A DNA stretch of 64,000 bases from Kondoa subrosea (taxonomy: Eukaryota), in contig BCIN01000001.1 in NCBI GenBank assembly GCA_039545335.1, forward strand, positions 3,289,136-3,353,135. Direction: 5' to 3'. The translations under genes and the position numbers were made by a program. Below are positions 1 to 64,000 of the stretch, piece by piece. Numbering within the stretch: the first letter of the stretch is position 1; each line of letters begins with the position of its first letter. A model generated the notes under the pieces. It was given only the letters and a program-made list of their open reading frames with translations. It was not told where the DNA came from and did no database searches.

Positions 1-375
1 GCTGGTCTACCTACTTCAAACACCTCGATGGATATCGATCAACCTTCTTTACCTCTCCCTATGATCAATCTTGTTGAAGCTGTCGCAGCTGGACTTCGTA
101 GCAGGAAAAGATCCACTGAAATTCTCAAGCTAGAAATAACCAAACCTATCACAGCAAGACAACAGACTTTGAAGAAGAGGAAACGAATAAGTGAATCGTC
201 CGTCTCATCTTTGGAGCAGGAGAAGGAGAACGAAAATGGAAGAGCATCAGGAGCAATCTCGGAAGTCGTCAAAACGGAAGATGAAGAGCTTTCGGGTTCG
301 GGTACAAAAGAGAAGTTGGCTGATAGAGTTATTGGATATGGTTTGAGCCCTCTTTTGGATGCGCAAGGACGATAA
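1..375 (+). CDS. 3' end of a hypothetical protein (partial)
   Basis: Open frame from the window edge to TAA at 373-375; charged low-complexity sequence with an NLS-like KKRKR. Confidence 0.5.
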   Translation, partial: AGLPTSNTSMDIDQPSLPLPMINLVEAVAAGLRSRKRSTEILKLEITKPITARQQTLKKRKRISESSVSSLEQEKENENGRASGAISEVVKTEDEELSGSGTKEKLADRVIGYGLSPLLDAQGR

Positions 376-606
376 ACGGAACCTTTTCGGTCGCGCTCAT
401 TTGTATGTAATTCTTTCAGTTGAGTTGTTGTTGTATTTATGCTCTTCCTTGAATTCCTTGCTTGTCTACTGTGCTGCCCGCCTCTGCTGTTAGACCTGTC
501 TCTTTCTGATCTTTCATTGGTTCTCGTGAAATATGCAAATGCGTGCTTTGATATAATGCTCATGCCGTTGTACCTGTACATGCATGCTATGCTCCTTCCT
601 CTCTTC

Positions 607-1642
607 TCATACGGAGGCCCGCTCCCCCCCTTCTTCACTGGCGCTCTGCGGTCGCCGTCGTCGGGGTCTTGTAGATCTTGGAGCATCTCGGCAATCATCC
701 AGCCCAACTAATGACGCGCTTTCAGCAAGTTGAAGCAGCCTTTTGGGACGCAACAGAAACGTACTTCGACAGCATCGCGTACAAGGCCTAAGAACAAGAG
801 AAAGGAATGGTCTCAGCTTGCGATGAATCTGCAAATTGAGCATGCATTCTCACCTGGCTTCACTGCACTTCTTGTTCGCCTACGAGAAAGCAGCGTGTCA
901 GTCTTCGGATACTTGACAAATGCAATTAGTACCCACGACTTGACAATGCACCTGTTTGACGGGAAGCAAAGTCAGGTCTAGCCCAAAAAACGCCTTCAGG
1001 AGACGTACGCATGCTCGTTTAACCCTCCGTGGCTCGGGCTCCAACTTGACATCATTCAAGTTCACAATCGTTTCTATCCGCTCTGATGTTTAAATAAGCC
1101 AAAACATCAGACCACATTTTCATTTTAAGATCGACAATCCCGACCCGGAGCGGTACGTACCTTCAACGTATTTGGGCTCTTCTACGGCGTGATTGTGAAG
1201 GGGTTGGGTCAGAGGATATGCTGGATATGGTGGTTGCAGAGGGGGAGAGTTGTTGGAAGAAGAGCTATACGAAGTAGAAGGCCGTCTGAGATTCGGCAAA
1301 AGGTCATCTGTAACAAAAGAAAATGTGTTTAGCCAGGCCACAGAATGTACTTGCAAAACCCTCACTTGATTTTGTAGGAGTATCAGAGGCTGAACTCCAT
1401 CCCTTATATCCGTTATAGGCATTGTTCATAAATATCATTTGATCCGTGTTTGAGGAGTTTTTGCGGTCTGATGCCAGGGAAGCTAGGGTATGAGCAGTAG
1501 AGAGATCCGCTATTGCAATGGAAGAAGGAGGAGATGGAGTCGGAGCAGAATATATTGAAAGCATTGGCTTGAGAAGCAAATGACGATGAAGTGAGACTGG
1601 AAGGGAGCTTGTAGTGCTTGCAGATCCGTATTCTCCAAACAT
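607..1642 (-). CDS. Zn(II)2Cys6 zinc-cluster transcription factor with C-terminal DNA-binding domain
   Basis: Splicing GT-AG introns (small exons 937-951, 854-879, 765-787) gives RRVKRACVHCQVANKKCSEARPCTRCCRIGLDDC, matching C-x2-C-x6-C-x5-C-x2-C-x7-C. Start codon uncertain. Confidence 0.8.
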
Positions 1643-2061
1643 GGTTGGTGTTTGGGGAAAGCAAAAATACAGGCGGTAGGAAGCGGGAGTAAGCAAGAAA
1701 GGAGAAATGAAAAGACGATCTTAAGGCGGAGATCGACAACTGCGATTAGACTTGCCGGTCTGGACCTGAGGTCTCGACTTTTCTGCGCGGTGGAGCTGTC
1801 TTCCGCAACTAGAGTCTGGAGAGAGCGTTGCGCCGACAGCTGTAAAGCGGAAATGAAAACATTCGAGACGCCAAACAAAAAGAAACCAACAGACAGCTCA
1901 ATATTATATACATCGAATTGTTAGTAGCCCTTTGGCGAGATGATACATGTTACAGCATAGCTTTTAGCATTTACACTGCATATGAAGTCAGTGGACTGCG
2001 CAGAAGGAGAGTTCTTCAAACATACCATGCTTTTTTGGGTTAGACTATTATAGGCGATCTT

Positions 2062-3018
2062 TTATTGCTTTCGAGCTCTTTTGCGCGTCGTTGGTCCAGT
2101 ACTAGCCGCTGAGCGCTTCTTCTTATTGCTGCTGACCTGGATATGAGGTGTCTCTTCGCAAGTAGAAGCGATGCCGACTGAACACATCTGAGATTAGCCT
2201 TTCTTCATGAGTGTAACTATAACTTACCTTTTCGGCAGCGGAAGCAGGGTCTATGTAGTGAAAGGTAATTGAACAATCAAAGACTTCAAGGGCCAGAAGA
2301 GCGACCTTACCGGGTATTGTCGCAAAGCTTGTCAATAGCTTGACAGCTAGTCTGTGTCGAATGTGGCATTAGTATAGAGTGGTTTCGTAGCGAATAAACC
2401 TACGCAAGGTTGTTGAGGCAACGGTCGAACTTCTCCTGTCGGGGAGAAACGAGAAAGTGGATCGCGGAAAGCGATTATTGCACCATCTGTGTGCTCTTAG
2501 TCTCGTCCACTGCAGAAATCTTGCGACTGACCATCATTGACCATGGTTTGAACATCGGCTGGAACTGAGACAAGATTAGCGATCTTAGGCGAAAGCATTA
2601 CACAAGCAAACGTACTGGGTATGAAGTAGCCACGTATATCGTCAATGGCACCGCTTGTATAGTTGGAAGCGATAGCAACATTTGCCAAAGTACGAAGCGG
2701 AGCAACTTCTGGAGCACTCGGATGCGGAGAAGGTAGTTCAGCTAATAGTTTGGCAGGATTGGGAGTGCCGGTGATATCGAGAGGTGGGATCTGGATTCCT
2801 GTGAGTATTGATACTTTACTCAGGGATCGACTTACCGAATATAGAGGATTTTCAGTAGGCAGAGGAAGCTGCTTGTTTTCCAAGGCGGATGCGATGGTTC
2901 TTCTATGATATGGTGCAGGTCTTGTAAGGACAGGAGTGCTTCTTGTCGGGCCCAGTAAAGCTTCTTCCGATGGTTCTCGAAGCAGGAACTGCTGCAAAGC
3001 TGGAGGCAGGGCAGACAT
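2062..3018 (-). CDS. hypothetical protein, spliced
   Basis: 173-aa ORF from ATG 3018, continued through GT-AG introns to a probable TAA at 2062; no family recognised. Confidence 0.5.
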
Positions 3019-4012
3019 TTTGAACTTGGGTAAGCAAGTTGAAATGGCTTTAAAATATGAGGGAGCGAAAAGGTAGCAAGAAAGAGGAGCGTCGATTTAT
3101 CAGAAGAAGAAATGACCAGGCATTAATCGACTGTCGAATAAGGTTTACGGATTCTTGATTTCGTAACATATTAAAGTGCAGCAATAAAACAAAAAGTGGT
3201 GTCAGCGCCTCGTATTCAGCGGAGAATCAGGCGTATGTTTCACGGCGACAAAAGCGATTGAAAGACAGGAAGGATCCATTGTTTGCATGTCGTCTGCTAA
3301 AGCTGCCAGTACGAGTATTGAAACGGCGCTTGATCAATAGCTGAGGTCCTGGAGCAAGTGGATTGCTGTATAAGACACAGGTATCAAGCATTGAGAGCAG
3401 GATTGAGAGGCATTCGAATTGGGATTCTAATGAGAAATTTGGCGTTTCAACGACTTGTTGAGCGATAGATTGGGACGGAGAGACTATCTTGAGTATGATC
3501 TGAGCTGGTCTGGAGCGCTTGAGACTGGTAAAGTGGTTGATAGCTGACAACACTCGAAATATCAGATAACACGGCATCTGTGCACAGGAGGAGAGATCTC
3601 TCGACCAGCTTTCGTAATCTCCTCACTAGCATCCTTCTGCAGTGCACGACCGGAATCTTGTATCATTCACATTGTGTTAATGTGATTCCATTGCTGGCAT
3701 GAGCTAAAGACTTGTCAAATACCGGTTACGCCATGCCTCGAATGCGTCTCGTCTATGGCACAGCTCTGTCTGGCAGGCAGCAATTAGAGATGTACTTATC
3801 CTCGTACGCGAGACGCGTATTACGTAAGACGCGTTGGGAAAGCAAAAAAAAAAAGATTTCTTATGTTCGGAGGCTAGGCGAATCGATTATTTGGACGCGA
3901 CCTGATGTTCTGACAGAGCATGAAACGGATAGCATGGATGCCTGATGATTTCCAGGCTCTATCCGAAGCAAAAAAAAGCTTGTGGTACGCATATGATGCC
4001 TGCGACTCGGGC

Positions 4013-4016
4013 AAAA
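4013..4016 (-). terminator. putative Pol III T-tract terminator of tRNA-Ile
   Basis: GTTTCCTTTT immediately follows the discriminator base; a longer T run lies at about 3969-3977. Confidence 0.45.
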
Positions 4017-4022
4017 GGAAAC

Positions 4023-4186
4023 TGAACAGTACCAGGGTTGAACTGGTGACCTTCGCATTACGAATAGGATGATCTATTAGTACGACGCTCTAACCAACTG
4101 ACTAGAGAGAAGAAGGAAGGAGGAAGGAGGAGAAATTTATTTTCTTTTCTTTTTTTCTTTAAGGAAGGAACTCACGCTAACCGTCC
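4023..4186 (-). tRNA. tRNA-Ile(AAT) with two introns: 74-nt GT-AG segment in the D-stem (4102-4175) and 16-nt canonical anticodon-loop intron (4059-4074)
   Basis: Exons 4186-4176 GGACGGTTAGC, 4101-4075 TCAGTTGGTTAGAGCGTCGTACTAATA and 4058-4023 ATGCGAAGGTCACCAGTTCAACCCTGGTACTGTTCA. Stems: acceptor GGACGGT/ACTGTTC, D GCTC/GAGC, anticodon TCGTA/TGCGA, T ACCAG/CTGGT with loop TTCAACC. Anticodon AAT at 4078-4076; discriminator A. Confidence 0.9.
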
Positions 4187-4216
4187 TTGGATGAATTGAG
4201 GCAGTTTCCGATTGAC

Positions 4217-4225
4217 TTATATAAA
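4217..4225 (-). promoter_or_regulatory. TATA box upstream of tRNA-Ile
   Basis: TTTATATAA on the minus strand, 31-39 nt upstream of tRNA G1. Confidence 0.6.
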
Positions 4226-5082
4226 GGACAGAAAAATCACGGACGCCTGCCGTTGATTGTTTGTAGGGCAGCTTCTCCAAAATCTCACATCGAGATCCTC
4301 GGTTCTCGTTCATCGTCGGCTGTACCTGACTGCAGAGCCAATCCCAGATCTTCTTCATCACACTATCGTCGAGAATCTCGTTCACCATTCACCGTTGACT
4401 TGCCCGAGACATCAGCTATTCGTTTGGAATCGCAAGACTCAGTGACCAGTATGATGAGTTGCTCTGCATCTTGAATGTGGAAGAGATCGAAAGCCTTGAC
4501 ACAGAGATATGGACGAGAGAGAAGTAAGATCGACGTTTTCGCATTAAGCAATGCCATCCATGTGTTAAACCAGGTACCTGCGATGCCTGGGTTCAGTGAA
4601 GCGAATCATGAGAGGTTCAATATGTATCGTAAAGCAAGGCACGTCGCAGTCTTTGCTCTCTTCGACTATACCGGGAAAGGCAGAAGAAGAAGAGAGAATA
4701 GCTGTAGAGACACAGCATGCGACCGATGTTCGCTACAGGCAGAGGACAAGCTGCATGCCATTCGAAAGCTAAAGTAAAGTAGATCTCAATGAGTAGACTC
4801 TCAGACAAAGGTGTCGAGTCAATGATCAAACAAATGGATTGAGATAAGAATCGACTTCGCTTTCTTCGGTCGACAATCACAAGATGGTAGGTAGGCTGCT
4901 GCCTCTGCTCTGGCACTAATTCGTCGAAAATGAGGTGTAAAATTGTAGTGTAGAATCGACGTTGCTGGAAGACAAAGGTATCTGTACATAAATGCATGAA
5001 TGCCAGCTGCACGAGAGGAAAGCCACCACAGTACACAGATTTGTCTCATTCACATCATACTCCCAAATGTGATTCTTCTACT

Positions 5083-6639
5083 TCAATTGCGTTGAAGCCA
5101 ACGTCCAATGCCGAATTTCAGTGAGGAAGCAGATGAGCTCATTTCTTGATTTAAGGGAAAGCGCTGAGAAGGGGGATCCGCAGCTGTAAGGTGAACGCCT
5201 CGGTGATACGTGTCTTGATCATCGGATCCCTGTCCAAGTTGACCGCTGTCTCCAGACCTCATTGGCTGATTTACGTCGGCCTGTGATCCGTATGATTGAG
5301 GGTGGTTTGCGCCTATTGAATCTGCAGACTGAGTCGGTCTGCCGACATTGCCTACTGGAATCTTTGATGCCGCAATGTTAGACGGAGAAGGCGTTGCGAC
5401 CGACGAAGTCTCGTCATCTGTATCGCTTGAAGTATCGCTGTCGCCATTAGCTCCAAGCCATACTGCTGGCCCAGGATATTTGAAGTCTGGACTAATTTCT
5501 GGAGTGACCTGCAAAAACGATAAACGATGCTACATGGCAGAGTTGAAAGACGAACTTTATAGCTGGAGAAGATGCCCGTTTCCTGAGAAAACTTGTCTGA
5601 AGTAGTTCCTGAAGGTAAAGGGACATTGCCATTGCCTTGTACATCCAATTGCGTGCAGAAGACAAAGAGCTGCGGTGTATCAAAGTGAATTGCTCTGAGA
5701 CAGTATCATTAGTACAGGGAGCATGACCTCTTTCTTGGACTCACACTAGCTCGTTTCTCCACTATTGATCATAGTTAGCTATAGCAACCAGGTGCACGCA
5801 ACAACCAACAACGTATTGACCAGCTCTTAAGTTCTGGGGTACTTTGAGTGTCCAAGCTGATCCATCTTCCAACATCTTAGCTAGAGCCCATAGGCCCGGC
5901 TGTCCTTCTGCAGGATGTTTCTCTCCTTTACCGACCAGCAACTTGTGCAGTTTTGGATCCATAACTGTTTGAGTGTCAAAGGTAGCTTCCTGTATTTTGG
6001 TCCAGCCAGCATTCGTTACATCGGCGGAAGCTAGAGAAGCCAATCAGCTGAGTGACGGTCTTCCTAAAGGTTTACTTACAGCAGTCGTTGTTCTCGCATT
6101 CAGCCAACCAGTCGGAAATTGGCCCAATACCGTGAGTATAAGGCATGAAGTGACCAGCTGTGTCGGGCTCTGGGCCTTTTACTCCAGGAGGATATTGAGT
6201 ATAGCTATACAGCTCGGGAGTAGGTCCAGATATATACAGTGTAACGGAGTCGCCGGCTACGAGAATCGATGAGCGTGCTTCAATCGGTGTGAAGCTTGGT
6301 AGACTTACCAGCTACTTTGACATTCTCTGGTGCAGGCTCGGCAGCCGATTGACCACAACTCATCTTACTGTGAAAAGTGTATTGAGTACAAGCTCCGAAC
6401 AATGCATATCAGGCTGACCTAGCATCACCGAAATCTGGATATTCGATCAAGGCTTGTCCTTTTGACGGATCAGTCTGCCAAGCAGCTCGTATAGCTGTGT
6501 TCGTGTTTGACTGCCAGGGTAAACGAGCTTCATTTATGCTCCCGTCCGATTTGAGAATAGTGCGATTGGGCCAGCCATGAGCTGCTACATGGGCCATCGC
6601 TGTAGCTAACAGTAAAGGCAGCGACAATACAGCCTTCAT
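5083..6639 (-). CDS. secreted lytic polysaccharide monooxygenase, AA9 (GH61)-like, with disordered C-terminal tail
   Basis: Signal peptide followed by His1 (HGW). Spliced exons give THGIGPISDWLAEC, WTKIQE, VPQNLRAGQYVWRNELVAIH, PQLFVFCTQL and YPGPAVW. Confidence 0.85.
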
Positions 6640-7333
6640 CAAACACGGAGTTGATTACGAGAGATGAAGACAAATGAATAGCGTCAAAAGCAAAAGCAGA
6701 AACAAAGCGATGAAAGGGAATGAGTTTGCCAAGCCGGGTGTCAAGTCCATATGATTCAGAGTACAGATGCTGAACGCGATAGTACAGTGATGAAACGGAC
6801 CAGATCTTCGAGACAAACAAGAGATACAAATCATCCTCCAAGGATGGACAGAAGGCGAACTCGAAGATGCCGTACAGATGACATCTTTGCAATGCACCAG
6901 ATCCATTGAGGCCTGTGGAATGATGAGCTGACACAATTGCTACTGACCAGAACCCATCTTACGCGCTTAAAGTTGAAGATCTCTTGTCTCGACCAAACTT
7001 TGACCTGCTGCCTCCTAATTTCGTTGCGCTTGACTACTGTAGACTCAGTCGTATGGGTTGTCCTTGTTGGACCGCATGATCAGGACAACTTTCCTTTTCC
7101 GGTGTTGGACAAGCCTTGTCGAAAAGACCTCTTGAGGAAGGTACCTTCTGTCGTAGGTCTAGCGTGACCTTTGTCCGAGGCACTATTGCTTCTCTTAATT
7201 TCTGCTCGCTCGTTGCTCTTGACCAAGTCGCCCTGGAAGAGCTGGACTCTGCCTCGACTATCTCATCTGTACCTGCATCTCATTTGGCCCTTTCTAGCAT
7301 CGGTTCCCCTCTCTTCTCTGCACGCGATACCTT

Positions 7334-8216
7334 ATGTCTCCCATCACGACAGCATCTCCTACCCGTCCCAGAGCAATCTCTGTCTCGGCTCACGAATCCA
7401 AAGCAATTGCAGTCCACACATATTCGGACGAAGATTATACCTCCAGCTCGTTCTCAGGCTCAGAGGACGACGACGAAATAGAAACAAGTGAAGACGACGA
7501 AGACGATGACGAACGGTTCCAGGTTATCTCACCAAACCGCCAGAGGACATTTCAACCGGTTGACAACGACCGCCTGACTGGCTTCAGCTCTACTGGCCAG
7601 CGCTCTCTTATTAGTCGCAATGCTCGCAAGCAGCTGTCTCTTCAGGCCGCTATGGGCAGTTTCCGTGCGTTTGCTCATGATTCCCTTTGTCAAGCTTGGT
7701 AATTGACGTTCATCTTCTGATGATCAGGGGACAAGATACTCTCACCTGCTCTATCGTCGAGCGTTGGCGAATCCACCTTCTCTCCCGGCTCTCCCTTCGC
7801 TTTCACTCCGATGCCTTTTCAAGAATCACCAATAACTCCAACTATCATCGAACCACTCCAATCTCCCAAAGAAGCCACAAATATGCTACGTCGATCTGCT
7901 TCTCTTGATATTCTGCACCGTCGTGAACACAATGGCAGTACTTTCACTCCTCCAACTTCAAGACATACAAGAAGTCGTTCCAATGGAAAAGCTTTGCCAA
8001 GCTTGGATCAACTTGCAAGCTGGAAATTGAAGAAGATGGCAGCAAACGAAGTGGACGAGAATGAACTTGTGATTTATCTTGAAAAGGCTCCTCGTTCGCC
8101 GACTTCTATTGCAGGTCGGTCATTTGTTTCTTTGGCGCGTTCATTCGGGCTAAGGCTGAAGAACTATGATAGCTCGTGGCAGACATCTCAATATCCTCTC
8201 GCGCAGAACAGATTGA
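7334..8216 (+). CDS. hypothetical Ser/acidic-rich protein
   Basis: ORFs 7334-7702 and 7811-8269 can be joined by GT-AG introns; probable stop at 8214-8216. Confidence 0.55.
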
Positions 8217-8383
8217 ATTCATTGTGCCTTTATAGCATGTTAAAACGGACATTCACAAGTGTAAAATAGCATATCTTTCATGACAATATCGTCCATCATT
8301 CAAAGACTATCTATCTATATTGCATTCTAAACATATTAATGACAAAACTCTTTCCCTTGAAGCGCGACAAGAGTCCATGTTAT

Positions 8384-10363
8384 TCAAGCTTCATACATCT
8401 CCACCGACTGCTTCCTTTCTTCACTCGAACCCGCACTTGCTGTGCCAGCTTTCCCAGCTTCCAACTGCTTGACCCTACTTTCCAAAAACGAATTGATTAA
8501 TTCTAACTCCGCTATCCGAGTTCGGAGCAAGTCCACTTCGCTCATTTCTCCCTCTACAGTAGTAGAAGGTCTTTCAGAGGAAGATCGACCATGTTTGCCC
8601 AAAATTGATTCTTCCCTCAGATTTCCCCGCATGTTTGAGTAAGCATCCACTCCTCTACCTCTAGAAGTCGATGCTCTATAAAAAGGCTGTTGCGCTTTAT
8701 GCAAAGAAGAAGGAGGATGAGGCGGCATAGTTCCAGCTGGGAAAGAAGTCAGTTCTTGGTTCCAAGCAGGTGAAGGTGAATTCGATCTGGACCCTGATCT
8801 GGAAGCGATTCTGACAGCTTCGAGAGAATGGTCCAGGATACTTTGTGTATCGCCTCCTGCAAGAGCTGGTTTACGTGTAACGCTTCGTCCACGTCGCTCC
8901 TGGGGAGAGTCTATTGTTGAACGAAGCGCTTCAATAGCGGGAATAGTTTGATCTTCAGCTACGGAAGCTAAGACTGGGGAACGGGATGCAACTTGAGGGA
9001 GAGAATGTTGAAAATAAGGTGAGTGCATGTTATTTTTCCCTTCGGAAGAATCTGAAGATCCAGAATGAGAAGTATTGGGACGATCGTTAAAGGGAGGGGA
9101 GATGTTATTCGACCTATGTTGATCAAAATTGGGAGCTTGAGGTGGAAAGGAAGCTTGCGAAGGGTCTTGATTTAGCTGTACGTCTTCCCCTGCTCCTTGA
9201 ATTGGCGGTAGCATTATTCTGTCTCGTTGTCTGCCTCGAGCTAAATCTGCTTGATAAGGACCTTCATCTTCTCGTAAATGCTGTGTAAGACTGCTCAGAG
9301 ATGGTAAAACAAGACGTTGATTGTTCACTGCTTCCATGTTTGGAGACTGTCGTGGACTTGATCGAGATGAACTAGCTTGCTGCTGCTGTTGCTGTTGCTG
9401 CGAAGAGGGTGGGAAGGAAGGATAATTTTGATCCCTCGGGATAAAGTTGGAGTAGTAATTGGCATAAGGAGAATAAGAATGTTGTAAACCCGACGGGTAC
9501 TGTGGGTGATGAAGCTGATGAGGATATGCTGGCTGACTTGGCGATCTACCGGCCATAGAGTTTCGCGAAGGAGGTAATTCTAACCTTGCATCAACAGATG
9601 CGCTTCGACTGTTCGTGCCAGAAGCAGGTGATCTTTTTGCGGCATCATTTTGCATTGTAGAAGCAGCAAACTGAGCAGCCCAAGGATTATTAGAAGGTGA
9701 CTGAAAGTTCCGTTGATGTTGTTGTGCAGCAAAGGCAGCCAAATGATCCAGCTGAGCTTGATTTCGCTGACCATTCATCATTTGGTTCGGGTCGGTTCTC
9801 TGTCTTTTGCCATTCGCTCTCCCTTCCACACTTTCTCCTTCCTCCCAGCTCATATCTACATCCGAGCCGCTCGTCCTTCTGTCATGGCTTGTTGCATCTG
9901 GTCCACCGTTTTCCATGTTGGCAAGGGTGACAGCAGCAATTCGAGCAGCTTTATCTTTCGCTTTGCCTTTACTTCTGTTCCGATGCTTGATAACATCTGT
10001 TTTGAGCGAAACAGGTCGGGCGAAGCCCTTGGGACCCGGGCATCAGATGCTGATGTATTGCATTCATAGGTCCAACGGCTTACCTTCTTTTTCAAGTGTA
10101 AGGAGCACGCATTACACAGCACAGATCCATTCTCACTTCTTCGCCAAAGAGGTGTAGTCTATGATCAAAGCACATTTGAGCTTTCACTCAACTTCAAGTT
10201 TCCGCTTGAAACTGACCTGGGTTCCACAATTTGAGCATATAGGCTGATTTGGATCACTGGCTACTGCTGGTATTGAATCTTGAGAAGATGAACCAGTGTA
10301 TGGTACAGGAGGTGGAGGAGAGATGCTTTCAGGCGTAGTGGTATTTGATTTATCAGCTGCCAT
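8384..10363 (-). CDS. GATA zinc-finger transcription factor with C-terminal coiled coil
   Basis: Spliced CSNCGTQ|TTPLWRRSENGSVLCNACSL (C-x2-C-x17-C-x2-C); large Q/S/P-rich terminal exon ending LRTRIAELELINSFLESRVKQLE. Confidence 0.9.
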
Positions 10364-10971
10364 GGATGGAGATTGCCTGGATAAGTAAAGAGGAAAAGTT
10401 TCAGCCTACGTTCATCGACTTAGTCTGTCTGCACAGAGGATGTTGGACAAGCAGATCTATCTGGCAACCGCGCGTGAAATTCTGACTGCATGACTATCGA
10501 TGTTATTTCGGAATTGATCTCTTCTTGTAGTGGCAGAGTCTATCCAGATAGCATAGCTATGCAGAGTCCAGCCGTATAAACGACAGGCGACCGGACCAAT
10601 GCAGTTCCAAAAATGGGACATAGCAAGCCAAAAGAGTTCGTGGACTTACGATATCATGCGTTGCTGCCCATCGGTGTTGAGAGAAAGTGAACCAATAGGT
10701 GGATCGCGGAGTACTGAAGGCTCTTGTATCGAAAGCATATCTCAATTAGACTACTCGCCAATCAATCCGGATAAAGTTCGATAACGATAAGCCAGCACAC
10801 GAGGCGAGGGGATTGGTCAGAATGTCAAGGCTTCTGACACGGCATGAGAGGGTATACTGCTTGCAAGTGTAGGCGTGTGCTTCAGTTGTTGGCTGAATCA
10901 GGAAGAGTGGGCCTTGCTTATGCAAAATCTCAAAGATTTATTAGAGTTGTCGCCGAACCAAATTTCGAGCA

Positions 10972-12258
10972 ATGGCAAAGAGACTGCTACTGGATGGCGG
11001 CATGGTAACCAGATCTGAAGCTGAGATCCCGTCCGATGTAAGCTGACTGTGCAAGCAGGGCACAACCTTAGAAGATGAATTCGGAGCAAACATCAAAACT
11101 TCCTTATGGGCTTCTCACTTGATAGACAAACAGCCTGACTTAGTTTTTAGAGTCCATTCCACTTTCATTTCTTCTGGTTGCGATCTGATCCTTTCGGCAA
11201 CGTTCGTTCTCTGTTCTTGCATGTCTCTTCTATTCCCTGCCTTATCCGGTTGCATGTACTAGATACCAAACTTCTCTTCCTCTGTATCTATCTCATGGGT
11301 ATACTGAAGCACAGGCGATTGCTTCTATTCGATCAGGCGTTTCGCTCTGTCAATCAGCATGCTCAGGCTCCGCTCTTGTTTGCCTAAGTCTAGGGCCATA
11401 CGGTGCTGTTCAGACTTCAACAGAGGGTTCAGCAGAATACACTGGTCGTTATACATCTCCATGTGGTCCTTTCCCTTCTTCTGCTACTGCATCTTTACCG
11501 TCCGACCAGGAATATGTCGAAGCATTAACAACCTTTCATCTAGATCGACTCAAGATCTTCGCCTCTTCCTCTGAAATATGGTCTCAAGTCAAACTCATCG
11601 CATTCGAGACTATTCCTCTTTTATCAGAAGGTCTAGCGATTCGATCAGCACTTCATAAACTCTATACTGCTTATCCTAATCTGGAAAAGAAAGAAGTGTA
11701 TTTATCATACGTTTTCCCAATGGGTCAATTGCCTCAATCCTTACTTGAACCAAATCATCAAGATTTCTCACCTTCTAGTATTGCTCAACAAACTTTTGAA
11801 GAGAAAGAAGGAATGGTAGTTCCTGATGGAATTGGAGTGAATTGTACAAAGTTGAAATGGATTAAAGGGATTGTTGCAGATTACGAAAAAGCAATGAGAG
11901 GAATGAAGGGAAAGAACAAGATATTGGTCTGTTATCCTGATGGAGGAGGATCGAGCTATCATCCTGATACGCAGGCAAGTATTCTTCTCTCCAGAGACAA
12001 GGATTGGCTTGACTGAGTAATCTGTCAGACCTGGTCGCAAGATGAGGAAAGTTTAAGTGAAGAAGATTGGGCCAAGGAGCTGGCAAAGGTAGGAGAAGAA
12101 GCTGCTGATCATGGCTGCTGGAGCACTGTGGTCCTAGGGGGTTGCGTGAGTTATTGCTTACTTCCAAACTACTGGAGTGGATAATCGCTGAAACTCGCTC
12201 ACAGTGCAAGGCGGGAACAAAGCATATTCAAGCGTTGGACAAGGCATGGAGTAGATAG
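10972..12258 (+). CDS. homocysteine S-methyltransferase (Sam4/Mht1 family)
   Basis: Motifs LLDGGM-GT, LGPYGA, AFETIP, GVNC, YPDGG and GGC|C (spliced); TAG at 12256-12258. Confidence 0.9.
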
Positions 12259-12346
12259 TAATGCAGTACTGCTATAACATGCATGGCCCTCGTCTTGTTT
12301 CGAGCTCATTGTTCCGTGACGACCCTCTTGTTGATCTGCACCAACC

Positions 12347-13864
12347 ATGTCCGACGTCAAGCCAAAGCAGAGCAGAGGCACCTCCTATAGACCGCCTAAT
12401 GGAATCACAGACGAGACTCCTTCGCACTCGTCGCAATTCACTATTGGCAAGCTGGATGCTGGAATTGCAGTCTTGATTGGCGAAGCTTCTCATTTGATTG
12501 AATTTCCTTCTCTACTACTACCACCTGGATCTGTACCTGGCTCGATAGTGTCTATATCTTGTTAGTGACTTCAGGCGAGAGATAACAGGGTCTTGTGCTG
12601 AAGTCTTGTCGTCAACGAAACAGGCCAACGGGACTACAAAGCAGAAGAAGCAGTGCGCAACTCTTTCTGGACATTGCAAGAATCTATTCTATCTACTTTT
12701 GGCTCGTCAACGCCTGAACCACCTCAACTCAAACTTCGCAATGTTACCCAAACCTCTGTCACGCTGGAATGGGCTCCATTGGTCTTGGCCAGCTCGAAGT
12801 TGGTCTCCTTGACTATTTGGAGGAACAATCAGCGTCTAGCAGCTATCCCTAATCCTTCCACGAATTTGTCGACCAAAATCTCAGGTCTAGAACTAGACGC
12901 GCCCTTCAGCTTCCATCTCGTGCTCAAGACTAGCGCAGGCACCTATTCTTCCAATATAGTCCGCACCAAAACCCATACTATACAAAATACTTCTGGTATT
13001 CGAGTTTGTTTTGGCACGGTGAATCCACCTTCAGTATTAGCAACCTTGAAAGAATCAATCAAAGAAATGCAAGCGGATTACTCAGATACTATGCAAATCG
13101 ATACGACCCATTTCGTTTGTACTGCCCCGGGCTCATCAAGAGAATCGCCTCAAGCAGGTCAAATGTATCAAAGAGCTCTACAAATGTCTATCCCTACCGT
13201 CTTACCTTCTTGGATTGAAGCTTGCAAGCAAGAAAAGAAAATGGTTCCAATCTCAAAACATTACTTAGGTTCTTCTACATCTTCACCTGTCTTACCTTCT
13301 TCTTCTTCTACTACACAATTACCTAGATCAAATTCACCAAATCCGGCGACAGTACAGACTACACCTACTATAGCTGTTCAAGAACCCGAATCCCCCTCTG
13401 ATTCAACACCCGCAGCTAAAGTTCATCCTCAAGAAGTTGATCCACCTGCTAAAATAGAGAAAGAAATAAAGGATGAACCCATTGAAGCACCTTTACAAGC
13501 AACGCATAACGAGATCACCAAAAATCCAGACGAAGTAGTAGATATGGAAGATGTAGTTCATGCAGCTAAAGAGACAGAGGAACCAAAAGGGGAACCAGAA
13601 GTAGCAATAGAACAGCAAGAGGAGGAGGTAAAGAAGGATGCAATTGCGATCGCTGGCGAGAAAGAAGTTCAGAAGACGGACGAAGCGCCTACAAAAGCTG
13701 AAGTTCAAGTAGAACCAGCTGTTGCTGTAACTCATCAGCCTGAGGTGGAAGTGGATGAAGCGAGTGAAGAGAAACAGGCTGACGAGGTCAAAGAGACAAA
13801 GGATGGCGTTGATGACGAAGGTTCGATATTAGATCCGGATGAGATGCAGGACGTCAAGTTGTAA
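12347..13864 (+). CDS. CHS5: exomer subunit Chs5 (N-terminal dimerisation, FN3, BRCT, acidic tail)
   Basis: [10 protein letters not shown]...[31 protein letters not shown]; one intron. Confidence 0.92.
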
Positions 13865-13955
13865 AACCCTTATTATGCATAGAATCTGCTGGACCATTTT
13901 ATCAATGAGCATGCCGAGAACCCAAAAAGCAATTCCACCCTTCCCATCCCTTCTT

Positions 13956-15042
13956 CTACGCTTGAGGTGCCGGCACTCGAGCAATTGAGTAGCTTGGAGG
14001 CCTGTCATTTCTAAAGCTCTCGCCCGACTCCCTGTTTCTATGTCCGCTGTACGATATCGCCGGCATAGCTGGTATAGTCGAGATGCTTTTGAAGTCGGAA
14101 TCCAAGCTGCTTCGGTCCATATTTTCAATTTGTGCGGTAGGGCTGGTCTTAACTTTCTTTCTTCCACAAGTGATGTAAACGATTAAGAAGAGAGCAAGGA
14201 CAGAGACGCAAGCGACTGTGCTGCCCGCGATGACTGCTGCAGAAGGTCTCGATGCTGTACTTCTGTCTTGAACCGAATTTGAGGGATCGAGGGCATTGCC
14301 AGCTACAAGCGAATCATTAGCTCAGACTTTGTTAAGAGAGTAGCACAATTACTATTGATATCATAGTCTGTTTCTATATAGTCCAAGAAGAGAAATGGAT
14401 CATCGGTAGCGTTCCCATTGGTTAGAGGATCGACTGGTTTCTGCTTGACTTCGATAGAGTAAGAACCTGCTTGAAGAGTAGCGCTCCGATAAAGCTCGCT
14501 TGTCGTCGAGTCTTCGGTGATGTCGACTGATTTGTGTATCAGTAATGGTTACAGCTAGCTAACAGAAGAATCTGCTGACATGAATCTTCTCCCGACCCTT
14601 CACCAGATAGCAATCCGTCCAGATACACTTCGAAGCTGTATAGTGAGGTTAGATCAAGCTACTGAACTCCGATTATCGGACTGACATGCCTCCATTCGCC
14701 TTTCGATTGCCAAAGATGCTGAAAGCAGTCCCGCTGAAATTGAAAGAATAGCTTGCATTGATCTGAACTGACTATTAGCACAACCTCATATCCGCTGGCA
14801 AGCTCACATCTGCGGACCAAGAGTAGGTTGTGTTTCTTGCATCTGCGACTTGTACATGACTATTGCAAACTAATCAGATGTGAGATCTGTACGTGTGTAG
14901 TCATTACTCACTGCCAAATTGAAGCATTGTCGTACTTGATAAGCGCGTCCGTGTCTTGAATGATTGTCTTGCCAGGAAGCTTTGAGATAGGGCTAGCGGA
15001 AGCAAAGAGCGCAAGGCAAGGAAGGACAGCTAAGCAAAGCAT
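13956..15042 (-). CDS. hypothetical type I membrane protein
   Basis: Signal peptide MLCLAVLPCLALFASA; spliced extracellular region with FSGTAFSIFG; TM VIAGSTVACVSVLALFLIVYI; cytosolic PPSY. Confidence 0.65.
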
Positions 15043-15473
15043 ATTGACGCGAAAAAAAAATGAACAGATAAGGACAGAGGAGGAAGAGGAGGAGAAGCAG
15101 GCTAAAAGTCATTTACGATATAGGAGTTGTGCCCAAAGCAGAGGCGGAATGTGCGATTCCGGAGTGCACATGACCAAAGCGAAGCTGAGCAAACTTGGGA
15201 GAATGGCGATTGAGAACAGTGGAGAGTTGCTCGAGCTACCTTCCTCTTGATTGGCTAGAGCCTGATTTCGACTAGACTAAACTTGTTGAAGTGTACGTAA
15301 ATGTTCTTAAGCCAAGACAGCCAGCAAGTTCGTGCATCCTTCTTCTGTGTGGCCCAATCGCAATAGTCTTCCTTCGCATCCCTTTTACTTGCTTCAGACG
15401 TGATTCATGAGCAAAGAGTGCCAAATTTCTGGTAACTCTAGCTAAGCTCTTCGGCTCTTGAAGTATCTTCACT

Positions 15474-16522
15474 ATGGCTCTTCTCATTGGTCCTCGCGAT
15501 CCAATCATTGCTTCTTCTGTTCTCCTGGATGTAACCGCGTATGCACCTGACGAACCATTCAATGCCTTGGACGAGTTCAAGAAGGCTCACTTGCCGAACG
15601 CCAGCTTCTGGGATGTCGAAGCGCTCGCAGAACCGAATGACGAAGGTTTTCTCCTCATGATGCCAAGTCCAGCAAGATTCGCTCGATTCGCTAGCCAATG
15701 TGGAATCACATCTGATAGGCATGTTGTGGTATACGATCAGCATGGGAACAATAGGTCATCACCTAGAACTGTTCTGGTCTTTAAGTAATTTATGTCTGTC
15801 TTACTGCTTCCGAGGCGCTGATTCCGCTGTACAGGGCATTTGGGCATGACAAGATCAGCATGATTGATGGAGGTCTACCTAGAGCTATAGCAGAAGGTCT
15901 TGATATAGTACAAGGTGAACCTAAGCATGTTGAGGTAAGTTCGGAATGCTCTTCAGTTGAAAGGTTTCTTCAACTCTTACATCATTCAGGCTACCGAATA
16001 TGCCGAACCGAGGCTACGAGACAACTTCATCCTAGGTAAGTCACCGTCTACATGCAATTATCTTTGCCTCTGACGCGAGTTTGGTAGGTTACGATCAGTT
16101 GAAAGAAGCTCTCATGGAAGATGCTGCTCGAATTCTCATCGATACTCGACCACCTGAGGATCTAGCTCTTGGGTCGATACCACATGCCTACTCTATTCCT
16201 TACACTACTCTTACCAAAAGTACCTCTGAACAACCTTACCAAACTTTCTTATCGCCGAAGGAATTCAAGGCGCAACTAGTCAATATCTTGGGGCAAGAGA
16301 AAGCGGACGATTTAATCATGAAGAAAAGGCCAGTAGCTAGTACTTGTTTGGTTGGGATTACGGCTTCGATGCTATGGATTCAGTTACAGAACATTGGCGT
16401 GCAGGGTCAAGTTTATGACGAGGTGAAATCTGATAGACCAGGTACTTCATTGACTAGCTGATATGTAGTTGATCTAGTCCTGGACTGGATATTCGCTGCG
16501 GCAATCTTTGGCACTCCCTGAT
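15474..16522 (+). CDS. tandem-rhodanese thiosulfate/3-mercaptopyruvate sulfurtransferase (Tum1-like)
   Basis: HLPNASFWD, VVVYD...SSPR, FGHDKISMIDGGLP, LIDTR, GSIPHAYSIPY, CLVGITA, YDESWT. Confidence 0.88.
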
Positions 16523-17270
16523 GATTGGACACTCGGGCGTTCCGCAAGTGACAGGCCAGCTCACGTGAGACGTAAAGAAACCTAGGTTCCGGAATGAGGG
16601 TCGCAAAAGGAGAGCTATTGCTGTCGTGTACGTCTCAGCTTTGGGCCTGTGTTGCGATGCTGTAATTGATTCAATAAGTTGGACAGAATTCCTCTCTCAG
16701 AAATGCTACAGCCACCCGACCTCTTGAACTTGCTTTGGATCTTTTCGTGAAAAGCTTGAAGCTTTGTTCTGGTTGCTCGCTGATCATGTAGGAATGTTCG
16801 ACCTATCGGTTCGGATGTAGCTGATAAACATGATCGGGTATTGCAGCCTCGCTTATCAGCGCCAAGTACACTTGCATTCATTATACCTTCCACCTAATAA
16901 TAGGCTAGGGTATGGACTGGCATGGAAAGTCCCAGACGAAAGTTTACGGTCATCGCAACACCTGTTCGAGAATGTCTTTGACTCAGGATCAACGCAGAAA
17001 TACTGCTGCAGAGAATGTACCTGAGTGAACAGACTAGGATGACCGATGATCAGTGATAGGGGAAGTAAGCTGCAGTCACGCTTGATTACGTAATAATGTA
17101 TTTGCAATATTGAAACTTGAAAGCATGGTTCTTCCAAGACCATTACGTTGAGTGAAGCAGCCTGCTTTGACTGAAAAGATTCTCCCTTCCCTTTGCACTG
17201 TCTTCTTCTTGTCACAAGTATTCTTATCATCCGAAAAGCGACTTGCATTCAACAACACGAAACTGCGTTT

Positions 17271-19725
17271 ATGCTGCCTGATTTACTCAACGCCTCTCTG
17301 GAAGAGATTCAACACGGTCTCGAATCGAAAGCCTTCACTTCTGTAGATCTTACGTTGGCCTATCTTAAACGCATAAGAGAGTTGAACACATTGAACGCTG
17401 TAATCGAACTCAATGCTGTACGACTAACGCTAGCCATCTAGATTTGTACTGAGATGTATGCTTAGTATGCTGTACCGGACGCTAGTGATCTTGATATCGA
17501 ACGCCAGAAAGGACAAAGAAGAGGTGCACTGCATGGGATACCGATTGTCAGCTTTCATGTCTGTGTTACTGTCAATGCTGATTCGATTGTTCAGCTGGTC
17601 AAAGATAATATTACTACGGCCAGAGTAGAGTGAGTCTTTATATATACTCTTGGGCAGTGCTGATCAGTTCAATGATCAGTCAGGTAAGACAGCCTGCGTG
17701 TAAGATGCTCTGTGCTCTCTCTGATTTGCTTAAACCCATCAGACGTACATGAATACTACCTCTGTTTGTAACGGCTGATCTCTGCCAAAGGAGGACTAAC
17801 CGATTTTACAAAGGGCAACCATGCTTTAGTGGGATCCATGCCCAAAGAAGATTCGACTGTCGTAAGAAAGCTGAAGTAAATCGTGCCTTATCTGCATATG
17901 TCAATGCTCACTCACGTTAGGGAAGCGGGTGCTATCATCCTAGGCAAAAGTTAGTCTAAATGCGATTCTTTGGATCAGAGCTAATACAACTCATTTACAG
18001 CGAATATTTCCGTGGATTTCCGATCCAGTGAAGGCTCAAAGTGAGTGGCTCGTCAGTCATACAATTTTAAGCTCAAGATCAGAGTAGCGGCTGGAGTGGA
18101 CGTGAGCTGCAAAATATGTCTCTGTTCTGCACTCATCGAAGACATACACACAGGTTGTGGTCAAACGTACGGTGCTTATGCAGAGAAGCAAGGTCCATGG
18201 GCATCTAGGTGAGCTTTCTTTATTTTGCAGGCGGGAAAGTCTGAGCTCCCTGCATAGTTCCGGTTCTGGTGTTGCGGCTTCGGCAGGACTATGCACAGTA
18301 GCTATTGGCACTGAGACTGTCGCTTCTCTTACCGCAGTTGCTGCTCCCAATCATATTGTCAGCAATGAATTCTTTAGTGTTGGATTCTTATCTGATTGAC
18401 TCCAACACCAGACAACTATTAAACCGACTGCTGGTCTGACCTCGCGATATCTCGTGATGCCCATCAGCAAAGCTCAAGAGTAGGTTTCTCCTGCACTCCG
18501 TTCACTAGCTAGCTCAAACACTAGCATTACCAGTACTGTCGGGCCTCTCGCTACGGATCTCAAGACATGTGCGGCCGTTCTCAATGCCATTGCAGGGAAA
18601 GACGATAAAGATCCTTTGACCTCAACAATTACTACCGAGAAGCTGCCCGACTATATCGCTGCATGCAAGACTGGAGCTTTGAAAGGTGCTCGTATAGGTA
18701 AGCTCTCTGCTGTTCTATGCTTTTGGAAATTTATTCTGTTTAGGCATACCGAGCAATTTTCTTGCTTCTTCTGCAAATGAGGCTACAGAAGAGGAGATGA
18801 CAGCTTTCCGTAATATCCTACCCAGATTAGAAGAAATGGGTGCTGTACTTCAGCATGATGCGAATTTCAGCGCATTGGAAGAGTACGAGAAGGCAGATTG
18901 GGTGAGTGGTCCTTCGACAAAGGAAAGAGGGTTAATTTGATCATTGGGACTTTAGATGCTACTGCACGAGATCGATTTTCTCGAAGGCACAAAAGAATAC
19001 CTTGAAAGCCTCACGCACAATCCATCTGGCATCAAAGATCTGCCGGATTTGATCAGATATACCGAGCTGTGCCCGGGAGAGATGACTGATACATATGATA
19101 CAGTAAGTCATGTCATGCTATTATTGCATCGGCTAAGCAAGGATTTAGGCTACCTGGCGCAGAGCGGTTGACAGGAAGATCTCAAGCTCTTCACCTGAAT
19201 ATGTTGCTTTAGACAAGAAGAGAAGCTATCTCGGCGGAGAAGGTACATTAGTTGGCGCTCTGGACAAGGTGAGAGCAATTCGGTCGATTTTTGTGTCTAG
19301 CTTATCGTGCTATTCAGTACAATCTGGATGCAATAATCTTACCTACATCAGAAAGCTCTTCTGCTGTAGCTGCTCTTTGCGGGCTTCCAATAGTCCAAAT
19401 ACCTATTTCGTAAGATGAGATCAGCAGAGGTTGTACACGGCTCACGCGCTTCTTAACAGTCGATATCCAGATTCAGCAGTTGGCAAAGTCGATCCTCTCA
19501 GCGGGATCGTCGAATATGGTCCAAATAGCGGTATCGGGCTCTCCTTCATCGGTCGGAGGTTTTCCGAAGAGACATTGATTGGGTTTGGATATGATTTAGA
19601 GCAGGCAACGAAGGTGAATAGTCCTCACAATCTGAATGTGCGCGAGTTAAGTTGTATTACAGGCAAGAAGCAAAGCTGTTCCCATGTACCGAGCCAAAAC
19701 GCAATTGGACGATGTTATGCAATGA
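17271..19725 (+). CDS. amidase signature family enzyme, many introns
   Basis: FTSVDL..AYL.RI, GALHGIP, VKDNI, GAIILGK, SSSGSGVA, GTET, IKPTAGLTSR, GLSFIGRRFSEETLI. Confidence 0.88.
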
Positions 19726-19940
19726 TACAAGTCTTCTCTTGATCGGAAAGCTCTCTGTGTTTGTCTGCCGTTGAAGTCGGCCTTACTGTCTCTGTGTCAA
19801 GCACTTGTTCAAATTCCGAACCCAGTTGAGCCTCTTGTCCAAAACGATCGTCATTGATAACCCCGGCAAAAACGTGAACTGATACCCAAGCCTGGAGATA
19901 GCCTTATATCTTGATACCCCGATAAATATATAGAGTCTCG

Positions 19941-21898
19941 ATGAGCGATTACTTTCCAGTCGGCCGATTCGATGAGAGCTTCAAAGCATTGGATCCAAAC
20001 CGATTTGTGGTAGGAAGCGTGGATGCTGTCAACAATGTGAAGCATGGTGAAGTTCTTACTCGATGGGGCTACGCAATGCAAGCGGACTCCAACCTCTTGC
20101 GACCTACGTACTTGGAGACACTTCGATATCAAGGCGATGAATTGGCTGATACTGTAGTCCGCGTGCTAGGATTGAAGCCAGGGAATGATAATCTGCGAAA
20201 GATTGAGCAATATATCAAGGATGTGCCATCAGAGAAGAGAGACTCGAGCGTGCAAGAATTCTGGGATCAGATGAACTCTTTACCTCCATTCTACAAGAAA
20301 TCGGACAAGCTTGAAGGGGAGCTGTATACGCCTAAAGCTACTATGGAAGCGAATAATCGACACGCTCGACCGAGTCTGACAGAAGGTCAAGCGGTCTACT
20401 GGCGATATACAACAGAGATTGCAGGTCAGCTATACTACAAACACTAGCGGACTTCTGCTGAGACGATGTCCAGCATCACTTCTACATTATTCTCTTACTG
20501 CTGGCTTCAGCGCGAAGAGGATTGTAAATGCTTTGGACGAGACAGCGTATCTAACTTCGCCAAAGTGAGCCTTTAGTAATTTGGCTCTTATCCTTCTATG
20601 TTGACATATCTTCAGTCGAGATGTAACATATCGAAGACTTCTAGAGACTGCTCAATTCATCAATGGTTAGTCGCGCAAGTTTAGCAGATTCTCTATTCAG
20701 CTGATCAAAACCTTGGTAGACTGCTTCGATGATATACAACCAGCTGTTTCCGTAGGCTGCCGCTCCGCCATTCGAGTACGACTTTTGCATGCTCAGTCAA
20801 GATTGCGAATTCTGGAGAAGAAAGGCTTGAAGAATAAGTATGATCCAGATATAGATGGTATCGTAAGTCTCACTATTGCTGCTATCGACGTGTCCCTGAT
20901 CAAGTGTAATAGCCAATAAATCAAGAAGATCTGATTGCAACTCTTGGTTCCTTTTGCATCGCACCTCTTTGGTCAATGAGACGATTGAAGATGGCTTTGA
21001 CCGAACAAGAAGAGACGTCTTACCTTCTCATATGGCAGCACATCGGCTACTACATGGGTATCAGCGTTTCTTTGCTCGAAAGACATTTCTCTACCTTGGA
21101 TGCTGCGGAAAAAGCCTTCGCGAGTTGCGCTTTCCATCTTTTTGCGGACTTGGAACCTGTTCTGGATCCGAAGACGAGTCATTCCTATCGATTGCTATTA
21201 AGCGTATCAAATAGACCTCCTCGTAAGTAGACCTTACACTTCCATATTAATTCAAAGTCAATGCTGTCGATAGAATTCACTCCTGTTGCGAATATGTGCT
21301 ATCTCAGTCAATTGTTCATGGGAAAACAATTAGCGGAATATCTTGGTTTACCTCAAGATTCCTCTTATTTCCAGCGATTCAAAGTGGATGCCGCTATGTT
21401 CGGTAGTCGGATGTTAGTCAAGTTTGGAAGATTTTGTAAGGTTTTCTTTGCTTCTGGTTATGTTTGTGAGGACAAAGCTGATTTGGTTGTGCGATAGATC
21501 GCCCAGGTTGGGAATATCAAAGACAACTTTTGACCAAGAATATCATCACTAGTGCGTGTATATTCAAATCGTCAATCGTATGGCTGATAGGCGTATAGTG
21601 CTTGTTGGTTGGCAAATGGGAGAAAAGCGGTCTATCTTCACTTTAAAGACTGAAGCTGATTTTGTGCGTTGGAAGACTTCCAAGAAAATTCCTGCTAAAC
21701 GGATCTCTCGACGTACAGGGCAAATCGCTTGAGGACATCGGTAGCGCAGAAGATATGGACCCCAACTTGGCCATGGGTCGAGCTGCTGGATTGGCTATAC
21801 AGAAGAAATGGAAGTATCTTATGGCTGAGATGGGTCTAGTCTGCGCTGGAGCTGTTGGATTGACTGGATTCGCGCTGTATCGGCTGATCTGGAGATGA
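19941..21898 (+). CDS. MpaB/Lcp-like (DUF2236) heme oxygenase with C-terminal membrane anchor
   Basis: GDELAD, RRLLETAQF, AIRVRLLHAQSR, PINQEDLIATLGSF, WQHIGYYMG; hydrophobic C-terminus. Confidence 0.82.
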
Positions 21899-22098
21899 CG
21901 AGTTATTTGGATAACTCTTCATAACTCTCGCGTAACTTTTGTTATGTTTGTATCAAGCATCACCTGTAGAGCAATATGACAACTGTAGATCAGTGTTCAG
22001 AGCTATGAACTCCATTATTCCACGCGTTCGAGCTTTGTGTTTACATTAGCAAATGCGAGACTTTTCCTCCTCTTCCCTGTGTGACCACTTAATGCAGT

Positions 22099-25000
22099 AT
22101 GGCGCTACAAGACCGCAGCAAATTGATCTTGGAGAAGTTGCTCTCGCCCATAGGATGTAGCCAGGCATTCGTAAAAGAGCATTTTGCTCCCAAGGCTCAA
22201 GTTACTTTGGTAGGTCTAAAGCGGCTTTACAAGCAAAGGCTGATAGCCTATGATTCAGCCCTTTACTGGCTTCCATGGAATAGAAGAGATTATGTCCTTC
22301 TTCAGTCTTATGGCCCTGATTCAGCCTATCCATCTTTCACTGGTTGACCCAAATTTACTCAGTAGCCCCTCAGCACCTCGAGCTATCAAAGCCACTGTCT
22401 CACCTACTGGAGTAGCTGGATCTCAACAGAACGTTGTAATTCTACAAGTCATCCATACTGTTGAACTGCCTGTATCCGCTTTCGCTTTCCGTTTCCCAAC
22501 AAAGGAGCAGACTGTCTTGATCAAATGGGACAACACGAGTTCCAAGGTGGAGGAGCTCTTCTTCAAGTCAGATAGGCAGCCAAGTAGCTCGTACGTTTTA
22601 GGCTCTTCGGCATAAAGATTAGAATGTCAAGCTAATGTAATCTTGGTCAGGGTGATCTTGCGAGCTATCTTCCGCAGCGGTATTCTACAAGTGTCCAAGC
22701 TATCTCATCACTCGCTCTTTGTCAAAGCTTGCGTCGCTCTACATTGGTTGATCTCCTTGCAATTCAGCTTATGCGCAATCCTGCTTTCGCACTTGCTTTC
22801 GCCTTTCTCTGCTAGCCAATCTGGTCAAGATCAATCGAAGCCGCATATCATTCGAGTGACTGGCTTACTTTGGTCACTGCTCAGCTTCATTTCTGGTGTA
22901 TTGGCCGTGATTTATGGTGTCGCGAAGAGAGAACGAGTTGTCCGTGCCCAAGCGTGAGCACGTACTCAACGTACTGTAATACCTGCTGAGTATATGCCAT
23001 AGTGGGAGACAATCTCCTCCTGTCAGTCAAGCCACACTAAAGCCAACTCCGACACTGGTGAATGAAGACGGAAAGCCTAAGATACGAAGAAAGAGCGTTT
23101 CTTTCTGCGAAGACGATGTCAAAGCGGCTGCCGCTCTGGTCGACTCACCTTCTGTTCGCATTTTGGCCAGACCTTCCACCAAATTCTTCTCTCCTCCTCC
23201 GCCAGTACGCGACCCATTGCCCAAATTTGCTGTCAAGGCTTCGTCACCGCTAGCTGAAATTGCTGCTGACACCCAACAAGATGTATTCAGCGCAGCGTCG
23301 AAGCCTGTAGCGCCTGTTTCAAGCCGCGTTGCTGAAGAAGTTCGACTAAACCTTGTTCCGCTGTCGAAGGCTCAGATCGCTGACCAAATTATTAATGATG
23401 TCCAGCCGAAACAGCCAATTCTTCGTCCTCATGCGCCTAATTTCCAACCAAAACAGGCAGCAATTCCGGATGTAATTCTGACTACACCATCAAGAGGAAC
23501 CCAGTATAGCGCTTTCCCAACTCCTACACCACCTTCGATCTATACTGATGAACCCTCCTTCGTTCGCTGGTCGCAACCCAACAGTCCTGTCAAGTCTATG
23601 CCCGATGTACCAAATCAATACCCATATGATCATCTGCAGCAACAATCTATCATGCATTCTAATCATTCATACCATACCCAAGGCATCGAATACTATGTAC
23701 CATCAGAAAACTCTCTCATGCTACAATTTGATCAACACCAGCCGATCGCGCCTGCTCCGGCCATTCCACTCCAAGCGATCACTCCTGCCCTTTTCGAACC
23801 AGCTACCAAATCTTCAAGAGCTATTCCTATTCGCAAACCTGAAATCAAATCCGCTGCGCCAGTCAAGCAACCCAGTTCTGCGGAGATTGTATCTGTACCC
23901 GAAGCTAAAGATAAAAAAGCCAAGGTCTCCCATGATATCAAAGTCGAGCCTGAAACTGAATCTGTCTCGCTGAGGGGCGCGACACCAGCAAAGAGAGAAA
24001 AGGCAACGTTTTCAGCTAAAGACCTACCCAAGGAAAGTACTTCCATGCCGTGGAGCGATGACACTCCTGCTGCGTAAGTTAGCCAAGCAGTGTCAAGAAA
24101 TACCATTTAACATGAAAGAAGCAGACCTGCACCAATTTCCGATGACAATTCTGACAAAGCAGATGAAGAAGCTGTCGTGTTAAGCGATCAAGAAAGCCCG
24201 GAATCTGTCAAACGCTGGTTTCATGCGCTTGATGAGCAACGTGAACGAAGACGTTCCGTCAGTCGAAGCCCTGTTGCTTCGCCGAACACTTCGCCGGTCT
24301 CCCATCGCTCTACTTTACCTGTTGCTCAGATCTCTACTCCAGCTCTTTCGCCAGTCACGTCGGTTTCCAATGTACCTACTACCTCTGCTGTTGGCTGGGA
24401 AAAGGAAGAAGAGCAACCCGGTAATACTGGAATTGGTTGGGATGACGAAGAGGAACCAAAACCGAAGCTAGCTGAAGAATGGGACGCATGGGCAAATAAT
24501 CACAAGTCGAACGCTGCCACAGTCAGTTCAAGCACTTCTTCTGCTTCTCTCGCTAGCCCAGTATCGTACAAGATGGCGCTATCCGACGAGCCAGAAATCA
24601 ATTCAGATTGGGACACACCGAGGTCACGAAATGAGACTCAACATCCAGTCCGAACCGTTCAATCTCTTGTCCGCAAAGTTAAAGAAGATCAGCGTAATTT
24701 TGAAGATCCTTGGCTCAAACCAGTCAGCAACGGAAAGCCTCATCGTACTGGAAAAGGTTCCAATCGTAATGGAAACAATGCTTGGGGAGGTGGAGCAGGA
24801 CCTGCACTCAACAGAAGTCGAAGTGATTCACCTTCTTCCTCTGCCAGTAATTCTTCAGCTAGTGTTCCTTTGTCGGCTGTTCCTTCTCGTAAACAGCAGA
24901 GACAGAAGAATCAGAAAGCGAGCCGAGGAGGCGCATGGTCTGGGGTTGCTCCTAGTGCTGGTCGACCAAGTCCATTTGGCGCTTTCGATCAGATGTCGGG

Positions 25001-25258
25001 TCCGGTCTCATCTAGCCATCTTGTCAGTCCATTAGCAGAAGTCGTGATCCAGTGAGTGCTCCTCTTGACCATCACAAAGCCCGCCTCATCAATTCTTGCA
25101 GACCGATCATCACTAATGCCGATGAATGGGAGAATCCATCTGCACCTTTCGTGCCACCTTCCGGTATAGTAAAACTTGCAAATCTGAAGAACAACAAGAA
25201 GAGCAAGGTACCTGGTTTGCCTGCTGAATACGTCAACATGCGAAGTCGAAGTAGCTGA
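22099..25258 (+). CDS. large hypothetical protein (hydrophobic segments, long disordered S/P-rich C-terminus)
   Basis: Chain of plus-strand ORFs (22099, 22250, 22643, 23058, 24177, 25052) separated by short introns. Confidence 0.6.
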
Positions 25259-25552
25259 GAACAGCCAGAGAAAGAGAGATGGCTACTTATGCAATGTACG
25301 CACATGCTTTGATACGACGAAAGCTGTAGAAGAGCATGACAATAATATTGCACACTCCTTGCTTTGCATATAGTCTCGGGCATGTTCTTACTAAGCAGAG
25401 TTGACCGGTAATAGCGGACCATGCTTTGAGTTGTTGGTTGTGCTAGATACCAGACTGTGTGACTGTGTCTGTAGATATCCTTGCTCTGGTCTGCGCCTTG
25501 CATCAGGGAGAAGTTTGGTTCGACTCAAATAAATCTGATCTTGGAGCTCAAG

Positions 25553-27572
25553 ATGTCTGCCTCGTTTGTGGAAACGCATACAAAGAGCTTGATGCTATGT
25601 GCAGCTTGTAGCCTTTCCATCGGCTCTCACTAGTCCGTTTTCATTCATCTCTGACCTCTGGCTGGCTTGATACGTTATGCAGTGGGAACTATCTCCTTGG
25701 TCCGCTTAAAGGCGCTCTATCCGAGCAGCTACATACTTCAAGCACAGACTTTGCATCACTGCTGTCGAGCATTTCTTGTAAATCTGAGCTATCATTAGCT
25801 TCTTCATCACTCAGACAGTGCTTTTCACTTTTAACAGTAGTGAATACCGTTGTGCCTCTGCTTGGTTTTCTTGTACCGCGTTATGGACCTTCGGTGATGG
25901 GATGCGTCGCGACCTCGGTCATTGTGACTGGTAAATTATATCCTAGCTTCAACTAAGAAGCTCATCCTCCAGCAGGCATGGCGATTGTCTGGCTGAGCGA
26001 TAGGAGCGACAGCTTGAACGGAATGATCTTAGGTGCGATCGCTCGGCAAGAGTGCTTCGCACGATCAAGAATTAGCTGAAACGACTGTCAGGCTATTTTA
26101 TATTTGGCAGTGCTACAAGCTTCTTGAGCGTCATACAGGTGCGCTTCACAATCGTTCTCCCTTCCGGACTAATATATTACCTTAGGAGACAATCATTGGT
26201 AAGCTACAAAGACAACCCTGCTTCTCGCTTGATATTTTTCACAGTGACTTATATCGGAAGAGAAGCGCTGGGGATATGGATCGCGCTGGGCCTGCTCCTT
26301 GGCAGATTAGCTGCCTGGCTAGGCTCTGTCACAGCAATACCCCTCTCTCAAACTTCCTATGGGACGCCTGCAGCTTTCTTCGTGGCTCTGCTGGTAGGCT
26401 GCGACAACACTGCGTGTGGAGGATAGGCTAACTCGCATTTCAGCTTGCGCTTGTCTCTTTTTCAGCAAGCTTGAGCTTCGCTTACCTGGAGAGGATACAT
26501 CGATCAAACAATATTCGTGCTGCTCTTACTTCAGCCCATCATAATCATCGACCTGTGGCAGTTCACGAAACGCTTGCCTTTGGTGATGCATTCGTAAGTC
26601 TAGTATTCGGCAAAACGACTAAGTTGTAACTCGCGAGCAGTGGTGCTACGCCTTGTTGAATATCGTTTCGGGAATGGTTTGGCATCCCTTTGTAAGGATC
26701 TTGCTGAGAATACTGCATTCGGCTAACTTTGACCCAACAGGTTCACTTCTCTTCCTCAATTCTACACTCATTATACAACACCTCGGTTTCCCTTTCAGCC
26801 CTGTTCTCAAGTGTTTTGCTGTTCAGCTCGATGTTTCTGTATCCTTTAATCGGCTTACTTCTCGACCGAATGCCGCCAATTGGCGTCTTTCAGCTTCTGA
26901 TGCTCTCTTCGATCTGTACAATCACTACATTGTCGATTCTTAACTCGCCTACTGCCACCGGCCTTATTGGCCCATTGCCTTCGGTCTTGCCTTTCGCTTT
27001 TGGCTATGGCTATGCACCAGTGGTCATAGTGATGAGCGCTTCGCGGATCGTAGACAAAAGGTTTGGTGCTCGCAAATCTGTCCCAAAAAGATGATCTAAC
27101 ATACTATGTAGGCATATCTCTTCGGCTCTAGGCATTCACAAGGCACTAGAAATGGCAGGAGCGACAATTATGCAAATATTTGCCGGTGAGCGCGCACTTG
27201 GCAGATGTCGGTTCTCATCTCTAAGCCCGTGTTCTAGGCTACTCTATCGATCATACTACCGAGACCTCATCTCAAACAGCCCGCTCTGTTGTCTTCTACA
27301 TCTTCTGCGCAAATATCCTACAGTGCATTTCGGCAGCGTGTCTATGGCGGCTAGGCTATCTCAAGCTTCAGACTGTAGAAGACAGGTCATATCGCAGTTT
27401 GCCCACGGAGTTGGAATTAGATGGACCAGAATCTGTCGTTATGGAAAAAGCGAGTAGCGGTGGCATGAGTCCCGTTCCCAGTAGTGTACTATACAGAGGA
27501 AAGATCTGTCTGGGCATATGTACAGGGACCATTGTATTAGCGTGGCTTATGTTCATTGCATCAAGGCTGTGA
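25553..27572 (+). CDS. MFS transporter (MFSD1-like)
   Basis: SIGSHY, LGPLK, VNTVVPL, ALGIHKALEMAGATI; multiple TM exons; TGA at 27570-27572. Confidence 0.75.
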
Positions 27573-30033
27573 CGACACAGTACTTCTGTAACCCGCTTCA
27601 ACCCAAGCCTCAAGAGCTGCTTGATTTGAAGACGTCTCTGCTCGCATGGCTTCGAATGCCACATCTGCTTCTAATTCTGCATCTCCGAGATGGGCTCCTG
27701 CTGCGCGCAAAACTTTCACGACATCTGTCCATCCATATTTCTACAGCGAGATGAGCCGAATTCTTGATCAGAGTGAGCACTTGACTTACTGCAGCGCAGA
27801 AAAGCGCAGTATGACCCTCGATATCCCTTGCATGTACTGAAGCCCCATGTTGAAGTAAAAGACGACAGTTTTTCGCACTCCCACGACTTGCAGCAACATT
27901 GAGTGGTATTTGACAAGCAGAAGAACTTGGCTGATTCAGATAATTGCCAACAGCAGAACCGCTTAGAACTTCGCTAGACTTCTGCCCCACTAATAGATTG
28001 AGCATAGAGCTCAGAGAATCGTCTTCCTTCGCAGCAGCTTCAGCCAATAAAAAGGGTACAATGGTTTGTTCAGCGGTCTGTACTTCTTCTGTCGAAAGTT
28101 GTAAAGATCGCGAATGCTCAGTCGGTGTGCCGGTCTGTTTTGAGCTATTTTGAGCTTCTTCGAGAGAAAGAAGGCGGGAGAACAGGAATTGCAGGCGATC
28201 AACAGGCAAAGAAGGAGCATACTGCTTCGAGGTGATGGGTGATGTCAGTTCTCCCCGAAGCGGTCGTCCCATCAGATGCTTGATCTCAGGTATAGAGAGA
28301 TCGCCTCGACCGAGAAGGTATTGAAGTTTGGCGAGGGCGCACTGTATATACTGTGAGCGATTGCTCGCCCCGTTATTTTCGAGCGTACTTCGACGGTCCT
28401 AAGCTTTCGATCAGACTAATAGTATGAAGACGCGCAAAGACTCACATATCCAATCCGCTCACCAGACCAGCTTCTAGCAAAGCCCTGCCTCCGGCGTATA
28501 AGTCTACCACGGTGCCTTTTGTACATCTACAAGTAGATTAGTCCTGCTTCCTTGGCATCGCAGCCGCTTACTGGGTGACATTAATTATGATCTATAGGAA
28601 GATCAGCGACACTCGTATATGCGAGGAAACACTTACTACACCACGAGAACTTGCTTCTTTCAATACATCAAGAAAATCTTTCCTTTGCGGAGCATTGCCT
28701 GCTCCGTATGTTTCCAATACGCAAGCTTGAGTTGGTCTATGGATAATCTCGCCCTATCAGATCATCTTCCATCTATCAGGAAAGGCAGTTACTCGGCAAG
28801 GATTGCTCGTAAAGTAGCTGCTTGTACTCCCGGATACAAAGCAAAGCGGACCACATTCTCGCACATCTTCTTGTGCACTTGCATTTTCTCCAAAGCGGTA
28901 GGTCTCAGGATTCGATCCCAATGGACTGATATATCCACTCCAACATCGCACAACGAGCCAAGATTTGGAGAAGCGAAAGCGTCGAAATCGAAAGAAGAAG
29001 CTTTGGTCGTTCTGTTTCCTCTGAATAAACGAGAGTTGAAGTAGACCGTCACTTCGGGAATGGTGTAAGATCGAGCGATAGTCAAGGCGCCCAGCAGGTT
29101 GTCAACTCCATCGTTACGTATTTCGGAAACTGGTATTTGAGATCCCGAGACTATGACCTGACATAGTGCGATCAGGCAAAGCATTATAGCAGGCGTTTTG
29201 ACCAACTGTTTTGCCCAAGTTCTCGAGGAGGAAGCTGAGTGCGCTTGCGGTGTAGCTTCAATCCTTGATTCAGCTCCTATTTCGACTTCTCAAAAATGAT
29301 GCACTTACCTCAAAGTGTCCGTTCCGTGCAGAATCAGAAACGCATCGAAATGCTTGTAATTCCTCTCGACATCTATCTTTGCCCACATCAGCCAGTACCG
29401 TAGCTATACGAAGTATCATACCTTCTGCTATGCGAACGAAATCCTTCAACCCAACTTCACTACTATCGATCAATCGTTCATACTCGTAAATTACGAATCT
29501 ACATCCATGACCAGCGAAATTCTTTGGCATAACCAAACAAGGTAATTGTTTGATACCATTTGACGTATGTACAGGAAGAAACTGTTCAGCTTCGTCATTC
29601 AATTTCGTACTGAGTTCGGCAGGTGATGGAATAGAATTGTTTGCATTACTGCTACGGGAAGGAGTGTTAGTCCCTGATGTAGAAGAAGGATCACCAGCTG
29701 GTGAGGATGCCCAATGTTTGTAATCTTCTATCGACCGAGAATGGTTAGGTAAATGAATGCCTTGAGGATCGTTGAAGCGAGCTTGAGTTCGAAGGCTGAT
29801 TCCACGTGTTCAGATTTGTTGACAGTATCGTAAAACAGATGGTGCACTTACTTATCGTACAAGAAACCTGGAGTGGGAACATAGCCTTTTGAACTAGATA
29901 ACATGCCAATCGTTCCACCAGTGTAGAGGATCAAGACTTTCTGTTCATTTGCTGTAGCGATATCATCAAGTATGAGCGATGGTTCTGTAGACAGCGCAAT
30001 CTCGAGAGCAGGAAGATACGGCAATAGAGGCAT
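27561..30033 (-). CDS. type I L-asparaginase with C-terminal ankyrin repeats (60 kDa lysophospholipase-like)
   Basis: ILYTGGTIGM, LIDSS, VIVSGSQIP, LFRGNRTTK, ankyrin repeat GASVHARDIEGHTALF; last exon ends SSQP* at 27561. Confidence 0.9.
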
Positions 30034-30660
30034 TTGAATGACACTAATCGATTTAGCTTTAGCGAAGGGCAGCCTTGCAAGATATAGCAGAAATAGTCGT
30101 ACTTCACTTGCACAGCCAAGATAGACAAGAACCGTGTAATGCACCGACACCAGCACAGCTTTCCAAAACCAGTTCAAATGACTTTACGGATAGCATAGAG
30201 ATGCGACAAGATGAACGCAGAAGAAGATGAAGACAAGGAAAGCTAACAAACCCTGAGAGATCGAGCTGAGCTCTAGCGTGCGCTGCCTTTCTGCGACTGC
30301 ATTTTGCAAGCCCATGATTTGCTAGGGCAAAATCACTCGATTGAGCAGCGACTTTGAGAACAGGAAAAGGACAAGCAGCGACTTCACTCCAGCTGCTTTA
30401 TAGGCTGCTTGTGCTCAGATGAATGCTCGCATGTGGAAATCGTGCATTTGGCAAAATAAGAGCAATGGCGGAGGTGCAGTGGAAATAGTCTAATTACGCG
30501 TCGCACGAGAAGGGGGAATGTCATAGATGATAGATTCCTTAGTGTAATTGCAGATCCCAAAAGCAAGAAAGCAGTACAAGAGCCTTTCCATAAAGTAAAA
30601 CGAAATTTATAAATGGTAATACAGCCAAAAAGCGTCTTCTGAACTATTGCTACGCTTACT

Positions 30661-31306
30661 TTACTTCTCTTCAGTCTTCTCTTCGGTTTCTGTACGCGAA
30701 AGGACGTGATAGATCAGTTTATATCCTGAAAATACCGTCACCCTTGACGCACCTTCTTCCTCTGCATCTGATCCAGAGCTGCTACCCTCTTCTTCTTCAC
30801 CTTCAGCAGGTACAGCAGCAGCTTCGTCCTCTTCCTCTTCTTCAGGTTCTTCGTATTCAGCGCTGCGGTCATAATCAATGTTAAGCGCTGATTAAATGCT
30901 AGGTGCAAAGGCTCACTTTGCTTTAGCCCAATCAATCTTCTTGCCTCCTGTAAGCATTCGTGGTCCTCAGCTGTGATCCAGCAAGGAGATCGACGCGAAA
31001 ACTTACGCGTTCTGCGACCTTCGATAATGTTTTCCTGCTTCAATTCAGAAAGATCTTCCTTTGAGATATCTTCATCATCGAATGAAGCACTTTGAAGAAT
31101 CACGCGTTTTTAACACAACAAATCGCTTGAAATTGGAAATTCAGCGACTCACTCCATTTCGGTCGACTCATCAGCTTTTGGCCTGTGTCCAACATCAGAT
31201 GTGTACATGAATGGACATTGATAATGAAGCTTCACTTTTTGGCATCAGGAGCTTCTGTGACTTCTTCAGCAGCAGGTCTCTTTTCTGGGCTTGTAGTGGA
31301 AGACAT
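30661..31306 (-). CDS. small acidic histone chaperone, Chz1-like (CHZ motif)
   Basis: EDLSELKQENIIEGRRTR-GGKKIDW followed by an acidic tail. Confidence 0.7.
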
Positions 31307-31870
31307 GGTTTACTGTGACCAATCACAGAGATAGATATCAGCATTAGATGATAGACTATCGCGTGAGAGCTCACGAATGGAAGAGTGAGGTGAGGGAGAA
31401 GGAAAGAGAGGAGGAAGAGGAAAGAAGGGGGAGAGAAATGAGACGCGACTTGTTTGAATCTTTGAATCAAAGGGACTTACTAAGTCCCCGCGTTCGACAG
31501 GCTCGAGCTCAGAGAAAGGCTACATGAAGAGCAACATTTCACAATGTGAAGCAGTTCCATACGATACAATCGATACTGTGATTATGCAGAATGACTATTT
31601 TCAGCCCTTCTTCGGATTCCCGCCATGTGACATGCACGCTTGATCTTTTACGACGAGACAGTGAATGCAAAGAGCTGGACTGTTACTTGGACTACTCAGA
31701 TCCATCTCAATCACAGTACAAGTATGTTCTGGCACATCGCTCAGATGCAATTCGCACGGCTGACGAGTCGCATGAAGCAGCCTCGCAACTTAGTCAGACA
31801 GTGCAGCACTACTTCGCTCTCACACAGTCTACATTCTCCCTTTTGTTCTAGACAACACAGAGCTCTCAAC

Positions 31871-34800
31871 ATGACTTCCGCCGTTCCTCACAAAGATGCA
31901 AGCGCTGACTTTCGTTTGTCTAAAGATGTAACGTAAGCTCACATCATGTTATCGGAAGAGCCTGGCGACTAACAGATCTGATGCAGGCCTGTGCACTACG
32001 ATCTGACTTTAAAGACCGATCTCAAGCAATTGACCTTCGAAGGCAAGGTTGAGATCGAGTATGTTTGCATGCAGCCTTGCATCAGCATCTAAGCTAATGA
32101 TCGAATTAGTCTCAAGATCAACAAGAACACCTCTTCCATCACCTTTCATGCCAACAAACCGCTCAAAGTTCATGCAGCTATGCTCACCTCATCATCCCTC
32201 AAAACGGATTCTACGATGGAATTTGATGCTATTGAAGTAGATGACAAGCTTCAAAGAGCTACTGTCATGTTCCCGAAAGAACTCACTGCTGATTCGGATG
32301 CGAGATTGGCTTTGACCTTCTCTGGCAGTATTGATGGATCCATGAGTTCGTCATCAAAGCGTTATTAAGAATGAGTTTCTTGCTCATCCATACGCTTTTC
32401 TTGTCGACAGTGGGTTACTACAAATCAACCTACTCACCTGATCCCGAGAAACCAGAAGAGAAAGATCATTACGCCTTGACTCAATTTGAGCCAACTTCAG
32501 CTAGACAAGCTTTCCCTTGCTGGGATGAACCTGCTCTCAAGGCTACATTCTCTTTCACTCACATCTATCGAAGCAATACTGTTTCTCTAGCCAACATGAA
32601 TGAAGTCGAGACTATTTCTTCAGATGGATCAGTACCCAAACCTTTCGCTGAGCAATCCAATGAAAAAGGTCCTTCTTCTTCCGCTTCATCATCATCGGAA
32701 TGGTCAAGTACAACGTATGCTAAAACACCTAAAATGTCAACTTACCTCATCGCTTGGGCCAATGGAAATTTCAAACATTTAGAATCCTCTTACGTTTCTC
32801 CTTTAACTGGTTCTAAAATCCCACTTCGAATCTATGCAACACCAGAAAACATTCATCAAGGTCAATTAGCTCTAGATACCAAAGCTTCAATTATGCCCAT
32901 TTATGAAAAGATTTTCGATATCGCTTACCCTTTACCTAAAGTTGATACTCTTGTTGCAACGGATTTCGATGCTGGAGCTATGGAAAATTGGGGATTGATT
33001 ACTGGAAGAACTTCAGTTTATTTATACGATCCTGTCAATTCTGGGATTGCTGCTCAGAAATTGACTACGGGAGTTCAGAGCCATGAAGTTGCACATCAGT
33101 GGTTTGGTAATGTAGTAACAATGGAATGGTGTTTGTTTCTTCTTTCTTTAAGCAGCTTTTGATATAGTTGCTTATAAAGAAGATGGTATGAACAGGGGAC
33201 AATTTATGGTTGAATGAAGCTTTCGCTACTTTAATGGGAGAAGTTATCATCATTCAAGAATTACATCCAGAATGGAAGATTCATTCCGAATTCATCAACA
33301 TGCATTTGAAACGGGCTTTACAATTGGACAGTCTTAGATCCAGTCATCCGATTGAGATGCCTTGTCCTGGTATGTTTTCCTCTTTTCTTGAGGTGTTTTA
33401 GAAGAAGGGCTGACAGATTCTTTGTGAATAGATGCGAGCATGATCAATCAGATTGTGAGTATCCGCAAGGCGATGACTCCGCATAATACTGATTTGCAAT
33501 ACAGTTCGACGCTATTTCTTACTCAAAGTGAGTGGGTCATACGCATGCTCGGATAAGTCTGATATGCCAAATGGCTTTTCACAGAGGTGCCTCGGTTCTA
33601 AAGATGTTGGCCAATTCGATTGGCGAAAAGACCTTCCTCAAAGGAGTGTGAGTGCCATCCGCAGTTCATCAGACTGTGATTCTGATTGGCAGGGATGCAT
33701 AAACACAGATCACTTTACCTCAAGAAACATCTCTACAGCAACTCTAGAACTGCTGATCTTTGGGCTGGAATTGCCGAAGCTTCCGGTCTGGATGTAGCTA
33801 AAGTTATGGCCAACTGGACTTTGAAGGTCAGCAGGGCGGTATGGGTTCAGCGCAATGGCGCTTACTGAGCCTCGATCGATGACAGGTTGGATTCCCCGTT
33901 GTTACTGTTGAAGAGACTGCAGAGGGTATCAAACTTCGTCAAAACCGATTCTTGAGTAAGTTTGACCGAAGCAATACTACCAGTATGCTGATTTGAGCAA
34001 TAGGCACTGGCGATTGCAAACCAGAAGAAGATGAAACCATCTGGTGGATTCCTCTAGAACTCAAGACTGTAGACGAATCGGGCAAAGCTTCTATCGATCA
34101 CAAAATCTTCCTTACCGAACGCGAGATGACCATTCCTATCAAAGATGTGAAGAATGCTACTTTCAAGCTCAACGCTGAGACTGCTGGTGTTTGTGGGTGA
34201 CATTTCTGCGCTTCAGCATGACGCTGATGGGGCCACAATTGTCGTTCATAGATCGTGTCAACTACACTCCTGAACGCCTTGCGAAACTTGGCGAGGAAGC
34301 TAGCAAGCCTGATGGCCATCTCACACTCAATGACAGGTAAGTCTCTTCACTTTCCTCTTCTCCTACTTTATTCACTAGCGACATCAGGATGGGTCTCGTA
34401 CAAGATGCCACTGTTCTCGCTAAAGCTGGTTACGGAAAGACTAGCGGTGCTTTGAACTTGATGAGCAAGATGGCTAGCGAGAAAGAATCCCTTGTCTGGA
34501 CTGAAATCTGCGGTTCGCTCAATGACATGGGTTCTGCTTGGTGGGAACAACCTCAAGAAGTTCGCGATGGGTGAGTGCTGCTTCTAAAAGCAAGTCATTT
34601 CTGATGTTTACGGTGTTTCGCAGTCTGGATGCACTCAAGCGCAAACTCTTTGGTCCTATCGCTAAGAAATTGGGTTTCGAAGCTTCCAAAGAAGACAGCG
34701 CGGAAGTCAGAGAACTCCGTGCAACAGCTATCGGTGCTGCTCTGACTGCCAAAGAACCAACGTAGGCTATTAAAGACTGTCTGAGCAAACACCGATCTGT

Positions 34801-35556
34801 CTCATTGATTATAGCATTCTCGAAGAAGCTCAACGTCGCTTTGGCTTATACATAGACCAGAACGATGAATCCATCATTCCTGGTGATCTCCGTTCCGCTA
34901 TCTTCGGCGCCGCAGTTCGCAATGGAGGCGCGAAAGAATACGAAAAGGTCTTGAGCGTATACAGACGTCCTCCTACACCTCAGCATAAGACCGCTTGCAT
35001 TCGCGCTTTGACCAATGCACCGAACGAAGAGCTACGAAAGCGTACTCTAGATATGATCTTGTCCGATGAAGTCAAGACTCAGGATGTTGTACGTTATGGT
35101 TTTTCTCTCCATTGGCAAGCAAGCTGAACTGGTTTGTAGATGTCCTTCTTCCAAGGCGCATCAAGCTATGCTCCAGCTCGTCGTGCAACATGGGAATACT
35201 TCCAAGCAAACTACAGTGATCTAGAAACTCGCTTCAAGGGCAACTTCAGCTGTATGTTTTAATATTCAGGTTAAGCGAAGCATCGCTAACCACGAAGTCA
35301 CTATACAGTCTCTAGAGTGGTCCAATACTCTTTCGATCAATTCACTACCAAGAAAGATGCTGATGCGATCGAAAAGTTCTTCTCCGACAAAGAGTAGGCT
35401 CGCGTTTCTCATTTATGACATCGGCTGATTTGTTATTGTAGTACTAAGAATTACGCTCAAGCTCTGTCTCAAGGTCTCGATTCGATCAGAAGCAAAGCAG
35501 GCTGGTTGGAAAGAGATGCGGATGATGTTGCTGAATGGTTGAAAACTCAGAAGTGA
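31871..35556 (+). CDS. M1 family aminopeptidase (Ape2/puromycin-sensitive type)
   Basis: TQFEPTSARQAFPCWDEP, GAMENWG, HEVAHQW...LNEAFA, FDAISYSKG. In-frame upstream ATG at 31724. Confidence 0.95.
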
Positions 35557-35726
35557 GAGCTCAGTCTGGTCAGAGTGTATGTAATATAGAATAAACATGC
35601 AGAATGCATCTGCTATTATAGCAAAATCGTCGCCGTGTAAACTTGAAAGACAAAGATGAATAGAATGCCTTAGAAAATGAAATTGCACTATATACATCCA
35701 TTTCTTACATGAGCCAACACTACTTA

Positions 35727-37809
35727 CTATCTGTCGACCTCCTGCAGATGAGGGAAGCGCTGAGCATCATACATGCCACAAGAGAAAATAGACTTACTCC
35801 GAACACCAAGTCCATAGTACCAATGATAGCTACTACATCCGGCAAGCTAAAGCAAACATTAATGAATGTGCAAATTGCTGCTAAAGACAGTCGTAACGCA
35901 CAAGTGATGTCTAGCCATCATATCGCAACCTGCCAGATGAGCGAAACCAGGAGCACGAATCTTGCATCTATAAGGTCTTTGACTACCATCTCTATTCCCA
36001 CGTAAGTCTTGCCTCAGCATATAAGCATGCAAAGCGAGAATTAATGACGAACGAAACGAGGTAAACACCCATTTCTCCTTTTGGTGCTTCAATAGCACTG
36101 TAAGTTTCACCAGGTGGGACAGAGTAGCCCTCGGAGTAGAGTTTGAAGTGATGAATTAAAGCTTCCATGGATTCTTTCATTGATGCACGAGGAGGTGGAA
36201 CAATCTTGTGATCGTCAACTTTGATTTGACCTTCGGGCATCTTGTCGAGACATTGAGAGATGATGCGGAGCGATTGACGGAATTCTTCAATTCGGCATTT
36301 GTATCTGTGAGAACGGGTCAATGATATAAGTCCATACGGACTATTAACATCGCCAATCCTCACCTGTCGTAGCAATCTCCACTGAAAGGATCGAGATGGA
36401 TCAGTACTTGATAACAACCGCCAAGGCAAGAGACTCACGTAACACCGACTGTACGAAGAACACAATCTCAGCACAAGTTGTGCAAATGAGCTTTCCCGCT
36501 TACCTGGCACATCGAACTCTACTTGATCATAAGCATCATAAGGTTCCGCTTTCCTGTGCGTTGAGACAAGAGTTAGCTATCATCCAGCTTACCCGCATAA
36601 TCCCCCACACCTGATATCCCAAGGAATTCCACTTCCTCTCAACATGACACCAGAGAAACTCATGTCCAACGCTTGTTTAGCAGTAACTGTACCAATGCCA
36701 ATTGTTCTTTCTTTCCAAATCCTATTCTCCGTCAAGACTTCTTCAAATTCGTCCACTCGAGCAGAGAAAGCTGTTCCCCATTTATAGATATCGTCTAAAA
36801 GTCCATGTGGTAGATCGAAAGCTACTCCTCCTGGTCGAACGTAAGCTGCATGCAGCCGAGCTCCGGAAACTCGTTCGTAGAATTCCATACTGTTCGTCAT
36901 CACACAATGTGAATCAGACTAAGCCTGATATGCATGCACGACGACAAACAGCTTTTCTCTTTCTTCGAAACCCCATAGGAAAGGTGTTAAGGCTCCGACA
37001 TCTGTTCGTTCAACCCAACTGTAAGCGACGAATATGCTTACATGCGAATCGAAGACGAACCCATTGCATGTGTCAGTACGGCCATGAGATGATTCAAGAT
37101 TCTAGTGATTTCACCAAACATTGTTCTGATCCATTTCGCTCTATCGGGTACTTCGATATCTGTGATCAAGGATGTTGTACAATCAGTTTGAGACTGATCT
37201 AGCGCTGAATCCAAGACGCACTGAGTAATTTTTCGACTGCTCTTGAATAGCAAAGTTCGTTGGTCATCATAGAAACGTAATCCAATCGATCGAAATAAGG
37301 TAAAGCTTGAGTGTAGTTTTTGTATTCGATCAATTTCTCAGTTCCTCTGTGCAATAAGCCAACATGAGGATCTGCTCTGAGGACTTCTTCTCCATTCAAT
37401 TCAAGGATCAATCTCAATACTCCATGTGCTGTTTCCAATACTCATTCAGCAAATCCATAACTTGAGGGGAAAGGAGGATGACAAACCAGCTGGATGTTGA
37501 GGACCGAAGTTGACCTACATACAACCCATTATAAGCTACTTCAACCCATTCGATCAAGAGATAACAACTCACAGTGAAATGTCTCATTGACTTGCTTGAT
37601 CTCTTTTCACCTTCTGCTAAAATCTGAGCAGGTGTAGAACCATGTAAATCTTCTACAAGCATAGATTTAGCAGTATGAGCAGGTAAAGGTGTTGCTTGAG
37701 CTGGATTGGTTTCGGTGGCATAATTCCTAGCAGAGATCGATGGGACCACCGTACAACCGGATCGGACTGGTGAGACTAGTTTAGGTAGTCGATTCAAGGA
37801 GCGCTTCAT
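35727..37809 (-). CDS. NDUFS2: NADH:ubiquinone oxidoreductase 49 kDa subunit
   Basis: [54 protein letters not shown]-terminal EVDR. Confidence 0.97.
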
Positions 37810-38010
37810 CTTGAGGCTGCTCTAGGACGACCAATGGGGGAAGAGAGAGAGGCAAGCGAGGTTGAATACATAAATATGTTTAAGTCTAAGTCCATGGCCC
37901 TGTTGTTGCGGCACGTCCAGCTCAACCCTCGACCCAGCGCTGGTAGAGCTGCATACCCCTGCTAGATACATACCAGTGAAACCACACATACCCATTGAAA
38001 GGCAGAAGCA

Positions 38011-39633
38011 ATGAAAACGGAGCAAGTGATTGAACTCAAGAAATCGCTCGCTTCAGCTGTCACTGCCAACAGAACAGATGACATGAAGCGCATCTTGTTG
38101 AAATTGAGACAGGAATTGACTGCTACTGAAGAAATCATCAGAGTCCGCTTACTTCTCTCGATCACTTGATTAGACCAAGTGTGCTGAAGGAGTATCTTGG
38201 ACAGGACACCAAGATTGGATTAAGCGTGGGCAAGTTGCGCACAAATGCAAACAAGGAAATCTCCGAATTGGCAAAAGACATAGTCAAGAAGGTGTTTCAA
38301 GCGACAGCTCTGCATATCAGAAGTACTGATTACCTGCTATATCAGTGGAAGAATGATGTTGGGCCTGTACGGACTGCATCGCAAGGCGCGAAATCAGCTA
38401 CAGCCAGTAAGCAGGCGTACAAATGTCTAGAGTTTGTCACTCTTAGATGATGTCGCCATTTTTACAGGTCCGAAACCACCACCTTCACCAGCCAACCAAG
38501 CGTCTCCAGCTGCTTCTACCTCTTCAGCAACACCTCAACCTCAACAACCTCAACCTCCAGCCAAACCAGCAGTAGAAAGAAAACCTTCCATTTCAACTAA
38601 TGACAAACCTTTAGAAGCGGGCAAAAAGAGATCAGCTGCTGTAGATGGTGTGAAATTTGATTTGAGGGATGACAAAACTAGGGATAAGTGTATGGAATTG
38701 CTCTATGATGCGCTTGTACTGGATGCAGATGCACGTGAGTTCGCTCTTACTTGTTTCGCAGTTTCCTTCCTGCCCACTTTCTTTATCTTACTATCTCTTT
38801 TTCTGTATTCAATATGTGATTAGATCATAAAGAGCTAATTGTTATGATTTGACAGCATCGAAATTAATTCTGGAAAGAGCAGACGAAATTGAATCCCTCA
38901 TTTACGCAGCAAACGGGAATGACGCTACACCAGGATATCGAACCAAGATCCGATCATTGTTTCAGAATTTGAAGGATAAAAACAACCCTTCTTTAAGAGC
39001 TGCAGTAGTTAGTGGTGAATTGGAACCTGCGAAATTATGTACCATGTCTTCTGCTGTATGTTCATGAAGCTTTAAAGAAGAGTACTTGATGATAGGTGAT
39101 GAGAACAGGATATGGCTAGCGAAGAAAGAAAAGCTCATGATCGATCTGTTATGGAGATGAATCTGTTTAAAGCTAGAGGAGCGGGTGCTACGGCTTCAGA
39201 AACGGATCAATTCAAATGTGGGAGATGCAAACAGAGGAAGGTAAGCAGCGAAACATCTATAAATGGCGGGATGAAGCTCATTCTCGGTGACGCGATAGTG
39301 TACTTATTATCGTAAGACGATTTGAACTCGCTTATTAGTTTTATACTGATGAAGCTTTCACTGTCTTACAGAGATGCAGGTCAGTAGTCTTTATCCATCT
39401 ATTGCTGGATTCTTGCTGATATCGTGGTGCAGACTCGTTCAGCAGATGAACCTATGACGGTCAGTGAAAGTTGGAAGCACTTCAGCGTATCTGCTGATAC
39501 TTCAACGTTGTCTTTGACAGACATTTGTGACTTGCGTCAATTGTGGGAACAGGTGGAAGGTAAGTAAGAGTGTAAGAATCTAGCTGATACTGTTAGCTCA
39601 GACTTGTACTTTTTTTACTTACAGTTCTGCTGA
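38011..39633 (+). CDS. DST1: transcription elongation factor TFIIS
   Basis: [70 protein letters not shown]. Confidence 0.96.
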
Positions 39634-40015
39634 TTTGGTGTAATCGCAAATACTCTGCCAAAGATGGAAGAGAAGCACGCGTTGCGAAGGAAGGCAAATC
39701 TCGACTGACGCCCCAACGGTGTCCTTGAGTGTATCGAGCAAGTTGGTCTCGCGAAGAAGAAGATATTTTGCAGGGGAAGGGATGGGTTTCTACGATTGTA
39801 CTATACTTTTATGACTTACTGCATACGACATTATTGAGCTTGTAATTCAGATCTTTCGCTCGTTTATCGGTTGTCCCAATCTTTGACCTATTGCAGCGAA
39901 GCATCTGCTGACTTGCTTGCTTGTATACCTCGCATTGACGATATCTTGAGCCTGGATACCCTCTGCATCAGCTGCCCTGGTCCTCAGGTGACGATTGGTT
40001 GAACTCGAACTCTAT

Positions 40016-40868
40016 ATGGACAGCGCTGCATCCCCCCTGAGCACTTTGGGGCAGCATTGCGCGTTTTGCAAGGGTCCATTCTCCTCTTCCAATCATCTAC
40101 AGCTGCTCATCTGTGCATATAGAGCTTGATTTTCTTCCCATCTCATGTCCATTCTGCTCAAGTATCCTATGCAAACTTCACATTCAAACTTCAGCACATC
40201 AATGTCCTTCTGATCCTTCTCTGAACCTCGTTGAACCTATTCCTTCCTCTTCTTCGTCGTCATCCACTTTCGCTGCTTTGTTACCAGATCGATCTATTCC
40301 TTCACGAGCACCCGAAGTGTCCAAGAATTCAGAAGCCAAACGTTTACTAGCAAAGAACTTTCCTAAACCTAAACCTACGTCCTCTGCATTGCCTCCTACG
40401 AAGAAGAAAGCAGTCAATTCGAAATTAGCTTTAATGCTCTTGAAACAAAAAGCTGTTTCTGCTGATCCGAAGAAGAAAGTTGGGAATGTTCCGATGGAGG
40501 ATAGATTATACTTCACAATACATGATCGGACGGACGGGAGGGAAGGAGAGGGAAGACCGGTTTGGTTGACGAAAGTCAGTCTGTTTCCAGTCAGTAAGAA
40601 GAAGCTGATATAGCGAAGTAGTCAACAAGTGTTGGGAGAGCATTGGATCTGCTTGCAGCTCACTTGAGCATACGAAATGTCAATGACAGTACGAAGGACG
40701 AGAAGCAGGTGAGACATTCACGTTCTAAATGTATTGATCTGATTTCTTCATCAGAAACTGGTGTTAAGCAAAGGGGACGACAGGGAGTCCATACCTACGA
40801 GTGCAGATTTGAGCTCTTGCGTCAGCGATGGAGCTGACTTGTATATGCACCGCGGTTTAGACTGTTAG
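40016..40868 (+). CDS. AN1-type zinc finger protein (Cuz1/ZFAND1-like)
   Basis: GQHCAFCK-ELDFLPISCPFCSSILCKLH...HQC; C-terminal VPMEDRLYF and SVGRALD. Confidence 0.85.
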
Positions 40869-41053
40869 ATGTATAGTTATGGAATTGCTATTGTACAATG
40901 TGAGGAATCTGCATATGTAGATCAGGTATCAAAGAATATCCGTCGACGATTTCAAGTCATGCGTTTGACCCAGACTTTCCAGCGCGACTTCTTCGCGCAG
41001 ATCGGAGTACCAATGTGCGAAGGGTCCAGAGAGGCTGCAACTTCACTCGCTAC

Positions 41054-42312
41054 CTATTTCGAAACACCGGAACACTTGCTTTTGTGTCCCTCCTTCCAAT
41101 CTGAGATGATAGTCAGAACGATCGAGATAAAATCAAAGCTGAAACATACAGATCTTTGCACACTCTTTTGAGCAGAATTGAGCGATTGCACAAGATCCGC
41201 ACAACTTGTACTCCGTCGCAACATCAGGCTTTGAGACGAGACAAGTATTGCATAGCGGGAAGGCACAGTGAGGTAAATTGAAGTCGTGCCATTTGTAACA
41301 CGTAAAGCAGACGAAAGTTGTAGTGCTTCTGGCAACTTCAAGGTAGATAGACTGTTTCATGATGAACTTGAGCTCTAAAGCTGGATCAGGCTGTTCTTTG
41401 AGATGCTTGTAAAAATGGTCGACTTCGGAATCGACACGAAGGCTAATGGGAATGTCGAAGAGAATGAGCAAGCAGCCAATAAGAAAGCGATTGTTCTCAT
41501 CAGATTGGTGCTGTATTTTTTGCTCCATTGGTCGGCGAACGGATGCTGATTTTTTACAAGATTGATTTACCAGAGAATACAAAGCAAGACCGTTGGCTCG
41601 AAGATATGATTGAACAGGGTTGCGCAAACGCTCTACTTCGACGAGAAGTGGATGACGCGACAAAAGGAGGATCAGGGTTCTGATTTCGAAATGAATGGAC
41701 TGCAAAGGGAAGTCACTGCGAAGACGCAGAGTCCAATGAGCAAAGTAATGCTTCAGAAGATAACTTGTAATGTTGATGGCTAGCTCTCATAGTCAGATCG
41801 GGATCTCACGCGAAAGTGATGAGAAGCGAACAATGATCAAATGACAAAGTTTTGGCATATCGAGCGTTATCGAGAATAACACCAAACAGGACAGAAAGTT
41901 TCTGCTCTTGACAATGATGCGCCGTGCAGTATCCTTCCGCACAGCTTTTCACCTTCTCAAGCGCTGCCATCAAAGTGTCTTCATGCTCAGATACGAGAAG
42001 GCGAGCCAGCAGGACCTGTCGTATGCTCTCGTCTGATCCTATGGCTTCACCCGCTTGACCGAATTTTACATATGCCTCCGTCGCAAAACCTCCTTTCAAC
42101 TTCTCCAGAATGTATGCCAAATCCCGCTTGATACGTTTGCGCATAGCTTTGTCAAGCTGACCACTGAATATGATGGGCGCAGTGATACCTTTTCTATTCT
42201 TGTGATGTTCGCCAACAAAGAGCTTTGGCAAAGGCTGATTAGAGCTAGAGCTTGCAGCTGGAGTTCTAGCAGCTGAGCTCGGAGTGGCTGCAGAGCCACG
42301 CGATCTGCTCAT
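41054..42312 (-). CDS. MYND zinc-finger protein
   Basis: C-terminal CNTC...KLCGSCAIAQFCSKECAK-DWKEGHKSKC. Confidence 0.75.
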
Positions 42313-42366
42313 GGTAGTCTGCACTTCGCACGAATACCAGCTTCGCGATTGCTGTCCAACGATGAC

Positions 42367-43913
42367 ATGCGAAATTGGATTGTGCTCTGCTGCGGTTTGC
42401 TAGCATTCATATACCTGCTGCCTAGATTCTGGCAGTCGCACGATACCTTTGCAGCTCCAAAGCATCATATACCTTCGAGAATCGCCAATTTACTTGGACC
42501 TTATTCTCCGTGTCACGCTGTTGAAGCTTTCTCTGTTTCTCCCCATGTTGTGGACCAAGTACATGTGCTGCAACGGCATGGCTCCCGCTATCCTTCCGAG
42601 AAAGCTTTACAATTCATCAAATCTTCTGTTCGCAAGCTTCAGCGAGCGACGACCTACCATAATTCAAGGCTGTTCTTTTTACGAAAGTATGAAGTCAACT
42701 TAGGAAGTGACGATCTTTTGATATTTGGCAAACAAGAGTCTGTTCAACTCATTCTCGTTCATGTGACCATTGCTCAGGTCAACTCAATGAGCAGATCTTA
42801 CTTCTCTGGAGCACAAACGTACAAACGCTATGCTCGTCTATCAGATAAATGCTTGCGATCTCCTTTCATCCGAGCGTCATCTTCGCATAGGGTGGTCGAG
42901 AGCGCCTATGCCTTCGGTCGTGGATTCGCAGACGCCAGCAGAGCGTACGGACCAGTAGATGATCCATTGATCATTGATGATGGCTCTGAAGTAAGTCGTC
43001 ATCTTTCCCGTTTATTATATAGCTGATACCGCTCCAACAGAGCAATGATACTCTTGCTAATCATCATTGTGCAAACTTGGACTTGAGCATTTCGCGGAGA
43101 GTTATGGACACATGGTCAATTCGATGGAGCGACACAGTCTCAAGATTGAACTCAGCTGCACCAGGAGCGCATCTGACGACTCAGGATATACCTGGTTTAC
43201 TTTCGTTATGCTCTTTTGAAACGCTCGCGAGTGGGAAGAAGAGCCCTTGGTGTGATGTATTTGATCAGGAAGACTGGGAAAGCTTCGAATACCTCTTTGA
43301 TTTGCAAAAGTATTATTTTACCGGGTGAGTTCAAGCACGGTACAATCGATCTGTCGTTCTCATCAGATTTTCAGACCTGGTAATCCGCTTGGTAAAGTTC
43401 AGGGCATAGGCTATGTCAATGAACTCCTCACTCGTCTCACTGGAACTCGTTATATCGATTCTGATCAAACGCAAACAAATCATACTCTCAACTCTTCACC
43501 TGTCACATTCCCACTTGATGCATGCATCTACGCAGAGTGAGCTACTCCCTTATCTCATTTGTATGAATATCACTGATAAGATCATCAGCTTCAGTCACGA
43601 CAATCAAATGATTCCAATAATGAGTGTCCTTCAACTATTCGATGAGAAGGAAAATCTCGATCCAACTTATCGAAACGCATCACATTCATTCAAATCCTCT
43701 GCCCTTGTACCATTCGCAAGTCGGCTAGTGATAGAAAGGATGTTGATGAACAAGAAACATTATGTTCGCATTCTGGTCAATGATCTAGTAATGGATTTGA
43801 GTCGGATTTGCCAAGTTGAGGAAGGGATGTGTTTGTTGGATGATTTCGTGCGAGGAGTAGGGCGATATACTATGGGAGAAGGACAAAAAGAATGGCACAA
43901 GTGTTTTGATTGA
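42367..43913 (+). CDS. histidine acid phosphatase / 3-phytase
   Basis: RHGSRYP, FSHDN, VPFASR; N-terminal signal anchor. Confidence 0.92.
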
Positions 43914-44374
43914 TACAGAAGATGTGCTATGTTCCGAACCTGACAGTCCAAATATCCTTTTGAGACTTGATATGCACGTACTGCACTGCAATTGATTCAG
44001 TCCGATATTAATGTGATTGTTCGACCAAATCAATGACTTCCTTTTGACCAGGGCCCTCGAGGAACGCCTGCAAGATGGTCGTGACTGCATACATCAGCTG
44101 ATACAGCTACGCAGCTGATTGCTCTCGATTGTTGCAGAAGAATGTCCAAGTTTCGACTCGCTAAGATTGCTTGTGCTTGCATTAACGCTCGCTTGGCGAT
44201 TCCTTTGATGATCGTCGCCGCGACTCCAAGAAAGCGTGTCTTGTCTATTTGTTCTATGTCCTATCGCTCGACACTGTCCAACTTGAGAAAGCTTCTGATC
44301 ATCGCACTCAGGGTGATGTTCTTTTGTTTCACACCACGACTCGACGACGTGTCTTCCTTCTCTTCTCTCACACC

Positions 44375-46612
44375 ATGCCTACAGCATCGAGAGTGCGAGT
44401 GCTTTTCTGTATCTTCACATTCTTCACCTTCTGTATTCTGGGAATTTCTTATTTCGGGATTTACAAGACTGCTCCGCACCTCGAGAGGCACTTCGATCCC
44501 ACTTATGGACCTGTGGGCTCTCTTCTACTGTGGTATCTACACTTTAATTGATCAGTTTCCTCACGCAGGTCATTGGAAGTAGGGCTTTTTGCAAATGCGG
44601 TTTCAGTAGACTGATCTACGGCCCGCAGTTGATTTCGGCCTCCACGAATCTCGAGTAGCGTATGCATCGATATGCCAAATTTGACGACCTGATTTAATTT
44701 TTTTCTGTAGGATCTGGTACAATGGCACGACACATGTCCTTGCAAATTCGAAGAACCAAACTAGCATTGGATCGTAAGTCTCGCTCGTAAGACATGATTG
44801 GAGTATCATTATCATCATCAATGTAGCCAAGTAGGACACAATGGAAAGCAGCTATATGTGTCCTCGAATGTAGCTGATCGTGACACTATAGTATGTTTCT
44901 CGCTGTGTGATAATTGCTGCGCTGATTTGCTGTCAGTACGAGATCAAAAGACTTCTTGGAAAAAACTATAATGACTCTGAAGTCGCACACTACATGTATG
45001 GCTCCTTCAAGCCACTTCATGAAGAGCTGTATAACACGCATACAGGCACGATCATCCTTCTGCTAGGATTAAGAACAAGAACAATAAGCCTGTGGTCAGT
45101 TTCGACTCCTCGAGAGCAGACTACACTGCAGAAGATATTACCGCTACGATCTTAAATGAGCTAAAGAAGACATCCGAAGCGTTTCTGGGTATCAAAGTGA
45201 CGCATGCTGCTATCTCGTACGTCTAAAACTTGGAGCTTGCGTCACCTGTCTCATGTCTTTGGGCACAGGGTGCCAGCTCATTTCAATGATCGACAAAGAC
45301 AAGCAATTAGAGGCGCTGGATCTCTGGCAGGCCTGAACATTCTTCGTGTAATGAATGAACCAACAATGGCTGTGATAGCTTATGGCCTAGACAAGAATTC
45401 TGATTCCGACGCAGAACGCCAAATCCTTGTCTATGCCTGTTCCGGTTCTATGTGTGACATCTCATTGTTACTGGTGGAAGATAAAGTCTTCGAGATTCTC
45501 TACGCTTCAAGTATCTCTCCAACTGAAACCACTCGGGCGAAGAATATACATGCAAATGTAATTCAAGCGGTTGAACGTCTCTTGCAAGTCTCAAATACTT
45601 CAAGAACCGTAATCAACGATATTCTCTTCGTCGGTCGAGCCGAGGGCGAAAATACTATCAAAGACGCTTTACGGCAGCAGTTTCCTACTCAAAGTATCGT
45701 CGAAGCGGATTTCGCAGCAGACGAAGCAATTGTCCGAGGAGTAGCATTACAAGGAGCTGTATTTGGAGGTCTTTTCGGACACGATTACACATGCCAAGAC
45801 TGGAACCTGAACCTTTTGAGTGTTGGAGTCGAGTGAGCCCGTCATGATCGTGCGCGAATCAGGCTGACAATAAGCTAGAACAGCTGGAGATGTCTTTACT
45901 GTGTGTCGAAACATTCAACCGAGTGAAGGTCATGCTGAGAAGCGTTGCAGAGGATGATTTCTCGGAATACTATACTTCCGCATCGGTATGAGCCAGCGCG
46001 CGACTTCAAGTATCAACTTATACGCGTTTGTCGACAGCCATTCCCGAATCTTCATTCCAGCTGCCCCAAACCAATCGAGCGCCCTCGTACGTGTATTTGA
46101 AGGCGAGCAATTGTACACAAAAGACAACAGGTATCTCGGCGAATTGGAAGTGTTCGTCCTCAGCCAGTCTGTATCTCGCACGCGCACTAATTTGTATGGC
46201 AGAAACTTAACCCCTTCTGCTATACTTCCTCAATTTGCAATCGCCTTTGATCTCGATCCTGACAGAAATCTAGTCGTCCGAGTCGACGAACTTGGTACAG
46301 ATCATTCTGCTCAACTTTCAATTCCGGCCAAGGTACTTCTCTCGTCGGACCCCGAACTACTGCAAGCAATGCTTCGGGATGCGGAAGAGTCTCTGGCCGA
46401 ATCTCAGTCAGTCGACAATCTTTGCACAAATAGATCTACTGCTGATTCTGCCTCTTCTTAGAAGCGACGTGGAAATATTACAAGCTGATGACATAGACAA
46501 TCCACAAGAGTCGTCCAATTTCGATGGCAAAAGCATTGTCTTGTTATCTTCACGAGAGTCATCAGCAGCTCAAGCAGAAGAACAGGAGATGGAGTATCAT
46601 CGGGATCTGTAA
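44375..46612 (+). CDS. divergent Hsp70 (BiP-like) with N-terminal signal anchor and degenerate ATPase motifs
   Basis: [57 protein letters not shown]; ends HRDL. Confidence 0.85.
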
Positions 46613-46793
46613 AATGTACTCGAGTATACAACAATATCCCCGCAACATTATATCTAGTACAGGTATTTTATATCTCACAGTATCCTAGCATAGTCATTCG
46701 TTTGCAACAACGCTTTCTTTACAGCCGCTCAATCTATTGAATTGTGTAAGCTTGGCATATGCAAAGATTAGCAAAAACAAGACCACCTGCATT

Positions 46794-48158
46794 CTACACC
46801 ATTTTAGTGAGCTTAGAGCATTTTGTCTTATGATTCCCTTCTTTCCAGTCTGGTGAGCAAATATCAGCACTACACAAGGAGTACTCTCATAACTACAACT
46901 CACACGAAGTTGAGCATGATGTAGAGCAGAACAGGGCAATCGCACACAGCGAACAACACTTGAAAGCGATTGCTTCTTTCGGTCTGATATTCGAGCAAGC
47001 ATTGCAGAGGACTCTTCTACAGCCGATGAGACCCAGCGCAAGGTATTTGAGGCAATTCAGGCAAGTAAAGGTACTCGTCGTTTGGGCTGATTGGAAGATA
47101 TGACTGTTCTGTTCGATATTGAGGAATTTCGCTTGAGTACTATGCAGAAGGAAATTGGCAGCAAAGAATTCGTCGAAAGATGTGTTACCTATTTTCGTTG
47201 GTTCGATGTCGCAGATGCTTTGTAAGATGGCATAGAATAGTAAAAATCGCACAAGGAATTCATTATCATCCTTTTCGAAAGTTTGTCCGCTTCCTATCGC
47301 TTCCGCCATGAGATGCATGAGGCCAGATAAGATGTATTCGAGAGATTGTCTTCTAGGCTTCAGAAGATCTTCTACTAAGGTTGGATGTTTGGAAGCGACC
47401 AGCACTATACAACTTGCATGATCGATCAGATATTGTTCCATCTCAACCCACGGAATAGTGAGATCTTCTAGAAAAGATTTGCATAGGAGCATATAGCAGT
47501 CGAGCATGTGCTCCATGATCGGTGCAACTCAAGAAAGAGGGGCAATCAGCTTCCGGCGTCTGCTTTTGGCGCAAAGCAACCTACTATATGAGTACGGCAA
47601 ATTTCTGCCAAAACCCGTGTAATGAAACAGTTGACGCAAGAATTCTGACATATGTTGGTTCTGACAAGCACATTTGGTCTGCCTGATGTGCGATAGTGCA
47701 GAAAGTAGAATGTCTGAACTTTCGCTGAGTATTAATCGATAGACCATGTATATAATTATGTCGTCCTCGAGCGATTCGTCCTCGCGCAGGTCATCGACAC
47801 ACTGAAGGGCCGGTTCCGCATCTCCATCAATGAAAGCTTCTCGGACAAGCTGCACAGTTTTCTCAATCTTCAGACGGTATTCAGACCCAAATTGACCAGT
47901 CATCATAGCGGGTACGAAGACAGTTGGATCTGCTTCAGCTTCCGGCGCTTGACCACACATAAGTCTGACCTTCTTGTTAGAGTCTTGATCCCGTTGGATA
48001 TCAGGCCATGACTCGACTCTGAAGCGCTCTGTGTTTCTGCAGAAAGTAGTGAGGATCTGACAATGCCCATGTTTTGCTTCACCGCACTTCTGCTCATCCG
48101 GATTCCAAGGGTTCCAGACAATTTGGGACTTGAAGTGGCCGCATTTGTGTTCATTCAT
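46794..48158 (-). CDS. MYND zinc-finger protein, paralog of 41054-42312
   Basis: CNAC...KCCSLCAIALFCSTSCST-DWKEGNHKTKC; start codon uncertain. Confidence 0.72.
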
Positions 48159-48246
48159 TGGCCGTGTGTGATGTTGAGCTTGTGCTGGTAGCTTGAGAAA
48201 AGCAAAAGCAAACAGTCCAGCTCAAGAATATGCTTGCACCGATGCA

Positions 48247-49086
48247 ATGACCTTGCTATACCCCCGAACGGTCCACTCAAAGTCTATACCAGCAGACTAC
48301 GTACCCAAAGCCTCGTTGACCAATTCTAAAGAAACGCCTATCTTCATCTGCGCTGTGCAAGATTGTTATCGCTTATTTCCTGATCGCAAGCGTTTGGCAG
48401 GTCAGCTCTGATCTGTAATGCTGCAGATATAGCTCAAGAATACAAACCAGGTCATCGAAGCAAAGATCATGCAAGGGATGAGGCCTCAAGTCAAGGCAAC
48501 GCGATTTGGTCTGAAGCGATTAGTTGGAGTGATGTGATGGCTTTGGATGCTATGCCGCAAGAGATAGAAGGTGTCTACGATGATCTCGAGGATGTAGTGA
48601 TGAAAAGCGAGGTTGTGCCGTCAGAGGTGAATGCTTCAAGTCTGAATGTAGGCTAGAGTCTGATCTTTGCGATAGGCTACAGTAGCTCCTGAACAATCTG
48701 GAGCAGAGGCATACTCTCCTGTAGCTAAACCAGCGGAAGAAATGCTCGATTCTCTCACTTCAGCTAGAGAACTTCTGCCAGATCCGCCCGAACCTTCAGC
48801 TGAGCTATCGACTGCACCTCGGACGCTGCTAGAGATCCAATCCCTCGATTCAGAAGTATCTGCATCTCCGCTTCCTCCGGCCAGCGCACAATCTGCCGAA
48901 GCTCTTCCCAATCAAAATGCAGAAAGACAGCCAAATCTCCCTACTGCCCAACCCGAAGAGGATTTCTCAATACCTGGCTTGACGTACATATAGTCGCAAA
49001 AGTGACCACCGGCTCGTGCGACTTTCAGCATCCTTTCCGCCATTCTCGAGATTTGCCGCGTCTTGCTGGTCGGGAACTGTCTCTAA
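48247..49086 (+). CDS. small protein with a single C2H2-like zinc finger
   Basis: CAVQDCYRLFPDRKRLAG-HRSKDH after splicing; 3' end uncertain (48993 or 49086). Confidence 0.6.
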
Positions 49087-49108
49087 CGTGGACGGGCAGT
49101 ACAGTATG

Positions 49109-49129
49109 TTGCTTTGCTTTGCTTTGCTT
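49109..49129 (+). repeat. (TTGCT)n microsatellite, about 4 units
   Basis: ttgctttgctttgctttgctt. Confidence 0.6.
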
Positions 49130-49780
49130 CGAATGAGGTCTTTTTAATTGCTCGGCCAAATAGAGCGCTGGACTTTCGCAACAGATGAACTATTTGTTTT
49201 GCCAGCTTATCGTACAACGGAGCAGTGCAACAAGGTTTTGATCGTTCGCATTATTAAAAGTCGAGTGGCCTTGCTCAAGTCCTTTCGTCCGTTGTCAACC
49301 CTGCATTGCTATCACGAACTTGGTGAGGTGAAGCTGCATGCATGAGACCACAAGAAACTGTTTGCAAATGCGGCTATCGGTTTTCAGCTACTTGCGGGTC
49401 GCATCTACATCGGCTACAATCAAGAAGGACTGCGAGATCTAGTGCAATCCTCCACATCCCATTATTTCTATGAGTATGATGACAGTGAAGCGACCAAATT
49501 GTATAAAGGAGCTGATAGAGGGAAATAGGATAGCAGAATGCAACTGAGAGCGAGCGGGAGATAGAATGATCAAAGACACAGAATCGGATTCGGCAATGCA
49601 GACCACATTATTAAAGCCTATCTGGCGGTAGAATGAGCACGACAAAAGGACTGAATACTACTGCAATGCTGGTCCCAGTTGTACTTGAGTCCTCTAGAGT
49701 TTCTTTCTGAGTTGTGCCTACCAAACAACAACATATTTTTCGAAGGTTGGACTGCACACACCAAGCTTGGATGTGACAGC

Positions 49781-52555
49781 ATGTCTCAAAGACTCGTCTG
49801 TCAGTGTCTTTCTATGCTCTGCTCATTTCCAAGTCTCATGTGCATGACTGTGTCCAGCGAAACCGACCAAGTCGTTTAAGCCCTCTTTGGTCAAGCGCAA
49901 GCCTAAGCCTGTGACTTCAGCTGTCGAATCTACTCCTGCAGTACCTACTCAGTTATCACAAAATGCTTCTGTGCCTCCATCTCGCGAACAATCGCTCGCA
50001 CCCAACTTACCTGAAAGATCTGTAACTCCAGCTCAGCCTATTTCAAAGGAACCTTTGTTCAGAGCAGAGACTCCAGATACTAGAGATGTAACTCCAGCGG
50101 TTGAGCCAGTGGCTCGGATTTCTACTCCAGCTCAAGAACCCATTCGTCAAGCTTCACCTCTTCGTGCTTCGCCGCAAAGAGAAGCTGCTCCTTCTACAGC
50201 TACACCTGAAAAAGCTGCAACTTCAATGGCTGTTGATCTGGAATCAGGTCCTGCAACTCAGCAGACGCAACAGCCAATACCTTACAGATCTCCTTCGATA
50301 CAACTTCCAGCTGATACTGCTCCTACACCTTCTGCTCCTCTCCCTCCTCCTCCTGCTACAAGTGATGTACCTCCAGGCTTATTCGAATATGTCTTCAACA
50401 ATACACAAGCGTCAACCCAAAACGAGGGAACAATCGACGCGTTGGGCATGCTGGCCGATACAGCAGTACAACAAACAGGAGGTGTAGAACAGCTTGAAGC
50501 GCTCATTGCAGCAGGATCTGTAGCGAGTAAGAAGAGGAAAGCAAAATCAGATCCCAAACCCAAATCGAAAAAGAAATTCAAGACTGTCAATGGTGGAGAA
50601 GAAGACTCATCAGTTGCAGTTACGAAAAAGACAAAGGAAAAGAAAGCTAGACCTACGCGTGTTGCGAAAGAAAAGAAGAAAGTCGTTGTTGTTGCGGGTG
50701 AAGAGGAAGTGGATTCGGATGATCGAGATACAAATTTCGAACCACCCATGTCTAAGCCTGTCGATCAAGAGGAGGAAGTAGAACAACAGGCTGAAGTGGA
50801 AGAAGAGACGCAGCAGAGTGCTACTGTCAAACCCAAGATGAAGAGGAAATTGGGTGCCGCTAGAACTACGGCGGAAAGGCAGACTCGCGAGGTAGGTCTA
50901 TACTTTCTTTAGCTTCCTCTCACAAGCTAACGGAGAGTTCGGACCTACAGATTGCCTCAGACGATTCAGGCTTTGATACCGAAACCCGCGAAGCAGCAGC
51001 AGCAAAGAAACCCAAAGTAAAACGAATCAAGAAACCACCCAAAAAAGCTTCCTTATCAACTAAAGGTGGACCTAAGCGTCGGATCATTCCACCTGCTGGA
51101 ACAGACGAAGCGGCAAATCAAGCATCACCTCAAGCTGGACCATCTGCTCAACCTGAACGTTCTGTTGAACCCTCTGTTGAACCTGAACTAACTCCTGCTG
51201 GATCTGTGAAAGCCAAGAAATTGACCAAGAAACAGAAGCTGGCCGCACAGAAAGCCGCTATAGCTGGGACTCAAGCTGCACCTCAACCTGCTGCGCCTTC
51301 ACCTACTCGAGCATCAGTTACTCCTGCTCCTGGTGCTGCAGAAGAAGATGGATGGGAACTAGGATGGGATGATCCTATCTTGATCCAGGAAGAAGATTAT
51401 CAACCATTTGTTGCACCTGATCCTGAAGCGGAAGAGGAAGAAGAATTTGAAGACAGTTTGGATCCGGAAACGACTAGTATGGCTTCTTTGATCAAAGATC
51501 CTGGGATTGGGAGAGTTAGCGAAAAGTTTAGAGAAGCGCAAGAAAAGAAGATGGAAGACAAGGCGAAAAGGAAAGCTTTGAGGCAGAGGAAAAAGGACAG
51601 TATTTTTGGTAGTGATTATGAATTGGACGATGCCGACGAGGATGGGAATCTACCTAGAGTTGCGGAAGAGGATGAGGAAGATGGGGAAGGAAGGGAAACT
51701 GCTGCTCAGCAACAAGCCGAAGATGGCAATGAAGGAGAGGAAGAGCAACCTGAAGAGGAAATTGTTCCCCCTGATGAGGAAGATGAAGAGTTTCAGGAAT
51801 CTAATGCTGTTGCTTCTTATCGTTTGGTTGATGGTAGAATGGTTCTCGATCAGGCTTCTTTGCAAGTCGATCGATTCCAGGAGGTATGTATTACCTCGCT
51901 GTTCTTGTCTCAGCTCATAGTGTTCCAGGATGTTGATGGCGATATTGTTGATGAAGCTCTTGGTTCTCGCCGATTGAACAGTTCTACTTATGGCAAGCGA
52001 AAAACGAGCGCGAGATGGAACGCAATCTCTACCGAGAAGTTCTATGAGGTGAGCTCTTATGGCTTATATACTTTCATCTACTCACCGTGATATAGGCCAT
52101 CCGACAAAACGGCAGTGATTTCGCTATGATCGCTCTCTATTTTAGGGACGAAGGACGTACTCGAGCGCAAATCAAGTCAAAGTGGAAGAGGGAAGAGAAG
52201 ATCAATAGTCACCTCATCACCGCTGCTCTCAATGAACGCAAATCTCGCGGAGGTAAGTTTCTTTCCGCTATTAAAATTGGCCCCTGACTCACTCGCCGCA
52301 ACAGATCTTTCCGCTCTCGGTGAACAATTCGGTCTGGATCTCACTGGGCCCCTCCCTGAAGATCCAATGGAACCATTCTATGATGCGAAACCCGGTCAAG
52401 CAAAGAAATCTAGTCAAACGCCTGTTCTGGGAGAAGGTGGGGAAGAACTGCCTGATGTCGAGCCTCTGGAAGAGATTATGGAAGAGGAAGAAGGTCCAAT
52501 CGAAGAAATCGTGGAAGAGGAAGGACCGACTGAGGAGGTTGTCGGAGAAGCTTGA
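49781..52555 (+). CDS. BDP1: TFIIIB B'' subunit Bdp1 (SANT/Myb domain)
   Basis: LVDGRMVLDQASL; NSSTYGKRKTSARWNAISTEKFYEAIRQNGSDFAMIA...RTRAQIKSKWKREEK. Confidence 0.88.
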
Positions 52556-52866
52556 GATCTATATGCTTGATTCGCATTCTGCTGTACTATCACCTGTCTT
52601 GTAATGAGAGCACACCTGCATGAGGGTCGCGCCAAGAAAAGCACTTTCCCTTTAACTTCTTGACAACGAGTCTGGCCATCAATCGGCCCCAAGTTTGATT
52701 GGGGAATGTGCCCCTATCTTTGGCTCAAGCTAGAGCCAAACAGTTGATCGCTCCCTTTCTTACACAACGTTCACCTTCTTGCAAACACAAATCGAAGATC
52801 TCATCTGAACAATTCTTCCTACTCAACTCGCAAGCTTCACTCTGCTCTGCATCCCTTGAGAGCAAT

Positions 52867-55800
52867 ATGTCTAAAGTCACTGCTACCTTTGCCTTTACTG
52901 GCACTGTTGGTCAAGCTATACAAACAGCCGTCACTATCGCAGCCCCTAAATCTGGAGCTGCAGCACAAACCATCCTGGACTCTCACGAATCGCCAGCACG
53001 TTTCAATGCCGACAATCCAATCACTCTCTTCTGTATTCAAGCTGGTATTGTCATTATTCTTGCTCGAATACTTGCAATTGGTTTGGGCAGATTGAGACAA
53101 CCTCGCGTTATCTCAGAAGTTATCGCTGGTATTCTCCTGTACGTTTATAAATTAGTCTACACGTGTGCTGATCATTTCACCACGTTCATGTCATAGCGGT
53201 CCCACTGCATTCGGGCGAATTCCAGGTTTCACAAGTGCCATCTTCCCTAAGCAATCTCTTTCCTATCTCAATTTGGTAGCTACTATTGGTTTGGTACTCT
53301 TCCTCTTCTTGGTTGGCCTGGAAATCGATTTCAATGTCTTCAAGAAGAATGCTAAAGCAAGTGTCACCATTTCAGCAGTCGGAATGATTATTCCGTTCGG
53401 TTTGGGCGCTGCCGTCGCTGCTGGTCTCTACAACCGCTTTGTGGATCCAGAAGAAGTTTCCTTCAGTCATTTTCTGCTCTTCATCGCCGTCGCAATGGCT
53501 ATTACCGCTTTCCCTGTCTTAGCTCGTATTCTCACTGAACTCAAGCTTCTTCAGACCGATGTGGGTGTAGCTGTTCTAGCAGCGGGTGTGGGAAACGATG
53601 TGGTTGGTTGGATTCTGCTGGCTTTGACCGTAGCTTTGGTCAATGCCGGAGCTGGATTGACAGCACTTTATGTTCTTCTCTGCTGCGTTGGTTGGACCTT
53701 GATCTTAGTCTATGCCGTCCGACCAGTCTTCATCTACCTCTGCCGTCGATCAGGAAGTTTCGAACACGGTCCTACAAACGGAATCATGGTCGTTCTGATC
53801 ATCCTCATTCTCGCTTCAGCTTTCGTTACCGATATTATTGGCGTTCACCCTATCTTTGGAGGTTTCTTGGTCGTAAGTTCACACTTCCGACAGATGGTAT
53901 CTCAGCTGATTTGTACAACAGGGAATTATCATGCCTCATCATCGAGGTTTCGCTGAGTCATTGACTGAGAAACTAGAAGACTTGGTCGCCACTCTCTTCT
54001 TACCTCTTGTGAGTTATTTCTGTGGTGTGCTCTATGCCATGCTGAATTAGCTATCGAGTAGTACTTCGCTCTTTCTGGTCTCAAGACTGATCTTGGTCTG
54101 CTGAACAACGGTGCCATCTGGGGTTGGGCCTTCTGTGTCATCATTGTGGCTTTCTTGAGCAAGTTCTTGGGCTGTGCTGCTGCAGCCAAAGTCAACAAGT
54201 ACACTTGGCGAGAAGCGGCCGCTGTTGGCAGTTTGATGAGTTGTAAAGGGTAAGATGACCAACCTGTATTAGGGAGTCAGGAGACTGACAAGAGATTATA
54301 GATTGGTTGAACTGATTGTGCTGAATATTGGCCTGAATGCTGGCATCCTAAACGCGCCTATCTTTGCCATGTTTGTTCTTATGGGTAAGTACTGCTATTG
54401 CTCTCGAATTTAATCATAAATTGATTGCTCCATCCAGCTTTGGTTACCACTTTCGCGACCACTCCACTCACTTTGGCCTTCTATCCTGTCTGGTACCGCG
54501 AGCAAATGACTGCTAAAAGAGCAGCTGAAGCACTTGAGAAATTTCCAGCAAGCGAACAGGAAAAGGGACACCTGCCTAAGGAAGATCGTATTCGCTCGCG
54601 ATTCACATTCGTCTTCAACCGTATGGAAGATCTACCACCTATGATGGCTTTCACCAAACTCATACAAACACCACCTCAACATGTTAAACCAGAAGTAAAT
54701 GAAAAGTCAGTTGTGTCCCAACCAAAACAAGTCGGCATCGATGCTCTTCGGCTATTGGAACTGTCTGAACGATACTCATCCGTCCTTAAAGCATCCGATT
54801 TGGAAGCTACTGCTCGCCAAGACCCTCTCAGCAACATCTATGGCACTTTCGCTGGCCTCAATGGTTTTAAGGTGGTTCCACAAATGTCTATTGTTCAAGC
54901 TCACGAATTCCCTCTTTCGGTTACTAATTTTGCCAAAGACAAGCGCGCTGACATGATTGTCGTACCTTGGGCTGCAGCTACGTCAATGGAAGCAGCTGAC
55001 GAAGGACCTCACCTAAACCCATTTGAAAGTCTCTTCCGCAACAACTCAAATTCTGCACCAGAACGTTCACCACAATATGCTGCTTTCGTTCGCGAGACCT
55101 TCTTGAAGGCTAGCTGCGATGTTGCTCTCTTCTTGGATCGAGGTGTCATGGGCACCCCATCAGCTATGCCTTCCGGTCGTCAACATATCTTCTTACCATT
55201 TTTCGGTGGTCCGGACGATCGAGCAGCTTTGGAATTGGTCATGCAATTGTGCCGTCATCAAGGTGTCTCAGCTACCATCGTTCAGCTCGTTCGAAGCGCT
55301 ACTCCTACTGAGGAGGATCAAACCAGCGAATCGTCTGGCAAATCTTCATCTGGTAATTCACTCGCCGCTCAAGAATCGACCACACCAATGCAACACCTCA
55401 CTGTACATGGTGGAATTGCGGGTGCCGACACAGTTTACGCTCCTCACGATACGCAACATCAACTGCAGTCTCAAACTTCCGATAGCTTGGCCTTGGCTCA
55501 CTTCTTCCATCCTGCTTCTGGCCACTCCGAACCGGTTTCTCATCCAGCCGCAACTGTCAATGCTCTAACTCGTGTTACTTTCGCCACGGTCAATACTATT
55601 TCGCCGCTCAAGACTTCTTTGGGACAAGCTGCCAAAGCGGCCGAAGCTACTGAAGCTCCTTTATTGGTCATTGTCGGTCGATCTCGTCGTGGAGGTGTAT
55701 CACACAGAGAAGAGTTGGAACAATTCTTGAAGGAAACCGTCGTGAAGTCTAGCAACGGCGTTTCTGCTTTGGGTCTTTGTGCAAGTTCAGAAGTTAGAAG

Positions 55801-55946
55801 AACTCTGGGTGACTGCGTGCGTGCTATTGATTTCTAGAGGACATTGCTGATTTTCTTGGAAACAGGCAAGCGCTTTGGTGGTCGCTAGCGTCGCTGGATC
55901 GGTCGTGGTTGTTCAAGCTGGCACCAAAGCTTCTCAAACTGTTTGA
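52867..55946 (+). CDS. KHA1: K+/H+ antiporter (CPA2 family)
   Basis: LRQPRVISEVIAGI, ITAFPVLARILTE, AGVGNDVVGW, LMSCKGLVELIVLNIG, PFFGGPDDRAAL. Confidence 0.93.
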
Positions 55947-56199
55947 AGAGCAGGTCTTATCTTATTGGGTTCTTGGTGCATCTACTCGTTCTAGTTTGTA
56001 ATCTCTGGGTCATTTGTACATAGAGCATTCACTTGGTTATTATTTTATTGCAATTGTGTCACTTGGGCGTCTGACTTTTTGCGATTTGCACAAGAAGCTC
56101 TACAAGCAAGCAAGCTCGCATTTCAATTACGTAAGCCGGAACCCACGGCCATTGATGTTTGGATTTATACTTCTTTCTTGTCTTCACACAGCCAAGATC

Positions 56200-57995
56200 A
56201 TGCTCGTGAATTTGTTACTACTCGTTGCTACAGTCGCTGGCAGGGCAATGCGCATAGCGGGCCCTTCAGAGGAGACTGCAGACCAACAGCTCACCTTGCC
56301 AGCGGATGATTGGCCAGAGCATTTGGTTGCTCGTTCTTCCGACAGTCAGCGCTTCTATGATACTTTTCGCTTGGAGTTCGACGCTCCTAGATCTGATCCT
56401 GAAATCAAGTTCTTCGATACCCTGACAAGGCTACATCCGAACGATAGCTTGACTTCTGTTTCTCAATCTTCTTTCGACTTGTTTCAGTATGCATCCTATC
56501 CTGAGCATAAGCTCTCCATCCGTCGTCGACCTGGCTCTGCTCTTATTGATGAGGAGGTTTTCATCCCTCCGTTGAAACGAAGAGAAGGCCGTACGCTGTT
56601 ATCCTACCTGCTCGAAGCTTTCTTACCTTAATGTCGTTCAGCTGGATCTGTTGTTTCTTCGCCCAAATTTGCAGCATTCGACGTGCACTGGGGCTTGTCC
56701 ACACCGGCTTACACTTTCGTGGTTTACTTTACAAGCTGGCCTGAGGGATACGATGTTAAGCAAAAATGGTTTATCCTATCACCTCAAACAGAGTCATCGA
56801 CCGACAACGTAGCTAATCGACTTGTGCATGCTGTCTCTTCTTTCGCTATTCAATTGCATAACGAACTGTGGGAATTTTCGTCACCTGGATTTTGGAGAAA
56901 GTCAAAGTCTCTTTGGCAGAGTATCGACAAGAGCGGTCTTTGGGAAGACATCATCTTGGATGAGAAGCTGAAAGCTGACATCAAGGATGACGTACTCGGC
57001 TTCTTTCGCAAAGAAGATATCTACCGGGATCTGTCAGTGCCGTGGAAAAGAGGCATAATCTTTGAGGGGCCTCCGGGCAATGGTAAGACTAGTAGCTCAT
57101 AGTGCTCGATGATAGCTCAGTACTGAACAGGCAAGACCATCACTCTTAAAGCTCTACAAAGAAGTCTGCTGCACGAGACCGACGTTGCTCCTTTATACGT
57201 CCGCAGTTTCAGTCAATTTGGCGATGACGAAGCTGGCCTAAAGGAGATATTCAAGAAGGCGAGGGCTGTGGCACCTTGTTTGCTCATCATCGAGGATCTT
57301 GACTCTCTTTTAACCGATATCAACCGTTCCCTATTTCTCAATGAGCTGGACGGTAGGATCTTTTTGCTATCATCGAGTCCCATCTAAGATTTTTGCCAGG
57401 CTTGGAGGATAATGACGGATTGATGATTCTAGCGACGACCAATTACTTTGACAAGGTGACTTCCAGACTTGTAGTTCAGGCGGATTCTGCTCACTTTGTG
57501 TAACAGCTTGATCCTTCTGTGTCTCGCCGACCGTCTCGCTTCGACAGAAAGTATGCATTTGCCAGTCCAAATATATCGGAAAGGAGAAAATATGCGGAAT
57601 ACTGGCAGCGCAAACTTAAGAATCGCCCAGAGCTCAACTTCACTTCTGAAGTGGTCTCGTGAGCTACCACAATACATCTCACTGGCTGCTGCTCACATCT
57701 GTATAGTCAAGTAGCAGAAGCGACGGATAAATTCTCGTTTGCATATTTGAAGGAGGTCTTCGTGTCAAGTCTCTTGCTTATTGCAGGCGGTGATAAGGAT
57801 ACCTTTGTGAAGATACTGTTGGATCAAGCTCATACTCGTGTGTTTATCTGTGATGAATGGACGCATTTGATTGCTTACATTGCGACAGTCGGGAAACAGC
57901 TCAATTCGACTTCGGAAAACGCTTTCAACGTTGGACTTCCCGCTCAGACGGCTCTCGACTTTGGTCGACAGATTCCGATGTTTCACGCCATGTAA
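56200..57995 (+). CDS. single-domain AAA+ ATPase with putative signal peptide
   Basis: Walker A GPPGNGKT, Walker B IIEDLD, FLNELDG, ATTN, RPSRFDRKY. Confidence 0.88.
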
Positions 57996-58258
57996 GATTA
58001 AGCTGATTCTATGCACCGAGTACCAAGATTGGGTGGACAATGTGTTGTAAATTTCCCGTATGAGTCTGTACTTCGTGATAGTACGTGACTAGTAGGTCTA
58101 CTGGCTCGAACTGACAACTTAGCTTGTTGTTTTTGACTGGCTTGAATTTCCCTTTGTTCTCTGAATTTGATCAGATGTAAAGCGAATTTGATCCCCGCTT
58201 TATCTCGTCTCTTTTCTATTCCTCTTTCTCTATCTCCTTCTTCATAGTCTAGCTCATC

Positions 58259-58977
58259 ATGGCCGGCATGATGATGGAACAAGCTCGCAATGTCTTTGAC
58301 GTAAGTTCATCACCCGATGCCAGAGCCGGAACTAATTCTATCGCTCAGGACTATCGTAAACAATCTCTACATGGTAAGCTTATTCCTTGATACACAGCCA
58401 ATGTTCGTCTGATTGCTTTGCAGATCAACTCGCCTTCCGAGAAGCTTCGGAAGACTTCAACTTACAGAGACGAGTGATGCAATGTCAGCAAAGAGAACAG
58501 TCAGACGTATGGAATGGCATGTCATACGGACCCCTTTCGCTTTCAGGTTAGCTTCAATTGTCTTTGCAGCTTTAGAAGCATTCTGATCATTCTAACGGTT
58601 AGCTGTTTCGGCTTATGGTAATCTTACAGGCATGAACAGTATATACGGAATGAACAACATGTACGGAATGAACGGCATGATGGGTATGCATCCGTACGGG
58701 ATGAATGGCATGGGAATGGGATACAATTCGATGATGCACCCTTACTCAGGCGCTGGATTTGGAGCTGGTCTGATGTCGTAAGCTTCTGCATACGCTCCTA
58801 TACTACTGAGCTGATCAGAAGCGCTTTGTCAGCCCTCATATGCTCCACAACCCGATGCTAGCTGGAGCTGCATTGAATTCTCACATGGGAGTTCCGCTTG
58901 CTGCTGCAGTTAATCCAATGGCGTCAATGATGCCTATGTCCACGAGTTATTCGCGTATGTCCGGAGGCTATTGGTAG
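58259..58977 (+). CDS. small Met/Gly/Asn-rich low-complexity protein
   Basis: Exons join in frame: MAGMMMEQARNVFD|DYRKQSLH|DQLAFREAS...GMNSIYGMNNMYGMNGMMGMHPYGMNGMG...GGYW*. Confidence 0.7.
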
Positions 58978-59361
58978 AACTTGGAGCTCTCAGCTCATTG
59001 ACATTTTATGCTATTCTTGTCTTATATTCGCGATACTACTATACCAGAGGATGTACAGTCGCTCACTATTTATTGCATTGTACCACCGCTTGTCCAAGTC
59101 TTGTCCAGGTGCCTGACGTAGCGTGGTCTTCGATTCTTTGTTCAGTCTTTCTGATGCGTTGGGAATCGGTTACATGTTATCTTTTTGCTAGCGACCACAC
59201 ATATATACCTTTCAAATAGTGATACACATGTCTGCGGGATCGGCTCTGTCCATATTCTGATTCAGCCATCGCTCTTTTGCATTGCCTTAGATTTGTGCAG
59301 CTCATAGATCTTTGGGGAGAATCGCGGCTTCTCTGCCCTCTTTATACGCTCCAGCACTATC

Positions 59362-61830
59362 ATGTTCAAGCGTAACCGAGATCTAGGAGGCAAAGTACCT
59401 ACCAACCCAACTGCAAAGCTCCTGCACCTCAGAGATTATGTCAAAGCTCACTTGAGCGATTTGGAACCAAGAGCAGTCAAATGGGAAGCACCGAATGCAG
59501 AATTAGAGCAACTTACAAGGGAAGAACGAGAGATTGAAAGTCAGCGGCTTCGAGCCATGTCGGAGATCAAGCAACTTCAGAAATCCCATCAGAATCTGGT
59601 CGATAGCGCTCAGAAAGGTAATCAGCAAGCTTCTGCGGCTTTGATGGAAGAGCAGACTCGGCGCTACAATGAGCTGATGGTCAGTGGTCTTGTCTTGCTT
59701 CAATATAGCCCGAAGTTGATTTGTAGTACAGGACGAGGCAGAAGATCTAGAGAGGAGGAAAGAGCAGCTCAATGCAAGTCGATCGGAATTTGCTGCCAAC
59801 GCAGAAAGAAGGAAACAGCAAGAGGAAATGGCAGAATTGATGCGAAAGAAGAAGGAGCTAGAGTAAGCGAGGCACAACTGTCATGCGTCTTTCGACATCT
59901 GATACGCTCTTCAGGGAACTAAGAGCATTACAAGCGCTTGAAATACCATTTAATCCAGAACTTCCCTCCTTTTCCACATCTCTTGTGAGGCCTGTTTGAT
60001 TAAACTATCGCGAAGCTGATCTTTTGTTTGAAGCCTGATTATCCTACCGCAACAGGCGCATTTGTGGATCCATTTGCAGGCTTGGACGGCCTTCAGCACC
60101 AACAGACCAATCCGAATTGGCTCGATCCTACTTTCTCTCGTGCTCCTAGCAGTACTGAATTTGGTGAGGGTATGCAGAATTATCCTCCTTCAAGACATCC
60201 ATCTACTCAAGGCTTCCGACCAATGGGGTCATCCTATCCTGCAGCGAATGCTCAATCTCAGTACGCCTCTTCGAGACCGCCTTCTTCTGCCAACGACGAT
60301 CCTTTCGGCTTGCGAGGCTCTGTGGGACACCTTGATGATCCGTTGGATTCTTTATATGACTCCCATGGACAGCAAACTTACCCATCAAATGGAATACATC
60401 AGCAGAACGATCAGCAACAATTCCGTTCTAATACGCCTTACCCTAATTCAGCCCACGGTCGTACAAGAACAGTCTCAGAGAGTTCTATCCCCTTTGATCT
60501 TGCTTTGGATGACCCGATGCTTCAGGGATTGAGGCACGATGATGGTCCTTATTCGCATCAAGCGACAGACGCGTCCATATCACAAGGGATGGGTCAGTCT
60601 TTTCCGTTTCAAAGTCAACAGCAACAATTTCATTCACCAGCTCCAGCTCGTTTGCCATCAACGAGCCATGGTCAGCAATGGTCTACTGCGCCATTAGGCC
60701 AATACTATCAAGCTGGACCTTTGCAGCAAGGACAACCGCAACAACAGAGTTACAATCAACAGCAATTCCCTATGCAGCAAAATTTGAATCAGCAAAGAAA
60801 CATGGAGCAGCCTCGGTCGAGAGCCAATTCTACGACAGCTGGTCGACCTGTAACAACAGCTGTGTCGAAGGCACAGACATGTATGTTTGACATTAAGACT
60901 TGCGCTCTAGCTGATCCGGATTTTCAGCTATATCTGCGTTGTCGGATAGCGAACTACTCATGCTGCTCGAGTATGTTTGTCACATAAATCTATACGTGTA
61001 CTGATTGTATTTCTGTTAGTGATCCTGTGATTCTGCAAGGCGTCTTGAGCAAGCTTACAAATGTCGAAAGAGAAGCATTGATTGCCAGACTGGAGAAGAT
61101 GAAGGCAGGATCTGCTAGACAAGGCAGCTCTTCTGCCAATAATCACCCGAATATGGCTCAAGCGAATGCGACAGCCCGCCAACAAGGTACAACTAGATCT
61201 AGAACCAATTCTCTACATAGTGCGAATGGTCAAGCACCTCAAGGCCCTCGTGTAGCTTTTGCCAATCCTCAATCTACCTCGCAACAGTCCTCTTTTGGCT
61301 CAGGACCTAGTCAAGCGCGTCTCGGTCCCCATACTCTTAATCCTCCTACTTACCCACAGAGCAACACTTCTTCCGCAAGCCCGAATTCCTCTCAGCAAGA
61401 GAAACAGCAGCTGAATTCTCATTTCCCTCATCAGTCACAGAATACAAGCCAGCAAAGTACTCCTGATCCAGGCTCAGATTTCGAGATAATCAAAAGAGGT
61501 CAATCGCCAACGAGAAATATAGTCAGGATGATAGATGTGCTCGAAGAGTTTCCTCCGGAAAGTCAGTAATTTCTACTAGCCAGTCTGTATTGTGCTCAGC
61601 TTGTTCTTCAGATCCTCCTCCTGGAAGTGATCCTCGTCAGATAATGGCTCAACAACTGATGTCAATTGGTAAGTTTATTCCGATGTGAAGTGTCTGATCA
61701 ACTGATTGCCATTTCAGTTAAGCGTGCTCGAGCTATTGGCGCAAACGGTCTAGACGATCTGTATAAAGAAGAGCTTGTCGATGAACAAGATGCCTTCGTT
61801 ATCGTAGCCAAGGCAGTAGTATTCCAGTGA
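59362..61830 (+). CDS. hypothetical protein, N-terminal coiled coil and Q/S/P-rich region
   Basis: ORFs 59362, 60028 and 61027 linked by GT-AG introns; ends VVFQ*. Confidence 0.65.
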
Positions 61831-61947
61831 GCGATTGTCGGGGGCTTGCGAGCTTTATCGCATAACTCGATTTCGTCTCGCATACCCTGTCATTTCCGCT
61901 GTCTGATCGACTTCTGAATCTTCTTGTGTACACTAATGTGGACACAA

Positions 61948-62456
61948 ATGAAGACACAAAGGTGCACATCCACTTCCACTTTTCCCTTTGTGTTTTCGAA
62001 GCCTAACTCTTGATCGCTCTCCGTAATCGATGTTTGCTTCTTTCTCTTTCCTTAAGCTTTATCATCATATATCAGCTTGCCATCCTCGTCATTCTGGATT
62101 AGCTTGAGCAGTGCCATCTTCTCTTTCTTTCGTAGCACTTCAAAAGCAGTGCTCAAAGCAGTGATTCTCATCGCCTTACAATTTTGGCTGCTCTTCCGTG
62201 CCGTCTTGCTCATTATGGTTCATCAATCTGTTATGTCGAGCGTGACGAGCGCAAAGACTTGGCGAGCGCCAACAAGGTGATTCGAAGGTTTCTTCTGAAG
62301 CCATCCGAAGCTGACTGATCTGACAGCGAACAATGGCAAGCTCGAAGAGGTATGTGCGAGTTCCCTATCAACTAGAACACCTCACTGAAAGCTGCAGCCG
62401 CGATGTTCTTACGAGACATGGCAAGTTCTCAACCTTGGATGAGACGAGCGAGCTGA
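61948..62456 (+). CDS. small hypothetical membrane protein
   Basis: Four exons splice in frame (MKTQS|LPSSSFW...AVILIALQFWLLFRAVLLIMV...WMRRAS*). Confidence 0.4.
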
Positions 62457-63027
62457 CTATGGTTTAGAACGAACGAGTCGAAGAGGCAGAGATATTCCAG
62501 TCAGTTATGCCTGGGTACATGTGAATTCTGCTAATAAAGTATAGAATGGAAATGCGAAATATTGTAAGCCTTTTGGCTTTCAACAGCTTCCTTCTTCTAA
62601 GTCTATAAACAGGTCGCATGGAGTCAGTCTGAAGCTCTGAGACAGCAAGACATCGCTCTAGAGAACCGTACAAGGTTCATTTGTTGCTCCAAGGGACCTG
62701 TTCTCAAGCTAATCCGATGCAAAGATGGCAATACGATCTGGCAGATCGCAACGCTTCTCTACAGTTCAGGCAATCTATGAGCGCTCTCATGGGAAGTCAG
62801 CTCGGTGTGTTATCAACGTTCTTATCAACGTTCTTACGCAGACAACAATAATACTCATGTTGCTCTGTTCTGAACGCTACAGGATTTGTGAGTTCAGTAT
62901 CGATCGCCTAGCAATTTCACACCTCTTGATATCTCCTCCCTTTTGTTCTTCTTCTAGTCTCCTGGTATGTGTTTTCATGAATGTTTTGATTGCTCGTTCA
63001 AGTTCTTGTATAGAATCGATCTTACGC

Positions 63028-63514
63028 ATGCAACAGACCAACGCCGGTAGGAATCCTTATCTACCATACGGTCTCCCTGGGCCAATGCCTGTACCTGTAT
63101 GTTGTAGCTTCTTCGATAGCAACTTTCGTTTTTGCTCATGTTGGGAAATTTAGAACTTACCGCCAACTGCGGCTCCTATGTGAGCTCCGCACCTACTATC
63201 GTGCACTTGGTTAATGGAGTTCACTTGTTTAAGGCCATTCAATCCTATGATGCCTGGTATTCCTGGAATGGGAGGAATGCCTATAGGAATGCCTCCCAGT
63301 CAGCTTCTTCTACGTGAAGCAACTAGATCTGATTCTTCCATGATCCAGTGCCGCCAATGATGCCAATGAATGCACCTCCTCTTGGTCCTGGACTTTTTGG
63401 ACGAGGAAGCACGAATGCTTACATGATGCCTCCTACGGTACGTGCTCCTGTCATCCATGCTTGCCTCTTGCTTCCCCGACACTCACAAGCGATCTGCAGA
63501 TGCCAATCTTTTAA
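63028..63514 (+). CDS. very small Pro/Met/Gly-rich protein, multi-exon
   Basis: MQQTNAGRNPYLPYGLPGPMPVP|NLPPTAAP|MPFNPMMPGIPGMGGMPIGMPP|MPPMMPMNAPP...MMPPT|MPIF*; all junctions GT-AG and in frame. Confidence 0.6.
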
Positions 63515-63830
63515 TGCTAGAATCGCTCAAATCGTATTTTTGTATATTTGTTGACTGTACAAGAGCTCTACGGGACTTGAAAATGGTGTGCGTGAGGTAT
63601 CACTGCATTGTAAAGCAATATACATGTCTTGGGCTGTCGTCGCGCTTTTCTTATTCAGGTTCGACCTCGAGGACGACCAACATCTGGACCTACATCCTCT
63701 GGGACTATACCATCGTGATCTGTGGCTCATATACCCTCTTCTTACGCGCGTCAGACTTCCATCGGTTTCAATTCCTCGCACTGTTTATTTTCAACAACAT
63801 TTGGCTTGACCTGAAGTCTAAGGTGAAAAG

Positions 63831-64000
63831 ATGCGTATAGAAGAGCTTGTACTAGAAGGTTTCAAGTCTTATCCAGTCAGAAGTCAGCTCAAAATACTCT
63901 AAGTCACGCGAATCTTAGAGCTGATGTTTGATTGTAGCTACAATTTCTGGCTGGGATTCTAGTTTCAATGCAGTGACTGGTGAGGAGGATATCACATACA
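63831..64000 (+). CDS. SMC2: condensin subunit Smc2, 5' end (partial)
   Basis: MRIEELVLEGFKSYPVR-TTISGWDSSFNAVTG, the typical SMC2 N-terminus leading into Walker A. Confidence 0.9.

Follow-up and report, generated by a model that had tools for sequence, protein, structure and literature searches.

In this study we analysed 64,000 nt of Kondoa subrosea DNA (the window, within which all gene positions are numbered) and describe a tRNA-Ile(AAU) gene that is likely to be working and that carries introns of two different kinds; the larger, a 74-nt insert in the D-arm, would be of the spliceosome type. We find the same split at a second locus and in two other organisms, so this GT-AG insert is probably a kind of tRNA intron that has not yet been described.

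Structure of the interrupted gene

The minus strand from 4186 to 4023 reads as a tRNA-Ile(AAU) gene with two inserts, and its parts lie where the initial annotation had placed them. The gene and its surroundings comprise the following features.

4217..4223, minus strand: TATA-like element, TATATAA, spanning -37 to -31 relative to tRNA nucleotide 1
4176..4186, minus strand: exon 1, 11 nt, tRNA nucleotides 1-11 (5' acceptor strand, U8, A9 and D-stem bases 1-2)
4102..4175, minus strand: D-arm insert, 74 nt, between nucleotides 11 and 12, running from a GTGAGT donor to a TAG acceptor
4075..4101, minus strand: exon 2, tRNA nucleotides 12-37 (remaining D-arm, 5' anticodon stem and anticodon AAT)
4059..4074, minus strand: 16-nt intron at the standard 37/38 site, of the tRNA-endonuclease type, placed by alignment with two metagenome loci, L015 and L017
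4023..4058, minus strand: exon 3, tRNA nucleotides 38-73 (T-arm and discriminator A73)
About 4034-4044, minus strand: B-box region, intact, within exon 3
4013..4016, minus strand: TTTT, candidate polymerase III terminator, +7 to +10 past A73
3970-3977, minus strand: T8 run, further downstream of the gene

With the distal part of the gene, exon 1 forms all of the acceptor pairs (7/7) and the D-stem pairs 10-25 and 11-24. Both ARAGORN and the base-pair count bear out the earlier reading that removal of 4102-4175 rebuilds the acceptor stem and the D-stem. The insert consists, in this order, of GTGAGT, an A-rich stretch, a pyrimidine tract that we measured at about 32 nt (about 30 nt had been noted before) and TAG. 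It is not possible to slide the insert (4175-4102) along the gene, as its last base is not the same as the base that precedes it, nor is its first base the same as the one that follows it. The boundaries of the cut are thus fixed by the flanking bases, and the excised piece would be exactly GT...AG.

Recovery by tRNA finders and chance controls

Standard tRNA finders overlook the gene, as had been anticipated from the sequence. ARAGORN found 0 tRNA genes in the unmodified window, and Rfam gave 0 matches at the gathering score over its whole length. When weak matches are allowed, Rfam places a partial tRNA match at 4029-4094 with 13.7 bits. No other tRNA was found within the 64-kb window by Rfam or ARAGORN. 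Rfam also gave some microRNA-like matches below the threshold on the plus strand (4107-4159), which arise from purine/pyrimidine complementarity; we treated them as chance matches.

When 4102-4175 is deleted by its coordinates, the output of ARAGORN is a cloverleaf of 74 nt whose anticodon loop contains a 16-nt intron. The cloverleaf expected from such a deletion was therefore recovered, but it came with the label Thr(cgt) instead of the expected Ile(AAT), because ARAGORN puts the 16-nt intron at 32/33. The 3' end of this intron has the same sequence as the anticodon stem's 5' strand, so that placements at 32/33 and at 37/38 are both possible. In the two metagenome loci L015 and L017, ARAGORN puts the second intron after the anticodon and calls Ile(aat), and in the alignment the anticodon loop and the intron start of the window gene match these two column for column. 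The 16-nt intron also contains TATT, which is complementary to AATA of the anticodon loop; such complementarity between intron and anticodon loop is usual in eukaryotic pre-tRNAs. We judge the 32/33 placement to be wrong and read the window gene as tRNA-Ile(AAU). The alignment with L015 and L017 likewise agrees with the previous description of a separate 16-nt intron at the standard 37/38 position.

We used two controls for chance recovery. In the first, every GT...AG pair 35-150 nt apart was deleted in turn on both strands of the window. Among the resulting 56,138 constructs ARAGORN found a tRNA in only 2, both at the 4023-4186 locus: one is the deletion of the proposed intron and the other a variant with the AG four bases further on. 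In the second control the acceptor was held constant, and each position 15 to 330 nt upstream of it served in turn as the start, whatever its letters. At the window locus ARAGORN returned a tRNA only from the GTGAGT start. Elsewhere ARAGORN accepted arbitrary joins, from 81 starts at the metagenome locus L007, 61 at L004 and 6 at L006. Since the program is lenient at some of these other loci, we gave explicit base-pair counts more weight than ARAGORN calls. The interrupted tRNA gene is real and far beyond what chance would produce.

The same interruption in other organisms

We scanned metagenome contigs with a 19-letter pattern composed of the acceptor YAG and the first 16 nt of exon 2, and obtained 18 loci. 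Four of these (L002, L004, L006 and L007) carry contiguous tRNAs at the match, and at 12 of the 18 ARAGORN found no tRNA, either in the unmodified sequence or after any deletion ending at the match. In the remaining pair, L015 and L017, an insert is preceded by a first exon of 11 nt, and their tRNA-Ile(AAU) genes are broken at the same 11/12 position as the window gene. A search of relatives for tRNA parts preceded by YAG, with the 5' piece upstream, had been proposed at the outset, and it is these two genes that answer to it. The same tRNA pattern gave one irrelevant match in genome contigs (L019, in a bacterial MAG, with no ARAGORN tRNA) and 0 matches in viral contigs.

The D-arm inserts of L015 and L017 are 54 nt and 50 nt long. 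Both start with GTACGT, contain a CTAAC that ends 11 nt before the intron end, and finish with CAG; among these features only YAG belonged to the search pattern. ARAGORN reports nothing on either locus in its unmodified form. Once the insert is removed, it finds a tRNA-Ile(aat) with an intron of 13 or 31 nt after the anticodon. L015 and L017 have the same exons (74/74), which agree with those of the window gene at 61/74 positions. The D-arm introns of the two metagenome genes are nearly identical over their first 8 nt and over roughly the last 20 nt; the two genes differ in the middle of this intron, in the 37/38 introns and in most of the flanking sequence. Conserved ends with a free middle are the pattern that would be expected if only the splice signals were selected. 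The flanks of L015 and L017 contain no clear coding frame.

For an explicit test of the fold we counted 21 cloverleaf pairs in the three aligned genes (window, L015 and L017) with their inserts removed. Standard pairs are found in 63/63 cells, that is, all 21 pairs in each gene. Five pairs are changed on both sides between the window and L015/L017; as the exons of L015 and L017 are identical, this covariation amounts to one comparison between two lineages. Two of the double-changed pairs, 3-70 and 6-67, connect the 11-nt first exon with the 3' end of the gene. When the 3' partners are slid by 1-3 columns, 30-53% of the cells are paired and at most one pair is double-changed. The compensatory changes show the predicted spliced product to be what selection has maintained.

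A second locus in DNA of the possible source sample

Contigs from two DNA runs of one sample, which is possibly the window's own source, were aligned to 3950-4260 at 80% likeness, with the repeat-like stretch 4104-4170 skipped in some of the tables. An 81-nt contig that covers 4023-4103 has a depth of 301.6, compared with 143.9-153.7 for its neighbours, some of these single-depth neighbours being contigs 44-70 kb long. Another contig, of 230 nt, agrees with 4074-4186 apart from 5 gaps (0 other letters); directly past 4186 it continues for 122 nt that are unlike the window. A third, 48 kb long, has 4023-4052 at its end and diverges from the window directly before 4023. The doubled depth, together with contigs that have unlike flanks, indicates two loci of the interrupted gene in the genome. 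As far as the contigs reach, the exons and the 16-nt intron are identical at both loci. The D-arm insert at the second locus is 5 nt shorter than the 74 nt of the window, and a T5 run follows 5 nt after A73. Likeness between the two loci ends exactly at both ends of the mature tRNA.

These contigs bear on the question whether the interrupted genes could be dead tRNA pseudogenes carrying an insertion, with uninterrupted tRNA-Ile(AAU) genes elsewhere supplying the cell. Two properties of the window insert would suit such an explanation: it has no branch motif and it is longer than the usual introns of this genome. The shared 81-nt contig, however, enters the insert by 2 nt at exactly twice the single-copy depth, and among contigs at least 80% alike none leads from exon 2 into an uninterrupted 5' part. 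From these two observations together, no intact copy with this exon 2 is seen. An insert at the same position in two lineages would be hard to reconcile with pseudogenes, as would 63/63 paired stem cells with five compensatory pairs, and splice signals that are conserved between L015 and L017 when the intron interior is not. The two loci with identical exons and unlike flanks, and the TATA element and terminator that are in place, speak against it as well. We regard the pseudogene explanation as improbable. The second locus, the genes of L015 and L017 and the compensatory pairs instead lend support to the view, already put forward in the initial annotation, of a spliceosome-type intron in a working tRNA gene.

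Class of the proposed D-arm intron

The donor of the window insert had been described as the consensus used by the mRNA introns of this genome, and the counts uphold this. GTRAGT donors are enriched only among candidate introns of the window that also have a branch site and an acceptor (GTAAGT 20 and GTGAGT 13, where shuffles give about 7 of each); the most frequent lengths of these candidates are 45-60 nt. As plain hexamers in the window neither is enriched (GTGAGT 33 against ~31 in shuffles, GTAAGT 41 against ~34).

For a closer comparison we took 21 candidate mRNA introns of the window that were chosen by the form GTRAGT...CTRAY...YAG, and which have CTRAY by construction. They are 40-57 nt long and have no pyrimidine tract. 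Nearly all have CTGAT (the most frequent), CTAAT or CTGAC as their branch motif, 8-15 nt before YAG. There is no CTRAY branch motif anywhere in 4102-4175, and we agree with the earlier caveat that the insert differs in this from neighbouring mRNA introns. With its 74 nt and no CTRAY, the window insert is atypical for its own genome, and among the weaknesses internal to the case this one weighs most. The nearest adenosines in the insert lie about 35 nt before the acceptor. If on anything, splicing of the window insert would rely on the pyrimidine tract and on these adenosines ~35 nt upstream.

In the three genes a donor of the form GTRNGT is found at the exact exon boundary, as GTGAGT in the window and as GTACGT in L015 and L017, and the acceptor is a YAG (TAG in the window; CAG in L015 and L017, where YAG was preset in the search). 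The CTAAC branch site lies within a block that is conserved between L015 and L017. Judged by their letters, these two loci carry the putative donor, branch site and acceptor in textbook form.

Other intron classes fit the inserts less well. Their minimum free energies (MFE) are -2.3, 0 and -2.3 kcal/mol for the window, L015 and L017, so that they are essentially unstructured, and the window insert folds less well than 196/200 shuffles. Introns of group I or II were rejected, given inserts of 50-74 nt, MFE values of 0 to -2.3 kcal/mol and no Rfam intron match. A U12-type intron was rejected because the donor is not of the ATATCC/GTATCC type and the stretch that resembles TCCTTAAA is 55 nt away from the acceptor. 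A bulge-helix-bulge intron was also rejected: in L015 and L017 no 4-bp central helix is possible in either topology, the window has two 4-bp options of which neither is conserved, and the MFE folds do not contain such a motif. As regards an introner, no further copies of the insert were found in the 64-kb window, where the only matches are of 10-15 nt and of low complexity. The only other copy of the insert that we saw belongs to the duplicate tRNA gene at the second locus.

These results also concern the proposal that the insert is excised, but by something other than the spliceosome. Such a route is not without precedent, as D-arm introns are known in nuclear tRNA genes of C. merolae from what PMC3728597 and PMC9602550 report on this alga's genes. 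In passages of a 2023 review (PMC10485636), 37/38 is given as the only site at which the eukaryotic tRNA endonuclease, with its four subunits, removes introns, and non-canonical intron positions are mentioned there only for red algae and archaea. A fungal-type endonuclease that is restricted to 37/38, as these passages report, would not reach an insert at 11/12. The inserts are also unstructured, L015 and L017 have no bulge-helix-bulge helix and the two 4-bp options of the window are unconserved. The GT donor consensus, the CTAAC and the YAG would moreover have no role in an endonuclease route. We consider excision by another agent highly improbable and removal by the spliceosome the better reading of the insert.

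Candidate promoter, terminator and neighbouring genes

Several signals around the gene could direct its transcription. TATATAA has 7 occurrences on both strands of the 64-kb window, and the chance of finding it at -45 to -23 from a random position is 0.09%. We infer that the TATATAA at -37 acts as a promoter element. A TATA-like stretch is also common to L015 and L017, where it precedes the gene by about 45 nt. Downstream, T4-T5 runs are present 5-13 nt after A73 in four gene copies (window, second locus, L015 and L017); the chance of a T4 or longer within 17 nt of a random window position is 4.2%. Both kinds of signal point to a transcript that would begin just upstream of exon 1 and stop just after A73.

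The absence of TTTT inside the inserts is uninformative, as shuffles lack TTTT at frequencies of 0.55, 0.98 and 0.95. TTTT is also absent from 20/21 candidate mRNA introns.

The A box is split by the D-arm intron, and the B-box region is intact. Under the rules of polymerase III transcription, a split A box should disturb the choice of the start site. On the signals found, polymerase III is most likely the enzyme for this gene.

About 1 kb without long frames surrounds the tRNA gene. Several candidate minus-strand introns lie on either side of it, in the stretches 880-2615 and 5355-6079. The frames neighbouring the gene have no Pfam match, no PDB match and no homologue among longer proteins. 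Further away, the window contains an Asd-4-like domain within 8384-10042 and a CHS5-like frame at 12602-13864. By its content the DNA is fungal and probably from a basidiomycete, and as a lead in this direction most of the closest Atlas clusters belong to Basidiomycota.

It is conceivable, if unlikely, that the insert is removed by the spliceosome as proposed but that the precursor is made by RNA polymerase II. The RNA would be either a capped transcript of its own, started from the TATA element, or read-through from an upstream gene on the same strand, and RNase P and RNase Z would cut the tRNA from the spliced RNA. The TATA element at -37 would serve polymerase II too, and there are likely neighbouring genes on the same strand. 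Going by established knowledge and extrapolating from it, a first exon as short as this would be spliced more readily with a cap, and it would cease to matter that the A box is split. Against polymerase II stand the T4-T5 runs after all four gene copies, for which chance gives about 4% per copy, and the intact B-box region. We keep polymerase III as the preferred enzyme in the mechanism that follows.

Discussion

In the mechanism that we propose, transcription by RNA polymerase III would begin shortly before exon 1, a few bases upstream, positioned by the TATA element at -37, and would end at the T-run past A73. The 74-nt insert would be an mRNA-type intron (U2-type, GT-AG) that the spliceosome removes from the precursor. 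Splicing would join the 11-nt first exon to the remainder, upon which the D-stem and the tRNA core could fold, and the usual tRNA enzymes would act only after this spliceosomal step. The 16-nt intron at 37/38 would be taken out by the tRNA splicing endonuclease and ligase, and the other enzymes and steps would be RNase P, RNase Z, CCA addition and A34-to-inosine editing. We infer the excision of the insert, the spliceosome as its agent, the order of the steps and the polymerase used. For the spliceosome, 11 nt and a short leader make a very short first exon, and this counts against the mechanism.

A further-reaching proposal is that the D-arm intron is old and obligatory in every tRNA-Ile(AAU) gene of this fungus and of at least one other lineage, so that the decoding of the common isoleucine codons would depend on the spliceosome. 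We put this forward only tentatively and would sooner expect it to be wrong than right.

The closest comparison is the fungal U6 snRNA gene, in which an mRNA-type intron was reportedly described by Tani and Ohshima in 1989 and 1991. According to passages of PMC5855946, Schizosaccharomyces pombe and other fungi have an mRNA-type intron in the U6 snRNA gene, which is transcribed by polymerase III. Like U6, the gene described here encodes a small stable non-coding RNA and has an upstream TATA element, a T-run terminator and a short GT-AG intron; the intron of U6 has a branch site and must be removed by the spliceosome. There are also clear differences. The U6 RNA sits at the catalytic centre of the spliceosome, and reverse splicing there is the usual explanation for its introns, whereas a tRNA does not sit there. 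Unlike U6, the tRNA-Ile gene has a split A box, a first exon of only 11 nt and an extra intron of the tRNA-endonuclease type.

A second comparison can be made with C. merolae, whose nuclear tRNA genes may also have an intron in the D-arm besides the one in the anticodon loop, and where such genes also escape the standard eukaryotic tRNA finders. The D-arm introns of C. merolae are short, have bulge-helix-bulge-like flanks and are cut by the tRNA endonuclease. The inserts described here differ from them in having no conserved bulge-helix-bulge, and in having GT and AG signals as well as, in L015 and L017, a branch site.

Group II introns are found in organellar tRNA genes, for example in the plastid trnG-UCC, where the intron lies in the D-stem. 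The likeness is that a lariat-forming intron interrupts the D-stem of a tRNA, a lariat being in our case proposed. Organellar group II introns are structured ribozymes of several hundred nt, whereas the inserts reported here are nuclear, unstructured and 50-74 nt long.

In full-text literature that takes in few of the subscription journals, we found no published spliceosomal intron in a nuclear tRNA gene. Nuclear tRNA introns are described at 37/38, where a protein endonuclease and a ligase remove them, in textbooks and in relevant passages of PMC10275265, PMC10485636 and PMC5855946, and there spliceosomal introns in stable RNAs count as a curiosity, seen in snRNA and U3 genes and in some rRNA genes. 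The part of PMC5855946 that lists spliceosomal introns names U1, U2, U5 and U6 snRNA and rRNA genes, and not tRNA. In the portion of a 2023 tRNA review (PMC10275265) that concerns splicing, tRNA splicing is contrasted with the spliceosome and no case of a spliceosomal tRNA intron is given.

If our reading is true, two splicing systems would meet on a single RNA of 74 nt, and the supply of an essential tRNA would be dependent on the spliceosome. The gene would also test the minimum length of a first exon for the spliceosome and whether it can act on an uncapped polymerase III transcript. Introns would then be able to settle in RNAs that are distant from the spliceosome's active site. There would be a blind spot of tRNA finders, and genomes would seem to lack tRNA-Ile(AAU) in standard annotation. 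Should the intron turn out to be obligatory, tRNA introns would have, next to the endonuclease type, group I and group II, a fourth class by mechanism, which would act on a polymerase III transcript with an 11-nt first exon. That the position matches in two lineages would in addition provide a concrete system for studying the gain or retention of introns in non-coding genes.

Introns and reading frames of the window

In this genome, the candidate mRNA introns on both strands of the window are highly uniform: their length is 40-57 nt, their donor is GTRAGT, and 8-15 nt before YAG they carry mostly CTGAT but also CTAAT or CTGAC. A pyrimidine tract is absent from these introns on either strand. 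Three examples are listed together with two reading frames, of which the CHS5-like frame has a majority of Basidiomycota among its nearest Atlas clusters.

Candidate mRNA introns and reading frames in the window
2188-2227, minus strand: candidate mRNA intron
5695-5744, minus strand: candidate mRNA intron
6031-6079, minus strand: candidate mRNA intron
8384-10042, minus strand: frame with an Asd-4-like domain
12602-13864, plus strand: CHS5-like frame with fn3_2 and BRCT domains

The interrupted tRNA gene

The 74-nt insert in the tRNA-Ile(AAU) gene's D-arm is able to form, in antisense (4107-4159, plus strand), a purine/pyrimidine hairpin with G-U pairs. This stretch has microRNA-like Rfam matches, all of them below threshold (mir-1252 reaches 25.5 bits, where the gathering score is 70). 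In the folding computation the sense RNA of the insert, unlike its antisense, does not fold.

In the same gene (4059-4106, minus strand), the anticodon is reported by ARAGORN as Thr(cgt), which is a misreading. The 3' end of the 16-nt intron, which we read at the standard 37/38 position, repeats the anticodon stem's 5' strand, and an alternative placement of the intron at 32/33 therefore scores well with ARAGORN.

Metagenome loci matching the search pattern

Several metagenome loci match the pattern of an acceptor YAG followed by the start of the second exon. Four of them (L002, L004, L006 and L007) carry contiguous tRNA-Lys and tRNA-Val genes, with three tRNA genes clustered at L004. In these genes TAG is followed directly by TCAGTTGG, and the D-arm apparently starts one base shorter than usual. 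L001, L003 and L013, on three contigs of 147-343 kb, have identical sequence around the pattern match and no tRNA there; they probably represent a chance match in a single organism sampled three times.

The tRNA-Ile(AAU) genes of L015 and L017 are interrupted at the same 11/12 position. A TTAA...TATA stretch is common to the two loci (285-338 in L015, 1-54 in L017) and lies about 45 nt upstream of their tRNA; they also show some likeness far downstream. L015 and L017 may be one locus in two related species.
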